Assembly: GCA_965224025.1 (NCBI GenBank)
Contig: OZ245033.1
Location: forward strand, 3,232,001 to 3,296,000
DNA: 64,000 bases
Source of the DNA: Candidatus Multivorans sp.
GTDB taxonomy: Bacteria > Acidobacteriota > Thermoanaerobaculia > Multivoradales > Multivoraceae
Direction of reading: 5' to 3'
Positions 1-64,000 of the stretch are shown here, piece after piece (position 1 is the stretch's first letter; every line of letters starts with the position of its first letter). Below the pieces are notes generated by a model. That model was not told the origin of the DNA. It worked only from the letters and a program-made list of their open reading frames with translations, and searched no databases. A program made the translations under genes and the position numbers.

Positions 1-1
1 A

Positions 2-1141
2 AGGAGAAGTCAGGATGCGGAATCCGTGGACGGTCCGTTCCGATACTCCACAAACCTGTTTTTGGGAGAAGATGCTTCGACGGACAGTGGCGCTTGGAGG
101 TTGTACTTGAAGAATCATGGTTCTGGCGGCCCGATTAGACTGAGGTCGTGGGGTCTTGTGATCTACGGGCATGGAAGGGAGTCTGTTACGCCGAGTAATT
201 CGGATGTTCTGGATAGCGTCAGTCGATTGCTTGCTGAGCCTGAACCTGAGCCTGAACCTGAGCCTGAGCCTGAACCTGAGCCTGAACCTGAGCCTGAACC
301 TGAACCTGAGGAACACTGCAGTACGCATATTTCGCCGTATTGGCAAGGCAACGGCGGATTCGCAGTGAGGCCCGCCAATGGCAGGTCAGTAAAGGTGGAG
401 ATTAGTTGCAGCGGGCTGAGTGTTAGCGAGACTCTTTACGCTAGAGACGACGGACGCATCGTTCAGCTTCTGGATAAGCCGATATGCGTGGCGGACGACG
501 GGAGACCGATTCAGGGTGATGTGCGGTTTGAGGGAGCGCGAAGCGATGGCTGGTACTGGATCAATGGAGATATGAACGCAGCGGTGTCGTCTCTGGTGTG
601 TGAATCGAAGACTGGACAGTTTCGTGCGCTTGATCCTGGCGGTATTGAGGTTCGTACGGGTTCGGGCGGAACGTTCGTCTCTCATCATCGGAGCGGACTG
701 ATTGGGATCGTTCCGCATGGTATGAGGAGTGGCGACGACACCTACGTTGCTCCGTTCTGGCGGGGCTGGGGCGGTGTCGTTGTCAAGCCGGTTGAGGGAG
801 GGACTGCTGAGATCACGGTTCGATGCGGTTCGGGGGCGGAGACCTATTACCGTGAGCCGGACGGGAATGGAGTGGTTGCGGTGCTGTCACGCAACGAGGC
901 GTGTAAGGATGGAGACGGGAAGCCACTGCGGGGATCGCTTGAGGTCAGAAACGTGGAGCCGGGCGGCTGGTACTGGGTCACCGGCGGGAAGAATGCGGCC
1001 GCTTCGGCACTTGTGCCGAAGAACAAACTGGGCAGCGTGGAAGCCGTTGACCCCACCGGACTGCTGATCGAGAGGAGCAAGGGTGGAACACTGTTCACCC
1101 ACGAACCGACGAAGCTGATTGGGATCGTTCCCCATCAGTAG
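2..1141 (+). CDS. 3' part of a probable subtilase-type protein: end of a proprotein-convertase P-domain, a (PE)n linker, then two tandem ~130-aa unknown domains; the 5' end lies outside the window
   Basis: The frame is open from the window start. GEDAS...GAWRLYLKN...LRSWGLVIYGH resembles a P-domain C-terminus. It is followed by an EPEPEP linker and an internal duplication (PYWQGNGG...WYWING..NAA...DPGG...GLIGIVPH vs PFWRGWGG...WYWVTG..NAA...DPTG...KLIGIVPH). Confidence 0.65.
   Translation, partial: RRSQDAESVDGPFRYSTNLFLGEDASTDSGAWRLYLKNHGSGGPIRLRSWGLVIYGHGRESVTPSNSDVLDSVSRLLAEPEPEPEPEPEPEPEPEPEPEPEPEEHCSTHISPYWQGNGGFAVRPANGRSVKVEISCSGLSVSETLYARDDGRIVQLLDKPICVADDGRPIQGDVRFEGARSDGWYWINGDMNAAVSSLVCESKTGQFRALDPGGIEVRTGSGGTFVSHHRSGLIGIVPHGMRSGDDTYVAPFWRGWGGVVVKPVEGGTAEITVRCGSGAETYYREPDGNGVVAVLSRNEACKDGDGKPLRGSLEVRNVEPGGWYWVTGGKNAAASALVPKNKLGSVEAVDPTGLLIERSKGGTLFTHEPTKLIGIVPHQ
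236..310 (+). repeat. Coding hexamer tandem repeat GA(G/A)CCT, about 12 copies, encoding a Glu-Pro linker
   Basis: gagcctgaacctgagcctgaacct... read directly. Confidence 0.95.
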
Positions 1142-1234
1142 GAACAGTCGCGGCGTACGGTCTTCCCGATCGGGGTGTTCGGGTGGGTGCCTGGCCGTCT
1201 GGAGGAGTCGGGCGTGGAGACGCCGGCGGGAGTC

Positions 1235-4060
<2,826 letters not shown>

Positions 4061-4169
4061 CGACTCGTTTCGGGGGGAAGACGCGGCGCTAGCGCCGCCG
4101 GACGGCTCGCCGATTCGCAGTTCGTGAGTGCCCGGGGCGCGGCACTTTCCGCCGCCGCGACGCTACCCG

Positions 4170-5057
4170 CTAACCCTGGTCTCGCATGAACCCGAACGGG
4201 TCGCGGGTGTCGCCGCCGATCCGCACTTCGTAGTGCAGATGGTAGCCGGTCGCCCGTCCGGAGTTGCCAACCCGGCCCAACGTGTCGCCGCGCCGGACCT
4301 CCTGGCCCTCTTCGACCAGGATGTTCGACAGGTGACCGAAACGCGTCTCGTAGCCGAATCGGTGGACCATGTAGACGGCGCGGCCCAGGTTTCCCGCCCT
4401 TTCGGCGCGGACGACGATGCCGTCGGCCGTGGCAAAGACGGGCTGGCCGCGGTCGGCCGAGATGTCGATGCCGTCGTGGTGGGAGCGCTGCCCGGTGATC
4501 GGATCGCGGCGGAAGCCGAAGCCGCTGTTGATCACGCCCCGCACCGGCGAGACCATGGGCGTTGAACGGAGCAGGAGGAGGCGATCCTCTACGGCCTCGT
4601 TCACCTCGTCGAGCTGGCCGTCGAGCCGGGAGGCCCGGGCTTCGAGCAGTGAGAGGTCGTGGCTGTTGGGGGCCGTGGGACCCGGGTAGCTGCCGCCGGC
4701 GCCGGTCTCGGACGGGCGGTTCTCCGGCTCGCCGCCGACCATCTGCTCGAGGCCGGCGACGATCGCGAGATCCCGGGTGCGGTCCTCGGCGTCGGTCAGC
4801 GCCTGCTGCAGGCGCGAGATGCTGGTCTCGAACGAGTCGTTGGCGCGGCGCAGCTCCTCGTTCTCGCGCTCGATGCGGGCGAGGTCGCGGAGTTCCGCCG
4901 CCGACCGCACCTGGGCGACGGTGGCCCAGGTGACAAAGCCCAGTATCAAGACAGCAGCGGCCGCGGCGGTTCTCAGCCAGCCGCTGCTGACGCGGAACTG
5001 CCGCGTCCGCTTCTGCGAGTGCGGAACGAAGACAATCGTGTGGAACCTTGGTCGCAT
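4170..5057 (-). CDS. M23 family metallopeptidase with N-terminal TM helix and coiled coil
   Basis: HDGIDI, FGHLS and GRATGYHLHYEV motifs; start chosen at the ATG of MRPRFH. Confidence 0.92.
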   Translation of the reverse strand: MRPRFHTIVFVPHSQKRTRQFRVSSGWLRTAAAAAVLILGFVTWATVAQVRSAAELRDLARIERENEELRRANDSFETSISRLQQALTDAEDRTRDLAIVAGLEQMVGGEPENRPSETGAGGSYPGPTAPNSHDLSLLEARASRLDGQLDEVNEAVEDRLLLLRSTPMVSPVRGVINSGFGFRRDPITGQRSHHDGIDISADRGQPVFATADGIVVRAERAGNLGRAVYMVHRFGYETRFGHLSNILVEEGQEVRRGDTLGRVGNSGRATGYHLHYEVRIGGDTRDPFGFMRDQG

Positions 5058-5306
5058 GCTGAGGAGAGCCTGTCCGGGGCTGAGTCGCTGCAGGCGTCGA
5101 CCACCGAGGCGCGAGGTATCGAAGAACCCGAATATTATCCCTCTTGGGCGAACCTGTGTCAAGAGTCCAGACCCCCGTGGGGCGGCGTGTACGGGGTCGA
5201 TCGAGGCACTTTAGCAGCAAACGCCGGGAGTCGTCCCGGGAGTCGTCAGGGGGGCGGCCGGACGGGGCGGAGGGGAAGCCCCGCCCGACCGCCTTCCGCT
5301 TCGACG

Positions 5307-6824
5307 TCACGGTCCGCCGCGATCCAGTGGCCGGTACTGGATCGCTTCCGCAACGTGAGTGACGTCGACCTTGGGGGACTCGTCCAGGTCGGCGATGGTG
5401 CGAGCGACCTTGAGCGCGCGGGTCAGAGCCCGGGCGGACATCGCCAGGCGTTCGAACGCGGCGTCGATGAGGCTCTGCGCGGCGGTCGTCGGCCGGCAGT
5501 GCCGGTCGAGGTCCCGGCGCGCCATCGCGCTGTTCAGGGGCGTCGGATGTCCGGCGGGGAACCGGGACGCCTGGGTACGGCGGGCCGCCTTGACCCGCTC
5601 GGCGATCGAGGCTGAAGTCTCGCAGGCCGGCCCCTTCAGCTCCTCGAGGCTGGGTACCGGCATTTCGATGTGGAGATCGATGCGGTCGAGCAGAGGTCCC
5701 GAGAGCTGACGGCGGTAGCGGTCGATGTCCCGGGGCGCACAGACGCATTCCGCGCGGGGATCTCCAAGATGGCCGCAGCGGCAGGGGTTGCAGGCGGCTA
5801 CCAGTGTGAAGCGCGCCGGGAAGGTGAGCCTGGCCTGAGCCCTGACGACCGTGACGATGCCGTCCTCGAGCGGCTGGCGCAATGCCTCCAGCGCGTCGCG
5901 TCGGAACTCGGGCAGTTCGTCGAGGAACAGCACGCCGCCGTGAGCAAGGCTGATCTCTCCCGGTCTCGGCATGGCGCCGCCGCCGATCAGCCCGGACGAG
6001 GACACCCCCGCGTGCGGGCTGCGGAAGGGGCGTGTCCACAGCAGTCGATTGCCGCGGGCGGCGCCGGACAGGGAGTGGATCTTGGTTACCGTGATCGCTT
6101 CGGCCTCACTGAGCGGAGGCAGGATGCCGGGGAGCCGGCGGGCGAGCATCGTCTTGCCGGTGCCCGGCGGCCCCACGAAGAGGACGTTGTGTCCGCCGGC
6201 GGCGGCGATCTCGAGCGCCCGCTTGGCGGTTTCCTGGCCCCGGACATCGGAGAAGTCCGGAGTCGCGCCGTTGGTGTCGCTACGGGGGAGCGGAATCGCC
6301 GGGCCGATGACCAGGTCGTCGCTCAGGTGCTGGATCGCGTCCCGCAGATGGGTGATCGGTACCACCGGCGTCCCGGACAGCGCCGCGGCCTGCCGGCTGT
6401 TCGCGGCCGGGAGCAGGAGCTCGCGGATGCCGAGCTTGCCGGCCAACTCGGCGACCTGGAGGGCGCCGCGGATCGGACGCACCTCGCCGTCCAGGCCCAG
6501 CTCGCCACAGGCCATCCGGCCCTCCAGCGAGTCGGTCGTCAGTTCGCGGTGGGCGGTGAGGAGACCCAGCGCGATCGGCAGGTCGAGCTGGTTGCCCTCC
6601 TTCTTCAGGTCGGCCGGAGCGAGGTTGATGACCACATTGCGGTTCTTCAGGTCGTAGCCGCTGTTGCGGATCGCCGAACGCACCCGGTCCCGACTCTCGC
6701 GAACCGCGGTATCGGGCAGCCCGATCAACTGCATCGCGGGCAGACCGAAGTCGGCCCCGACTTCCACCTGGACCTCCCGCGCCTCGATGCCCCAGGGCGT
6801 CGCGGAACTCATGTAAGCGATCAC
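5307..6824 (-). CDS. comM: YifB/ComM Mg-chelatase-like AAA+ ATPase
   Basis: GLPDTAVRESRDRV, INLAPADLKKEG, GPPGTGKTMLARRL, PGEISLAHGGVLFLDELPEF, SGPLLDRIDL. Confidence 0.95.
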   Translation of the reverse strand: MIAYMSSATPWGIEAREVQVEVGADFGLPAMQLIGLPDTAVRESRDRVRSAIRNSGYDLKNRNVVINLAPADLKKEGNQLDLPIALGLLTAHRELTTDSLEGRMACGELGLDGEVRPIRGALQVAELAGKLGIRELLLPAANSRQAAALSGTPVVPITHLRDAIQHLSDDLVIGPAIPLPRSDTNGATPDFSDVRGQETAKRALEIAAAGGHNVLFVGPPGTGKTMLARRLPGILPPLSEAEAITVTKIHSLSGAARGNRLLWTRPFRSPHAGVSSSGLIGGGAMPRPGEISLAHGGVLFLDELPEFRRDALEALRQPLEDGIVTVVRAQARLTFPARFTLVAACNPCRCGHLGDPRAECVCAPRDIDRYRRQLSGPLLDRIDLHIEMPVPSLEELKGPACETSASIAERVKAARRTQASRFPAGHPTPLNSAMARRDLDRHCRPTTAAQSLIDAAFERLAMSARALTRALKVARTIADLDESPKVDVTHVAEAIQYRPLDRGGP

Positions 6825-7036
6825 ATGGACTTAGACGGAAAACGGCGCCCGGAACCTCGATCCGGCTCTGGCCGGCATCCGCGCGCGCCGTACCCGCTGC
6901 CGGGTTCTGGGCGTTCCGCCCCCTGAACGCAGTGAGAGCGCAGCACTGCACCGGGAGTACCTTCCAGACCCTAATCGTCACTTCGTAGGACTCGGAAGTG
7001 CTGGTTATACAAGGGTTATAGGCCATTCAGAGTACA

Positions 7037-7194
7037 GAGACCGGCGTTCGGCGCGATGTCGCCGAGGCGTGTCTAGCTCACGTCGTGAGGGATCGGACGG
7101 AAGCGGCCTACGCTCGATCAGACCTTTCGCGCAGCGCCGCGAGGTCATGCGGGACTGGGCCGACTACGTCGGCGGAGTAACGCCGGCCGCCTGA
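7037..7194 (+). pseudogene. C-terminal fragment of a P4-like tyrosine integrase, with one frameshift
   Basis: Manual translation: ETGVRRDVAEACLAHVVRDRTEAAYARSDL /fs/ FAQRREVMRDWADYV. This matches the E..LAH......AY.RSDL...RR..M..WADY box that carries the catalytic Tyr. Confidence 0.8.
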
Positions 7195-7639
7195 AGGGCG
7201 GACAGCGGAAGCTCGTAACGACGACGGCGCAGCAGAGTTGGAGGAGGAAGCGATGGACCTTGCGGCCGACGCCGGCATCAACACAAGGGACTACGGCCTG
7301 TGGCAGAGGGGGGAGGTCGAGCAGTGGCACCAGATCGAGCTTGTCGAGCTACATGGAGGCAAGATCGTCCACGGCCGCCCGCTGCCGGTCTTGAGGGAGT
7401 GGTGATTCCGGCTTCGTGACCGGCGATCCCGTGGCCAACTGGCCACGCGCCATCTTGTCCGGTGGTGTGCACAATGGAAGACGTGCACGCAACACCGATG
7501 CATCGAAGCGCCGCGGTGGGAGGGGACTACGGCTGTCGACGTGACGCGCTGCCGCTTCGACTTCGACCGACGCGACCGCGGCGTCGAGAACTGGATCCCC
7601 GTCGCCGAGGTCCGATGGCCGGTCGACCGCCACCACATG

Positions 7640-8115
7640 CTGACCTTGCAGGACGGCGAGGGGGTTCGACGGTCGCGGCCGCGGTCGCCGATGCGGTGCT
7701 GCGGGGCCGCTCCAGCAGGCGCGGGCCGAGTCCGTGGTCGTCGCTTCGAGCTTCGACCAAGCGAGGCTGACGTTCGATCACGTCCTCGCGTTCGGCGACT
7801 ACCGCGACAACCGGGCGCGGTGGCGGATCAACGACACGGCCAACCGGGCGTCGATCGAGGACCGACGGACGGGCTGTCGGGTCCGGTGCGTGGGCAGCGA
7901 TCCGCGGCGCGCTCACGGCCCGCGCCGGCGTTGGTCCTGGCCGACGAGCCGGCGCAGTGGGAGCCGACGAAGAGCGACGCCATGTACGCGGCGTTGTTGA
8001 CCGCGATGGGGAAGATCCCGGGCGCGCGGATGGTCGCGTTCGGAACCCGTCCAGCCGACCCCGACCACTGGTTCGGCAAGCTGTTGGCCGGCGGGGCCGC
8101 GTACGCGCAGGTACA
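7640..8115 (+). pseudogene. Phage terminase large subunit fragment, frameshifted and truncated
   Basis: Across frames: degenerate Walker A region GGSTVAAAVA, ESVVVASSFDQARLTFDHV, SDPRRAHG, Walker B LVLADEPAQW, and GTRP..PDHWF. Confidence 0.7.
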
Positions 8116-8481
8116 TCGCGACCAGCTCGTACAGCACATGGTCGCGGCCTGCGGCGTTCGCGTCGACCTGGTGAGCAGTTCGGACGGCACCGGCGCGCGC
8201 GAGGGCTGGCGTCGGTTCCCGTTCGGCAGCGTCGTTCCGCTCGGCCGACTCGTGAGCGCCGAGCTGGCCGACAAGCTCGACATGCCGGGACTGACGCTCG
8301 CTTGGGACGAACTACGGGCCGCGGACGTTACGGGGCGGCCAGGGCCTTCCAGAGCCTCAGAGGCGGCGGAATGGCCGCTCAGGCGGCCGCACGGGTCGCC
8401 GGGTTCGAGGGCCTGACCGACGCCGACTTCGAGACGCCGGCCAGTAGCCAAGTCGGCCACGACCCGCCGGACGACAACTGA
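8116..8481 (+). pseudogene. Probable phage portal protein C-terminal fragment, joined in-frame to the TerL fragment
   Basis: VAACGV..DL..SDGTGAREGWRRF..GSVVPLGRLVSAELADKL...AADVTG /fs/ ARAFQSL..GGM resembles portal C-termini. Confidence 0.55.
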
Positions 8482-8529
8482 GCGCCGGAAACCGTAGATT
8501 CTTCAAGGACTTCCGGCTCTTCAAGCGAA

Positions 8530-8559
8530 TGAGAGCGCAGGCGTGAACCTGCGCTCTCA
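8530..8559. terminator. Perfect 12-bp-stem hairpin at the right edge of the phage remnant
   Basis: TGAGAGCGCAGG-CGTGAA-CCTGCGCTCTCA; there is no U-tract, so the function is uncertain. Confidence 0.4.
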
Positions 8560-8817
8560 GGGTGTCCCCGGCCTGGATGGATGCGTTTTCGCGGTGGGCG
8601 TCGGGCGCCCGCTGGGCCTCGACTCGTTCTCGTTGGCCTCGGCGCGTCCGGTTCGGATCGACGATCCGACGGACGCTCGGGCGATTCAGGCGACGGTCGA
8701 GCGGCCGGATGGCATTCGTCCACTCAGGCTGCGGACTTGGCGGCCCCCGGCTTGGCGCTCTGGGCGGTTTGCCTCAGGCGGGCCGGGGGCGGGAGATGGC
8801 CCGGCGGTGTCATGGCG

Positions 8818-8892
8818 CCTCCTTCCGTTGCATCGGTGGAATCACGGTAAGGGGCCGCAACGGGAGTTGTCAAGCGTCCGACCGGTCGGACG
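8818..8892 (-). promoter_or_regulatory. Sigma70-like promoter (TTGACA-18-TACCGT) with RBS AAGGAGG and an adjacent 18-bp perfect palindrome
   Basis: Minus strand: TTGACA at 8873-8868, TACCGT at 8849-8844, AAGGAGG at 8824-8818, ATG at 8813. Palindrome CGTCCGACCGGTCGGACG at 8875-8892. Confidence 0.55.
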
Positions 8893-9077
8893 GTCGCGGG
8901 GACCTGGGGGCCGCTGCTGGCGTACACTTGCCCCGATACACCGGGTGCCATCCGCACGCCCGATGACGTGCGTCCGGATGGTTCGCGGGTGGCGCGGATC
9001 GCGCCACCAGGTGCGGAGGGGGTGCCGTCACGGTTCGGGCCGGGTTCAGGAAGCGTTGCCTGACTCTCTTTCTGCGT

Positions 9078-10538
9078 TTGCTGGCGAGGCTGTTCTTCCG
9101 CGGCGTCGAGGTCACGGGAAGCGAGAACGTGCCGCGAGACGGCGGCGGCCTGCTCGTCGCCTGGCATCCCAACGGACTCGCCGACGGCGTCCTGGTCCTC
9201 GGGTTCTGCCCCCGGCCGGTGACCTTCGGAGCCCGTCACGGTCTGTTCCGCATCCCCGTGGTGGGCTGGCTGCTGCGCGGCGTCGGCGCGGTGCCGCTCT
9301 ACCGGGCTCGGGATCGCGGCGAAACGGGCGCGTTCACAAGCGACGAGGAACGCCGGGCGGCGAACCACCGGAGTCTTGGCGCCCTTGCGGATGCGGCCCG
9401 GCACTCCTTCGTCGCCGTTTTCCCGGAGGGGGCCACGCACGACGAGCCGAACCTGCTCGAGTTGCGGGCCGGAGCGGCTCGGTTGTTCCAACTGGCCCGC
9501 GAAGGTGGCGGAGACCTGGCGCTGGTGCCGGTGGGGCTGCACTACGAGCGGAAGCATGCGTTTCGCTCCCGGGCTCTGGTGGCCTTTCACGAACCCGTCG
9601 AGTTGCCGGCCGATCTCCGCGTCGGCGACGGGGACGCAGCGGAGGGCACGGGTGACTCGGCTACGGACACGTTCGTCGACCGCCTGACCGGCGTGATCGA
9701 ACGGCAACTGATCGAGGTCACCCACCCGACGCAGAGCTGGGGCATTCACCGGGCGATGGAGAGGGTGCGGTCTCTGGTGCGCGCCGAGGGCGCCGCGCGG
9801 GCGGGCGAGCGGCTGCGGCGGGCGCCGATGGACGAACGGGATCAGGGCTTTGCCCGCGTCTGGGCCGGCTACAGCACCCAGCGCGCCGTCGATCCGGAGG
9901 GGACGAGGCTGCTCACGCGCAGGGTGACGCGCTACGACGAAGCGCTGCGACTGCTGGGACTGAACGACCGGGAACTGGACGGCGCACCGCTGGCGCGGAC
10001 GGCGCTGCGCTTGGCGCTGCTCGGCGCCGAGGCGCTGGTCATGCTGCTGCTCCTGCCGACCGTTGTGCTGGTCGGCAACCTGATCAACCTGCCGGCGGCG
10101 CTGCTGGTGGTGCTCGGCGCGAAGAAGCTCTCGAAGACGAGGAAGGAGCAGGCGGGACTCAAGATGGTGCTCGGTCTCGTCATTCTGCCGACGGCGTGGA
10201 TCGTCGCGAGCTTCGCGGTCGGTATCGCCTGGACCGAGCCGTTGCCGGGATTCGACTGGGTGCCCGAATCCTTGTGGGCGCGCGTCGCCGGGATGCTCGG
10301 ATTGTGCGCCGTGTCGGCGTTGCTCGGCCTTCGCTACCATCGCCTGATCGCCGAACTCGGTCACGGTCTGCGGGCGCTGTGGACGGTGGGTCTGCGCACC
10401 GGAACGGTGAAGCGCCTGCGCCGGCGACGCGCCGAACTGTACGACGAGGTGGTCGGGCTGGCGGCGGATCTCGAACCGGCCGGAGACGGGGCGCCGGAAG
10501 AGAGAGCCGGGGCCGGTTTGGCGGATTCCGGGGCCTGA
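9078..10538 (+). CDS. PlsC-type (lyso)phospholipid acyltransferase with C-terminal TM helices; the true start may be slightly upstream
   Basis: HX4D motif (WHPNGLAD), FPEG motif, hydrophobic C-terminal segments. Confidence 0.85.
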   Translation: MLARLFFRGVEVTGSENVPRDGGGLLVAWHPNGLADGVLVLGFCPRPVTFGARHGLFRIPVVGWLLRGVGAVPLYRARDRGETGAFTSDEERRAANHRSLGALADAARHSFVAVFPEGATHDEPNLLELRAGAARLFQLAREGGGDLALVPVGLHYERKHAFRSRALVAFHEPVELPADLRVGDGDAAEGTGDSATDTFVDRLTGVIERQLIEVTHPTQSWGIHRAMERVRSLVRAEGAARAGERLRRAPMDERDQGFARVWAGYSTQRAVDPEGTRLLTRRVTRYDEALRLLGLNDRELDGAPLARTALRLALLGAEALVMLLLLPTVVLVGNLINLPAALLVVLGAKKLSKTRKEQAGLKMVLGLVILPTAWIVASFAVGIAWTEPLPGFDWVPESLWARVAGMLGLCAVSALLGLRYHRLIAELGHGLRALWTVGLRTGTVKRLRRRRAELYDEVVGLAADLEPAGDGAPEERAGAGLADSGA

Positions 10539-10569
10539 AGATCATGGGGACTGGTAGTCTGCCGCCGTT

Positions 10570-10938
10570 GTGCGGCCGTCCGTCGTTCTTCTCGTGCTGC
10601 TCGCTGCCGGAGGCGTAGCCGCGGCAGCGCTCGTGTTGCTGCGGGTGCGGCAGCGGATCCACGCTCTGCGGCTCGAGGTGACCCGGGTTGCGACGTTGTG
10701 CGGCGCGCTGGAGAACAGGATCGACGGGATGTCGGATCGGGCGGCGGAGGTCGAAGAAGCGCTCTTCTTCGAGTTGTATCCGGCGGAGGTGCTGCCGTTG
10801 ATCGACAAGCTCGATCGGGGCGGCCGGCTGGCCGAGGGCGCGGCCGAGCGCCTGCGCCGCCTGACGCTGGAGATACGCGCGGAAGCTTGGTCCGACCACG
10901 GGGCGGACGTCGGTCTCACGCTTCCACGAGCGACATAG
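10570..10938 (+). CDS. Small hypothetical protein with N-terminal TM helix; paralog of 12065-12394
   Basis: Fills the gap in the operon; shares the motif LPLI..LD..G.L..GAA.RLR...L.IRAEA with the second small ORF. Confidence 0.7.
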   Translation: MRPSVVLLVLLAAGGVAAAALVLLRVRQRIHALRLEVTRVATLCGALENRIDGMSDRAAEVEEALFFELYPAEVLPLIDKLDRGGRLAEGAAERLRRLTLEIRAEAWSDHGADVGLTLPRAT

Positions 10939-10947
10939 CGCCGCCCG

Positions 10948-12048
10948 ATGCGCGTCGGCTTCGATGTCGCCAAGGTCTTCGGACCGCGCGACGGCATTGC
11001 CAGCTACACCGCCAGCCTGCTGGACGTGCTGGCGGCTCGGGCGGAGAGCGGCGGCGAGTTCTCGCTGCATCTCTACGCGGGAGACGCCGATGTCGAGCCG
11101 GAGGACTGGGAGCGGGCTCTGGGCCATCTGCCGGGGAGCGCGGTCCGGCATCCGGGTCGTCACCCGGACCGGGACGATCTCGACCTGTTCCACACGACCT
11201 CGTTCACGGACACGGGCTTCTTCGACGGGCCGGTTCTGTTCACCGTCCACGATCTGACCTTCCTTACCCACCCTGAGTGCCACCAGTCGGTCAACCGGGC
11301 CCACTGCCTCCGATCGACGCTGCGCGCGGTGTGGCAGGACGCGACCCTGGCGGTCGATTCACGGGCGACGGCGGACGAGGTGCGGCGCTGGTTCCATGCG
11401 GCGCCCGAGCGGATCCAGGTCGTCTACCCGGCGGCGTCATCGGCGTTCGCCGCACTCGACGGTGCGCAGCTCGCTGCCGCGAAGCGTCGACTCGCCGATC
11501 GCTTCGGGCTCGACGGACCGTTCGTGCTGTCGGTCGGCACGCTCGAACCGCGCAAGAACATCGCTCGGCTGATCGAAGCGTACTCCGGGCTCGACCCGGC
11601 GCTGCGGAAGGGCACGCCCCTGGTGCTGGTGGGGGACGGCGGTTGGAAGCAGGCGGCGACCTTCGCCGGGAAGTGGCCCGAGTACATGCGGCGTCTCGGC
11701 AAGGTCGACGAGCGGGATCTGGTGGCCCTGTACAACGCCGCGTCGGTGGTGGCCTACCCGTCCCTGGTCGAGGGGTTCGGTCTTCCCGTGGTGGAGGCGA
11801 TGGCGTGCGGCACGCCGGTGCTGACTTCGAACGTGTCCTCGCTGGTGGAGGTCGGCGGCGACGCGGCGGTGTGCGTCGATCCCTTCGACGCGGGGGCGAT
11901 TCGGGGTGGTCTGCAGGCTCTGCTTGGGGATCCGTCCCTGCGCCGGCGGTGTCGCGAAGCCGGCTTCCAGCACGCCGCCGGGTTCTCGTGGCGGAAGGCG
12001 GCGGACCAGGTGATCGGTATCTATCGTGAGCTGGCGGGCGGCGACTAG
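10948..12048 (+). CDS. GT4 glycosyltransferase (WbaZ/MtfB-like)
   Basis: TVHDL, VGTLEPRKN, YPSLVEGFGLPVVEAMACGTPV. Confidence 0.95.
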   Translation: MRVGFDVAKVFGPRDGIASYTASLLDVLAARAESGGEFSLHLYAGDADVEPEDWERALGHLPGSAVRHPGRHPDRDDLDLFHTTSFTDTGFFDGPVLFTVHDLTFLTHPECHQSVNRAHCLRSTLRAVWQDATLAVDSRATADEVRRWFHAAPERIQVVYPAASSAFAALDGAQLAAAKRRLADRFGLDGPFVLSVGTLEPRKNIARLIEAYSGLDPALRKGTPLVLVGDGGWKQAATFAGKWPEYMRRLGKVDERDLVALYNAASVVAYPSLVEGFGLPVVEAMACGTPVLTSNVSSLVEVGGDAAVCVDPFDAGAIRGGLQALLGDPSLRRRCREAGFQHAAGFSWRKAADQVIGIYRELAGGD

Positions 12049-12064
12049 GGTACGCTCCCGGTGC

Positions 12065-12394
12065 ATGCGGCAGGTGACCCGGCTCCTGGACCTGCTCCGG
12101 CCCTTCGTCGTGCTGCTGGGGCGCTTCACGCGATCGGGCGCAGCCAGGCCTTTGCGCAGCCTGTTGCGGCAGGTGATCGGCAGAGATCGCTACGAGCGCC
12201 TTCGGCTTGGCGTCTGGCTCGGGACGAAGCAGGCCGTCCGGGTCGATCCGCTTCACGCCGACATCCTCCCGCTGATCGAGCAGCTTGACAGTGAGGGTCA
12301 CTTGATGGCCGGCGCCGCGAAGCGGCTGCGGGCCGTGGCGCTGGGGATCCGGGCCGAGGCGAGACGGGAAGCGCAGGCTTCGAGGCCGGGCTAG
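12065..12394 (+). CDS. Small hypothetical protein; paralog of 10570-10938
   Basis: ILPLIEQLDSEGHLMAGAAKRLRAVALGIRAEA. Confidence 0.7.
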   Translation: MRQVTRLLDLLRPFVVLLGRFTRSGAARPLRSLLRQVIGRDRYERLRLGVWLGTKQAVRVDPLHADILPLIEQLDSEGHLMAGAAKRLRAVALGIRAEARREAQASRPG

Positions 12395-12396
12395 CA

Positions 12397-13506
12397 GTGA
12401 TGCGCGTCGGTTTCGACGTGAGCAAGATCTTCGGGCCGCGGGACGGCGTGGCCCGGTACTCGGCAAGCCTTCTGCAGGCGCTCGCCGAGGAGGCGGAGGA
12501 GCGCGGCGGCACACCGGCGCTTCATCTCTACTCCCTGGGTGCGGAGGCGGACTCGCGGTCCTGGAGGGGCCTTCTGGACGAGCTGCCGGCGAACGCGCGG
12601 CGGGGACCGGGCCGGTGGCCGCGGCGGCGCGACGTCGACCTGTTCCATATCCCTTCGTTTTCCGATCCGGCCTGCTTCGACGGTCCGGTGGTGTTCACGA
12701 TCCACGACTTGACGTTCCTGACCCACCCCGAGTTCCACGTGCTGGACAACCGCAACCAGTGCCTGCTCGGGACCATGCGCGCGGTGTCGCGGCAGGCCAT
12801 GATTCTGGCGGTCTCGGAGGCCACCGCCGAGGAGGTGCGGAAGTGGTTCGTGCTGCCCGAGGATCGGCTGAAGGTGGTCTACGAAGCGGCATCGCCGGTG
12901 TTCGTTGCGTTCGTCGACGCGGAGTTCGAAGCCGCCCGGAAGCGGTTGGCGGCGCGCTTCGGGCTCGACGGCCCGTTCGTGCTCTCGGTGGGCTCGCTCG
13001 AGCCCCGCAAGAACATCGCCCGCCTCGTAGAGGCTTACGCCGAACTCGATCCGGCGTTGCGGAGCAGCGCTCCGTTGGTGCTGGTCGGCGGCAGCGGTTG
13101 GAAGGAGGACGCCGCGTTCGGCGGCGCCTGGCCGGACTTCGTACGGCGTCTGGGGACCGTCGAGGAGGAGGACCTGGCCGCCCTCTACAACGTTGCTTCG
13201 GTGGTGGCGTATCCGTCCCTGGTCGAGGGGTTCGGGCTGCCCGTGGTGGAGGCGATGGCCTGCGGTACACCGGTGCTGACCTCGAACACGTCGTCTCTCG
13301 TAGAAGTGGGCGGAGACGCCGCGCTCTGCGTCGACCCGCTCGATGTAGGGGCGATTCGCGGCGGCCTGGAGGCGCTGCTCGGCGACCCGGCTTTGCGCTG
13401 CCACTACCGGCGGGCCGGTCTCGCTCGCGCGGCCGGCTTCTCCTGGCGCACGGCCGCCAAGGAAGTGATCGAGATCTACCGCGGGGTGGTGGGGGCGGGC
13501 CGATGA
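12397..13506 (+). CDS. GT4 glycosyltransferase; close paralog of 10948-12048
   Basis: MRVGFDVSKIFGPRDG, VGSLEPRKN, YPSLVEGFGLPVVEAMACG. Confidence 0.95.
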   Translation: MMRVGFDVSKIFGPRDGVARYSASLLQALAEEAEERGGTPALHLYSLGAEADSRSWRGLLDELPANARRGPGRWPRRRDVDLFHIPSFSDPACFDGPVVFTIHDLTFLTHPEFHVLDNRNQCLLGTMRAVSRQAMILAVSEATAEEVRKWFVLPEDRLKVVYEAASPVFVAFVDAEFEAARKRLAARFGLDGPFVLSVGSLEPRKNIARLVEAYAELDPALRSSAPLVLVGGSGWKEDAAFGGAWPDFVRRLGTVEEEDLAALYNVASVVAYPSLVEGFGLPVVEAMACGTPVLTSNTSSLVEVGGDAALCVDPLDVGAIRGGLEALLGDPALRCHYRRAGLARAAGFSWRTAAKEVIEIYRGVVGAGR

Positions 13507-14777
13507 GCGGTACGGCAACAGGCCCGCGTTCGATCGGCGTCGTCGCCTACGAGATGGAGGGCGAGTCCACCGGCGTCGGCCGCTACGCCGAGGAGCTTCT
13601 GGCGGCCCTCCGTCGAACACCTCAAGCGGAAGGGTGGCGCCTGCGGCTGTTCTTCAAGGGCGATCCCTTCGAGCACCCGCTGTGGACCGGCGGGGCGGGC
13701 GAGGGTTGCCGCTGCGAACCGGTCTTCGATCGGCGGCCCGGCGCCCATCCGATTCTCTGGGAGCAGTTCCGGTTGCCGAGGCTGCTGCGGCGTGAGCGGC
13801 CGGACGTCGTCTTCTCGCCGGGCTACAGCCTGCCGCGCGCCCTGGATCGGCCATCCCTGGTCACGATCCACGATCTTTCCTTCGAGCACCTGCCGCGGGA
13901 CTTCGGTTTCCGCGAGCTGTGTCGCCGCCGCTACCTTGCCCGCGGCGCGGCACGCGCGGCCACCAGAGTACTGACCGACACCCGGCGCACCGCCGCCGAC
14001 CTGCGGCAGCGGTACGGCCTGCCGGCGGACCGCGTTGCCGCTGTGCCCCTGGGCGTGTCGCCGCGCTTCGCGCGAGCCCGGGAGTCGGCCGGCGCCGGAG
14101 AGCAGGAGCAGGCCCGTGTTCTGGCGGAGCTGGGTGTTCAGCAGCCCTACCTGCTGGTGCTCGGCTCGATCCTCCCGCGCCGGCGGCTGGACCTGGTGCT
14201 GCGTGCTCTGGGTCGCCTGGTGCGCGAGCCGGCGCCGACCCCACTGGGTGCGCCGGCCTTCCGGCCGGCATCTGGCTCGGGACCGGGTCCCGGGTCCCCG
14301 AACCTCGACGAGCTCCGCCTCGTCATCGCGGGCCGGAACCAGTTGCCTCGTCGTGACGACCTCGACCGGCTCATCCAGGGCGGCGACTGGGCGCAACGCG
14401 TCGTCCGCCTCGGCTACGTCGACGACGAGCTGCTGCCGGCGTTGTACGCGCGGGCCCTGGGAACGATCTACGTGTCGGAGTACGAGGGGTACGGGCTGCC
14501 GCCGCTCGAGTCGCTTGCCGCCGGGGCGCCGGTGCTCGTCTCGGACGCGCCGGCCCTGACCGAGTTGTGGCCGGAGTATCCGCTTCGATGCGACCGGCTC
14601 GAGATCGACGCGTTGACCGACGGCCTGCGGCGGCTGGTGCTGGACCGCGAAGCGCGCGGGTCGGCAATGTCGGAGGGGACCGACCGGGTACGATCCCTGA
14701 CCTGGGACCGCGCCGCCGAGTGCTTCGCCGACGAGGTGGAGACGGCTTGGCGAACGGCGCGGGGGAAGGCCCAGTGA
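13503..14777 (+). CDS. GT4 glycosyltransferase
   Basis: TGVGRY, LWEQ..LP, TIHDL, SEYEGYGLPPLESLAAG; ATGA overlap with the upstream gene. Confidence 0.9.
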   Translation: MSGTATGPRSIGVVAYEMEGESTGVGRYAEELLAALRRTPQAEGWRLRLFFKGDPFEHPLWTGGAGEGCRCEPVFDRRPGAHPILWEQFRLPRLLRRERPDVVFSPGYSLPRALDRPSLVTIHDLSFEHLPRDFGFRELCRRRYLARGAARAATRVLTDTRRTAADLRQRYGLPADRVAAVPLGVSPRFARARESAGAGEQEQARVLAELGVQQPYLLVLGSILPRRRLDLVLRALGRLVREPAPTPLGAPAFRPASGSGPGPGSPNLDELRLVIAGRNQLPRRDDLDRLIQGGDWAQRVVRLGYVDDELLPALYARALGTIYVSEYEGYGLPPLESLAAGAPVLVSDAPALTELWPEYPLRCDRLEIDALTDGLRRLVLDREARGSAMSEGTDRVRSLTWDRAAECFADEVETAWRTARGKAQ

Positions 14778-15778
14778 GCGGATCGCAGCAGCCGGCGGTC
14801 AGCGCCCTGGTCGTGAACTACAACGCCGGTGACCGGCTCAGGCGGTGCTTGGAGAGCCTCCAGGCGATCGGCGAGGCATGGCGGCCGGACGGCGCGGCCG
14901 CACCGGATTCGGCCGGGACGGGCGCCGCTGGCGGCAGGCCGGCAGCCGGGAAGTGCCGGCCGGCTCGATTGCCGGCCGGTTTGGAGGCGGTGGTGGTGGA
15001 CAACGCGTCTGTTGACGGTTCGTCGTCGTCGGTCCGCGAGTTCGAGTCGGCCGCGTCCCCGGCCCTGCCGGTTCGACTCATCGAGTCGGATCGCAACCTC
15101 GGCTTCGGCGCCGCGTGCAATCTGGCTGCCGCGAAGTCGGCCGGCCGTCATCTGCTGCTCCTGAACCCGGACGCATGGATCGACGAGGAATCCCTGCGGC
15201 GTCTGGTCGAGGCGCTGGAGTCCGACGATCGGCTCGCGGTCGCCGCACCTTCGCTCCGCTACCCGGACGGCGCCCGCCAGTTCGTCTGGTCGCCGCCCAC
15301 CGGAGTGCCGGGGGAGGCCATTCAGAGATTCCGCAACCGGTTCGAGGGGGCGGGTTGGAACCACCGCGTGCTGCCGCCCGTGCTGAGACTCCTGGTGGGT
15401 CCCGGCTGGTTCACCGCCGCCTGCCTGCTCGTCCGTCGCTCGGCCTTCCAACGGGCCGGCGGTTTCGACGAGGGGTTCTTTCTCTACTTCGAGGACGCGG
15501 ACCTGGGACTCCGACTCCACCGTGCCGGCTTCAGGCAGCGCGAAGTGGCCGGGGCGCGGGCATGGCATCTGCGGGGCGCCGTGACCGGTGCGGATCGCGA
15601 ACGCGGTCTGACGCCGGGGGTGGAGCGCTTCTACCGCGCCTCCCAGTTGCGCTACTACGACCTCCACCGGTCCCGTTGGGAACGGGCGGCTCTGCGCCGG
15701 CGGCTACGCCGCAAGTTCGGTGCGATCGGGGATGAAGCGCACCGGCGAGCCATGCTCCGGTTGCTCGAAGAGGCGTGA
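14774..15778 (+). CDS. GT2 glycosyltransferase (WbbL-like)
   Basis: VVNYN, VVDNASVDGS, NLGFGAACN, LLNPDA, FDEGFFLYFEDADL. Confidence 0.92.
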   Translation: MSGSQQPAVSALVVNYNAGDRLRRCLESLQAIGEAWRPDGAAAPDSAGTGAAGGRPAAGKCRPARLPAGLEAVVVDNASVDGSSSSVREFESAASPALPVRLIESDRNLGFGAACNLAAAKSAGRHLLLLNPDAWIDEESLRRLVEALESDDRLAVAAPSLRYPDGARQFVWSPPTGVPGEAIQRFRNRFEGAGWNHRVLPPVLRLLVGPGWFTAACLLVRRSAFQRAGGFDEGFFLYFEDADLGLRLHRAGFRQREVAGARAWHLRGAVTGADRERGLTPGVERFYRASQLRYYDLHRSRWERAALRRRLRRKFGAIGDEAHRRAMLRLLEEA

Positions 15779-15850
15779 CCGGTTGGTAAGGTCCCAAGGC
15801 TTGCGGAGGGAGTGGCCAGTGTCTCGTGTTCGCCCGGGTCTTCACCGCTG

Positions 15851-16645
15851 ATGCGCCAGTACCTCGACCTGCTGCGTGAGGTGCTCGATGAGGGCGTCGT
15901 GCGCGACGACCGCACCGGCACCGGCACCCGCAGCGTGTTCGGCCGGCAGTTGCGTTACGACCTGGCCGACGGATTCCCGGCGCTGACCACGAAGCGCCTG
16001 CACCTGCGCTCGATCATCGTCGAGCTGCTGTGGTTCCTGCGCGGGGAGACGAACGTCGACTTCCTGCACCGGCACGGGGTGACGATCTGGGACGAATGGG
16101 CCGACGAGAAGGGCGACCTGGGCCCCGTCTACGGTTCGCAGTGGCGGTCCTGGGCGACGCCGGACGGGCGGTCGATCGACCAGATAGCAGCCGTCGTCGA
16201 TCGCATACGGAGCGAGCCGAACTCGCGGCGTCTGATCGTCAGCGCGTGGAACGTGGCCGAGGTCGACTCGATGGCTCTGCCGCCCTGCCACACGCTGTTC
16301 CAGTTCTACGTCGCCGGCGGCAGCCTCTCCTGCCAGCTCTACCAGCGCAGCGGCGACCTGTTCCTGGGCGTTCCCTTCAACATCGCCTCCTACGCTTTGC
16401 TGCTGATGATGGTCGCGCAGGTCTGCGGTCTCGCGCCTGGGGAGTTGGTCCATACCTTCGGCGACGCCCACCTGTACGGCAACCATGTGGAGCAGACGTG
16501 GAAGCAGTTGTCGCGGCAGCCGCGTCCGTTGCCCGAGATGCGGCTCAATCCGGACGTCCGCTCCATCTTCGATTTTGGGCCCGACGACTTCCAACTCGTA
16601 GGCTACGACCCCCATCCGGCGATCCGCGCCGCGGTCGCGGTCTGA
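15851..16645 (+). CDS. thyA: Thymidylate synthase
   Basis: [39 protein letters not shown]. Confidence 0.99.
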
Positions 16646-16646
16646 G

Positions 16647-17153
16647 ATGCGGCTCTCGGTGATCCTGGCGGCGGCGACGAACGGCGTCATCGGCCTGGAC
16701 GGCCAGCTTCCCTGGCGGCTTCAGACGGATGTGAGCCGCTTCAAGCGGCTGACGGTGGGCCATCACGTGGTGATGGGTCGGCGGACCTGGGAGGAGATCG
16801 GCTGCCGGCCGCTGCCGGGAAGGGAGTGCATCGTGCTGAGCACCCGGACGGACTTCGAGGCGCCGGGCGCGGCCACATTCCGCTCGCTCGACGACGCGCT
16901 GGGCGCGGCACGCGAGGCGGGCGAGGAGGAGGCGTTCGTGATCGGCGGCGCCGGCCTGTTCCAGGCCGCGTTCCGTTTCGCCGACCGCGTCTACCTGACC
17001 CGCGTCCTGGCGGATGTCGAAGGCGACACGGCGGTCGATCTCGGGCCCCTTCGGGGGTGGCGCGTGGAGTGCTTCGAGGACGTTCCCGCGGGCCCCAACG
17101 ACGACTACGCCACCCGCTTCGAGATCCTGTCGCCGCCCGAAGACCGGGCATGA
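16647..17153 (+). CDS. folA: Dihydrofolate reductase
   Basis: NGVIG...LPW, VVMGRRTWE, RPLPGR, FVIGGA; follows thyA. Confidence 0.97.
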   Translation: MRLSVILAAATNGVIGLDGQLPWRLQTDVSRFKRLTVGHHVVMGRRTWEEIGCRPLPGRECIVLSTRTDFEAPGAATFRSLDDALGAAREAGEEEAFVIGGAGLFQAAFRFADRVYLTRVLADVEGDTAVDLGPLRGWRVECFEDVPAGPNDDYATRFEILSPPEDRA

Positions 17154-18229
17154 CGGCCGTCAGCGCGGCGAAGAACCGCACGGAGCTGCTGACCGGGTGG
17201 GCGCTCGAGGCCGGTTTCGACCGCGCGGGGGTCGCTTCGCTGGAACCGCGGGCCGGCGCCGGCGCGTCCTTCCTGCGCCGGCTGGAGCGGGGCCTGTTCG
17301 CCTCCATGGCCTGGCTCGGCAGGCGGCCGCGGAGGCGCCTGGCGCCGGCTTCGTTGCTCGACGGAGCGAGGTCGGCGTTGTGCGTGGCGCTTCACTACCA
17401 CCCTCTGGAGGGCGAGCCCGAGCCCGAAGGCGACCTCTGGCCCCGGGTGGCCCGGTACGCGCGCGGCGACGACTACCACCCGGTGATGGAGCGGCGCCTG
17501 CGGGCGCTCGCGGCCCGTATCCGGGAGGCGTTTCCGGGCGCCGGCGCGCGCTTCTACGTCGATACCGGGCCGGTGCTCGAGAGAGAACTGGCGGCGCGGG
17601 CGGGACTTGGCGCCATTGCCAAGAACACCCAGTTGCTCGACCGCACCGGATCGTGGTTCCTGCTCGGCGAGCTGTTCCTGACCCTGGAACTGGCCCCCTC
17701 CGAGCCGCTGGCCGAAGACCTCTGCGGCAACTGCCGGCGCTGTCTTGAGGCCTGTCCGACCGGGGCGCTGCCGGCCCCCTACGTCCTGGACGCCGGCAGG
17801 TGCATCAGCTACTGGACGATCGAACACCGCGGCGAAGTTCCGGACCACGCGCGATCCCTGGTCGGGGACTGGGTCTTCGGGTGCGACGTCTGTCAGGAGG
17901 TCTGTCCCTGGAACGAACACCGCGCCGCGCTGGCTACGCCCGAGCGGAGCCGGGAGTTCTCCTTGCCCGCGCATCGCGCCGAACTCGATCTGACGGCGCT
18001 CCTCGGGGTGTCGGAGGGCGAGTACCGGACGCGTTTCCGCGGCAGCCCGATGAAGCGGGCCGGGCGGTCCGGATTGCGGCGCAACGCCGCCCTGGCGATG
18101 GGGAACCGTGGCGAAGCCGCCTACGTCCCGGCGCTCGAACGGGCGCAGGCAAGCGGCGACCCCGTGGTCCGAAGACACGCGTCCTGGTCCCTGGCGGCGC
18201 TTCGGAACCGGGCCGAACGCGACACTTAA
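17150..18229 (+). CDS. queG: tRNA epoxyqueuosine reductase
   Basis: ARYARGDDYH, YVDTGPVLERELA, CGNCRRCLEACPTGA, CISYWTIE, GCDVCQEVCPWN. Confidence 0.97.
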   Translation: MTAVSAAKNRTELLTGWALEAGFDRAGVASLEPRAGAGASFLRRLERGLFASMAWLGRRPRRRLAPASLLDGARSALCVALHYHPLEGEPEPEGDLWPRVARYARGDDYHPVMERRLRALAARIREAFPGAGARFYVDTGPVLERELAARAGLGAIAKNTQLLDRTGSWFLLGELFLTLELAPSEPLAEDLCGNCRRCLEACPTGALPAPYVLDAGRCISYWTIEHRGEVPDHARSLVGDWVFGCDVCQEVCPWNEHRAALATPERSREFSLPAHRAELDLTALLGVSEGEYRTRFRGSPMKRAGRSGLRRNAALAMGNRGEAAYVPALERAQASGDPVVRRHASWSLAALRNRAERDT

Positions 18230-18289
18230 GTGTCGTGGAATGAGTGATTAAGCCATGCGCGACGGCACGTTCTGCAAACCGAGCGGCGG

Positions 18290-18318
18290 TTGACCGCTTC
18301 CGGCCGCGTCCCTATACT
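18290..18318 (+). promoter_or_regulatory. Sigma70 promoter for the rpsA operon
   Basis: TTGACC-17 bp-TATACT, near consensus. Confidence 0.8.
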
Positions 18319-18456
18319 TGTCGGTCTGACCTTGGCGTCCGTTCGGGCCCCGACGCCTGCTGTTCGCAGTGCGTCACGGGCCCGATTGTCGGTGCGCTCA
18401 CTATCTGGAAACGCCTACCGCACGGTCCACCGACCGCGGCGAGAACACAGGAACCC

Positions 18457-20418
<1,962 letters not shown>

Positions 20419-20447
20419 AAGGGCCGGCTAAGGGGAGAAAGCCGAAA

Positions 20448-20771
20448 ATGAAAGACGCGATCCAGATCTCTGAAGCCATCCGCCAGGGGATGACCAAGGC
20501 TCACCTGGTCGAGGAAGTGGCGCGCGGCACCGACTTGACGAAGAAGGATGCCGAAGTCATCGTGAGCACGGTGCTGGATAGCATCGTCGACTCGCTGAAG
20601 GACGGCGACAAGATCGAACTTCGCGGCTTCGGGAGTTTTCGCATCCGCGAGCGCGGTTCCAGGATCGGTCGCAACCCGAAGACCGGCGCCCGGGTCGATG
20701 TTCCCTCCAAGAAGATTCCGTACTTCAAGCCCGGCAAGGAACTCAAGGAGCGCTTGAACTCTGACGAGTGA
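20448..20771 (+). CDS. ihfB: Integration host factor beta / HU family protein (alternative start 20490)
   Basis: MTKAHLV, IELRGFGSF, GRNPKTG, PYFKPGKELKE; lies directly after rpsA. Confidence 0.9.
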   Translation: MKDAIQISEAIRQGMTKAHLVEEVARGTDLTKKDAEVIVSTVLDSIVDSLKDGDKIELRGFGSFRIRERGSRIGRNPKTGARVDVPSKKIPYFKPGKELKERLNSDE

Positions 20772-20825
20772 CCTTGGTAGTGAGACCGAGCCCCACAAGG
20801 CCCGGGTTGAGCCCGCCGCGCCCAG

Positions 20826-21239
20826 ATGACGACGACTTCGCCTCCAGCCGGCCCTCCCGCCGAGCCCAGCGGTGTCGTCCGGCCAGTGCTCGTGGCGGTC
20901 GCGGCCTGGGCGGTGCCCGGCAGCGGCCACCTGATTCTGCGCAAGCCGCGTCGCGCCGCCGTCGTCTTCGGCGTGGTCCTGTTCTCCTTCCTGTTCGGGT
21001 GCTGGCTCCGGGGTCACCTCTACGTCGTCGTGCCGGAGCAGCCGCTCAGCCGGCTGGCCACTCTGAGTTCGATGGGCGCCGGCGCCCCGTACTTCGTGGC
21101 CCGCTACCTGGTGGAGTACAGCGGCGACATCCTGTCTTCGACCTTCGAATACGGCAAGGCGTTCCTGCTGACTGCCGGTCTTCTCAATCTCCTGGCGGTG
21201 TTCGACGCTTGGGACATCGCCAGCGGATCGAAGGACTGA
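20826..21239 (+). CDS. Membrane protein (DUF6677-like)
   Basis: AWAVPGSGH...EYG..FLLTAGLLNLL..FDA.D motif, hydrophobic. Confidence 0.75.
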   Translation: MTTTSPPAGPPAEPSGVVRPVLVAVAAWAVPGSGHLILRKPRRAAVVFGVVLFSFLFGCWLRGHLYVVVPEQPLSRLATLSSMGAGAPYFVARYLVEYSGDILSSTFEYGKAFLLTAGLLNLLAVFDAWDIASGSKD

Positions 21240-21244
21240 CGGAC

Positions 21245-21442
21245 GTGTTGACCAGCCACTTCGCCTTGATGGTGATCTACGCCGTCCAGGTCAGCCTGTT
21301 CTTCGCCGTGCTGTGGCGGCGCCAGTTCAGGGACAGGGTGCGGCTCTTTGTGCAGATGATGGTCGGCATGATCGGCGGGGGCCTGGTGCTGGCCTGGTTG
21401 ATGTTCCCGTTTCCATGGTCGCCGCCGGCGCCGATTCCCTGA
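21245..21442 (+). CDS. Small two-TM membrane protein
   Basis: SHFALMVIYAVQVSLFFAVLW...LAWLMFPFP. Confidence 0.7.
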   Translation: MLTSHFALMVIYAVQVSLFFAVLWRRQFRDRVRLFVQMMVGMIGGGLVLAWLMFPFPWSPPAPIP

Positions 21443-22671
21443 CCGGGAGGCCCGGGACCGAGAGCGGTTCGGCGGTTCTGATCTCCGCCGGCGAGGCCTC
21501 CGGCGACCACCACGCGGCGCGAATGATGGAAGCGGTGCGGCGTCTGGCTGGGAACGAAGGGCCGATTCGCTTCTTCGGACTCGGCGGCGACGCGATGGCT
21601 GCCGCGGGTCTGGATCCGGTCGCGCACAGCGATGAGGTGGCCGTGGTCGGCATCGTCGAGGTTCTGCGGGAACTGCCGCGGATCCGGCAGGTCTTTCGCC
21701 GGCTGCTCAGGGCAGTCGAGAAGCGCGGGCCGGAGCTGGCGGTGCTGGTCGACTTTCCGGACTTCAATCTGCGCTTGGCCCGGCGGCTTCACCGGCGTGG
21801 CGTGCCGGTGCTCTACTACGTGTCGCCGCAGGTGTGGGCGTGGCGCCCGCGCCGGGTAGGAACGATCGCCCGCCTGGTCGACCGCATGCTTGTGCTCTTT
21901 CCATTCGAGGTCGACGTGTACCGGGGGCACGAACTCGCGGTGGAGCACGTCGGCCATCCCCTGGTCGATGAGGTGCCCCAACTCCAGTCGGTGTGGGACC
22001 GGGAGGCGGATCTGCCGGCACGCCCGACGGTGGCGCTGCTGCCGGGCTCGCGCAACAGTGAGGTGCGGCGGATCCTGTCGCCGATGCTGCGGGCCGCGGC
22101 GGCCGTGGCGGGCGGACGAAAACACGGTACGACGGAAGCCGGTTCCGGCAACGACGCCGCGCGCATTCGCCTGATCCTGGCGCCTATGGTGGATACCGAC
22201 CTGGTTGATCGCCTGGTCGCGGCGAGCCCGCTCGCCCGCGAGGACCTGGAGATTGTCCGCTCGGGGCGGTTTGCGGCGGTTGCCGGCTCTCATCTCGCGC
22301 TCTGCGCTTCCGGCACCGCGACCCTGGAGGTGGGGCTGCTGGGCACGCCCATGGTGGTGGTCTACCGCGTGTCGCCGCTGACCGGGCTCGTCGGCCGGTG
22401 GTTGGTCAACCTGCCGTTCGTCAGCCTGGTCAACCTGGTGCTCGGTCGCCGGGTCGTGCCGGAACTGCTCCAGGGTGAGGCTGGTGAGGCGCAAATGGCG
22501 GCGACGGCGCGGAAACTCCTGTCCAAACGGCGCCGGATCGACAACATGCGGGCGGACCTGGCCGAACTCCGGCCGGCGCTCGGCGAGTCCGGCGCCAGCG
22601 AACGGGCCGCCCGGAGCCTCCTGCGGGAACTTTCGATGAGCAGGCGATGCCGGGAAGGAGGCCGGCCCTGA
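21415..22671 (+). CDS. lpxB: Lipid-A-disaccharide synthase (start uncertain)
   Basis: ISAGEASGD, VDFPDFN, YYVSPQVWAWR, HVGHPL, LLPGSR, SGTATLE, PELLQ. Confidence 0.97.
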   Translation: MVAAGADSLTGRPGTESGSAVLISAGEASGDHHAARMMEAVRRLAGNEGPIRFFGLGGDAMAAAGLDPVAHSDEVAVVGIVEVLRELPRIRQVFRRLLRAVEKRGPELAVLVDFPDFNLRLARRLHRRGVPVLYYVSPQVWAWRPRRVGTIARLVDRMLVLFPFEVDVYRGHELAVEHVGHPLVDEVPQLQSVWDREADLPARPTVALLPGSRNSEVRRILSPMLRAAAAVAGGRKHGTTEAGSGNDAARIRLILAPMVDTDLVDRLVAASPLAREDLEIVRSGRFAAVAGSHLALCASGTATLEVGLLGTPMVVVYRVSPLTGLVGRWLVNLPFVSLVNLVLGRRVVPELLQGEAGEAQMAATARKLLSKRRRIDNMRADLAELRPALGESGASERAARSLLRELSMSRRCREGGRP

Positions 22672-23567
22672 GAAGCATGACCGGGATCGGAGAGGCGGCC
22701 GAACAGAGCGGTACGCACCGCGTGACCGTCACGGCCCGGTCCGTCAACCACCGCTTTCTCGACTTCGCCGTGCGTCTGCGGGCGCCCTACCGGGTTCTGG
22801 AGCCGGAGTTGCGTGCGGTGGTCGCGGCGGAGATCCGGCGCGGCCGTGTCGAGCTCGGCGTCGAGATCGACACGGCGACTGGCGCCGCAACCGTCGAGGC
22901 GTGCGACGAGACGGCGGATGCTCTGCAGCGGGTCGCCCGGCGCTGGCGGCGCCGGGGCCTCGTGGCGTCGGAGCTGAGTGCCGGCGAGTTGATGTCGGCC
23001 GCGCGCGTGTCGCGACCGGAAGGCGGGCCGTCCGTCATGGGAGCGGAGGAGATGGCGCTCGCGGTGCGGGTCTGCCGGCGCGCGGTGGCGGCTCTCGCGG
23101 CCGAGCGGGAACGGGAGGGACAGGCCCTGGAGGACGCTCTTCGGGGCCATCTCCGCGAGTTGCGTGGAAGGGTGGAAGCCCTTGCCGCGCGCCGCGAAGA
23201 GGTGGTGGATCAGGCCCTGAACGAGTTGCAGGGGCGGGTGCGCGGCCTGCTTCAGCGTCGGGAAGCGGCGGACGCGGCGGACGCCGGACTCGACCCGGCG
23301 CGCGTGGTTCAGGAGGTCGCCCTGCTGATCGAGCGCAGCGACACGGTCGAGGAACTGGAGCGGCTGAGCGGCCACCTGGAGGGCTTTGCGGCGGCGATGG
23401 CCGAAGAAGGCGCGGTGGGGCGGCGGCTCGACTTCCTGACCCAGGAGATCCTGCGCGAGCTGAACACGGTCGGGTCGAAGTGCCGCGACCTGGCGATGCA
23501 GCGCGCGGTCGTCGAGGGTAAGGTGCTGTGCGAGCAGTTGCGCGAGCAGGTGCAGAACATCGAATGA
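22668..23567 (+). CDS. YicC/YloC family endoribonuclease (start CTG 22668 or ATG 22677)
   Basis: RSMTG, RSVNHRFLD, EELERL..H, GRRLDFLTQEILRELNTVGSK, REQVQNIE. Confidence 0.93.
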   Translation: MRSMTGIGEAAEQSGTHRVTVTARSVNHRFLDFAVRLRAPYRVLEPELRAVVAAEIRRGRVELGVEIDTATGAATVEACDETADALQRVARRWRRRGLVASELSAGELMSAARVSRPEGGPSVMGAEEMALAVRVCRRAVAALAAEREREGQALEDALRGHLRELRGRVEALAARREEVVDQALNELQGRVRGLLQRREAADAADAGLDPARVVQEVALLIERSDTVEELERLSGHLEGFAAAMAEEGAVGRRLDFLTQEILRELNTVGSKCRDLAMQRAVVEGKVLCEQLREQVQNIE

Positions 23568-24226
23568 CCGCGGGCACGGCAAGAGGGGAGCTGTTCATAC
23601 TCTCGGCGCCGTCCGGCGCCGGGAAGACCACGCTCGTGCATCGGGCGATGGAACTCGTCGCCGGGGTCGAGTTCTCGATCAGCCACACCACCCGCCTTCC
23701 CCGTGAGAACGAGAGGACCGGCGTCGACTACCACTTCGTGGAGCGGGACGCGTTCGCGTCCATGGTGGCGGAGAACCGGTTCCTGGAGTGGGCGGTGGTC
23801 CACGGCAACCGTTACGGGACATCCGTCGACGAGGTCCTGCCCCGGATCGAGAGGGGAGTGGATGTCCTGCTGGACATCGACGTGCAGGGCGCGGCCCAGG
23901 TGATGGCCAACGGGGGCGCGGCGGGCCGGTTGGGTACCGCGGTCCACAGCATCTTCGTCATGCCGCCGAGCCCCCAGGCGCTGGTGGCGCGCCTCCGGGG
24001 ACGCGATCTGGACGAGGCGCCGGCGATCCGGCAGCGGCTCCAGGGTGCGCTGGGCGAACTGGGCCGCGTGCTGGACTACGACTATGTTATTGTCAACGAC
24101 CGCGCCGAGGCGGCCAGCGAGACCTTGGCCGCCATCATGCTCGAGAAACGACAGCGAAGGGAGCGGATGCGGGAGCGCGTACGCGGCGTTCTTGCGGATT
24201 TTGATGCATATGGCCCGTTTTCCTGA
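23564..24226 (+). CDS. gmk: Guanylate kinase
   Basis: SAPSGAGKTT, SHTTR.PR, DYHFV, FLEWA.VHGNRYGT, IDVQGA. Confidence 0.98.
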   Translation: MTAGTARGELFILSAPSGAGKTTLVHRAMELVAGVEFSISHTTRLPRENERTGVDYHFVERDAFASMVAENRFLEWAVVHGNRYGTSVDEVLPRIERGVDVLLDIDVQGAAQVMANGGAAGRLGTAVHSIFVMPPSPQALVARLRGRDLDEAPAIRQRLQGALGELGRVLDYDYVIVNDRAEAASETLAAIMLEKRQRRERMRERVRGVLADFDAYGPFS

Positions 24227-24476
24227 GAAAGTGGATAGCAAGTTCCGTTTCGTCCTTCTGGCCGCGCGCCGAGCCGAGCAGTTGATTCGCGGCGCCCAGG
24301 AACGCATGCCCCGGGAGAGCCCGAAGTTCGCCCGGCATGCGATGAGCGAGATGCAGCACGACATGGTCGAGTGGGACTACGGCGAGGCGCCCGAGTCTCC
24401 TGAGTCGGTCAGCGCCGAGGACGGAAGCCCGCAGCCCGGGGGCGATGCCTTCGGGCGGCGCAGCACAGTCAACTAG
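24210..24476 (+). CDS. rpoZ: RNA polymerase omega subunit
   Basis: DSKFRFVLLAARRAEQL; gmk-rpoZ-coaBC synteny. Confidence 0.92.
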   Translation: MARFPEKVDSKFRFVLLAARRAEQLIRGAQERMPRESPKFARHAMSEMQHDMVEWDYGEAPESPESVSAEDGSPQPGGDAFGRRSTVN

Positions 24477-24497
24477 GGGTCTGCCGGAGGTCACGGT

Positions 24498-25748
24498 GTG
24501 CCCGACGCGCCTGCACGGGCTGCCCGAGTCCTTCTCGGCATAAGCGGCGGGATCGCCGCCTACAAAGGCGCTTACCTGGTCCGCCGGCTTCGCGAGCGGG
24601 GGGTCGCCGTACGCTGCGCGCCGACGCTGGCGGCGGAGAGCTTCGTGTCGCCGCTCACACTCGAGGTGCTGAGCGGCGAACGGGTCTACGGCCAGAGCTA
24701 CCTGTCGCGCGACGGCGGTGTGGATGGCGCCGAGCTCCACGTCGAGGCGGCGCAGTGGGCCGATCTGCTCTGCGTCGCGCCGGCGACCGCGAACACGCTG
24801 GCCCGCCTGTCCCTCGGTCTCGCGGACGACTTCCTGAGCACCACCGCTCTGATGTTCGAGGGACCGGTGGTGGTGGCGCCCGCGATGCACGACGCGATGT
24901 GGCGCAAGCCCCAGGTCGGCGCCCAGGTCAAGGCGCTGAGCGGCCGCGGCGCCCTGATCGTGGGGCCGGTCGAGGGCGCCCTGGCTTCGGGCGAGCGGGG
25001 TTGGGGCCGCATGGCCGAACCGGAGGCGATCGTGGACGCCGTGTGCCGGAAGTTGGCTCTGCCGGAAACCGGGGCCGCTTCGCCTGTGGGTCCACTGGCC
25101 GGTTGGCGAGTCGTCGTCACGGCCGGCCCGACCTACGAGGCGATCGATCCCGTTCGTTTCCTCGGCAACCGGTCGAGCGGGCGCATGGGCTTCGCCCTGG
25201 CGCGACAGGCGGCGTTCCGGGGCGCGGCGGTCACTCTCGTCGCCGGACCCGTGAACCAGGAGACTCCCGAGGGCGTGCAGCGGATCGATGTCGTCTCCGC
25301 GGTCGAGATGCAGGCGGCGCTCGGGGAGACGGCGCCGGCGGCCGACCTGGTCGTGATGGCCGCCGCGGTGGCCGACTACCGGCCGCGCGAGCGCGCCGGC
25401 CAGAAACTCAAGAAGTCCGGCGCCGACGGTCTGGTGCTCGAAATGGAGCAGAACCCCGACCTCCTCGCCGGTCTGGCGTCGGTGGCGCCCGCGGCGATGC
25501 GCGTTGGTTTTGCGGCCGAGACCGAGCGCCTCGAGGACTCGGCGCGGAGCAAGCTGAAGGCCAAGCAGGCGCACTGGATCGTCGCCAACGACGTGTCGCG
25601 GCCGGACATCGGCTTCGAGGCGGCGGACAACGAGGTGGTCGTCTTCGGCCGGGGCGGCGGCCCCGTCCGCTTCCCGAAGCAGTCGAAGGACGAACTGGCG
25701 GGCCGTCTGCTGGAGTTGTTTGCCGGCGACAGGGCCGCTTCGGGCTAA
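24498..25748 (+). CDS. coaBC: Bifunctional phosphopantothenoylcysteine decarboxylase/synthase
   Basis: GISGGIAAYK, APATANTLA, APAMH, TAGPT.EAIDPVRFLGNRSSGRMG, GFAAET. Confidence 0.98.
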   Translation: MPDAPARAARVLLGISGGIAAYKGAYLVRRLRERGVAVRCAPTLAAESFVSPLTLEVLSGERVYGQSYLSRDGGVDGAELHVEAAQWADLLCVAPATANTLARLSLGLADDFLSTTALMFEGPVVVAPAMHDAMWRKPQVGAQVKALSGRGALIVGPVEGALASGERGWGRMAEPEAIVDAVCRKLALPETGAASPVGPLAGWRVVVTAGPTYEAIDPVRFLGNRSSGRMGFALARQAAFRGAAVTLVAGPVNQETPEGVQRIDVVSAVEMQAALGETAPAADLVVMAAAVADYRPRERAGQKLKKSGADGLVLEMEQNPDLLAGLASVAPAAMRVGFAAETERLEDSARSKLKAKQAHWIVANDVSRPDIGFEAADNEVVVFGRGGGPVRFPKQSKDELAGRLLELFAGDRAASG

Positions 25749-25754
25749 GGGCTC

Positions 25755-26450
25755 GTGACGCGGCCTTCGCCACGGGCTGCCGGACTCTCCGCGAGTCAGG
25801 AACTCGGTCTGCTGCGAGACCTCGGTTTCGAGGACGCCTATCCGCCGCGGGCGGCGGAAGCCGTCCAGGAAGGCGCGGGAGACCGCTCCGAGCGTCTACG
25901 GACGGTGGCGGAAGAGGCTCGGGGCTGTACCGCGTGCCGGCTCTGCGAGCAGCGCAAGACGGTCGTGTTCGGTGACGGTCATGCTGACGCCGGCCTGATG
26001 TTCGTCGGCGAGGGTCCCGGCTACAACGAGGATCAACAGGGCCTGCCCTTCGTGGGGCGGGCGGGACAACTGCTGGACCGCATCATCGCGGCGATTGGCC
26101 TGAGCCGTCAGGAGGTCTACATCACGAACGTGGTCAAGTGCCGGCCGCCGAACAACCGCAATCCGCAGCCGGACGAAATCGCCGCCTGCCGTTCGTTCCT
26201 CGACCGGCAGATCGAACTCGTGGCCCCGGGTGTGATCGTCGCCCTCGGCGGAGTCGCGGCCCAACAGCTCCTGCAGACGAAGGACTCCGTGGGCCGCATG
26301 CGGGGCCGTTGGCACGACGTGCGGGGTGTACCGGTTCGGGTGACCTACCATCCGGCCTTCCTGCTAAGGGATCCGTCGTACAAGCGGGCCGCCTGGGAAG
26401 ACATGCAGCTCGTCCGCGATCGTCTGTTGGAGGCTGGCGGACATGGCTAG
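25755..26450 (+). CDS. Family 4 uracil-DNA glycosylase; its TAG stop overlaps the IS110 insertion core
   Basis: C..C.L, GEGPG..ED..G.PFVGRAG.LL, NVVKCRPP.NR.P, TYHPAFLLR. Confidence 0.96.
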   Translation: MTRPSPRAAGLSASQELGLLRDLGFEDAYPPRAAEAVQEGAGDRSERLRTVAEEARGCTACRLCEQRKTVVFGDGHADAGLMFVGEGPGYNEDQQGLPFVGRAGQLLDRIIAAIGLSRQEVYITNVVKCRPPNNRNPQPDEIAACRSFLDRQIELVAPGVIVALGGVAAQQLLQTKDSVGRMRGRWHDVRGVPVRVTYHPAFLLRDPSYKRAAWEDMQLVRDRLLEAGGHG

Positions 26451-26539
26451 GAGTGTCCGCAGCGTTGTCGCTGCGCTGTCGCGCAGGGAACAGGCAGCGA
26501 GTAGCCAACGTTACAGCGGCGTCGTGGGTTCATAGAGTT

Positions 26540-26725
26540 GGCCGCGCTGGGCAGCGAGGCCGCGCAGGCACTGGTGTGTTGGCGCCCGACTAGGAGTTTG
26601 GCCCGGACCGTGATCGGCGCTCTGACGCTGGCGGCGCGGCTTGTGTCGCGACCCCGTATGCAAGATTGAGCTTTTCGCCGCGGTCTCTGCCCAGCGCGAC
26701 GATTGGATTCCACATCTACGGGAGG
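26540..26725 (+). ncRNA. Predicted IS110 bridge RNA (copy 1); boundaries approximate
   Basis: Non-coding left end with target-matching (CCGACTAG, GGCT) and donor-matching (ATGCAAG, CACATCT) segments in LTG-RTG-LDG-RDG order. The CCCGT/ACGGG stem closes the donor loop. Upstream promoter-like TTACAG-16-TAGAGT. Confidence 0.7.
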
Positions 26726-26731
26726 CAGGGG

Positions 26732-28051
26732 ATGGCAAAGCGGAAGGCGGAGCGTCTGGAAGTCGTTCACCCGGATTGCGCCGGTGTGGACGTAGGCAAG
26801 CGCAAGCACTACGTGGCGGTGGCCCCGTCGCGTTTCGAGCGGCCGGTGCGCAATTTCTCGTCGTTCACGGAGGACCTCGAGGCGATGGCCTCGTGGCTTC
26901 AGGAGTGCGGCGTGCGTGAGGTGGCGCTGGAGTCGACGGGGGTGTACTGGATTCCGGTGTTCGAGGTGCTGGACCGGGCGGGGTTCGAGGTGCATCTGGT
27001 GAATCCTCGGGCGACCAAGCAGGTGAGTGGCCGCAAGAGTGACGTTCTGGACTGCCAGTGGATCCGGCAGTTGATGAGCTACGGGCTCCTGCGCGGTGCG
27101 TTTCGCGCGCCGGACGAGTTGTGTCCGCTGCGTTCGTACACGCGGCAGCGCGCCCAGTTGGTCCGCGACCGCAGCCGCGCGGTGCAGCACATCCAGAAGG
27201 CTCTGGTGCAGATGAACGTGCAGTTGGACAACGTGCTGAGCGACATCATGGGCAAGACCGGCCAGTTGATCGTGCGCGCGATCGTCGCCGGCGAGCGCGA
27301 CGGCGCGGCGCTGGCCCGTCACCGGGACGGTCGCTGCAAGGCTGGTCCGGCTGTGATCGCGGCGAGTTTGCAAGGCAACTGGCGAGACGAGCACCTGTTC
27401 GCTCTGGGCCAGGCGCTGGCCCGCTACGACATGCTGCAAGGCCAGATCGAGATGTGCGAGAAGCGCATCGACGCCGAGCTCGACGGTCTGGCCCAAGACG
27501 GCGTCGAGGACGCGCCGCCGCCCGGTTCGAAGGCGCGCGAGCGCGCCCTGCGGAAGCGGCTGCATCGCATGCTCGGCGTGGACCTGGTCGCCATTCCGAC
27601 GGTCGGCGTCGAAACCGCGCTGACCTTCGCCGCTGAGATCGGCCCGGACCTGTCCCGGTTTCCCTCGCAGGGCAACTTCTGCTCGTGGCTGTGTCTGGCT
27701 CCACCGACCAACATCAGCGGCGACAAACGGCTGAACGGCCCTCCCGTGAAGCAGACCAACCGGGTCGGCCAGGCGCTGCGCCAAGCCGCCACCACAGCCC
27801 GCAACAGCAAGACCGCCATCGGAGCCTCTCACCGCCGGCGTCTCCAGCACATGGAGAAGGCGAAGGCCATCAAGGCCACCGCTCATCAACTCGGCCGACT
27901 GATCTACGCCATGCTGACCCACGGCGAAGAGTACGTCGAGCGCGACCTCGCCGAAATGGAGGCCGTCCGACGCGAACGACAAATCAGAAACCTGCAGCGT
28001 CAGGCCCGCCGCCTGAATCTGGCTCTCGTGCCGACCGAACATGCCGCCTGA
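26732..28051 (+). CDS. IS110 DEDD recombinase/transposase
   Basis: GVDVGK, LESTGVYW and KSDVLD (DEDD RuvC-like); Tnp domain SWLCLAP...SG; RBS GGAGG. Confidence 0.97.
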   Translation: MAKRKAERLEVVHPDCAGVDVGKRKHYVAVAPSRFERPVRNFSSFTEDLEAMASWLQECGVREVALESTGVYWIPVFEVLDRAGFEVHLVNPRATKQVSGRKSDVLDCQWIRQLMSYGLLRGAFRAPDELCPLRSYTRQRAQLVRDRSRAVQHIQKALVQMNVQLDNVLSDIMGKTGQLIVRAIVAGERDGAALARHRDGRCKAGPAVIAASLQGNWRDEHLFALGQALARYDMLQGQIEMCEKRIDAELDGLAQDGVEDAPPPGSKARERALRKRLHRMLGVDLVAIPTVGVETALTFAAEIGPDLSRFPSQGNFCSWLCLAPPTNISGDKRLNGPPVKQTNRVGQALRQAATTARNSKTAIGASHRRRLQHMEKAKAIKATAHQLGRLIYAMLTHGEEYVERDLAEMEAVRRERQIRNLQRQARRLNLALVPTEHAA

Positions 28052-28135
28052 ATCGCGCAACCTGCGCTGCCAACAAGGAACCCCTACCCGTTTGTTCCAT
28101 GCAAGTCCGCGCGGCAGGTTGCGGGTCTTGGCCCC

Positions 28136-29176
28136 TTGAGCGGCGCCGGCGTCCCTCCGGTGGGTCTTCCGGAGAAGGTCTGCGAGGATGTGAGCGAGGC
28201 GATCGGCGGCACGCCCATGGTGCGTCTCCGCCGTTCGCTGGGCTCGGCCCGGAGCGGGACCTGTGTCTGCGCGAAGCTCGAGTACCTGAACCCGATGGGC
28301 AGCGTGAAGGACCGCGTGGCGCGGTACCTCGTGGACCGTGCGCTCGCCTCGGGAACGCTCTCGCCGGGAGGCGTGGTGATCGAGGCTTCGTCCGGCAACA
28401 CGGCAATGGGGCTGGCGATGATGGCGACGAACCGGGGCCTGCGCTGCCGCGCCGTGGTCCGCCGCCAGACCAGCCGGGAGAAGCTCGACTGCCTGCGCGC
28501 CCTGGGCGTCGAGCTGATCCTCGTGGACGGCGATCTGCCGCCTGAGCACCCGGAGTCGTACAACCGGAAGGCGCGGTGCCTGGCGGCCGCCCATCCCGAC
28601 GCCTTCTTCCCCGACCAGCACAACAACCGCGACAACAACCGCTGCCACTACGAGACGACCGCCCCGGAGATCTGGCGGCAGATGGAAGGGCGGATCGATG
28701 TCTTCGTCGGCGGCATCGGCACCGGCGGCACCGTCTCCGGCGTGGGCCGGTACCTGAAGGAGCAGGATCCGAGGATTCTGGTGGTCGCGGTGGACGTCGA
28801 AGGCTCGGTGTTCAGCCGCCACTTCGCGGCGCTGTCGGGGGCGGAGGACGACTCGGCGGCCCCCGGCCGCTACCTGCTCGAAGGACTCGGCGACGAGGAG
28901 ATCATCGACTGCCCGGAATTCGATGTCTTCGACCGGATGCTCCAGGTGAGCGACGCGGAGGCGTTCCTGGCCGCCCGGGAACTCGCGCGGGAGGAGGCGA
29001 TGCTGGTCGGCGGCTCGAGCGGCGCGGCGCTCTGGGGAGTGCGAGAGATCCTTCCCGAGCTGAACCCGGCGGCGCGGGTGGTCACCCTGTTTCCCGATTC
29101 GGGCACCCGCTACCTGAGCACGATCTACAACGACGACTGGCTACGCCAGCAGGGCCTGCCGGCGGCGCGCAGCTAG
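28136..29176 (+). CDS. PLP-dependent cysteine synthase / cystathionine beta-synthase family protein
   Basis: KLEYLNPMGSVKDR, EASSGNT, HYETTAPEIW, GIGTGGT, GGSSG. Confidence 0.93.
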   Translation: MSGAGVPPVGLPEKVCEDVSEAIGGTPMVRLRRSLGSARSGTCVCAKLEYLNPMGSVKDRVARYLVDRALASGTLSPGGVVIEASSGNTAMGLAMMATNRGLRCRAVVRRQTSREKLDCLRALGVELILVDGDLPPEHPESYNRKARCLAAAHPDAFFPDQHNNRDNNRCHYETTAPEIWRQMEGRIDVFVGGIGTGGTVSGVGRYLKEQDPRILVVAVDVEGSVFSRHFAALSGAEDDSAAPGRYLLEGLGDEEIIDCPEFDVFDRMLQVSDAEAFLAARELAREEAMLVGGSSGAALWGVREILPELNPAARVVTLFPDSGTRYLSTIYNDDWLRQQGLPAARS

Positions 29177-29210
29177 GCGGAGGCAGCACCCGCCGGTCCA
29201 GGCGGTGCCC

Positions 29211-29951
29211 TCAGCCGGCGAAGATCAGGTCGTAGCCGATCGCCATGATGGCGAGGTCGAAGCAGACGTGGCTGATCCAGGGCGCCAGGAGCCGGTTGCC
29301 CGTGGCGCGGTACAGCAGGGAACAGAGGACGCCGCCGACGACGACGGGCACCGCCATGAGGAGCACCACCAGAACCGGCGCGTCGCCCACGTAGACGCCG
29401 ATCACGACGACGTGGTGGGCAGCGAAGCCGAGGGCCGCTATGACGAGGGACCACTCCGAGCGCATGAGCCGCTGGAGCCAGCGGTAGACGAAGGCCCGCC
29501 AGTAGACCTCCTCGAGCCAGGAGTGCAGGAAGCTGATGAGGAGCGCGGCGAGGACATAGCGCCAGAGCGTGTCCAGGTGGAAGTCGGCGAGCTTGACGGC
29601 GATCGCTTGGGAAGCCGTAGCCGCCATGTCGCCGCCTCGAAAGAGGGCCACGTAGGCAATCCACGTGAAAGCGGCGCCGGCGATTCCGGTGCCGAGGCCC
29701 AGCGCCAGGGATCGGCCCGGGCGTGACGGCCCGGCTGCCGCCGCGAGCAGTGCGCCGAGGGCTGCCACCGGGCCCGCGAATTGGAGCACCTTGGCGCCGA
29801 GGTAGGCCGGGGCGACCCAGCCGGTGCCTTCGAGCCAGACGAAGTAGGCGAGCGAGGCGACGGTCGGCAGGGTCATGGCGGCGACCAGGACGGTCCACAA
29901 GACCTTCCGGCTTCGTGGGCCGAAGGCGACCTCTTCGCGGACACCCCTCAC
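29211..29951 (-). CDS. CPBP (CAAX protease/Abi) family intramembrane metalloprotease
   Basis: EEVYWR, FAAHH and W.SH...D motifs; multiple TM segments. Confidence 0.9.
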   Translation of the reverse strand: MRGVREEVAFGPRSRKVLWTVLVAAMTLPTVASLAYFVWLEGTGWVAPAYLGAKVLQFAGPVAALGALLAAAAGPSRPGRSLALGLGTGIAGAAFTWIAYVALFRGGDMAATASQAIAVKLADFHLDTLWRYVLAALLISFLHSWLEEVYWRAFVYRWLQRLMRSEWSLVIAALGFAAHHVVVIGVYVGDAPVLVVLLMAVPVVVGGVLCSLLYRATGNRLLAPWISHVCFDLAIMAIGYDLIFAG

Positions 29952-31276
29952 CGGCGGCGGCGCTCTCCCCGCGATAGAGCTTCCAGGTAGGCGTTCCGAT
30001 AGGCGCCGGCGACGATGTCCCAGGTCAGATGCGAAACGGCCCTGGCGCGGGCGCGGGCGCCCATCCGCCGCCGGCGCTCCGGATTGCGTAGGAGACTGGC
30101 GATCGCGTCCCTGAGGGCGGGGCGGTCCTGTTCCGGGACCAGCAGTCCCTCGACGCCGGACTCGATCGCGAGCGGAATTCCCGAGATGGCGGTGGAAATC
30201 ACGGGCAGGCCGCTTGCCAGGGCCTCCAGGATCACGTTGGGCAGGCCGTCGACATTGCCCTGCGGGTCGTGGACCGCGGGCAGGACGAAGAGGTCGGCGC
30301 TGCGGTAGAGGCCAGGCAGATCGTCGTGGGCGACCAGACCGGGAAAGTGGATCCGCGCCGTGTACTCCGGCGCCCAGGCCGCCACCGCGGCCAGGAGTTC
30401 GGGCATCTGGTCGCCGCCGCCGGCGATGACGGCGTGCAGGTCGTCGAACTCGGCCAGGAGCCGCGGGAGCACGTCGACCAGGACGTGAAATCCCTTCTTC
30501 GTCGCCAACCGTCCGACGCCGAGCAGCACCGTGGCGTGGTCGGGGATGCCGAGCCGTTCACGCCACCGTTCGCGGCTCGGCGGGTCCGCGGCCTCGGCGG
30601 CGGGACAGAAGAGGTCGACGTCGACGCCGTAGGGGATGACCCGGTGCGGCTTGCCGCGGTAGCCCAGCTTCAGGACGCGCTCTACAAGTTCCGGCGAGCA
30701 GCCGGTCAGGAGTTGGCAGCGCTTCAGGACGCGCCGGATCGCGGGACGCGCCGCGGCCTTCTCGGCCAGGAAGACGTCGCTGCCGTGCAGGCCCGCGGCA
30801 ATCAGGGCGTTCCGCCCGTGGACGCCCGGCCACAGCGCCACCAGTCCGTTGGGGGCGAGCCAGTGCGCGTGGAGCAGGTCGTAGGGGTCGCGCGCGAGAT
30901 GGCGGGCGACCGCGGCGGCGGCGGCGCGCAGGTAGAGCGGCGCCGCCAGACCGGCGCCAGGCCGGATGCGCTCGTCGGCGGCCAGACTGCGTCCATAGCC
31001 GAGCACCTCAAGCTGTCGCGGCGCGTAGGCGAAGGTGCGGACCTCGACGCCGTCGTCGACCCACGCGGGACGCACGCCCTCCGCGCGGGGCGCCAGCACC
31101 GTGACGCGGTCGCCGCCGCGGACCAGGCCCCGGGCCAGTTCGCGGATGAAGGGTCCGGCCGTATCGCCCGGCCAGCGGGGGTAGGTCTGGGTGAGGAACA
31201 GGATCCGCAGAGCCGCCGCCGGGGCGCCGGTTCGCCCGCCCCGTTCCGCTGCCGAGGTCAGGTTCTCTTCAGGCAA
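29948..31276 (-). CDS. GT4 glycosyltransferase
   Basis: TYPRW, HAHW, HGSDV, VGRL..KKGF, DGLPNVILEALASG. Confidence 0.92.
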   Translation of the reverse strand: MPEENLTSAAERGGRTGAPAAALRILFLTQTYPRWPGDTAGPFIRELARGLVRGGDRVTVLAPRAEGVRPAWVDDGVEVRTFAYAPRQLEVLGYGRSLAADERIRPGAGLAAPLYLRAAAAAVARHLARDPYDLLHAHWLAPNGLVALWPGVHGRNALIAAGLHGSDVFLAEKAAARPAIRRVLKRCQLLTGCSPELVERVLKLGYRGKPHRVIPYGVDVDLFCPAAEAADPPSRERWRERLGIPDHATVLLGVGRLATKKGFHVLVDVLPRLLAEFDDLHAVIAGGGDQMPELLAAVAAWAPEYTARIHFPGLVAHDDLPGLYRSADLFVLPAVHDPQGNVDGLPNVILEALASGLPVISTAISGIPLAIESGVEGLLVPEQDRPALRDAIASLLRNPERRRRMGARARARAVSHLTWDIVAGAYRNAYLEALSRGERRRR

Positions 31277-31283
31277 GTCGCCC

Positions 31284-32273
31284 TCAGCCGACCCGCTCGC
31301 GTACGGAGTAGCTGTCGTGCCGGCGGAAGTTCTTGAAGGTGATCAGCTCGCCGATCAGGCCGGTGGTGACGATCTGAATGCCGAGCACCATGAGCAGGAC
31401 GCCAAGCAGCAGCAGGGGCCGGTTCGAGAGGGACGCGCCCGCGAACCAGAGCGCGGCCAGATAGGAGCAGACGCCAAGACCCGCCGCGAAGCTGATCAGA
31501 CCGACCGGCCCGAAGAGATGCAGCGGCCGGCGGGTGAAGCGGCTGATGAAGAGCACCGTGATCAGGTCGACCGGGCCCTTGTAGGACCGATCCCAACCGT
31601 ACCGGCTGCGGCCGACGCGGCGCGGATGGTGGGCGACCGGAATCTCGCCGATGACGAAGCCGCGGCGGCTGGCGAGAACCGGGATGTACCGATGGAGTTC
31701 GCCGTAGACGGCCACCTGCTCCAGGACCTCCCGACGATATGCCTTGAAACCCGAGTTGAAGTCGTGCAGCTTGACGTTGGAGAGCGTGCGCGTCACCCAG
31801 TTGAAGACCTTCGAAGCCATGCGGCGCCGCAGCGGGTCGCGGCGGGTTCGCTTCCAGCCGCTGACCAGGTCGAGGGGTCCCTCCTCGAGGGCCTGCAGGA
31901 GGCGGGGAATCTCGTCCGGATCGTCCTGCAGGTCGCCGTCCATCGTGACCAGAATGCGGCCGCGGGCGTAGTCCACCCCTGCCGAGAGCGCCGCCGCCTT
32001 GCCGAAGTTCCGGCGCAGGCGGATGAGGCGGACCCGTGGATCGCGCTCGTGTTGCCGCCGCACCTCTTCGGACGTGCCGTCGGTCGAGCCGTCGTCGATG
32101 AACACCAGTTCGGAGCGGACGCCCATGGCGTCCAGGTTCGCAAGGACGCGCTCCGCCAAGGCGGCGACGGTGGCCTCCTCGTTGAGCGCCGGCACCAGCA
32201 CGCTGACGTCGAGTGGCGTCTGCTTGGCTTCGGCCTCGGTACTAGGGTCCGGGCTCGGCATCAACCGGAACAT
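31284..32273 (-). CDS. GT2 polyprenol-phosphate glycosyltransferase (ArnC/DPM-like)
   Basis: VPALNEE, IDDGSTD, RNFGKAAAL, MDGDLQDDP, GELHRYIP, two C-terminal TM helices. Confidence 0.93.
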   Translation of the reverse strand: MFRLMPSPDPSTEAEAKQTPLDVSVLVPALNEEATVAALAERVLANLDAMGVRSELVFIDDGSTDGTSEEVRRQHERDPRVRLIRLRRNFGKAAALSAGVDYARGRILVTMDGDLQDDPDEIPRLLQALEEGPLDLVSGWKRTRRDPLRRRMASKVFNWVTRTLSNVKLHDFNSGFKAYRREVLEQVAVYGELHRYIPVLASRRGFVIGEIPVAHHPRRVGRSRYGWDRSYKGPVDLITVLFISRFTRRPLHLFGPVGLISFAAGLGVCSYLAALWFAGASLSNRPLLLLGVLLMVLGIQIVTTGLIGELITFKNFRRHDSYSVRERVG

Positions 32274-33948
32274 ACTCGATTCTCCGGCCGTCGACGATCA
32301 ACGCCGCCGGCTCGGCTTCGAGGTCGAACTGCACCGTGGTCTCCCGCTTGGAACGTACCCGGATGTGCTGGTCTATCCGCTCCTCGGGGCGCCACCTGGG
32401 GTTCTTGAAGATGCTGATGACGTGGGCGCCGACCGGCAGTTGCAGGCTGTCGATCGGTGTCCAGCCGATCGCCTCGTCGCCGATGCGCACGAAGACCGGA
32501 CGCGCCGACTCCTCGGCCGAAGCCACGCTGAGGAACCCCGGTCGCACCAGGGGCACGGGCGTTTCCAGCAGGCGGCCCGAAGCGACCTGGGTCACCACCT
32601 GCTCCCGGAGCTGGTAGTCGCGGGTGGCGAGTTCGAACGTGAGCACATGGTCGACGCCGGCTTCGACTTCGAACACGCGCCGCCGGTCGAGAACGACGGG
32701 CTCTCCACCTGTCACCGAGACGGTGATCTCAGGGTGCCAGGCGGGCGCCAGGGCGAGGCGGCCGGCGCCGCGGCTCGCCGGGCGAAGGGTCTCGGGCCGA
32801 CTCGGGGCGGAGCCGGCCGGCGCCGTGGCGTCCGTCGAGGAGTGCAGGTCGTCAGAGGGGAGGGCATCACCCGTCGCGGCCGCCGTGCTCGGCGGTGCCG
32901 GTTCGGAAATCGTCTCTTCCGCGGGGGCCTCGGAATCGGCCACGGCCGGACTCCCCTTGGACCACCAGAGAGTGCCGCCGAGCCAGAGCGCGGTTCCGGC
33001 CACCGTCGCGAAGGTCAACCAGCGCCGGCGGAAGCGGGAGCGCGATGGCCGCTTGATTGCCGCCGCCACCGTCTCGAGACTTGGCGGGGTCGCGCTGTCC
33101 TTCCCTGAGGCGCTGCCCCGGAGTTCGACATCGACCAGGGGGACGTCGCCGTGGGTCGCGGTCACGCCGGTGTTGGTCGCGGTGACGTCGGCCGTATCGT
33201 GGATGGCGGCCTCGAGTGCGCCGACAACGGACGTGAAGTTGCCGAGGCGATCCGCGGGATCGTCGTGCAGGCAGGCCTCGAAGACGGGGAGCAGCCGGCG
33301 CGGGAAGTTCGCGGGCGGATCGTTCAGCGGCAGGGAAGACCTCGACTTCAGCCGGCGCGGAAGGGTCGGGTTCGCGCCCGGCTGGCAGGTCAGCAGGCGG
33401 TGGAGCAGGACGCCGAAAGCGTAGAGGTCGGCGCGCACATCGACGGCGTCGCCGCGGAGGAGTTCCGGGGCGCGGTACCGGAGTTCGCCGGTGGCGCCCG
33501 GATTGGCGAAACCGCGCAGTTGGGCCGTGCCGTCGGAACGGATCGTGACCATGCCGGGGTGCAGGTCGCCGTGAACCACGCCCATGCCGTGTGCGTACTC
33601 CAGGGCGCGTGCGATCTGCGCCAGCCAGCCGAGAGCAGTCTCTTTCGGCAGATCGCCGGCCCGCCGGAGATTCGCCGCGAGGGTCTCGCCGTCGGCGAGC
33701 TCCTCGATGCGGCACGAAGTGGCGCCGTCGATCCCGAAATCGAGAATGCGGGCGACCCCGTCGTGCTCAAGCCGCGCGCCGACGGCAGCCCGATCGAGGA
33801 AGCGCGCCTGCGCGTCGGGAGTCTCCGGCGTCCAGATGTCGATCGTCGCCGAGGAGCCGTCGGTGGAGTTGCGGCCGAGGTAGGAAACGGCACCGGCGTG
33901 GGCGTTGAGACGGCCCACGATTTCGAAGCTGCCGATATGTTTGCTCAT
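32242..33948 (-). CDS. Hanks-type Ser/Thr kinase-like protein (probable pseudokinase) with TM helix and PEGA-like extracellular region
   Basis: Kinase-fold motifs ALEYAH...VVHGDL.P, Y.APE and ADLYAFGVLL are present, but the catalytic motifs are degenerate; C-terminal IG.TPI...L.VG.H. Confidence 0.8.
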   Translation of the reverse strand: MSKHIGSFEIVGRLNAHAGAVSYLGRNSTDGSSATIDIWTPETPDAQARFLDRAAVGARLEHDGVARILDFGIDGATSCRIEELADGETLAANLRRAGDLPKETALGWLAQIARALEYAHGMGVVHGDLHPGMVTIRSDGTAQLRGFANPGATGELRYRAPELLRGDAVDVRADLYAFGVLLHRLLTCQPGANPTLPRRLKSRSSLPLNDPPANFPRRLLPVFEACLHDDPADRLGNFTSVVGALEAAIHDTADVTATNTGVTATHGDVPLVDVELRGSASGKDSATPPSLETVAAAIKRPSRSRFRRRWLTFATVAGTALWLGGTLWWSKGSPAVADSEAPAEETISEPAPPSTAAATGDALPSDDLHSSTDATAPAGSAPSRPETLRPASRGAGRLALAPAWHPEITVSVTGGEPVVLDRRRVFEVEAGVDHVLTFELATRDYQLREQVVTQVASGRLLETPVPLVRPGFLSVASAEESARPVFVRIGDEAIGWTPIDSLQLPVGAHVISIFKNPRWRPEERIDQHIRVRSKRETTVQFDLEAEPAALIVDGRRIEYVPVDAEPGP

Positions 33949-34091
33949 AGCCCGATGCGAAGAAGTTGATCGACGGGTAGAAGCAATGATAGCACGTTCT
34001 TCGTCTAAGTTGTTGTTTCTCAGTGTGTTGTGTCTCTTCTTGAAGGCTATCGGGCGGCAACGGGTGCTACTCTTCACCGCGGGATCGGTCG

Positions 34092-34552
34092 ATGCGGGCG
34101 AACGGGAACACGTGGGCCAGCGGTCTCGTCTGCTCCGCGACCGGAGTTCAGGCGCCCGATGGAGTGCGCCTTTTCCTGAAGAACGAGGCGGGCAATCCGA
34201 CCGGTTCCTTCAAGGATCGAGGACTGTCGCTGGCGGTGAACCGGGCGAGGGAACTCGGCGCCCCCGGTGTGCAGCTTCCGAGCGCCGGCAACGCAGGCGT
34301 CGCGGCCGCGGCCTATGCTGCCGCCGCGGGGTTTGCCCTGTCGCGTGGCTCTGCCCGAGGACACGCCGGCAACGGTGCGTGAGCGTTGCCGCGGCCACGG
34401 CGGCCCGGGTGGCGGTGGAGGAAGGGGTTCTGGTCGGCCCCGAGACCGCGGCGGCCATGGCGGCGCTCTTCCGCCTGAGCGACTCCGGTACCATCCGTCC
34501 CGGCGAGTCCGTGCTGGTCTTCGCTACCGGCCATCCGGCCAACTACTGCTAG
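34092..34552 (+). pseudogene. thrC: Threonine synthase-like gene with frameshifts and large internal deletions
   Basis: LKNEAGNPTGSFKDRG, PSAGNAG /fs/ VALPEDTP /deletion/ EEGVLVGPETAAAMAA...GESVLVFATG; about 460 bp only. Confidence 0.8.
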
Positions 34553-34568
34553 GGGAGGCTGACGCGCG

Positions 34569-36275
34569 ATGCCCGAGGAACTGTTCGGGAAGGTGGCGGA
34601 TGGGATCAACGGGTTGCTCGGGCCGGTAGCCGGCTGGTTCGAGGGACTGGTCTGGAACACGCCGCCCCAGGCGCCGATCCTGGCGCTGGTGCTCCTGGGC
34701 ACCGGCCTCTTCGTCACCGTGCGCCTGGGCCTGATCCAGTTGCGCGGCTTCCGGCACGCCTGGGCGATCCTGGGCGGCAAGTACGACGATCCGGACGACG
34801 ACGGCGACCTGGTTCACTTCCAGGCCCTGACCACGGCGCTTTCGGCGACGGTCGGCATCGGGAACATCGCCGGCGTCGCCATCGCGATCCGAATGGGGGG
34901 GCCCGGCGCCCTGTTCTGGATGTGGGTGACGGCGTTCTTCGGCATGGCCCTCAAGTTCGCCGAGTGCACCCTGGCGGTCGCCTACCGGCGGGTTCACAAG
35001 GACGGCTCGGTTTCCGGCGGCCCGATGTACTACATCGAGAAGGGCCTGGGCGCGAACTGGAAGTGGATGGCGATGCTGTTCGCCGGCCTCGCGGTGATGT
35101 GCTCCTTCGGCACCGGCAACATGAACCAGGCGAACACGATGGCCGATCAGCTCGAGTCCCAGTTCGGTCTGGCGCCGGTGTGGACCGGTCTCGTCTTCGC
35201 CTCCGTGGTGGCGTTGGTCATCATCGGCGGTATCCGCCGCATCGGCAAAGTGACCTCGATCCTCGCGCCGGGCATGGCGGTGATCTACGTCGGCGGCGCG
35301 ATGGTCATCCTGCTCATGAACATCGAGAGCGTGCCTGCGAGCCTGGCCCTGATCGTCGAGCAGGCGTTCCGGCCCACCTCCATGGTCGGCGGCGCCGCGG
35401 GCTCCTTCCTGATGACCATGATGTGGGGCATTCGCCGCGGTCTGTTTAGCAACGAGGCGGGGCAGGGCAGCGCGCCCATCGCCCACGCGGCGGCCCGGAC
35501 CGACGAGCCGGTGCGCGAGGGGCTGGTCGCCTCGCTCGAGCCGTTCATCGACACCCTGGTCATCTGCACGATGACTGGTCTCGTCATCGTGACCACGGAC
35601 GCGTGGCGCGACCACGCGCCGCAGACCTTCGGGCTCGACGAGGTCGAGGGCATCCACCGCGTACTCGGGGACGACTCGGAACTGCTGGCGGCGCGCGACG
35701 AGCGGTCGGCGCGCGGCGGCGGCGCGGTCGATGTCGAGGGCGGGGCAGCCGGCGGCTCCTTCGTGGTGCTGCACTCGATGATCGCCGAGCCGCGCCTGGT
35801 GGACGGCGCGGGCGCCGCCTGGAGCGGCAGACTGGACGTCGCCGGCGATGGTTCGCTGACCGCCGCGGGCGATGCGCCGCGGATCGAGGGCGGAGCGCTT
35901 CTGACCGGAGCTCCACTGACGGCGCGGGCCTTCAGTCTCGGTCTGCCCGGCAGCCGGGGCGATCTGATCGTCACCCTGTCGGTGCTGCTGTTCGCTGTCT
36001 CGACGGCGATCTCGTGGTCGTACTACGGCGACCGTTCGACCGAGTACCTGTTCGGCGCCAGAGCCATTCCCGTGTACCGCTGGGTCTATGTCGGCTTCTT
36101 CTTCCTGGGCTGCCTGCTGCCGCTCTCGACCGTGTGGACCTTCGGCGACGTGGCCCTGGGGCTGATGTCGTTCCCGAACCTGATTTCGCTGCTGCTGCTC
36201 TCGGGCGCGGTCACCGGCATGACGAGGTCCTACTTCCGCCGCCACCTCCGCAAGGGCGCTCCGAGGCGGCCATGA
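34569..36275 (+). CDS. Alanine/glycine:cation symporter (AGCS family)
   Basis: ATVGIGNIAGVA, GGPGALFWMW, GGPMYYI, RGLFSNEAGQGSAP, DTLVICTMT, SWSYYG. Confidence 0.96.
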   Translation: MPEELFGKVADGINGLLGPVAGWFEGLVWNTPPQAPILALVLLGTGLFVTVRLGLIQLRGFRHAWAILGGKYDDPDDDGDLVHFQALTTALSATVGIGNIAGVAIAIRMGGPGALFWMWVTAFFGMALKFAECTLAVAYRRVHKDGSVSGGPMYYIEKGLGANWKWMAMLFAGLAVMCSFGTGNMNQANTMADQLESQFGLAPVWTGLVFASVVALVIIGGIRRIGKVTSILAPGMAVIYVGGAMVILLMNIESVPASLALIVEQAFRPTSMVGGAAGSFLMTMMWGIRRGLFSNEAGQGSAPIAHAAARTDEPVREGLVASLEPFIDTLVICTMTGLVIVTTDAWRDHAPQTFGLDEVEGIHRVLGDDSELLAARDERSARGGGAVDVEGGAAGGSFVVLHSMIAEPRLVDGAGAAWSGRLDVAGDGSLTAAGDAPRIEGGALLTGAPLTARAFSLGLPGSRGDLIVTLSVLLFAVSTAISWSYYGDRSTEYLFGARAIPVYRWVYVGFFFLGCLLPLSTVWTFGDVALGLMSFPNLISLLLLSGAVTGMTRSYFRRHLRKGAPRRP

Positions 36276-36329
36276 GCGCGTGGAACAGGTACGGGACGTT
36301 TCCCGTGCTCCTGGTCGACGGCGCCGGGA

Positions 36330-37856
36330 ATGGCTGAGCACGGCCGCGACCGGGGTCCCTGGGCTTCCGTTGCTACGGGCCTCATCGGCGCGCCGATCCT
36401 GGCGGCGCTGGCGTACTTCCTGATCCCCGAGGCGGCGGTCGATGCCAACGGCGAGGTCGTCTCCGGGCTTTCCGACGGGGGTCGGGCGGTGGCGGCGACC
36501 GGGGTCCTCATGGGCGTGTTGTGGCTGACCGAGGCCCTGCCCGTGGCAGTCACTTCGTTGCTGCCGCTCGTGGCGATCCCGCTTCTGACCGGCGGAGACA
36601 TCGCCATCGCACGGGTCGCGGCGCCCTACGCGAATCCGAACATCTTCCTCTTCCTGGGCGGTTTCATGATCGCCCTTTCGATGCAGACCTGGGGCTTGCA
36701 CCGCCGCATGGCGCTCCACATCATCCTTCGCGTCGGCAGCCGGCCGGATCGCCTGGTGCTGGGCTTCATGGCCGCAAGCGCCTTCCTCAGCATGTGGATC
36801 TCCAACACGGCCACCACGGTCATGATGCTGCCGATCGCCCTGTCCGTGATCGATCTGGTCCGTCAGAGACTCGGGCCGGAGGCGGCGCCGGTGGGGAAGC
36901 CGTTCCCCTTTGCGCTGAATCTGCTGCTCGGGACGGCGTACGGCGCCTCGATCGGCGGCGTCGCGACCAAGATCGGCACCCCTCCCAACCTCCAGATGAT
37001 GTCGTTCGTGGAGGAGACTTACGGCCGGGAGATCACGTTCGCGCAGTGGATGCCGTTCGGTCTCCTGCTCACTCTGTCCTTCCTGCCGCTGGCCTGGCTG
37101 GTGCTCACGCGGTTGGTCTACCGGTTGCAGATCCGCGAAGTGCCCGGCGGCGCGGAGCTCATCCGCGGCGAGCTTCGGAAGCTGGGGCCGATCACCGCAC
37201 CGGAGAAGGCGGTGCTCGCGATCTTCGTTTCGGCCGCCGCGCTGTGGACCACTCGCACTTGGCTCGCCGAGATCGAGATCGGCGGAGCAGTGCCCCTGGC
37301 CGGACTGACCGACCCGAGCATCGCGATCGGCGCCGGCCTGTTGCTGTTCGCGATTCCGGTCCACTTCCGGCGAGGGGTCTTTCTGCTGAGTTGGAAGAAG
37401 GCGCTCGAGGCGCCGTGGGGAATCCTGCTGCTGTTCGGAGGCGGGCTCAGCCTCGCGGCCGCGGTCGTCGGTACCGGTGTGGACCGTTTCATCGGCAGCC
37501 TCCTGCTCGTGCTGGAGGGCATGCCGGTGCTGGTTCTGGTCATCGGCGCCGCCACCCTGCTCATCCTGCTGACGGAGGTCACCAGCAATACGGCGACGAC
37601 CGCGACCTTCCTGCCGATCCTGGGCGCCACGGCGGCGGCGATCAACGTGGATCCGCTGCTCCTCATCGTTCCGGCCACGCTGGCGGCGAGCTGCGCCTTC
37701 ATGATGCCGGTGGCGACGCCGCCGAACGCGATCGTGTTCGGCTCCGGGGAGATCACCATTCCCCAGATGGTCCGCGCCGGCCTGTGGCTCAACCTGATCG
37801 GCCTGGTGCTGGTCGTGTTCTGGGTCTACGTAGCGGGCGGACTGATCGGCCTGTAG
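36330..37856 (+). CDS. SLC13/DASS Na+:dicarboxylate/sulfate symporter
   Basis: WLTEALP, LFLGGF, SMWISNTAT, IGTPPN, TEVTSNTAT, FMMPVATPPNAI. Confidence 0.96.
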   Translation: MAEHGRDRGPWASVATGLIGAPILAALAYFLIPEAAVDANGEVVSGLSDGGRAVAATGVLMGVLWLTEALPVAVTSLLPLVAIPLLTGGDIAIARVAAPYANPNIFLFLGGFMIALSMQTWGLHRRMALHIILRVGSRPDRLVLGFMAASAFLSMWISNTATTVMMLPIALSVIDLVRQRLGPEAAPVGKPFPFALNLLLGTAYGASIGGVATKIGTPPNLQMMSFVEETYGREITFAQWMPFGLLLTLSFLPLAWLVLTRLVYRLQIREVPGGAELIRGELRKLGPITAPEKAVLAIFVSAAALWTTRTWLAEIEIGGAVPLAGLTDPSIAIGAGLLLFAIPVHFRRGVFLLSWKKALEAPWGILLLFGGGLSLAAAVVGTGVDRFIGSLLLVLEGMPVLVLVIGAATLLILLTEVTSNTATTATFLPILGATAAAINVDPLLLIVPATLAASCAFMMPVATPPNAIVFGSGEITIPQMVRAGLWLNLIGLVLVVFWVYVAGGLIGL

Positions 37857-37921
37857 AAAGCGTGGGCCGCCTCACCGCGGCGGAAACCGAAAGCGGGGAC
37901 CGCTGTCTCCCCGGCCGCGCT

Positions 37922-38155
37922 CTAGGGGATCAGCCGCAACAGGGCGACCACCGCGCCGATGATCACGCCGGTCTGAATCAGCAGGATGCGGACTAGGCGG
38001 ACCTCAAGCTGCGCCAGGTCGGCGCGCGTCACCAAGTCGCCCAACACCTCGGTCGCCGCATCCTCGATCGCTCGCGCATGGCCGGCGGCCTGCCGGTCCG
38101 GCACGCCGGCCTCCATCAACGTCTCCGCCGTACGGAGCGTGCCGGTCGTGCTCAT
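37922..38155 (-). CDS. Small coiled-coil/TM protein (DUF1640/CCDC90-like)
   Basis: L.EAG....QA, LVTRADL, C-terminal hydrophobic helix. Confidence 0.65.
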   Translation of the reverse strand: MSTTGTLRTAETLMEAGVPDRQAAGHARAIEDAATEVLGDLVTRADLAQLEVRLVRILLIQTGVIIGAVVALLRLIP

Positions 38156-38183
38156 CGCCGGCCCTCCATGCCTTCGATGCTAC

Positions 38184-38335
38184 GCCGAGTGTCGGAACCC
38201 CAGCAGCGCCGGCTCGTGCGCGGCTTCGTCTCCGAGCAGTGCGCCAGCCGCGGCATGGTCGCGGACGTGGCCTACCACGACGGCGGCACCCGGAACCCTC
38301 ATGCGCAAGTGCTCCTGACGACACGGCGCATCGGC
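38184..38335 (+). pseudogene. MobA/MobL (MOBQ) relaxase internal fragment
   Basis: QQRRLVRGFV......GMVADVAYHD....NPHAQVLLTTR; the HUH motif reads HAQ. Confidence 0.7.
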
Positions 38336-38454
38336 CGGCCGTCCGGCTTGGAGCGAGTATCGAAGTTCGATCGCGGGCTCCGGGCGGCCATCGAGAGAAC
38401 AGCCGCGGCGGTGGTCTACGCCGCCGCGCTGGGGAATGCGGACGTAGCCACGCC

Positions 38455-39381
38455 CTACTGCGCGGGCTGAAAGACCGAATGCGCCGTCAACTCCCGCCGG
38501 AAGCGGTAGCCGATGCACTTGTAGAGCAGTCTGGCGGCCGTGTAGTCGCTGGCCGGGTTGCCGGGGATGGGCGCCAGTTCGACGACATCCATCGCGATGA
38601 CCCGCTTGTGCTCGAACAGCAGGCGGAGCAGGGCCAGAGCCTGATGCCAGTCGCCGCCGCCGGGTTCGGGCGTTCCGGTCGCCGGCAGCAGCGACGGGTC
38701 GAAGAAGTCGAGGTCGAAGGTCAGATAGACGGTATCCGGCAACGACGCCAGGAGACCCAGGAAGAGTGCCTGGAGCTCGTCTGTGGCCAGGGCCTGCATC
38801 TGGCCGGCCCAGATGACGGGTAGGCCCTCGGTTTCGATCCGCACGGCCTCGGGGCGGCTCAGGGACCGGATGCCGATGGCCAGCGTGGACACGCCGAGGT
38901 CGAGCACCCGGCTCATCGCGCAGGCGTGGTTCCAGGGGGTGCCCGCGTAGGTCGGCCTCAGGTCGGCGTGCGCGTCGAACTGCACGACTCCCAGGTCGGG
39001 GCGCAGGTCCGAACCGGCCGCCTCCACCACGCCGCGCACCAGGGCGGGCGTGACGGTGTGTTCGCCGCCGATCGCGGCGAGGAAACGGCCGCGTTCGATG
39101 GCGGCTCGTGCAGCGGCGCTGATCCGCTCCAGCGCCGCGTCCTCGCCGGCCTCGACGTCGACCGGCGGCAGGGTCTCGATGCCGATGCGAAACGGTTCCA
39201 GCCGGAGTTCCTCGTCGTAGAGCTCCACGTAGTGGGAGGCGCGGAGCAGGGCGGCCGGTCCATCCTCGGCGCCCCGTCCCCACGAGGTCGTGCGTTCGTA
39301 GGGAACCGGCAACACCGCGACGGCCGGCTCGCCGGCCAGCGCCTCGAACTCGAGGAACGGCGTAAGTACGGCGACGCGCAT
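38455..39381 (-). CDS. speB: Agmatinase (ureohydrolase family)
   Basis: PYERTTSWG.G..GP, GGEHTVT, FDAHADLR, HAC, TFDLDFFDPS..PATGTPEPGG, DVVEL. Confidence 0.93.
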   Translation of the reverse strand: MRVAVLTPFLEFEALAGEPAVAVLPVPYERTTSWGRGAEDGPAALLRASHYVELYDEELRLEPFRIGIETLPPVDVEAGEDAALERISAAARAAIERGRFLAAIGGEHTVTPALVRGVVEAAGSDLRPDLGVVQFDAHADLRPTYAGTPWNHACAMSRVLDLGVSTLAIGIRSLSRPEAVRIETEGLPVIWAGQMQALATDELQALFLGLLASLPDTVYLTFDLDFFDPSLLPATGTPEPGGGDWHQALALLRLLFEHKRVIAMDVVELAPIPGNPASDYTAARLLYKCIGYRFRRELTAHSVFQPAQ

Positions 39382-39485
39382 GGCCCGGCAGCCTAGGAGT
39401 GTCCGCAGCGTTGTCGCTGCGCTGTCGCGCAGGGAACAGGCAGCGAGTAGCCAACGTTACAGCGGCGTCGTGGGTTCATAGAGTT

Positions 39486-39671
39486 GGCCGCGCTGGGCAG
39501 CGAGGCCGCGCAGGCACTGGTGTGTTGGCGCCCGACTAGGAGTTTGGCCCGGACCGTGATCGGCGCTCTGACGCTGGCGGCGCGGCTTGTGTCGCGACCC
39601 CGTATGCAAGATTGAGCTTTTCGCCGCGGTCTCTGCCCAGCGCGACGATTGGATTCCACATCTACGGGAGG
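39486..39671 (+). ncRNA. Predicted IS110 bridge RNA (copy 2)
   Basis: Same left-end sequence as copy 1. Confidence 0.7.
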
Positions 39672-39677
39672 CAGGGG

Positions 39678-40997
39678 ATGGCAAAGCGGAAGGCGGAGCG
39701 TCTGGAAGTCGTTCACCCGGATTGCGCCGGTGTGGACGTAGGCAAGCGCAAGCACTACGTGGCGGTGGCCCCGTCGCGTTTCGAGCGGCCGGTGCGCAAT
39801 TTCTCGTCGTTCACGGAGGACCTCGAGGCGATGGCCTCGTGGCTTCAGGAGTGCGGCGTGCGTGAGGTGGCGCTGGAGTCGACGGGGGTGTACTGGATTC
39901 CGGTGTTCGAGGTGCTGGACCGGGCGGGGTTCGAGGTGCATCTGGTGAATCCTCGGGCGACCAAGCAGGTGAGTGGCCGCAAGAGTGACGTTCTGGACTG
40001 CCAGTGGATCCGGCAGTTGATGAGCTACGGGCTCCTGCGCGGTGCGTTTCGCGCGCCGGACGAGTTGTGTCCGCTGCGTTCGTACACGCGGCAGCGCGCC
40101 CAGTTGGTCCGCGACCGCAGCCGCGCGGTGCAGCACATCCAGAAGGCTCTGGTGCAGATGAACGTGCAGTTGGACAACGTGCTGAGCGACATCATGGGCA
40201 AGACCGGCCAGTTGATCGTGCGCGCGATCGTCGCCGGCGAGCGCGACGGCGCGGCGCTGGCCCGTCACCGGGACGGTCGCTGCAAGGCTGGTCCGGCTGT
40301 GATCGCGGCGAGTTTGCAAGGCAACTGGCGAGACGAGCACCTGTTCGCTCTGGGCCAGGCGCTGGCCCGCTACGACATGCTGCAAGGCCAGATCGAGATG
40401 TGCGAGAAGCGCATCGACGCCGAGCTCGACGGCCTGGCCCAAGACGGCGTCGAGGACGCGCCGCCGCCCGGTTCGAAGGCGCGCGAGCGCGCCCTGCGGA
40501 AGCGGCTGCATCGCATGCTCGGCGTGGACCTGGTCGCCATTCCGACGGTCGGCGTCGAAACCGCGCTGACCTTCGCCGCTGAGATCGGCCCGGACCTGTC
40601 CCGGTTTCCCTCGCAGGGCAACTTCTGCTCGTGGCTGTGTCTGGCTCCACCGACCAACATCAGCGGCGACAAACGGCTGAACGGCCCTCCCGTGAAGCAG
40701 ACCAACCGGGTCGGCCAGGCGCTGCGCCAAGCCGCCACCACAGCCCGCAACAGCAAGACCGCCATCGGAGCCTCTCACCGCCGGCGTCTCCAGCACATGG
40801 AGAAGGCGAAGGCCATCAAGGCCACCGCTCATCAACTCGGCCGACTGATCTACGCCATGCTGACCCACGGCGAAGAGTACGTCGAGCGCGACCTCGCCGA
40901 AATGGAGGCCGTCCGACGCGAACGACAAATCAGAAACCTGCAGCGTCAGGCCCGCCGCCTGAATCTGGCTCTCGTGCCGACCGAACATGCCGCCTGA
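39678..40997 (+). CDS. IS110 DEDD recombinase/transposase
   Basis: Protein identical to 26732-28051. Confidence 0.97.
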   Translation: MAKRKAERLEVVHPDCAGVDVGKRKHYVAVAPSRFERPVRNFSSFTEDLEAMASWLQECGVREVALESTGVYWIPVFEVLDRAGFEVHLVNPRATKQVSGRKSDVLDCQWIRQLMSYGLLRGAFRAPDELCPLRSYTRQRAQLVRDRSRAVQHIQKALVQMNVQLDNVLSDIMGKTGQLIVRAIVAGERDGAALARHRDGRCKAGPAVIAASLQGNWRDEHLFALGQALARYDMLQGQIEMCEKRIDAELDGLAQDGVEDAPPPGSKARERALRKRLHRMLGVDLVAIPTVGVETALTFAAEIGPDLSRFPSQGNFCSWLCLAPPTNISGDKRLNGPPVKQTNRVGQALRQAATTARNSKTAIGASHRRRLQHMEKAKAIKATAHQLGRLIYAMLTHGEEYVERDLAEMEAVRRERQIRNLQRQARRLNLALVPTEHAA

Positions 40998-41198
40998 ATC
41001 GCGCAACCTGCGCTGCCAACAAGGAACCCCTACCCGTTTGTTCCATGCAAGCTTGCGCCCCAGAACGCAACGCGGTGGATTCCTCGGTGAAGCCTGCTTG
41101 GAGCAGACCGCCGTTTCGAGTGACGGTTTGCCGACGCTCGGAGCGCGACGCCGCTTCAGCGGAGTCGAAATTCGTCTAGGTCGGCAGAGGAGCACGCG

Positions 41199-41921
41199 AT
41201 GGCGAGACCAGACAAGCCGCTCCGTAGCACCCTGCGGGAGATGCCTTCGGAGCAACGTCCGCGAGAGCGCCTGCTGGCGCACGGCGCCGGCGTTCTGACG
41301 GACTGCGAGTTGATCGCCATCCTGCTGCGCACCGGGCACCGTGGCTGCTCGGTGCTCGATCTCGCCTATGACCTGCTCTACGACGAGGGACGCGGGCTCG
41401 GCGGCCTGCCGGCGCTCGCCCTGCTGGTTGAGCACGATCTGCCGTCGTTGCGCCGCAAGGGGCTCGGGGACGCCAAGGCGGCTACTGTCCTGGCGGCCGT
41501 CGAACTGGCCCGGCGATTGGCCCGGGCGCAGCTCCCGGAGAGAAGGCCCCTGGGCGACGTGGTCGGCGTCGCCCGCTACCTGAACCTGCGTTACGCGCGC
41601 CGCGACCAGGAGGTGATGGGCGCGATCTACGTCGACATCCGCGGTCGCGTGATCAGCGAGCGGGAGCACTTCGTCGGCGCTCTGGACCGGACCTCGGTCG
41701 AGCCGCGGGTGGTCCTGAAGGAGGCCCTGCGCCTGGGCGCGACGGCTGCCGTGATCTTTCACAATCACCCCAGTGGCGACCCGGATCCGAGCCGGGAGGA
41801 CGTGACCTTCACCCGCCGGCTGGCGCGGGCCGGCGCGGCGGTCGGAGTTGAACTGGTCGACCACCTCATCCTGGGCGGCGGCGGTCGCTGGGTGTCGATG
41901 CGGGAAAGGGGATTCCTGTAG
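41199..41921 (+). CDS. radC: RadC (JAB domain) protein
   Basis: RPRERL, ELIAILLRTG, HNHPSGDP.PSRED, LVDHLI. Confidence 0.96.
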   Translation: MARPDKPLRSTLREMPSEQRPRERLLAHGAGVLTDCELIAILLRTGHRGCSVLDLAYDLLYDEGRGLGGLPALALLVEHDLPSLRRKGLGDAKAATVLAAVELARRLARAQLPERRPLGDVVGVARYLNLRYARRDQEVMGAIYVDIRGRVISEREHFVGALDRTSVEPRVVLKEALRLGATAAVIFHNHPSGDPDPSREDVTFTRRLARAGAAVGVELVDHLILGGGGRWVSMRERGFL

Positions 41922-41959
41922 CGGACTCCGGCTGTACCGGTTGTGGGCTGCGGGCTGTT

Positions 41960-43186
41960 ATGGTCCGCCCGATGGCTGCTGGAGGCCCCGTACTGCTCCA
42001 CATGGACTGTGCGAGCGGCATCTCGGGCGACATGTTCCTGGGCGCCTGCCTGGACCTGGGGTTGCCGGTCGCCCTGCTCGAGGAAATGGTTGACCGGCTG
42101 GGCCTGGACGGCGTCGAGTTGAAGGTGCGGCGCGCGAACCGGGGGACGCTGGCGGGCGTGCGCTTCAGCGTGCTTCGCTGTGGCCGGCCGGTGGAGGGAG
42201 ACGGCGGCGAGGGCGCTTCGCACCGGAACCTGTCCACCATCCTCCGCATGATCGAGCACAGCGGTCTCGGTGCCGGCACAAGGGGACGGGCCGCGGCGCT
42301 CTTCCGCCGTCTGGGAGAGGCGGAGGCAAACGTGCACGGAGTCGGCCTGGACGAGGTGCACTTCCACGAAGTCGGCGCCGACGACTCGATCGTCGACCTG
42401 GTCGGCGCCGCGCTGGCCATCGAACACTTCGCTCCGGCGGGCGTGTCGTGCTCCACCGTCGTGGTGGGCGGCGGCACGGTCCGGACCCGGCACGGCGTGA
42501 TGCCGGTGCCGGCGCCGGCGACCGCCCTGCTGCTTCAGGGCGTGCCGATCAGCAACGGCGGTGTGGAGGGCGAGTTGACGACGCCCACCGGCGCCGTGAT
42601 CGTGCGCGAGTTCGTGGACTCGTTCGAGCCCTCGGCGGCCGGCAGCCCACGCCGGGTCAAGAACAGCGGCCTCGGGCTGGGCAGCAGGGAACTCGCCGAT
42701 CGGCCGAACGCCTTGCGTGTCCAACTGGCGACGCCCGTTTTGGCCGGCTCGCCGTGGAACCGCGTCGCGGTGCTCGAATGTCAGGTCGACGACGCGACCG
42801 GCGAGGCGATGGGCTACGCCGCGGAGGCGCTGCTTCAGGCCGGCGCGCTCGATGTTTTCGCCACCCCGGTGCAGATGAAGAAGTCGCGCCCGGGCATCGC
42901 CGTCACCGTCATCTGCCGCCCCGAGTGGGCGTCCGAACTCGCCGAGCGGCTACTCCTCGAGACCGGTTCCCTGGGCTGCCGGCGGACGGTCGTCGATCGG
43001 CTGGAGGCTGAGCGGGCGACCGTGTCGGTGACGACGCCCTTCGGCGAGGTCAGGGTCAAGACGGCCTCGATCGGCGGCCGGTCCCTGGGAGCGGCGCCGG
43101 AGTACGAGGACGTGCGACGGATCGCCCGGGAGAGGGGAGTCCCCTTCCGGGCGATCTATCGCGCCGCCCTCGGCGCGGCCGACTGA
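41960..43186 (+). CDS. larC: Nickel-pincer cofactor nickel insertase
   Basis: SGISGDMFLGA, VHFHEVGADDSIVD, HG.MPVPAPAT, ELTTPTGA, QMKKSRPG, ETGSLG.R, PEYED. Confidence 0.95.
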   Translation: MVRPMAAGGPVLLHMDCASGISGDMFLGACLDLGLPVALLEEMVDRLGLDGVELKVRRANRGTLAGVRFSVLRCGRPVEGDGGEGASHRNLSTILRMIEHSGLGAGTRGRAAALFRRLGEAEANVHGVGLDEVHFHEVGADDSIVDLVGAALAIEHFAPAGVSCSTVVVGGGTVRTRHGVMPVPAPATALLLQGVPISNGGVEGELTTPTGAVIVREFVDSFEPSAAGSPRRVKNSGLGLGSRELADRPNALRVQLATPVLAGSPWNRVAVLECQVDDATGEAMGYAAEALLQAGALDVFATPVQMKKSRPGIAVTVICRPEWASELAERLLLETGSLGCRRTVVDRLEAERATVSVTTPFGEVRVKTASIGGRSLGAAPEYEDVRRIARERGVPFRAIYRAALGAAD

Positions 43187-43666
43187 ACGACCGGCCGGTG
43201 TCGGCCGGCCGACCCGCGGGTCGGCGCCTGACCGAGGATCTCGCGAGTCACGGCGGTGGTCTCAGCGCCCATCTTCGGGGCGGTGCTGCCTTCAGGCATA
43301 GGCGAGGGGATCGTGGAAAGCGATAGCGCAGCCAATGGGGAGTCTGAGGCGCCTCCGACGCCACGTAGGGATCAGGTATCAGGGGACTCCACCCACTCGA
43401 ACAGGCCGCTTCCTGAAGACGGTCCATATGGTCGTACAAGCCGAGCAACGTATCTGTGGGGACGGACGGGACGGGCGTATGTGTGATTCCCCACGCACCC
43501 TGGCCCTATGTCCTGCTGCAGTCGCGGATCCGGTCGCTGTAGCGCGACGCTCTCTCTCCAGGCGTCTCGACGGAGTGTTGGCTACGTCTTCGCCGCCTCT
43601 CCGTCCGAGGGGCGTGCTACGGCGGCGCCTCCACGCCTTCGCTACGGACCTCGGTGAGTTGGCAGG

Positions 43667-46000
43667 CTAGTTGCGACGCGGTCCGCGACCGCCACCGCCA
43701 CCGGGCCGCGGTCCGCGCCCGCCAGGGCCGCGTCCACCAGGGCCGCGCCCGCCAGGTCCGCGTCCACCGGGACCGCGTCCACCAGGGCCGCCGCGTCCGC
43801 CCGGGCCGCCGCGGCCGCCGGGACCGCCCCTGCGGTCGCCGCGTCCGCGGAAACCGCCCCTGCGGTCGCCGCCGGCGGGCGCCGGGACGCCCATGCCTTC
43901 GTAGTCCTTGGGATCGAAGTCGGGATCGTCCATGATCACCGCCTTGCGGGAGAGCCGCACCTTGCCCGACGGATCGATGTCGATCACCTTGACCGTCATC
44001 TCGTCGCCTTCCGTCACCAGGTCGCGAATCTCGCCGACCCGATAGGGCGCGAGTTCGCTGATGTGGACCAGACCGTCGGTACCGGGGAGGATCTCGACGA
44101 ACGCGCCGAACGGTTCCACCCTGCGCACCTGGCCGGTGTAGACCTTGTCGACCTCGGGCACTTCGGTCAGCCGCTCGATCATCGCGATCGCGTGTCCCGC
44201 CGCGGTGGAGTTCGGCGAGGCGACGACGACGCGGCCGTCGTCTTCGATGTCGATCTGGCAGCCGGTCTCCTCGGTGATGCCGCGGATCGTCTTGCCGCCC
44301 GGTCCGATCACGTCGCGAATCCGGTCGCGGGCGACCATCATCACGTGCAGGCGCGGTGCGTGGTCCGACATCTCCTCGCGCGGCTCGCCGATCTCGGCGG
44401 CCATGTGGTCGAGGATGTGCAGCCGGCCGGCCTTCGCCTGGGTCAGCGTCTGGCCCATGATCTCGCGGGTCACGCCGGCAATCTTGATGTCCATCTGCAG
44501 GGCGGTGATGCCGCCGCGGGTACCGGCGACTTTGAAGTCCATGTCGCCGTGGTGGTCCTCCTGGCCCGCGATGTCGCTCAGCACGGCGAAGTCCTCGCCG
44601 TGCTTGACCAGGCCCATGGCGACGCCCGCGACCGGGGCCAGCATGGGCACGCCGGCGTCGAACAACGCCAGGGAGCCGGCGCAGACGGTGGCCATGGACG
44701 AGGATCCGTTCGATTCCAGGATCTCCGAGACCACCCGAACCGTGTAGGGGAAGTCGTCCTCGGTCGGCAGCACGGGAATCAGGGCGCGGCGAGCCAGAAC
44801 GCCGTGGCCGATCTCACGCCGGCTGGAACCGCGCAGGAACCGCACCTCGCCCACCGAAAACGGTGGGAAGTTGTAGTGGAGGAGAAACTTCTGGTGGGTC
44901 TCCCCCTCGTACTCCTCGATGAGCTGCGCATCGCGGCGGGTGCCGAGCGTGACCGAGGCGAGTGCCTGGGTTTCGCCGCGGGTGAAGAGCGCGGAACCGT
45001 GGACGCGGGGCAGGAGACCCGTGTCGCTATCGAGCGACCGGATCTCGTCGAGTGCGCGGTTGTCGAAGCGCTTGCCCTCCTTCATCACGATCTCACGCAG
45101 CGCCCTGTCCTCGAGTTCGCTGACGATCTTGCCGACCTGGGCGCGGCGCTCGTCGTCCTCGGGAAGCTGCTCGAGGAAGCCGTTGACCACGGCCTTGACG
45201 GCGTCGCGGCGCTCGAACTTCGCGGGCGTGTTGAGCGCCGCCGTGAAGTCGTCCCAGATCGCGCTTTCGACCTGCTGCTGGAACTCGGCCGCGTAGGCCT
45301 CGGGAGCAGTCCAGTCGGGCTTCTCCAGGTTCATCTCGCGGAACAGGTCCCGCTGCGCGCGAACGATCTTCTGCAGCTCCTGGTGGCCCGCGAAGATGCA
45401 ATCGAGGATCACGCTCTCATCGAGCTGATTGGCGCCGGCCTCGACCATGGTCACCGCTTCCTCCGTGCCGACGACGATCAGGTCGAGGTCGGACACATCG
45501 CGCTCGGCGCCGGTCGGGTTGAAGACGATCTCGTCGTCGATCAGTCCCACGCGGACGGCGCCTACCGGGTGGTAGAAGGGGATGTCGGAGAGCACGAGCG
45601 CCGTCGACGCACCGTTGATCGCGAGAATGTCGGGGTCGTTCTCCTGGTCGGCCGAGAGGACGAAAGTGATGATCTGGGTCTCGAAGAAGTACCCCGACGG
45701 GAAGAGCGGCCGCAGCGGCCGATCGGTCAGGCGGCAGGTGATGATCTCCTTCTCGGAGGGCCGTCCCTCGCGCTTGAAGAAGCCGCCCGGGATGCGACCC
45801 GCCGCCGATGTGTACTCGCGGTAGTCGACGGTGAGGGGCAGAAAGCCGCGCGGGGTGCTGTCCGGCGCCATGCAGGCGGTGGTGAGCACGATCGTCTCGC
45901 CGAGCTGCACGGTGCAGGAACCGTTGGCCTGCTTGGCCAGGCGCCCGGATTCCAGGGTCATGGTGGAGTTCCCGATCGGGATGTCCTTGGTGAACTTCAT
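43667..46000 (-). CDS. pnp: Polyribonucleotide nucleotidyltransferase with a Gly/Arg/Pro-rich tail
   Basis: GRIPGGFFKREGRP, RREIGHG, SNGSSSMATVC, GDMDFKVAGT, KH and S1 domains. Confidence 0.99.
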   Translation of the reverse strand: MKFTKDIPIGNSTMTLESGRLAKQANGSCTVQLGETIVLTTACMAPDSTPRGFLPLTVDYREYTSAAGRIPGGFFKREGRPSEKEIITCRLTDRPLRPLFPSGYFFETQIITFVLSADQENDPDILAINGASTALVLSDIPFYHPVGAVRVGLIDDEIVFNPTGAERDVSDLDLIVVGTEEAVTMVEAGANQLDESVILDCIFAGHQELQKIVRAQRDLFREMNLEKPDWTAPEAYAAEFQQQVESAIWDDFTAALNTPAKFERRDAVKAVVNGFLEQLPEDDERRAQVGKIVSELEDRALREIVMKEGKRFDNRALDEIRSLDSDTGLLPRVHGSALFTRGETQALASVTLGTRRDAQLIEEYEGETHQKFLLHYNFPPFSVGEVRFLRGSSRREIGHGVLARRALIPVLPTEDDFPYTVRVVSEILESNGSSSMATVCAGSLALFDAGVPMLAPVAGVAMGLVKHGEDFAVLSDIAGQEDHHGDMDFKVAGTRGGITALQMDIKIAGVTREIMGQTLTQAKAGRLHILDHMAAEIGEPREEMSDHAPRLHVMMVARDRIRDVIGPGGKTIRGITEETGCQIDIEDDGRVVVASPNSTAAGHAIAMIERLTEVPEVDKVYTGQVRRVEPFGAFVEILPGTDGLVHISELAPYRVGEIRDLVTEGDEMTVKVIDIDPSGKVRLSRKAVIMDDPDFDPKDYEGMGVPAPAGGDRRGGFRGRGDRRGGPGGRGGPGGRGGPGGRGPGGRGPGGRGPGGRGPGGRGPRPGGGGGRGPRRN
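43670..43875 (-). repeat. Coding 15/18-bp repeats encoding (PGGRG)n
   Basis: GGPGGRGGPGGRGGPGGRGPGGRGPGGRGPGGRGPGGRGP. Confidence 0.9.
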
Positions 46001-46264
46001 TGCTGTTCTCTTGTCTTCCTTACTCTGTAGTTTGCACCCGGCGACTTGAGTGGCGGGCATGTGCCTTCATCGGCGAATGATCTGTGGGAAGTGACCCGAA
46101 GAGCAGTTCGACTTCCTTCCTGCGACTTCCTTCCCGGAACGGGAAGTCTCGTCTGTTGGATCCGTTGTCGGATCCAAACTCACCTGTCGGGCGAACCCGG
46201 TCGGTTGCGGAGAGGCGGAACCGCCTGGCGCCTCCGGGCTCCGGGGTCTACCTGCGGATGCCCG

Positions 46265-46534
46265 CTACCTGCGAATTCCGAGGCGCTCGATCGTCGTCCG
46301 GTAGCGCTCGAAGCCCTGGTCGCGGAGGTAGCCGAGCAGCCGGCGGCGGCGCCCGACCAACTTCAGCAGACCGCGACGGCCGTGATGGTCGTGCTTGTGG
46401 ACCTTGAAGTGCTCGGTGAGTTCGTTGATGCGATTCGTCAGCAGCGCGACCTGGACCTCGGGGGATCCCGTGTCCGTCTCGTGGAGACGGTAGTCACGGA
46501 TGATCCGGCCCTTCACTTCGGTTGTCTGTGGCAC
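46265..46534 (-). CDS. rpsO: 30S ribosomal protein S15
   Basis: [17 protein letters not shown]...[13 protein letters not shown]; GTG start gives 89 aa. Confidence 0.98.
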
Positions 46535-46697
46535 TCTCTGATTCCTCGCTGACTCTGCTTGTTCCGTTCTGGTTGGTTCTCTGTGTTGCCTTCTTACGGT
46601 TCCTTCGTCGTTTCCTCTGTCCTTTCGCGGCGCGGAGTGTAGCACGGTCAGTTTACTGGCGCACCTCTCCAAAGTCGCTCTCGGAGAGGACTTTGGC

Positions 46698-47645
46698 TCA
46701 GTGGAAGACGATCTTCGGCTGCACGACGGCGAGGCCGCGGTCGCCGATCCGCTCGGCGACGGCGCCCACGGCGAGGAACCGCCCGCGGTTGTCCGTGATC
46801 TGTACCCAGTCTCCCTCTTCGGCCTCGCTTCCCGGCGCCAGCACGGACTGTCCGTGGGCTATGCGGCGTTCCTGTGCCGCGTCCATCGCGACGCGGGGGA
46901 AGGGCAGGGGGATGTCGTCAAAGGGCACCCAGGCGACTCCCAGATCGCCGGTCGCGAGGGGCTCGTCGCCGCGCTCGACCGCTTCGAGGCGCTGGGAGTC
47001 GAGCGCGCCTTCGACTTCGAATGAACCGATGCGAAGTCGGCGGAGCGCCGCCAGGTGTCCACCGCAGCCGAGCTGCTCGCCCAGGTCGTGGGCGAGGGAG
47101 CGCGCATAGGCCCCCGTGGAGCAACTCAGCCGGAACGGGACCCGGTCGGGGCCCGGTCCTCCCAGCGGGCCGGTCGCCTCGAACTGGAAGATCTCGACAT
47201 CCTTGGCCTCACGTTCGAACTCCTGCCCGCGGCGCGCGAGCTCGTAGTACTTGCGACCGCCGATCTTCTTGGCCGAGTAGGAAGGCGGCAACTGGTGCTG
47301 CGGTCCCTCGAAGTCGCGCATTGTCCGGGTGACCTGCTCGTGGGTCAGGTCCGCGGTGCTGCCCTCGAGGGTCACTTCGCCGGCCGCGTCGTAGGTGTCC
47401 GTGGCCACGCCGAACCGGATCTCGCCTTCGTAGACCTTGGGAGCGCCGATCAGGAAGCGCGTGAGGCGGGTGCTGCGGCCGACGGTCAGCAGCAGCAGGC
47501 CGGTGGCGTTCGGATCGAGGGTGCCGCAGTGACCGATCTTCCGCTCGCCGAGCGCGCGCCGCGCTGCCCGCACCACGTCGTGGGAAGTGCCTCCCGGACG
47601 CTTGTCGACCAGGAGCAGGCCGTGGCGCCCGGGTCCCTGGTTCAC
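46698..47645 (-). CDS. truB: tRNA pseudouridine 55 synthase
   Basis: [35 protein letters not shown]. Confidence 0.97.
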
Positions 47646-48673
47646 GTCGCGTCCTCCGAAGCCGTAGCGCGCCGGCGATTCCCCATGGCCGCCTCGACCG
47701 CGGCGGCCAATTCGGCGATCACTGCGGACTCGTCCGCACCCCCGTCGATCAGGCAGCCGGCGGCGTTGCGATGGCCGCCGCCGCCGCGCCGGCTGGCGAT
47801 TGCCCCGACATCGACCTTGCCGCGGCTGCGCAGGGAGACCTTGAGGTCTCCCTCGGGGCGTTCGCGGAACAGCGCCACCGCCTCGACGCCGCGAATCGAC
47901 CGCGGGTAGTCAATCAGGCCTTCGGAATCGGTCGCCGCGGCGCCGGCGCGTTCGAACATCTGCAAGTCGAGCCGGACGGTGGCGACGCGTTCATCGCAGT
48001 GGAGTTCCAGCGTCCCCAGCATCTCCCCCAACAGCCGCACGGCGCCGGGCGGCTGGGACTCGTAGAGCCACCCGGCAATCTGCTCCGGGCGGGCGCCGCA
48101 GCGGACGAGTTCCGCGGCCGCGTCGAAGGCCCGCGGACTGGCATTGGAGAACCGGAAGCTGCCGGTATCGGTCGAGAGCCCGAGGTAGAGCGCGTTCGCG
48201 GTCGCCGCGTCGATCGGTGCGCCCAAGGCGTGCGCCAGGTGGAGCACCATCTCGGCCACGGCCGGCGCTTCCGTGTCGACCCAGTTGGCCTCTCCGTAGA
48301 GACGATTGCCCAAGTGATGATCCATGTTCAGGAGCTTGATCCGGCAGAGCGCCTGTTCGAGGCCGGTGCGGTCGAGTTGGGGACACTCGAGCGGTACCGC
48401 GAAATCGAAGCCGCCGGGAAAACCGGGCGGCGGCGTCCGACCGACGTGAATGGGCATGTCTCCGATGACGCCGGCATAAGTTGCCGGGGCCGGATCGACG
48501 TTCCAGATCGTGGCGGATCGTCCGGTCGATCGGAGGATCCGCGCGAGCGCCACCTCGGCGCCGATCGCGTCGCCGTCCGGGTGGGTGTGGCTGGAGAGCA
48601 GGAAGCTCGAGCCCCCGCGCAGGGCGCGGACGAACTCCTCGGGGACGGTGAGGGAGAGGCTTCCAGCGTTCAC
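47642..48673 (-). CDS. nrnA: DHH family oligoribonuclease/PAP phosphatase
   Basis: H..PDGDAIG, DHH, DTGSFRF, SLRS, GGGGH.NAAG. Confidence 0.92.
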   Translation of the reverse strand: MNAGSLSLTVPEEFVRALRGGSSFLLSSHTHPDGDAIGAEVALARILRSTGRSATIWNVDPAPATYAGVIGDMPIHVGRTPPPGFPGGFDFAVPLECPQLDRTGLEQALCRIKLLNMDHHLGNRLYGEANWVDTEAPAVAEMVLHLAHALGAPIDAATANALYLGLSTDTGSFRFSNASPRAFDAAAELVRCGARPEQIAGWLYESQPPGAVRLLGEMLGTLELHCDERVATVRLDLQMFERAGAAATDSEGLIDYPRSIRGVEAVALFRERPEGDLKVSLRSRGKVDVGAIASRRGGGGHRNAAGCLIDGGADESAVIAELAAAVEAAMGNRRRATASEDAT

Positions 48674-49005
48674 AACTCACTCAGGAGCCGGTCGATCCGC
48701 TCGGCGTGTTCCGCGCCGCGGTAGAGCTCGAAGTGGAGTTCCGGCGTCCGCTTCAGACGCAGGCGCCGCCCCAGGCGGCCGCGAATGAAGCCGGCTGCTC
48801 GTCGCACGGCTCGGATCGCCGTCTGGCGTTCATCGTCGTCCCCAAGCACGGAGAGCAGGATGCGCGCCTGACCGCGATCCGCGCTCAGGGTCAGATCGGC
48901 GATGCTGGCGAGAGCCGCCCGGGGATCCTGGACTTCGCGCCGCAGAATGTCAGTCAACTCCCGGCGCAGCAGATCGCGTGCGCGGGCCTGGGATACGGAT
49001 GTCAA
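48670..49005 (-). CDS. rbfA: Ribosome-binding factor A
   Basis: DPR, AAGFIR, LKRTPELHF; lies downstream of infB. Confidence 0.92.
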   Translation of the reverse strand: MTSVSQARARDLLRRELTDILRREVQDPRAALASIADLTLSADRGQARILLSVLGDDDERQTAIRAVRRAAGFIRGRLGRRLRLKRTPELHFELYRGAEHAERIDRLLSEL

Positions 49006-49009
49006 GGGA

Positions 49010-51412
49010 CTAGAGGGTTGGGGCGACGGCTTCGTGGTCGAAGGCCTCGATCAGATCGCCGGGTTTGACGTCCTGGAAGCGGTCGATGCCGATACCGCAA
49101 TCGAAGCCGTTGCGCACCTCCGCCGTGTCGTCCTTGAATCGGCGCAGCGAGCCGATCCTGCCCTCGTGGACAACCACGCTGTCCCGTACCAGGCGAATCT
49201 GCGCGCTGCGCGGGATGACGCCCGCGACCACGTGGCAGCCGGCGACCATGCCGACCTTGGGCACCTTGAACACCTCGCGCACCTCGGCGCGGCCCATGGA
49301 GACCTCTCGGTAGGTCGGCTCCAGCAGTCCGGTCATCGCCGCGAGCAGCTCCTCCGTCAGCTCGTAGATCACCGTATGCAGCCGCACCTCGACATCCTCC
49401 TTGGCGGCGAGGTCGGCGGCGTTGCGCTCGGGGCGGACGTTGAAGCCGTAGATGATCGCTCCCCCGGCCGATGCCAGGAGCACATCGTGCGTGGTCACGG
49501 CGCCGACGGCGGCGCGGATCACGCGTACCTTGACCTTGTCCGTCGAGACCTTCTGCAGCGTGTCCCGGAGCACCTCGACCGAACCCTGGACGTCGGCTTT
49601 GAGCACGACGGGCAGTTCCTTGACCTCGCCTTCCTTCAGGCTCGCGAACAGGCTTTCGAGGGAAACGCCGCCCGTGGTGGGAGCGAGTTCGATGCGCCGC
49701 TTCTCCTCGCTCCGGAACTGTGCGATCGAGCGAGCCTTCGCCTCCTTGGCCGCCACCTGAAACGGGTCGCCCGCGTCGGGAAGATCGTTGAAGCCCGCGA
49801 CCTCCACCGGCAGCGAAGGCGGAGCTTCCTTGACCCGCTTGCCCAAATCGTTCATGAGAGACCGGACCCGGCCCCAAGTCGAACCGCAGACGAAGACATC
49901 GCCGATCCGGAGAGTGCCGTTCTGAACCAGGATCGTAGCGACCGAGCCGCGGCCGGTTTCCTTGCTCGCTTCGATCACGACGCCCTGGGCCTGCAACTCC
50001 GGACTTGCCCGCAGCTCCGCCACCTTCGCGGTCAGCGTGAGCATCTCGAGAAGATCGGCGATTCCGTCGCCCTTGAGGGCGGAGATCGGCACCGCGATCA
50101 CGTCGCCGCCCCAGTCCTCGACCACGAGGTCGCGTTCCGCCAACTGCTGCTTGACCCGGTCGACGTTCGCGTTCGGCCGGTCGATCTTGTTGATCGCAAC
50201 CAGGATCGGCACCGCCGCGGCGCGGGCGTGGTCGAGCGCTTCAAGGGTCTGGGGCATTACGCCGTCGTCGGCGGCTACGACCAGGACCACCATGTCCGTG
50301 ACCTTGGCGCCCCGGGCCCGGAGCTGTGTGAACGCCTCGTGGCCGGGCGTGTCGAGGAACGTGATGCGACCGTCGTCCTGCTCGACCTGGTAGGCCGCGA
50401 TGTGCTGCGTGATGCCGCCGAACTCGCTTTCGGTGAGCTTGGACTTGCGGATCGCGTCGAGCAGGGAGGTCTTGCCGTGATCGACGTGGCCCATGATGGT
50501 CACGATCGGCGGTCGCTCGACCTCGGCCATCCCATCGGCGCTATCGCCGCTGGCCTCCAGTTCTTCCTCCTGCTCGATTTGGATTTCCTCTTCAAAGGAG
50601 ACGACCAGGGCGTCGAAGCCCATCCGCTCCGCGAGTTCGACCGCCACTTCCGGTTCCACGACGTGGTTCACGGTCGCCATGACGCCGCGGTCGAACAGCA
50701 TCTTGAGCAGATCCTTCGCCTTGAGGTCCATCTTCTCGGCCAAGTCCCGGACCCGGAGACCGTCTGACACGGTCAGAGCGCGGCGCGGGCCGTCTTCGGC
50801 AGCCGTCTCGGCCTGCCTCTCCTCCCGCCGCTCCCGGCGGCTGCGCAGATCGATGGCGGGAGGCGCCGCTGCCGGAGTTGCCGGGGCAGCCGTTGACGCG
50901 GCGGGCGGCGCCGCCGGGGACGATGTCGGCGTGGCGGTCGGAGCGGAGGCCGGCGTCTCGACCGCCGGCGTCGTCGTCGGCGGTGCCGTGGCCCGGCTTT
51001 CCGACCCGCGCGCGCGCGCGGCCCTGGCCGCCTCCTCGGCCGCAATCTCCTTGGCTGCGATCTCCTCCGGCGTCGGAGGTTTCGGCTTCGTTTCGGTCGG
51101 CGTCAGGGTCCGAATCGTGTGCTTGTGGACGACCTGTCGCCGTCGATTCGGGCGCATCGGCCCGGAGGGCGGCCTGAGGCTCGAAATAGGTCGGCGCCGG
51201 GGCGCGGCCGGCGGCGCCGCGCGGTCGCGCAGGATGACCTCGCGCTGGGGACCGGCGATCTTCCTGCCTTCCAGCAGGGCCTTGATGATTTCCGTGTCGA
51301 TCATCGCGTCTTCGCCTTCTACGCGAACACCGATCGATCGGAACTTGAACAGCAGGTCCTGTTCGGCCACGTTCATCCGCTTGGCCAGATCCTGCAGCCG
51401 GATTTTTGCCAT
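49010..51412 (-). CDS. infB: Translation initiation factor IF-2
   Basis: MGHVDHGKTSLLD, GGITQHI, DTPGHEAF, NKID, KADVQGS. Confidence 0.99.
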   Translation of the reverse strand: MAKIRLQDLAKRMNVAEQDLLFKFRSIGVRVEGEDAMIDTEIIKALLEGRKIAGPQREVILRDRAAPPAAPRRRPISSLRPPSGPMRPNRRRQVVHKHTIRTLTPTETKPKPPTPEEIAAKEIAAEEAARAARARGSESRATAPPTTTPAVETPASAPTATPTSSPAAPPAASTAAPATPAAAPPAIDLRSRRERREERQAETAAEDGPRRALTVSDGLRVRDLAEKMDLKAKDLLKMLFDRGVMATVNHVVEPEVAVELAERMGFDALVVSFEEEIQIEQEEELEASGDSADGMAEVERPPIVTIMGHVDHGKTSLLDAIRKSKLTESEFGGITQHIAAYQVEQDDGRITFLDTPGHEAFTQLRARGAKVTDMVVLVVAADDGVMPQTLEALDHARAAAVPILVAINKIDRPNANVDRVKQQLAERDLVVEDWGGDVIAVPISALKGDGIADLLEMLTLTAKVAELRASPELQAQGVVIEASKETGRGSVATILVQNGTLRIGDVFVCGSTWGRVRSLMNDLGKRVKEAPPSLPVEVAGFNDLPDAGDPFQVAAKEAKARSIAQFRSEEKRRIELAPTTGGVSLESLFASLKEGEVKELPVVLKADVQGSVEVLRDTLQKVSTDKVKVRVIRAAVGAVTTHDVLLASAGGAIIYGFNVRPERNAADLAAKEDVEVRLHTVIYELTEELLAAMTGLLEPTYREVSMGRAEVREVFKVPKVGMVAGCHVVAGVIPRSAQIRLVRDSVVVHEGRIGSLRRFKDDTAEVRNGFDCGIGIDRFQDVKPGDLIEAFDHEAVAPTL

Positions 51413-51453
51413 TGAGTCCTCGGTTCCCCGTCGTCGTATCGGCTCAGACGCCC

Positions 51454-52908
51454 CTAGGCTGCGCCGTTCCCCGTGTCGTTGTCGCCGCCCTCGCCGGCGC
51501 TGCCGGCCTCTTCCTCGCGGGTCTCTTCGCTAAAGGCGCGCGTCAGCGCCGCCATGAAGTCGTCTTCGTCCATCGCGGGGCTGTCGCTGTCCGTTGCGGC
51601 GTCTTCGGCCTCGGCCGACCCGGAGCGTTCGGCGGCCCACGCGAGAATCGCCGCGGCCAACGCGTCGTCGACGCCCGGAACCATCGTCAGGGCCTCCACG
51701 CCGGCGTTCTCGAGGGCTTCGAGTTCACCCAGGCCTGCCCCGGAGAGGGCGGCTGCTACCCCATCGTCGACGCCCGGAATCTCGGTCAGGTCGAGTTCGC
51801 CCGCGCCGCGGTCGACGTTCAGCATCCTGGCCAACGCGTCGGCGACCTCGTCCTTGACGTCCGTTTCGCTCTTGATGTCGATCCGGGCGCCGATGAGTTC
51901 ACTGGCCAGGCGCACGTTCTGGCCCCGTTTGCCGATCGCAAGCGAGAGCTGCTCGTCCTCGACGATCACGTCGAGGTGCGGGGTGGCGCCCTCGTGGGTC
52001 ACCGATACGCGGGTGATCCGCGCCGGCGCCAGGGCGCTCTGCGCGAAGGTCACCTGGTCTTCCGAGTACTCGATGATGTCGATCTTTTCGCCCCGAAGTT
52101 CGCGGATGATCGACTGCACGCGCGATCCCTTCATGCCGACGCAGGCGCCGACCGGGTCGACGTCGCGTTCCCGGCTCAGGACGGCGACCTTGGCGCGTTC
52201 GCCGGGAGCGCGCACCGCGGTCTTGATCACCACGGTGCCGTCGTAGATCTCGGGCACCTCCATCTCGAACAGCTTGACCAGGAGGCGAGGGTCGGTGCGG
52301 GACATCACGATCTGAGGTCCCTTGGGCTGCTTGTGGACCTCGACGATCACTCCGCGGATTCGCTCACCCTGGCTGTAGCGCTCGTGGCGGGACTGCTCGC
52401 TGCGAGGGACGATCGCCTCCGTGCGGCCGAGGTCGACAATGATGTCGCCGCGTTCGAAGCGTCGCACCGTGCCGTTGACCACCTCGCCGACGCGATTCTC
52501 GAACTCGCCGAAGATCTTCTCCCGCTCGGCTTCCCGGACACGCTGGTAGAGCACCTGCTTCGCCGACTGGGCGGCGATCCGTCCAAGCCCCTCGGTGGAG
52601 ATCGGGAGCTCGATTTCCTCGCCGATCTCGGCGTCCTCCTTGTGCTCGCGAGCCTCTTCGAGGGTCCACTCGGCGAAGGGGTCCTCAACCTCTTCCACCA
52701 CCTGCCGGTAGAGGAAGGCGCTGAACTGGCCGGTCTCCCGGTCCATGTAGGAGCGCACCGGCTCCTTGATGTGGTGCTGCTTCTTGGCCGCGGAGGCCAC
52801 CGCGTCCTCGAGGGCGACGATCCACCGGTCGAGATCGATGTCCTTCTCGTGAGCGACCTGCCTGAGGACCTCGTTGATGTTCACTTCGGGAGTGTGCGGC
52901 TGAGCCAT
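51454..52908 (-). CDS. nusA: Transcription termination/antitermination factor NusA
   Basis: GRIAAQSAKQV, EVPEIYDG, DPVGACVGMKGSR, SLAIGKRGQNVRLA. Confidence 0.99.
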   Translation of the reverse strand: MAQPHTPEVNINEVLRQVAHEKDIDLDRWIVALEDAVASAAKKQHHIKEPVRSYMDRETGQFSAFLYRQVVEEVEDPFAEWTLEEAREHKEDAEIGEEIELPISTEGLGRIAAQSAKQVLYQRVREAEREKIFGEFENRVGEVVNGTVRRFERGDIIVDLGRTEAIVPRSEQSRHERYSQGERIRGVIVEVHKQPKGPQIVMSRTDPRLLVKLFEMEVPEIYDGTVVIKTAVRAPGERAKVAVLSRERDVDPVGACVGMKGSRVQSIIRELRGEKIDIIEYSEDQVTFAQSALAPARITRVSVTHEGATPHLDVIVEDEQLSLAIGKRGQNVRLASELIGARIDIKSETDVKDEVADALARMLNVDRGAGELDLTEIPGVDDGVAAALSGAGLGELEALENAGVEALTMVPGVDDALAAAILAWAAERSGSAEAEDAATDSDSPAMDEDDFMAALTRAFSEETREEEAGSAGEGGDNDTGNGAA

Positions 52909-52925
52909 TGTCAGAGTCCCCGGAG

Positions 52926-53393
52926 TCAGAGTTCGACCAGTAGTCTGGCCTTGTCAATGCTGTCGATGGTCAGGGGCAAGGTATCGCCGCTGTCGTCCTC
53001 GAGGATGAGTGCGACACTTGGCGCCTCGGCGCTCAGACCGTCCAGGAGACCCCGCACCGTGCGCCGGCTTCCCGTCGCGGCGTCGGTGAAGGTCACCTTG
53101 GCCCGCCGTCCGCGGAAGCGTTCGTAGTCGGGCGCTCCATGGAGTTCGCGGTCGAGTCCCGGCGAGCTGACTTCAAGCACGTAGCCGGAGATGGGGCCGA
53201 AGTCCTCCGCGTCGAGGAGGACGGACGCCTCCTTGGAGACGCCGGCGCAGTGCTCGTGGGTCACGCCGTCGGGATGATCGATCACCAGACGCAGGCCGCC
53301 GCCCCGAAACGCGGCGTCGAGCAACTCGCAGGAGTGGCTCGCTACCAGGCGCTCGAGGCGTCCAAGAAGGTCGGAATCGATGGCGTTTCCCAT
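52926..53393 (-). CDS. rimP: Ribosome maturation factor RimP
   Basis: LVIDHPDGVT..HC, YVLEVSSPGLDR.L; first gene of the nusA operon (start chosen at MGNAID). Confidence 0.93.
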   Translation of the reverse strand: MGNAIDSDLLGRLERLVASHSCELLDAAFRGGGLRLVIDHPDGVTHEHCAGVSKEASVLLDAEDFGPISGYVLEVSSPGLDRELHGAPDYERFRGRRAKVTFTDAATGSRRTVRGLLDGLSAEAPSVALILEDDSGDTLPLTIDSIDKARLLVEL

Positions 53394-53513
53394 GGGGTGG
53401 CGCGGTCTCGAAACCGATCCGACCGCCGGCGTTCCATCGGGCGCCCGGAGATCGGAGGTGGGTTGGGGAGAGGGCATACGGTTTCGGGGGGTGGTCTCGC
53501 TGAACGGGTCTCT

Positions 53514-53547
53514 AAACAAAAGAGAGCGGGCCGAAGCACCCACTCTC
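53514..53547 (-). promoter_or_regulatory. rimP leader terminator/attenuator hairpin
   Basis: Minus strand GAGAGTGGG-TGCTTCGG-CCCGCTCTC-TTTTGTTT upstream of rimP. Confidence 0.75.
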
Positions 53548-53907
53548 AGCAGCCGCCTGCCGGTTTTCGGCGGACTTGCGCCCCGGAGGTTGAGGACTGT
53601 TCCCGACTCAGAAGCGATCTCCCCCTCTTCCGGGAGAAGCGTGGGAGAAGCGCCGGCAGTTGGGCGCAGACTATACAATTGATGGTTGGGGCGGGCAACC
53701 GCTCTTCGCGCCCTCACGCCAGAATGGCGCGCTTCCGTGGACCGTGGTGTTCAGCGGCGCCACTCTGTGCCGCGTTGTGTAGCGGAGAAGACCGGGCGGC
53801 GTTGGCAGGCGGATTGCACGCTCGGGGCTCCGCCGGCCACGTCCGCGTAGGGAGGGCGAGCCGGGACGGTTGTATGCTCTCCCTTCTTCAACGAGGTACT
53901 ACTGACG

Positions 53908-55419
53908 ATGAATACGAAGAAGCAGATCCTCTTCACCGGCCTGATGGTGTTCGGCGCCCTGGTGTTCGGCATGGTCATCGCGGGCGGTCTGAACCTCACC
54001 GAACCGACCCGGGCGGAAGAGGCCGGTCAGACCGCCGTGGCTGCGGAGGACGACTCCCGACGAGCGCAGGCAAGGAAGGTCGAAGGCCACGCGAGGACAT
54101 CGATCGAGAGCTTCGCCGATCTGGCGGAGGCCGTCCTGCCGGCGGTGGTCACGGTCGAAGTGGCGAGGATCGAAGAGAGTTCGGGGCCCGAGTTCTTCTT
54201 CCGGCGCAATCCGTTCCAGCGGCAACCGGATCAGGAGTCGGAACCTGACGAACAGCGGCTTCAGGGCGCTGGCAGCGGCTTCCTGATCTCCGCCGACGGC
54301 TGGATCGTGACGAACAACCATGTGATCGACAGAGCGGAGGAGGTCACGGTCCGCTTCGAGGGGCGCGAGTATGAGGCCGAGGTCAGGGGCCGTGACCGGG
54401 AGACCGATCTGGCTCTGATCAAGATCGAAGCGGATGAGGACCTGCCGTTCCTGGCGCTTGGCGATTCGGAAGAGCTTCGGGTCGGCGACTGGATCATGGC
54501 GATCGGCAGTCCGTTGAGCTTCGAGGCATCGGTGACGGTGGGCGTGGTCAGCGCCAAGGGACGCTCGTTCGGCATCGAGGGCGGACCCACCAGCTTCGCG
54601 AACTACATCCAGACCGATGCCGCGATCAATCGGGGGAATTCCGGCGGACCTCTGGTGAACACGGCCGGCGAGGTCGTCGGAATTGCCACTGCGATGGCGT
54701 GGGCCGAGAACATCGGCTTCGCGGTGCCGGTGGACGTGCTGGAGGGAGTCCTTCCGCAGTTGCGGGACGAGGGCAGGGTCCGGCGCGGCTACCTCGGCGT
54801 GCAGATCCGTGACCTGGAACACATCGAGGCCCGCTACTACGAGCTGGACGAGCCGAACGGCGCTCTGGTGCAGGAAGTGGTGGAGGAGACGCCGGCGGAC
54901 AAGGCAGGTGTCGAATCCGGAGACGTGATCCTTGGCGTCGATGACCACGAGGTCGTGGGCACGCGCGACCTGATCGACTACGTGGCGGCGCTGGCGCCCG
55001 GCGAGCGAGTCGAACTCGAGATCCTCCGCGACACTCGGCGGATTAGCCTCGATGTCCTGCTTGAGGAGCGTCCACTACAGATCGCCGAGAGCGGCTCCGC
55101 GCGCCCGGCGCCGACCCGGAGCGAAGGCATGGACTGGCTCGGTCTCGATCTGCGGCCCCTGACCGCCAATCTCCGCGAGCGCTCCGGGTTGGACCGGCGA
55201 CAGCACGGCGTGTACGTGTCGGATGTCTCGGCTCGCAGCGTCTTCGCCGAGCGGGGCTTCCAGGCAGGGGTCGTGATCACCGGCATCGACGATGCCGAAA
55301 TTCGCGATCTGGACGACCTGAAGGCGGCGGCCGCCGATCTTGAGACCGGAGACCTGATCCGCGTGGCGGCGGTGGTTCCCGGCGGCCAGCGGTTCTTCTC
55401 GGTCATCGAAGTCCCCTGA
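53908..55419 (+). CDS. HtrA/DegP serine protease with two PDZ domains
   Basis: GSGF, TNNHV, DLAL, QTDAAINRGNSGG, RGYLGV. Confidence 0.96.
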   Translation: MNTKKQILFTGLMVFGALVFGMVIAGGLNLTEPTRAEEAGQTAVAAEDDSRRAQARKVEGHARTSIESFADLAEAVLPAVVTVEVARIEESSGPEFFFRRNPFQRQPDQESEPDEQRLQGAGSGFLISADGWIVTNNHVIDRAEEVTVRFEGREYEAEVRGRDRETDLALIKIEADEDLPFLALGDSEELRVGDWIMAIGSPLSFEASVTVGVVSAKGRSFGIEGGPTSFANYIQTDAAINRGNSGGPLVNTAGEVVGIATAMAWAENIGFAVPVDVLEGVLPQLRDEGRVRRGYLGVQIRDLEHIEARYYELDEPNGALVQEVVEETPADKAGVESGDVILGVDDHEVVGTRDLIDYVAALAPGERVELEILRDTRRISLDVLLEERPLQIAESGSARPAPTRSEGMDWLGLDLRPLTANLRERSGLDRRQHGVYVSDVSARSVFAERGFQAGVVITGIDDAEIRDLDDLKAAAADLETGDLIRVAAVVPGGQRFFSVIEVP

Positions 55420-55424
55420 GCCGC

Positions 55425-56780
55425 ATGGGCCCTCGCGTGCTCGTAGTCGACGACGAGGAGTCGATCCGAAGCTCGCTGCGGATGATCCTCGAGTTCGAGC
55501 GCTACCGGGTCGAGGAGGCGTCGACCGGGAGGGAGGCGCTGCGGCGCGTGATGACCAGGCCTCCGGCGGCCGTCCTGCTGGACATCAAGATGCCCGAGAT
55601 GGACGGTCTGGCCACGCTGTCGCGCTTGCGGGAACGCGGCCACGACATGCCCGTGGTCATGATCAGCGGCCACGGCGACATCGCCGCAGCGGTGGAGGCG
55701 ACCCGGCTGGGGGCCTACGACTTCCTGGAGAAACCGCTCGAACGGGACCGCGTGCTGCTGGCTCTGCGCAACGCGATCGAGCGACGGCGGCTCGAGGACG
55801 AGAATCGCCTTCTGCGAGGGGCGCCGTCGGAGTTGGTGGGTGAATCCGCCCCGATGCAGGAACTTCGGGCGACGATCGAACGAGCGGCGCCGACTCCGGC
55901 GACCGTGCTGATCACGGGCGAGAGCGGCGTCGGCAAGGAACTCGTGGCGCGCGGCATTCACGCCGGCAGCCCGCGGTGCGAGGTGCCGTTGGTACAGGTC
56001 AACTGCGCGGCGATTCCCGATGAACTGATCGAGTCCGAGCTCTTCGGCCACGAAAAGGGCGCTTTCACCGGTGCCGTGCGCCGCCAGATCGGCAAGTTCA
56101 CGGCCGCCGACGGCGGCACGATCTTCCTGGACGAAGTGGGGGACATGTCCGCCCGCACCCAGGCCAAGGTGCTGCGAGCGCTGCAGAACGGCGAGATCGA
56201 GCCGGTCGGCGCCCGCACGACCGTTACCGTCGATGTCCGGGTGGTGGCGGCGACCCACCGGGATCTGCTGGCCGAGGTCGAGGCGGGCCGTTTCCGCGAG
56301 GACCTCTTCTACCGGCTGAACGTGGTCCCGGTTCACGCGCCGCCGCTGCGGGCGCACCTGGACGACCTGCCGCTCCTGGTCGCCCACTTCATCGAGCGTT
56401 TCGCCGCGCAAAACAACTACCGGCCCAAGACCCTCACCGGGGAGGCGACCCGGCAGTTGCGGGCGATGCCGTGGCGCGGCAACGTCCGTGAGCTGAAGAA
56501 CCTGGTGGAACGCCTGCTGATCCTGACTCCGGGTGACGAGATCGACCGCGCAGACGTTCTCCGGCTCGCCGGTCCGGAGCGCGGGGGGCTGTCGGAGGCT
56601 ATTCTCGCGGTGTCGACCCTGCGGGAGTTCAGGGAGACCGCGGAACGTCTCTACTTGGCGAAGAGACTCGAGGAGCATGGCTGGAACGTGACCCGTACCG
56701 CCAAGGCGATCGGAACGCCGAGAAGCAACCTGTACAAGAAGATGGACCAGCACGGCCTGCGCCGGGAGGACGCGACTTGA
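55425..56780 (+). CDS. Sigma54-dependent response regulator (NtrC/NtrX family)
   Basis: Receiver [44 protein letters not shown]-terminal HTH. Confidence 0.96.
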
Positions 56781-57196
56781 ACACGGAGCGGCCCGACGCG
56801 GCGACACCGCACCGGATTCTGGTCGCGAAGCCCGGACTTGACGGTCACGACCGGGGCGCGAAGGTCGTGGCGCGGGCGCTGCGGGACGCCGGCTTCGAGG
56901 TGATCTACACCGGTTTGCGCAAGACGCCCGAGCAGATCGTCGCGGCCGCCGTGCAGGAGGACGTCCGGGCCGTCGGCCTGTCGACCCTGTCCGGCGCCCA
57001 CAACACCCTGCTCCCCGAAGTCGTCGAGGGGCTGCGCGCGGCGGACGCCGGCGACGTGCTCGTGTTCGCCGGCGGCATCGTTCCGGAGGTGGATATCGAA
57101 GGCCTCAAGGCGGCCGGAGTCGACGACGTCTTTCCCCCTGGCTCCAGCACCGCCGCGATCATCGAGTATCTGAACCGGCGTCTCGGGTCGCGATGA
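56777..57196 (+). CDS. Methylmalonyl-CoA mutase-type cobalamin-binding subunit
   Basis: [26 protein letters not shown]. Confidence 0.93.
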
Positions 57197-57251
57197 AGAC
57201 ACTGTGAGTAGCGGACGAAGCCGCGGGCCGGGCGGCCGGGGCCGGCGACTG

Positions 57252-59969
57252 ATGGCGGACAACGAGGCTGCGGCGGGCGCCCGAACGGCGGGCGCGGCGA
57301 TGGACAAGCGCTTCAACCCCGCGTCTTACGAGAGCAGGTGGCAGACGTGGTGGGAGGAGCAGGAACTGTTCCGTTGTCCGCGGGATCCGGAGGACGAAGG
57401 ACAGACCCCGTACTGCATCCTGATTCCGCCGCCGAATGTGACCGGCAAGCTGCACATGGGGCACGCCCTCCAGAGCACTCTGCAGGATCTGGTCACCCGC
57501 TGGCGCCGGATGCGAGGCGACAACGCCTTGTGGCTCCCGGGCACCGACCACGCCGGTATCGCGACCCAACTCATGGTCGAACGTCAACTCGAGCAGGAGG
57601 GCACGAGCCGGCTCGAACTCGGGCGGGAGAAGTTCCTCGAGCGGGTGTGGTGGTGGAAGGATGAGTACCACGCGAACATCAAGCGGCAGTTGCAGCGCCT
57701 GGGCGCCTCGTGCGACTGGTCCCGTGAGCGATTCACCCTGGACGAGGGGCTGGCGCGGGCGGTCCGCACGGCCTTCGTCGGGCTCTACCGTGAGGGCCTG
57801 ATCTACCGGGGCGAGTACATGGTGAACTGGTCTCCCGTGCTGCGGACCGCGGTGTCCGACCTGGAAGTCGAGAACCGCGAGGTCGAGGGCACGCTCTACC
57901 ACCTGGCTTACCCGTTGGAACCGGAGGAAGGAAGCGGAGACTCTGGCGAGGAGACGTTGATCGTCGCCACGACCCGTCCCGAGACCATGTTGGGCGACAC
58001 CGCGGTGGCCTTCCACCCCGAGGACGGGCGCTACCGCCACCTTGCGGGGCGTTTCGCGCGGCTGCCGATCCTCGACCGTCGTTTGCGGCTGGTCGCCGAC
58101 GAGCATGTCGACCCGGAGTTCGGCACCGGGCTGGTCAAGGTCACGCCGTTCCACGATCCGAACGACTACGAGATCGCGCAGAGGCACGATCTCCCCGGTG
58201 TGCGGGTAATCGGCCTGGACGGCCGGATGACGGCCGAGGCGGGCGCCGACTTCGAGGGCCTGGACCGCTTCGAGGCCCGTCGCCGCGTCGTAGAGCGTCT
58301 CGAGGCGGAGCGGCGCCTCGTCAAGACCGAGCGGCACGTCCACAGCGTGGGCCATTCGCAGCGGGGCGGCGAACCGATCGAACCGATGCTGTCGCCGCAG
58401 TGGTTCGCCGACGTCTCCGGCATGGCGAAGGAGGCGCTCGCCGCCGTCTCCGGCGGGCGCCTCGAGCTGATCCCGAACTCCTGGGACAGGACGTGGGAGC
58501 ACTGGCTTACGAACATCCGCCCCTGGGTCATCTCCCGCCAACTCTGGTGGGGACACCGGATTCCGGCCTGGTACGACGAGGACGGGGCCTGCTACGTGGC
58601 GATGAACCGCGAGGAGGCCGAGGAGCGGGCGGGCACGTCCGAGCTGACCCGCGACCCCGACGTGCTGGACACGTGGTTCTCGTCCGGGCTGTGGCCGGTC
58701 TCGACTCTCGGGTGGCCCGACGAGGACGCGCCGGACCTGCGGACCTGGTACCCGACGGACGTCTTGATCACCGGCCACGACATCCTGTTCTTCTGGGTGG
58801 CGCGGATGGTCATGCTCTCCAACCACTTCTACGGCGATATCCCGTTCCGCGCCGTCCACCTGACCGGTCTGGTGCGGGATGCCCACGGCGAGAAGATGTC
58901 CAAGACCAAGGGCAACACCGTCGACCCGATGGACCTGGTAAAGGAGTACGGCGCCGACGCGATGCGCTTCACCCTGGCGGTCCTCGACGTGCCGGGAAGG
59001 GACATTCCGCTCGACCTGGAGCGCATGGCGGGCTACCGCGCCTTCGGCAACAAGATCTGGAACGCGGTCCGCTTCGCCCTGGCGCGCACCGAGGGCGCCA
59101 GCACGCCGGCGTTGGCCGCCGAGCTGCTCGGTGACGACCTGGCCGCTCCGGAGCGGTGGATTCTCTCGCGCCTGTCGGCCACCGCGGCGGCGGTGAACGA
59201 TGCCCTGGAGGAGTTCCGTTTCGACCGCGCCTGCAACGCGCTCTACCACTTCTTCTGGCACGAGCTCTGCGACTGGTACATCGAGTTCGCGAAGCCCGCC
59301 CTCTCCGGCGCCGCGCCGCGTCCGCGGACGGCCGAGACCCTCCTGTTCGCGATCGACTTCAGTCTCAGGTTGCTGCACCCCGTGATGCCGCACCTGACCG
59401 AGGAGCTCTGGCAGCGCTTGCCGCGAGGCGCGGCGCCGGAGTCCGCCGGACCCCGGAGCATCGCCGTCGAGGCCTACCCGCTGGGCGACGACGACCTCGT
59501 CTCGCATGAGATCGAGCGGGGCATGGACGTTCTGGTCGCCATGGTGCAGACGGCCCGGAGTCTTCGCCGCGAACGAAACCTCACCGGCGCCGCGAAGATG
59601 GCGGTCTTCGTCGAGGACGGCGACGCGGACCTGATCGCCTTCGTCGTCGAGCAGGCGTCCCTCCTTGGCGCCGTCGCCGGCGTCGGGCAGGTGACCGCGG
59701 GCCAGGGTCCTGCCGGCTCGGTCCGGGACCGGGCCGGGGGCCTGAACCTGGCATTCGAGGTCGAGGCGCCCGCGATGAGCCAGGCCGAGCTGGCGAAGCT
59801 CACCAGGGACCTGGAGAACATCGACGCCGAGATCGCAGGCGCGCGGGGCCGTTTGTCGAACGCCAGGTTTCTTGAAAAGGCGCCAGCCCACGTGGTCGAG
59901 GGCAACCGCGCCCGCCTCGCCGAACTGGAGGAGCAGCGCAGCCGGGTGAGCGAGATCCTGGCGCGTTGA
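57252..59969 (+). CDS. valS: Valine--tRNA ligase
   Basis: PPPNVTGKLHMGH, DHAGIATQ, ISRQLWWGHRIP, DVLDTWFSS, KMSKTKGN, C-terminal coiled coil. Confidence 0.99.
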   Translation: MADNEAAAGARTAGAAMDKRFNPASYESRWQTWWEEQELFRCPRDPEDEGQTPYCILIPPPNVTGKLHMGHALQSTLQDLVTRWRRMRGDNALWLPGTDHAGIATQLMVERQLEQEGTSRLELGREKFLERVWWWKDEYHANIKRQLQRLGASCDWSRERFTLDEGLARAVRTAFVGLYREGLIYRGEYMVNWSPVLRTAVSDLEVENREVEGTLYHLAYPLEPEEGSGDSGEETLIVATTRPETMLGDTAVAFHPEDGRYRHLAGRFARLPILDRRLRLVADEHVDPEFGTGLVKVTPFHDPNDYEIAQRHDLPGVRVIGLDGRMTAEAGADFEGLDRFEARRRVVERLEAERRLVKTERHVHSVGHSQRGGEPIEPMLSPQWFADVSGMAKEALAAVSGGRLELIPNSWDRTWEHWLTNIRPWVISRQLWWGHRIPAWYDEDGACYVAMNREEAEERAGTSELTRDPDVLDTWFSSGLWPVSTLGWPDEDAPDLRTWYPTDVLITGHDILFFWVARMVMLSNHFYGDIPFRAVHLTGLVRDAHGEKMSKTKGNTVDPMDLVKEYGADAMRFTLAVLDVPGRDIPLDLERMAGYRAFGNKIWNAVRFALARTEGASTPALAAELLGDDLAAPERWILSRLSATAAAVNDALEEFRFDRACNALYHFFWHELCDWYIEFAKPALSGAAPRPRTAETLLFAIDFSLRLLHPVMPHLTEELWQRLPRGAAPESAGPRSIAVEAYPLGDDDLVSHEIERGMDVLVAMVQTARSLRRERNLTGAAKMAVFVEDGDADLIAFVVEQASLLGAVAGVGQVTAGQGPAGSVRDRAGGLNLAFEVEAPAMSQAELAKLTRDLENIDAEIAGARGRLSNARFLEKAPAHVVEGNRARLAELEEQRSRVSEILAR

Positions 59970-60002
59970 GCCGGCGCCGCCTCGGTTAGGCTTCGCGCCC
60001 CA

Positions 60003-60821
60003 ATGCCGGACCGCGCTGACGATTTCGACCAGTTTGTCGGGGAACTTCGGTCCCGTTCGCGGCGCCTGCCGGACAACCTGGTGTTGATGGACACGGTCGA
60101 CTCGACGAACCGTTTCGTCAAGGCTCTGGTCGAACGGTTCTTCGAGGAGGACTCCACGCCCCGGACGGCGCTAGTGGTGGCCTTCGAGCAGACCGCGGGC
60201 CGGGGTCGACAGGGTCGTTCCTGGGTCAGCACCGCGGGGCGCGGTCTCTACTGCACCTGGCTGCAGCCGCTGCCGATCGCGGGGGCCGGCCCGCTGGAAG
60301 ATCAGCTCGGTGCGTTGCCGCTGCTCGCCGGAGTCGGGGTGTGCCGCGCGTTGACGGGCTTCACGGGCGGCCGGGCGGGCCTGAAGTGGCCCAACGACGT
60401 GCTCGTGGACGGCCGCAAGATCGCGGGGATCCTGATCGAGACCGTCGTCGGCCGAGAAGGCGGCATGGCCGCCGTGATCGGTTTCGGCGTGAACTACGAC
60501 TTCGGCGCCAGGGACGAGTTGCCGACGCCGGTATCGACATCGCTCGCGCTCGAAACGGAGCGCGCGCCTTCGCGGGCGGCCGTCGTCGAACGGCTCGCGA
60601 CCTCGCTGGAACGCGAGCTCAGCCACGCCGGCGACCCCGTGTACGCACTGGATGTCTACCGCCCCTGCAGCGTCCATCGCGAGGGCGACGAAGTGAGTTG
60701 CAAGCTCGGCGGCGAGAGGGTCTCCGGCCGTTTCGCGGGCTTCGACGACGGTGGCCGCTTCCGCCTCGAGACGTCGGCCGGTCTGCGCACGATCGCCTCG
60801 GGCGAGGTCATCGAGTCGTGA
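60003..60821 (+). CDS. birA: Biotin--[acetyl-CoA carboxylase] ligase
   Basis: DSTN, QTAGRGRQGRSW, KWPNDV...GRKIAGIL.E, G.GVN. Confidence 0.96.
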   Translation: MPDRADDFDQFVGELRSRSRRLPDNLVLMDTVDSTNRFVKALVERFFEEDSTPRTALVVAFEQTAGRGRQGRSWVSTAGRGLYCTWLQPLPIAGAGPLEDQLGALPLLAGVGVCRALTGFTGGRAGLKWPNDVLVDGRKIAGILIETVVGREGGMAAVIGFGVNYDFGARDELPTPVSTSLALETERAPSRAAVVERLATSLERELSHAGDPVYALDVYRPCSVHREGDEVSCKLGGERVSGRFAGFDDGGRFRLETSAGLRTIASGEVIES

Positions 60822-61510
60822 CCACGGGAGCGGATCCTGAGAGCGGGGACCGCGACTACTTCGAGGCGATCGAAGAGGAGTTCATCCGGCTGCGGGGAGC
60901 GCCGCTGCTGCTGAGTCCCGCCGACTGGCGCCTGGCGCAACAGTGGCGGCAGGAAGGCATTCCCCTCGCTCTGGTCCTGGAGAGCATCCGCGAAGTGTTC
61001 GCGCGCCGGTCCGAGCGGGCGGCCGCCTCGCCGGAGGCGCCGAAGCGGCGCGTGAGCAGTCTGCGCTACTGCCGGGCGACGGTGGAGAAGGCATGGGCGG
61101 TTTACCGGGAGTTGGGGGCGGTGCCGCCGGTGCGCCGGAGGCCCGCCGCGATCGATGTGCCGGCGCGGCTTGCGGCGCTGGCGTCCGCGCTACCGGCGTC
61201 GTTGGAGGGTGTCGATGGCTGGCGGGGCAGGCTGCTTGGGCTGAGCGGTCCGGCGCCCGAGGTCGAAGCCCGGCTGGCCGAGTTGGATATCGAACTTGTG
61301 GCGCAAGCGTTCGAGTCCCTGGCGCCGGCGGCCCGCGACGCCGTCGTGGCGGGCGCCGACGAGGCGCTGGGCCGGATGGCGGGAAGAGTGGACGAGCAGA
61401 GGCTGCCGGATCTCAGACAGCGCCTGATCCGCCGCTCGGTGCGCGAGCGCCTCGGGCTTCCGCTGCTGTCTCTCTTCGCCGAGCCGGCCGCGTCGCCGCC
61501 CGGGAACTGA
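60818..61510 (+). CDS. Hypothetical protein coupled to birA
   Basis: GTGA overlap; YF..IEE.F...RG..LLLSP.DW.L...W...GIPL...SLRYC. Confidence 0.7.
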   Translation: MTTGADPESGDRDYFEAIEEEFIRLRGAPLLLSPADWRLAQQWRQEGIPLALVLESIREVFARRSERAAASPEAPKRRVSSLRYCRATVEKAWAVYRELGAVPPVRRRPAAIDVPARLAALASALPASLEGVDGWRGRLLGLSGPAPEVEARLAELDIELVAQAFESLAPAARDAVVAGADEALGRMAGRVDEQRLPDLRQRLIRRSVRERLGLPLLSLFAEPAASPPGN

Positions 61511-61568
61511 CTTGGCAGCCGCATGTTCTACCGCGCCCTCGCTACGGCCCTTAGGCAAAATATGCGGC

Positions 61569-62087
61569 TCAGCCGCTCTGTTCTTCGCTGTTCCGGCGCC
61601 AGCGGTCGGCGCAGCGGTCGTAGAGCACGACCCCAACCGTCATGCCGAGATTCAGCGACACGGCGGTCGGAACCCGGATCCGGTGATCGCTGCGTTTCAG
61701 GATGCGCTCCGATACCGAGCCGCTCTCCGGTCCGAAGACGTAGCAGGCCCGCTCGGGGTGAACGAAGTCGGGTAGCGCTACGGCGTCCGCCACGATCTCG
61801 ACCGCGACCAGGGCCGTGTCGCGAGGCGTCGCCTCGAGCAGGTCCTCGACCTCGATCACCGGGACGTGCCGGTAGGCCCGGGTGGGATCCGTCGGCAGCC
61901 GGCGGATGTCGATGTCTTCCGAGGGCTGGCCCAGGATGATCATGCGAGCCTGGAAGCAGAGCGCGGCGCGCAGGACGTGGCCGACGTTCACTGGATCGGC
62001 CGGCCGGTCAAGTGCTATGCAGGCGAAGCCCCGGCCGCCGGCCAGGCCGGCGCGGCGCTGGACCGGGCGCTCGATCTTCTTCGGCAT
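61569..62087 (-). CDS. TrmH/SpoU family RNA methyltransferase
   Basis: P.NVGHVLRAA, YVFGPE, SLNL. Confidence 0.9.
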   Translation of the reverse strand: MPKKIERPVQRRAGLAGGRGFACIALDRPADPVNVGHVLRAALCFQARMIILGQPSEDIDIRRLPTDPTRAYRHVPVIEVEDLLEATPRDTALVAVEIVADAVALPDFVHPERACYVFGPESGSVSERILKRSDHRIRVPTAVSLNLGMTVGVVLYDRCADRWRRNSEEQSG

Positions 62088-64000
62088 TCAGGACGACTCG
62101 TTGCCGTACTGCTCGAACAGCCGCTCGATGAGGAGCTGGAGCGGGAACCGGTTCAGCCTGCCGGTGCCGGCGGCACGTTCGCCGTAGCTGGTCACCTCGT
62201 CGGGTGCGATCCCGTCGCCCCAGATCAGCACCGGCACCGGGTCGGCGCCATGGGCGCCCACCTCGGACAGGGTGGCGTGGTCGGCCGTCACGGCGACCCG
62301 GATCGGCTGTTCCAGCTTCTCGAGCCGGGCGCCGAGTTCGCGGTCGAGGCGCTCGAGGAAGGCGACCTTCAGATCGGGGCGGCGGTCGTGAGCGGCGATG
62401 TCGGCGCCCTTCACGTGGATCATGACCAGGTCGTGATCCTCGAGCGCTTCAGCGGCGCAGTCGAACTTGAGCGACAGGTCCGTGTCCACGTTCGCGGTCA
62501 TGCCTCGGCGCCGGATCACGGAGGCGCCGAGCGCCGAGGCGATGCCCATCACCGTCCGGTCGCCGCCGATGCAGGCCGCGCTGAGCGGCAGACCGCCCGG
62601 CTCCAGGGGCAGAAGCTGGTGGACCCGGCCCACTCCCCGGGTCAAGACGGCGTTCGCCGCCAGTTCGCCGCTCGCGCGCCGGTCCTCGTTTACCGGATGC
62701 CGCGCCAGCACGCGCCGCGCCTCCTGCTCGAAGAGGGCCAGGACGCGCGCGGTGCGTTCGGCGGTATCGTCGTTCGGATCGAGAGGCCTCGGCGCCAGCG
62801 GCCGTCCGGAGGGTGCGCCGTCGCCCGGATCGGAGCCTTCGATGGCCGACGTGAGGCCTTCTCCGCGCAGGGTGATTGCGAGTCGATGCTCCGTCGTCGC
62901 CCGCACGCGGACCTTGACCCGGTTTGAGGCGGGCAGGTCCAGACGGTCGATTGCCTTGGCGAGTTTCTTGGCCCCTTCGCGAATGCGGCCGGCCCGGCGG
63001 TCGACGACGAAACCGCGCTCGTCGAGGGTGGCGAAGTTGCCCCGGATGGCGATCGTCCCGGTCTTCAACTTGAGGCCGGCGCCCAGGGCCTCGATCGGCC
63101 CTCGGGTCATCACCCGCGGCGACTGGGCGAACAGGGCGAGGTTTCCCGATGCCGTATCCGGAACCACGCCGGGCGCTACCGGGTCGGCCAGACCGCAGGC
63201 GCCTTCCCGGGCCAGCCGGTCGAGCGTAGGCGTCCGCGCGGCTTCGAGAGGCGTCCGCGCCCCGAGCGAGCGCAGGGGGCGGTCGGGAAGACCGTCGATC
63301 ACCAGCAGGAGAGCCGGGGTACGGCGCTCGCTCAGCAACCCCACCGACGCCTGAGTGAGCCAGGGCAGCCGCTGGGACAGGCTCTGCCCGAGCAGGGCGA
63401 TGGCGGTCGGAAGCAACTCCTCCCGGTCCGTCGTGTCGAGAATCGGAACCCCTGCTTCCCGCGCGAGTCGCAACAGGTGCCTTTGCTGTCCACGGATGAC
63501 CCGGAAGTGGTCGAGCTGCCGGTTCGGCCTTCTGCCGGCAGAGGACTCGCGCGCGAGGAAGTGGCCGCGGTGGACTTCCTCGTCAGGAGTCGAGAGCACG
63601 GTGAAGAACTGGTAGGCCTCGCCTTCGAGGTCGGCGAACGGAACCAGACCGGGCAGGAGGTGGACGCCCTCGACGACCAGACTGAGATTCTCGGCAATCG
63701 CTCGCTCGACCACCGCCCGGACACCGACGCACACCCTGGTGGCCTGCTCCTCCAGCGTCGCTACCTGGGGGTTTCCAGCGCCTGTGGCGAACTCGCTCGA
63801 TGGATCCGCGGGCGTTTCATAGCTCGAGACGTGGAGTGCCGGCAGGATCGCCGGCGCGAACACCATCCGCATCACCTGACGCACGGTGTCGGTGGCGTTG
63901 ATCCGGTAGATGCGCAGTTGCGGCGCCAGGTCGAGCGCCAGGGTGGACTTGCCGGTGCCGGCGCCGCCGCCGATGTACAAGATGAGGGGTTTCGGCAGCC
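62088..64000 (-). CDS. Fusion of a 2-phosphoglycerate kinase-like domain and an ApgM-type cofactor-independent phosphoglycerate mutase; the 5' end lies beyond the window
   Basis: PLILYIGGGAGTGKST, TD.VRQVMR, LHVSSY and VVEGVHL.PG, followed in-frame by IDGLPDRP...TPLEAA.TP.LD, DRRAGRI, HVKGADIAAHD and TADHAT....H..DPVP. Confidence 0.85.
   Translation of the reverse strand, partial: LPKPLILYIGGGAGTGKSTLALDLAPQLRIYRINATDTVRQVMRMVFAPAILPALHVSSYETPADPSSEFATGAGNPQVATLEEQATRVCVGVRAVVERAIAENLSLVVEGVHLLPGLVPFADLEGEAYQFFTVLSTPDEEVHRGHFLARESSAGRRPNRQLDHFRVIRGQQRHLLRLAREAGVPILDTTDREELLPTAIALLGQSLSQRLPWLTQASVGLLSERRTPALLLVIDGLPDRPLRSLGARTPLEAARTPTLDRLAREGACGLADPVAPGVVPDTASGNLALFAQSPRVMTRGPIEALGAGLKLKTGTIAIRGNFATLDERGFVVDRRAGRIREGAKKLAKAIDRLDLPASNRVKVRVRATTEHRLAITLRGEGLTSAIEGSDPGDGAPSGRPLAPRPLDPNDDTAERTARVLALFEQEARRVLARHPVNEDRRASGELAANAVLTRGVGRVHQLLPLEPGGLPLSAACIGGDRTVMGIASALGASVIRRRGMTANVDTDLSLKFDCAAEALEDHDLVMIHVKGADIAAHDRRPDLKVAFLERLDRELGARLEKLEQPIRVAVTADHATLSEVGAHGADPVPVLIWGDGIAPDEVTSYGERAAGTGRLNRFPLQLLIERLFEQYGNESS

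Follow-up and report, generated by a model that had tools for sequence, protein, structure and literature searches.

A predicted bridge RNA in the left end of an IS110-family insertion sequence, with an AG core and an IS1111-like order of guides

Two nearly identical insertion sequences with a long non-coding left end lie in the stretch of DNA analysed here (the window; 64,000 nt of contig OZ245033.1 from Candidatus Multivorans sp.). Does that left end specify an RNA that directs the element to its targets, and if so, which of its segments read the target and which read the element itself? The initial annotation, made from the letters of the window, proposed an IS110 element with a guide RNA in its left non-coding end, a bridge RNA laid out as in IS621. 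The element and the presence of a guide RNA find support in the analyses described below; the boundary and two of the four proposed guides do not. Judged by its sequence, the element is an RNA-guided member of the IS110 family whose left end encodes a predicted bridge RNA. We assign a probability of roughly 0.8 to the reading developed here, namely that a two-loop RNA from the left end guides the exchange of AG between ATGCA-AG-TGTCC and CTAGG-AG-NNTGCGC.

The window contains two copies of a 1,659-nt repeat (26447-28105 and 39393-41051, + strand), which are, as the initial annotation held, the same sequence twice, with a single difference of T at 27487 versus C at 40433. Genome-wide there are 14 full copies (identity 100% when rounded), including the two in the window, and in addition one gene relative of 85% identity and several fragments. 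With the AG core counted once, the element is 1,652 bp long and has a non-coding left end of 278 nt (26454-26731) and a right end of 54 nt (28052-28105). The encoded 439-aa protein matches the Pfam domains DEDD_Tnp_IS110 (PF01548, E 1e-25) and then Transposase_20 (PF02371, E 2e-11), bearing out its designation as an IS110-type recombinase, and scores 271 bits, against a cut-off of 140, with the NCBIfam model NF033542, 'IS110 family RNA-guided transposase'. The sole relative of solved structure is the IS621 transposase 8wt6 (E 6e-9). In a HMMER alignment to chain 8wt6_A, whose numbering is offset by 2 from that of PMC11208158, the D, E, D..D and S of the protein stand opposite the IS621 catalytic residues. 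Relatives in metagenomes are numerous, with 65-90% identity and lengths of 433-474 aa, and 7,996 of 8,000 scored candidate protein relatives have E <= 0.001. Because the 14 copies are near-identical and the orthologous site is empty in related contigs, we conclude, in agreement with the earlier claim, that the element is recently active.

The limits of the element follow from comparing its copies with sites that lack it. All 14 copies are preceded by CTAGGAG and carry ATGCAAG at the right end; to the right, NN-TGCGC followed by (C/G)GCAG, a REP-like repeat, flanks 11 of the 14. As had been proposed, AG is the shared dinucleotide: it stands at both junctions and is single in empty sites, with no additional duplication. 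On the inserted copies alone, either AG of CTAG-GAG could be the core. The genome contains 21 uninterrupted CTAGGAG-NN-TGCGC sites, most of which run on into the same REP sequence, and 12 sites of the form CTAG-NN-TGCGC, the prediction of the earlier register, which lack the REP continuation. The orthologous site is empty in contigs from two studies (X1 and X3), where it reads CTAGGAG and then directly TCCGTGC; the flanks of these contigs are about 90% alike, so that they represent relatives with an empty orthologous site and not excision in the host strain. CTAGG is present in the 21 empty sites and in the orthologous empty site, and is invariant in 14/14 copies. Finally, the left ends of homologs align in register with the second AG.

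Taken together, the empty sites and the homolog register place the core at 26452-26453, so that the target is CTAGG-AG-NNTGCGC, a REP-like repeat, and the circle junction expected from the sequence would be ATGCA-AG-TGTCC. GAG at 26451-26453 is target sequence, as the 21 empty sites and the orthologous site demonstrate, and the left boundary drawn initially with its core at 26449-50 is wrong. For this reason the empty targets previously given as ATGGCT[AG]TCCGCGC and CAGCCT[AG]CTTGCGC, and the junction given as CCATGCA[AG]GAGTGT, are off by 3 nt. No circle junction was seen in the contigs covering the window, which derive from DNA or are of unknown kind. The coordinates of all features are collected in Table 1.

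Table 1. Features of the element, its flanks and its predicted bridge RNA, in window coordinates.
Feature	Position	Strand	Basis or remark
Left target flank (LT), CTAGG	26447..26451	+	part of the REP-like target, outside the element
Left core, AG	26452..26453	+	register from empty sites and from homolog left flanks that end in AG before the aligned end
Element body, copy 1	26454..28103	+	copy comparison
Right donor flank (RD), TGTCCGC	26454..26460	+	first bases of the left end
Left-end terminal hairpin, GCAGCG, loop TTGT, CGCTGC	26459..26474	+	
Subterminal inverted repeat, left arm GGAACA	26487..26492	+	pairs with 28093-28098
-10-like box, TAGAGT	26533..26538	+	GTTACA 17 nt upstream; weak promoter candidate
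Conserved structured RNA (predicted bridge RNA), ~162 nt, six helices	26540..26701	+	covariation, 28 homologs
Closing helix	26540-52 with 26689-701	+	
Target-binding loop, base	26558-61 with 26600-03	+	
Proposed right target guide, GCGCAGG + C	26562..26569	+	complementary to top-strand CCTGCGC + core G
Target-binding loop, hairpin	26572-78 with 26583-88	+	
Left target guide, CTAGGAG	26590..26596	+	same sense as LT + core; followed by T 26597 = RD+1
Donor-binding loop, base	26606-10 with 26681-85, and 26616-19 with 26676-79	+	
Donor-binding loop, 5' strand CTCTGACGC	26620..26628	+	position equivalent to a right donor guide
Donor-binding loop, hairpin	26629-40 with 26645-56	+	
Left donor guide, ATGCAAG	26658..26664	+	same sense as LD + core
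Recombinase gene	26732..28051	+	439 aa
Subterminal inverted repeat, right arm TGTTCC	28093..28098	+	
Left donor flank (LD), ATGCA, and right core, AG	28099..28105	+	
Right target flank (RT), TCCGCGC	28106..28112	+	start of the REP-like repeat
Element body, copy 2	39400-41049		offset +12946 relative to copy 1

Fifty-nine homologous loci were fetched and 28 distinct left ends aligned; helices were taken from RNAalifold and inspection, and their pairs were then counted. Over the six helices and 28 sequences, 90.3% of cells are paired versus 36-43% with slid partners, both sides change in 27 of the 43 pairs of the structured RNA, and none of 500 shuffles reaches the observed helix measures. The alignment rows are related, so permutation figures of this kind overstate independence. 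Two U-G pairs are invariant in 28/28 sequences and become A-C if the other strand is read, which places the RNA on the + strand. The match to a covariance model built from the alignment ends at 26708. Single-sequence folds of 26540-26731 and 26451-26731 are no better than those of shuffles (z 0.15 and 0.31), and a search of Rfam returned nothing relevant, only two weak matches (E 1.3 and 2.8) far below the gathering scores.

Guides within this RNA were sought in an unbiased comparison of all RNA columns with all flank positions, loci being permuted. The left target flank singles out columns 26589-96 alone, in top-strand sense (z 5.6; 0.97 vs 0.60), and the right end of the element 26658-64 alone (z 4.8; 1.00 vs 0.77). 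The left-target 7-mer equals the locus's own left flank exactly in 44 of 52 loci; of the others, six have one mismatch, one has none found and one lies on a cut contig. The left-donor 7-mer equals the own right end exactly in 45 of 52. Including distant families reached with the covariance model, 18 different left-target and 10 different left-donor 7-mers match their own flanks, and one homolog family has a core of AA in place of AG.

In the window, ATGCAAG at 26658-26664 is identical to the final 7 nt of the right end and covaries with that end in homologs, confirming its earlier identification as the left donor guide. The left target guide had been placed at 26586-26593; it lies 3 nt further right, as the corrected boundary requires, and the earlier call overlaps CTAGGAG at 26590-26596 by 4 nt. 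Immediately after the left target guide stands a base that is identical to RD+1 in 31 of 36 distinct rows, by way of T and C classes, and in this resembles the handshake base of IS621. The corresponding base of the donor loop, next to the left donor guide, showed no consistent match to RT+1.

By its complementarity to the right flank, GCGCAGG(C) at 26562-26569 is quite likely the right target guide. Bases 26562-68 pair at 6-7 of 7 positions, G-T allowed, at 11 of the 14 own sites, versus 1.6% of random genomic 7-mers; at one of the 14 only 3/7 pair. In homologs (33 distinct rows) the mean is 4.09/7 against a null of 3.45 +/- 0.19, a value reached by 5 of 5000 permutations. Pairing is good in lineages L042, L044, L045, L063, L080 and L088 and poor in L054, L059, L075 and L079, several families pairing at only 1-3 of 7, and guide and right flank change together in the independent lineages L044, L063, L080 and L088. 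In all homologs an A of the RNA faces the core A on this side, so that only one core base is pairable there. The segment previously named as right target guide, 26634-26641 (GCGC GGCT), belongs instead to the donor loop: two of its eight bases fall in the loop of the covarying hairpin and the other six in the hairpin's 5' strand, and 8 of the 11 hairpin pairs have double changes.

These assignments define an order. In each loop, the strand 3' of the hairpin carries the guide that reads in the sense of left flank plus AG; in the target loop, the strand 5' of the hairpin carries the guide that complements the right target flank. The IS621 order LTG-RTG-LDG-RDG is accordingly not supported, since the 3' guides have top-strand sense and the 5' target-loop guide complements RT.

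Outside the RNA, the ends of the element carry further conserved features. The hairpin at the left terminus is kept in homologs, with differing stems, as judged by eye and uncounted. An inverted repeat of at least 5 bp occurs at the two subterminal places in 22 of 22 distinct homolog rows, in 5 different arm sequences; the repeat measures 5-8 bp, and beyond its arms the element extends a further 33 nt at the left end and 7 bp at the right end. Mini-elements of about 60 bp were also found; the left end is kept in them over some 40-46 bp and the right end over about 14-16 bp. They share with the full element the right end and the first left-end base and differ at +2 to +7.

A promoter for the RNA had been proposed at 26511-26538. 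The consensus scan returned no promoter match; by our own count, GTTACA-17-TAGAGT has 8/12 consensus matches. The -10-like box is semi-conserved in position, homologs having TATAAA, TGTAAG or TATAAG in the TAGAGT columns, just before the closing helix. By analogy with ISPpu9, an internal promoter probably lies near 26510-26538.

The right half of the donor departs from a four-guide scheme. The position equivalent to a right donor guide is the 5' strand of the donor loop, and in the window copy 26620-26628 offers at most C-G(core) and A-T(+1) pairs. No right donor guide was found with k=4 against RD +1..+14 (27 rows, run twice), with k=5 against RD +1..+45 (32 rows) or with k=5 anchored on the left inverted-repeat arm (23 rows); the best z values were 2.6-3.3 and followed no consistent diagonal. 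The four-guide model of IS621 is therefore incomplete for this element. CACATCT at 26711-26717, named initially as the right donor guide, is unconserved, lies beyond the end of the model match at 26708 and overlaps the ribosome-binding stretch. Its supposed partner, GAGTG, is not element sequence, and the ACGGG arm of the accompanying CCCGT/ACGGG stem is unconserved and outside the conserved RNA. A same-sense likeness noticed by eye between 26623-28 and left-end sequence some 5-10 nt ahead of the left repeat arm was discarded at a z of only 2.5. It involves TGACGC in the main family, CTTCAC in L077 and GTCGAG in L091.

The right donor half may instead be recognized by means of the hairpin at the left terminus together with the subterminal inverted repeat, which covaries. 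The other explanation, that 26620-28 is a degenerate right donor guide pairing discontinuously with the first left-end bases, we hold to be unlikely. Its position is equivalent to that of the right target guide, partial complementarity can be drawn by hand in L051 (5/6), L054 (6/7, one base skipped) and L091 (6/9), and the IS621 right donor guide, as described in PMC11208158, is itself discontinuous, with 9 RNA bases to 7 DNA bases. Yet the hand alignments were picked after inspecting the data, the scans yield no diagonal, the window copy allows only 2 adjacent pairs, and the mini-elements, which share the right end and base +1 of the left end with the full element, differ from it at +2 to +7.

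Under the reading that we favour, the left end would be transcribed in the direction of the recombinase gene into an RNA of about 160 nt, probably from an internal promoter near 26510-26538, and this RNA would fold into two internal loops closed by one long-range helix. In the target loop, the base after the left guide matches the first base of the element in a handshake-like manner; for the donor loop, no guide to the first bases of the left end was found, and that side may be recognized by way of the terminal hairpin and the inverted repeat. The recombinase, with its DEDD and Ser residues, would bind this RNA and exchange strands at AG between a circle junction and the REP-like target, a chemistry that we extrapolate from IS621 and ISPpu9. 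Of this reading, the comparisons described above show the RNA structure, the covariation of three guides with their flanks, the target, the boundaries and the recent activity.

It is improbable that the structure in the left end serves chiefly as a translational leader or as protein-binding sites, with flank matches that are DNA end repeats. A precedent exists in ISPpu9, whose 5' UTR folds and inhibits translation, an inhibition relieved by an antisense RNA (PMC12288879). However, 26590-96 tracks host flank outside the element through 18 different sequences, and 26562-68 tracks the right host flank too, more weakly. U-G pairs and changes that compensate each other indicate a folded RNA, and the protein family has been shown to use such RNAs (PMC11208160); moreover, leader and guide roles are mutually compatible. 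The earlier IS621-type model (order LTG-RTG-LDG-RDG, core at 26449-50, junction CCATGCA-AG-GAGTGT), although correct in its left donor guide and free to use either AG of CTAG-GAG on inserted copies, is hardly credible, given that empty sites read CTAGGAG and not CTAG, that homolog left ends are in register with the second AG, that its right target guide sits in a stem with compensatory changes, and that its RDG and ACGGG arm are unconserved, beyond 26708 and overlap the ribosome-binding stretch.

The element can be compared with three published systems. With IS621, as described in PMC11208160 and PMC11208158, the element shares a DEDD + Ser recombinase, an RNA in a long left end that lies upstream of the gene and in its sense, two internal loops in which a hairpin separates two guide strands, a core contained within the guides, a handshake-like base after a guide and a REP target. 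It differs in its distant protein (439 aa versus a 328-residue chain, E 6e-9), in a reversed guide order within the loops, in a core that reads AG in gene orientation, in closure of the RNA by a long-range helix where IS621 has a 5' stem-loop, in 3'-side guides that are both 7 nt long, in the lack of a detected right donor guide and in having no evident junction promoter.

AG had been presented as a core different from that of IS621. It is the CT of IS621 read from the other strand, and an AG crossover has already been demonstrated for ISPpu9. Because the IS621 scheme reappears, with CT in place of AG, once the DNA is rotated by 180 degrees, AG is not a chemically new core; the difference from IS621 is the orientation of RNA and gene relative to the crossover site.

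Placing the complement of the top strand first is the guide order of the IS1111 seekRNAs, unlike that of the IS110-type ISEc21, according to the description in PMC11187229, and the order that PMC11208160 gives for IS621 is opposite to that of the element. Like ISEc11 and ISPa11 of the IS1111 group, the element places the complement of the top strand on the 5' side of the match to the bottom strand, and it has subterminal inverted repeats and a 7-bp terminal extension beyond one arm. Unlike IS1111 elements, as characterized in the same source (PMC11187229), its non-coding region is upstream and not downstream of the gene, its repeats are 5-8 bp compared with the usual 11-13 bp, its terminal extensions measure 33 nt (left end) and 7 bp (right end) compared with 7 and 3 bp, and its protein has 439 aa compared with about 340. 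Thus, as read from the sequence, the element joins an upstream RNA to the IS1111 order of guides. Rare IS1111 relatives with an upstream non-coding region, such as ISMtsp17, are mentioned there as well (PMC11187229).

A close parallel in its biology is ISPpu9, an IS110-family element of Pseudomonas putida KT2440, for which an AG crossover at both termini was established by experiment (PMC12288879). By that account, ISPpu9 inserts into REP sequences, has a 43-bp left box with a target-like palindrome and a 16-bp right box, is expressed from a native promoter with a long structured leader and not from a junction promoter, and has MITE derivatives bounded by the same boxes (PMC12288879). Likened to this published description and not by sequence, the present element agrees in its AG termini, its REP target and its target-like left palindrome; the box sizes match the ends that its mini-elements keep, and it would share the native promoter with a structured leader. 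Its mini-elements differ in being without ssr9-like cargo. Among the fetched loci the nearest from Pseudomonas (L060) encodes a protein 58% identical and has different ends. The AG core and much of the biology of the element are, to the extent covered by the ISPpu9 account, already in print.

In the bridge RNA and seekRNA literature consulted we found no description of an upstream RNA with the top-strand-first guide order. A 2026 preprint reports 86 covariance models for 32,190 bridge RNAs, many unlike IS621 (10.64898/2026.10.21.760802), and the RNA class described here may be among those models or in the supplements of PMC11208160 or PMC11187229. Tentatively, and with more doubt than conviction, we entertain a third architectural class of IS110 elements, marked by an upstream RNA, the IS1111 guide order, a covarying inverted repeat and only three guides, to which ISPpu9 may belong. 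The same tentative reading, taken as a whole, would have this class spawn mini-elements of about 60 bp and give rise to self-targeting variants, in which the target guide equals the donor guide and which would insert behind the right ends of kin and so build tandem arrays.

Bridge recombinases are under development as programmable tools for the insertion, excision and inversion of DNA, and the IS621 template is not simply transferable to other IS110 elements, since here it led to a misread boundary and two misread guides. The corrected map, with its three guides, target and junction, together with 18 naturally reprogrammed target guides of relatives, provides a starting point for experiments. 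How the right donor half is recognized becomes the mechanistic question here, given that a fourth guide is missing and the inverted repeat covaries; the same question arises for ISPpu9 as published. Outside the seed alignment, the covariance model recovers the RNA from 8 of the 151 genomes sampled in the order; in the genome of the element itself it has 16 matches, which are the 14 copies and two orphans.

The genome that carries the window also holds 13 mini-elements of only 54-62 bp each. Each is made up of a left-end start, bearing a hairpin and a repeat arm of its own, joined to the right end's final ~15 nt (...TGTTCCATGCAAG). On their left side they have CTAGGAG, or in 3 of the 13 CCAGGAG or TTAGGAG, and on their right side a REP-like flank. 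Compared with the full element, base 1 is identical and bases +2 to +7 are different. These short copies are MITE-like and are probably mobilised in trans. One full copy of the element, L004, has inserted into the left junction of such a mini-element. The start of the mini-element forms its right flank, which pairs with the proposed right target guide at only 3 of 7 positions.

In some relatives the target guide is identical to one of the family's own right-end termini, namely ATGCAAG, ATGAAAG, ATGCGAG or ATGGAAG, and the elements with such guides are positioned immediately behind a right end of that kind. Two of these loci, L027 and L050, are head-to-tail tandems. L086, which is in the window's own genome, lies behind a mini-element of ~112 bp, and another transposase gene truncates it just past the RNA.

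The element ends also contain a subterminal inverted repeat, one arm of which adjoins the 7-nt right terminus and the other of which follows after the first 33 nt of the left end. Both arms vary jointly in all 22 distinct homolog rows, where the variants GTTCC, GTTAG, GTTTG, GTTTC and GTTAC each occur with their complement.

Target-like 7-mers are likewise present within the ends, and the left-end motif is identical to the proposed right target guide. A guide relation for these motifs was rejected: among homologs the left-end motif is invariant, whereas the proposed right target guide is variable. For this reason we take the end motifs, as sequences, for traces of REP-like ancestry.

Selected loci and sequence features of the element family
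Feature	Position	Remark
Mini-element examples	G000:C1:527072, 539353, 1070784, 4356825	
Full copy L004	G000:C1:5042507	
Loci with a right-end terminus as target guide	L086 (G000:C1:907594-910776), L026/L027, L045, L048, L050, L051, L075	
Subterminal inverted repeat GGAACA / TGTTCC	window 26487-26492 and 28093-28098	
CCTGCGC (right end)	window 28062-28068	right-flank motif of target
GCGCAGG (left end)	window 26481-26487	complement of target right-flank motif
Relative, 85% identical	C1:2129367-2130518	

Beyond the 14 copies of the element, scores on the NCBIfam model NF033542 reveal at least two further IS110-family groups in this genome, one of ~11 copies (173-178 bits) and one of 3 copies (about 171-176 bits); the genome also contains an 85% identical relative and some fragments. 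The RNA model additionally recovered a distant family (loci L088 and L090) whose guides, TAAAAAA and TTAGGAA, both match the family's own flanks, and whose core appears to be AA. Plasmids of Citrobacter and Enterobacter (plasmid records H3-H8) commonly carry an IS110-family transposase with 46% identity, and Citrobacter accounts for 61 of the 504 records that match it.
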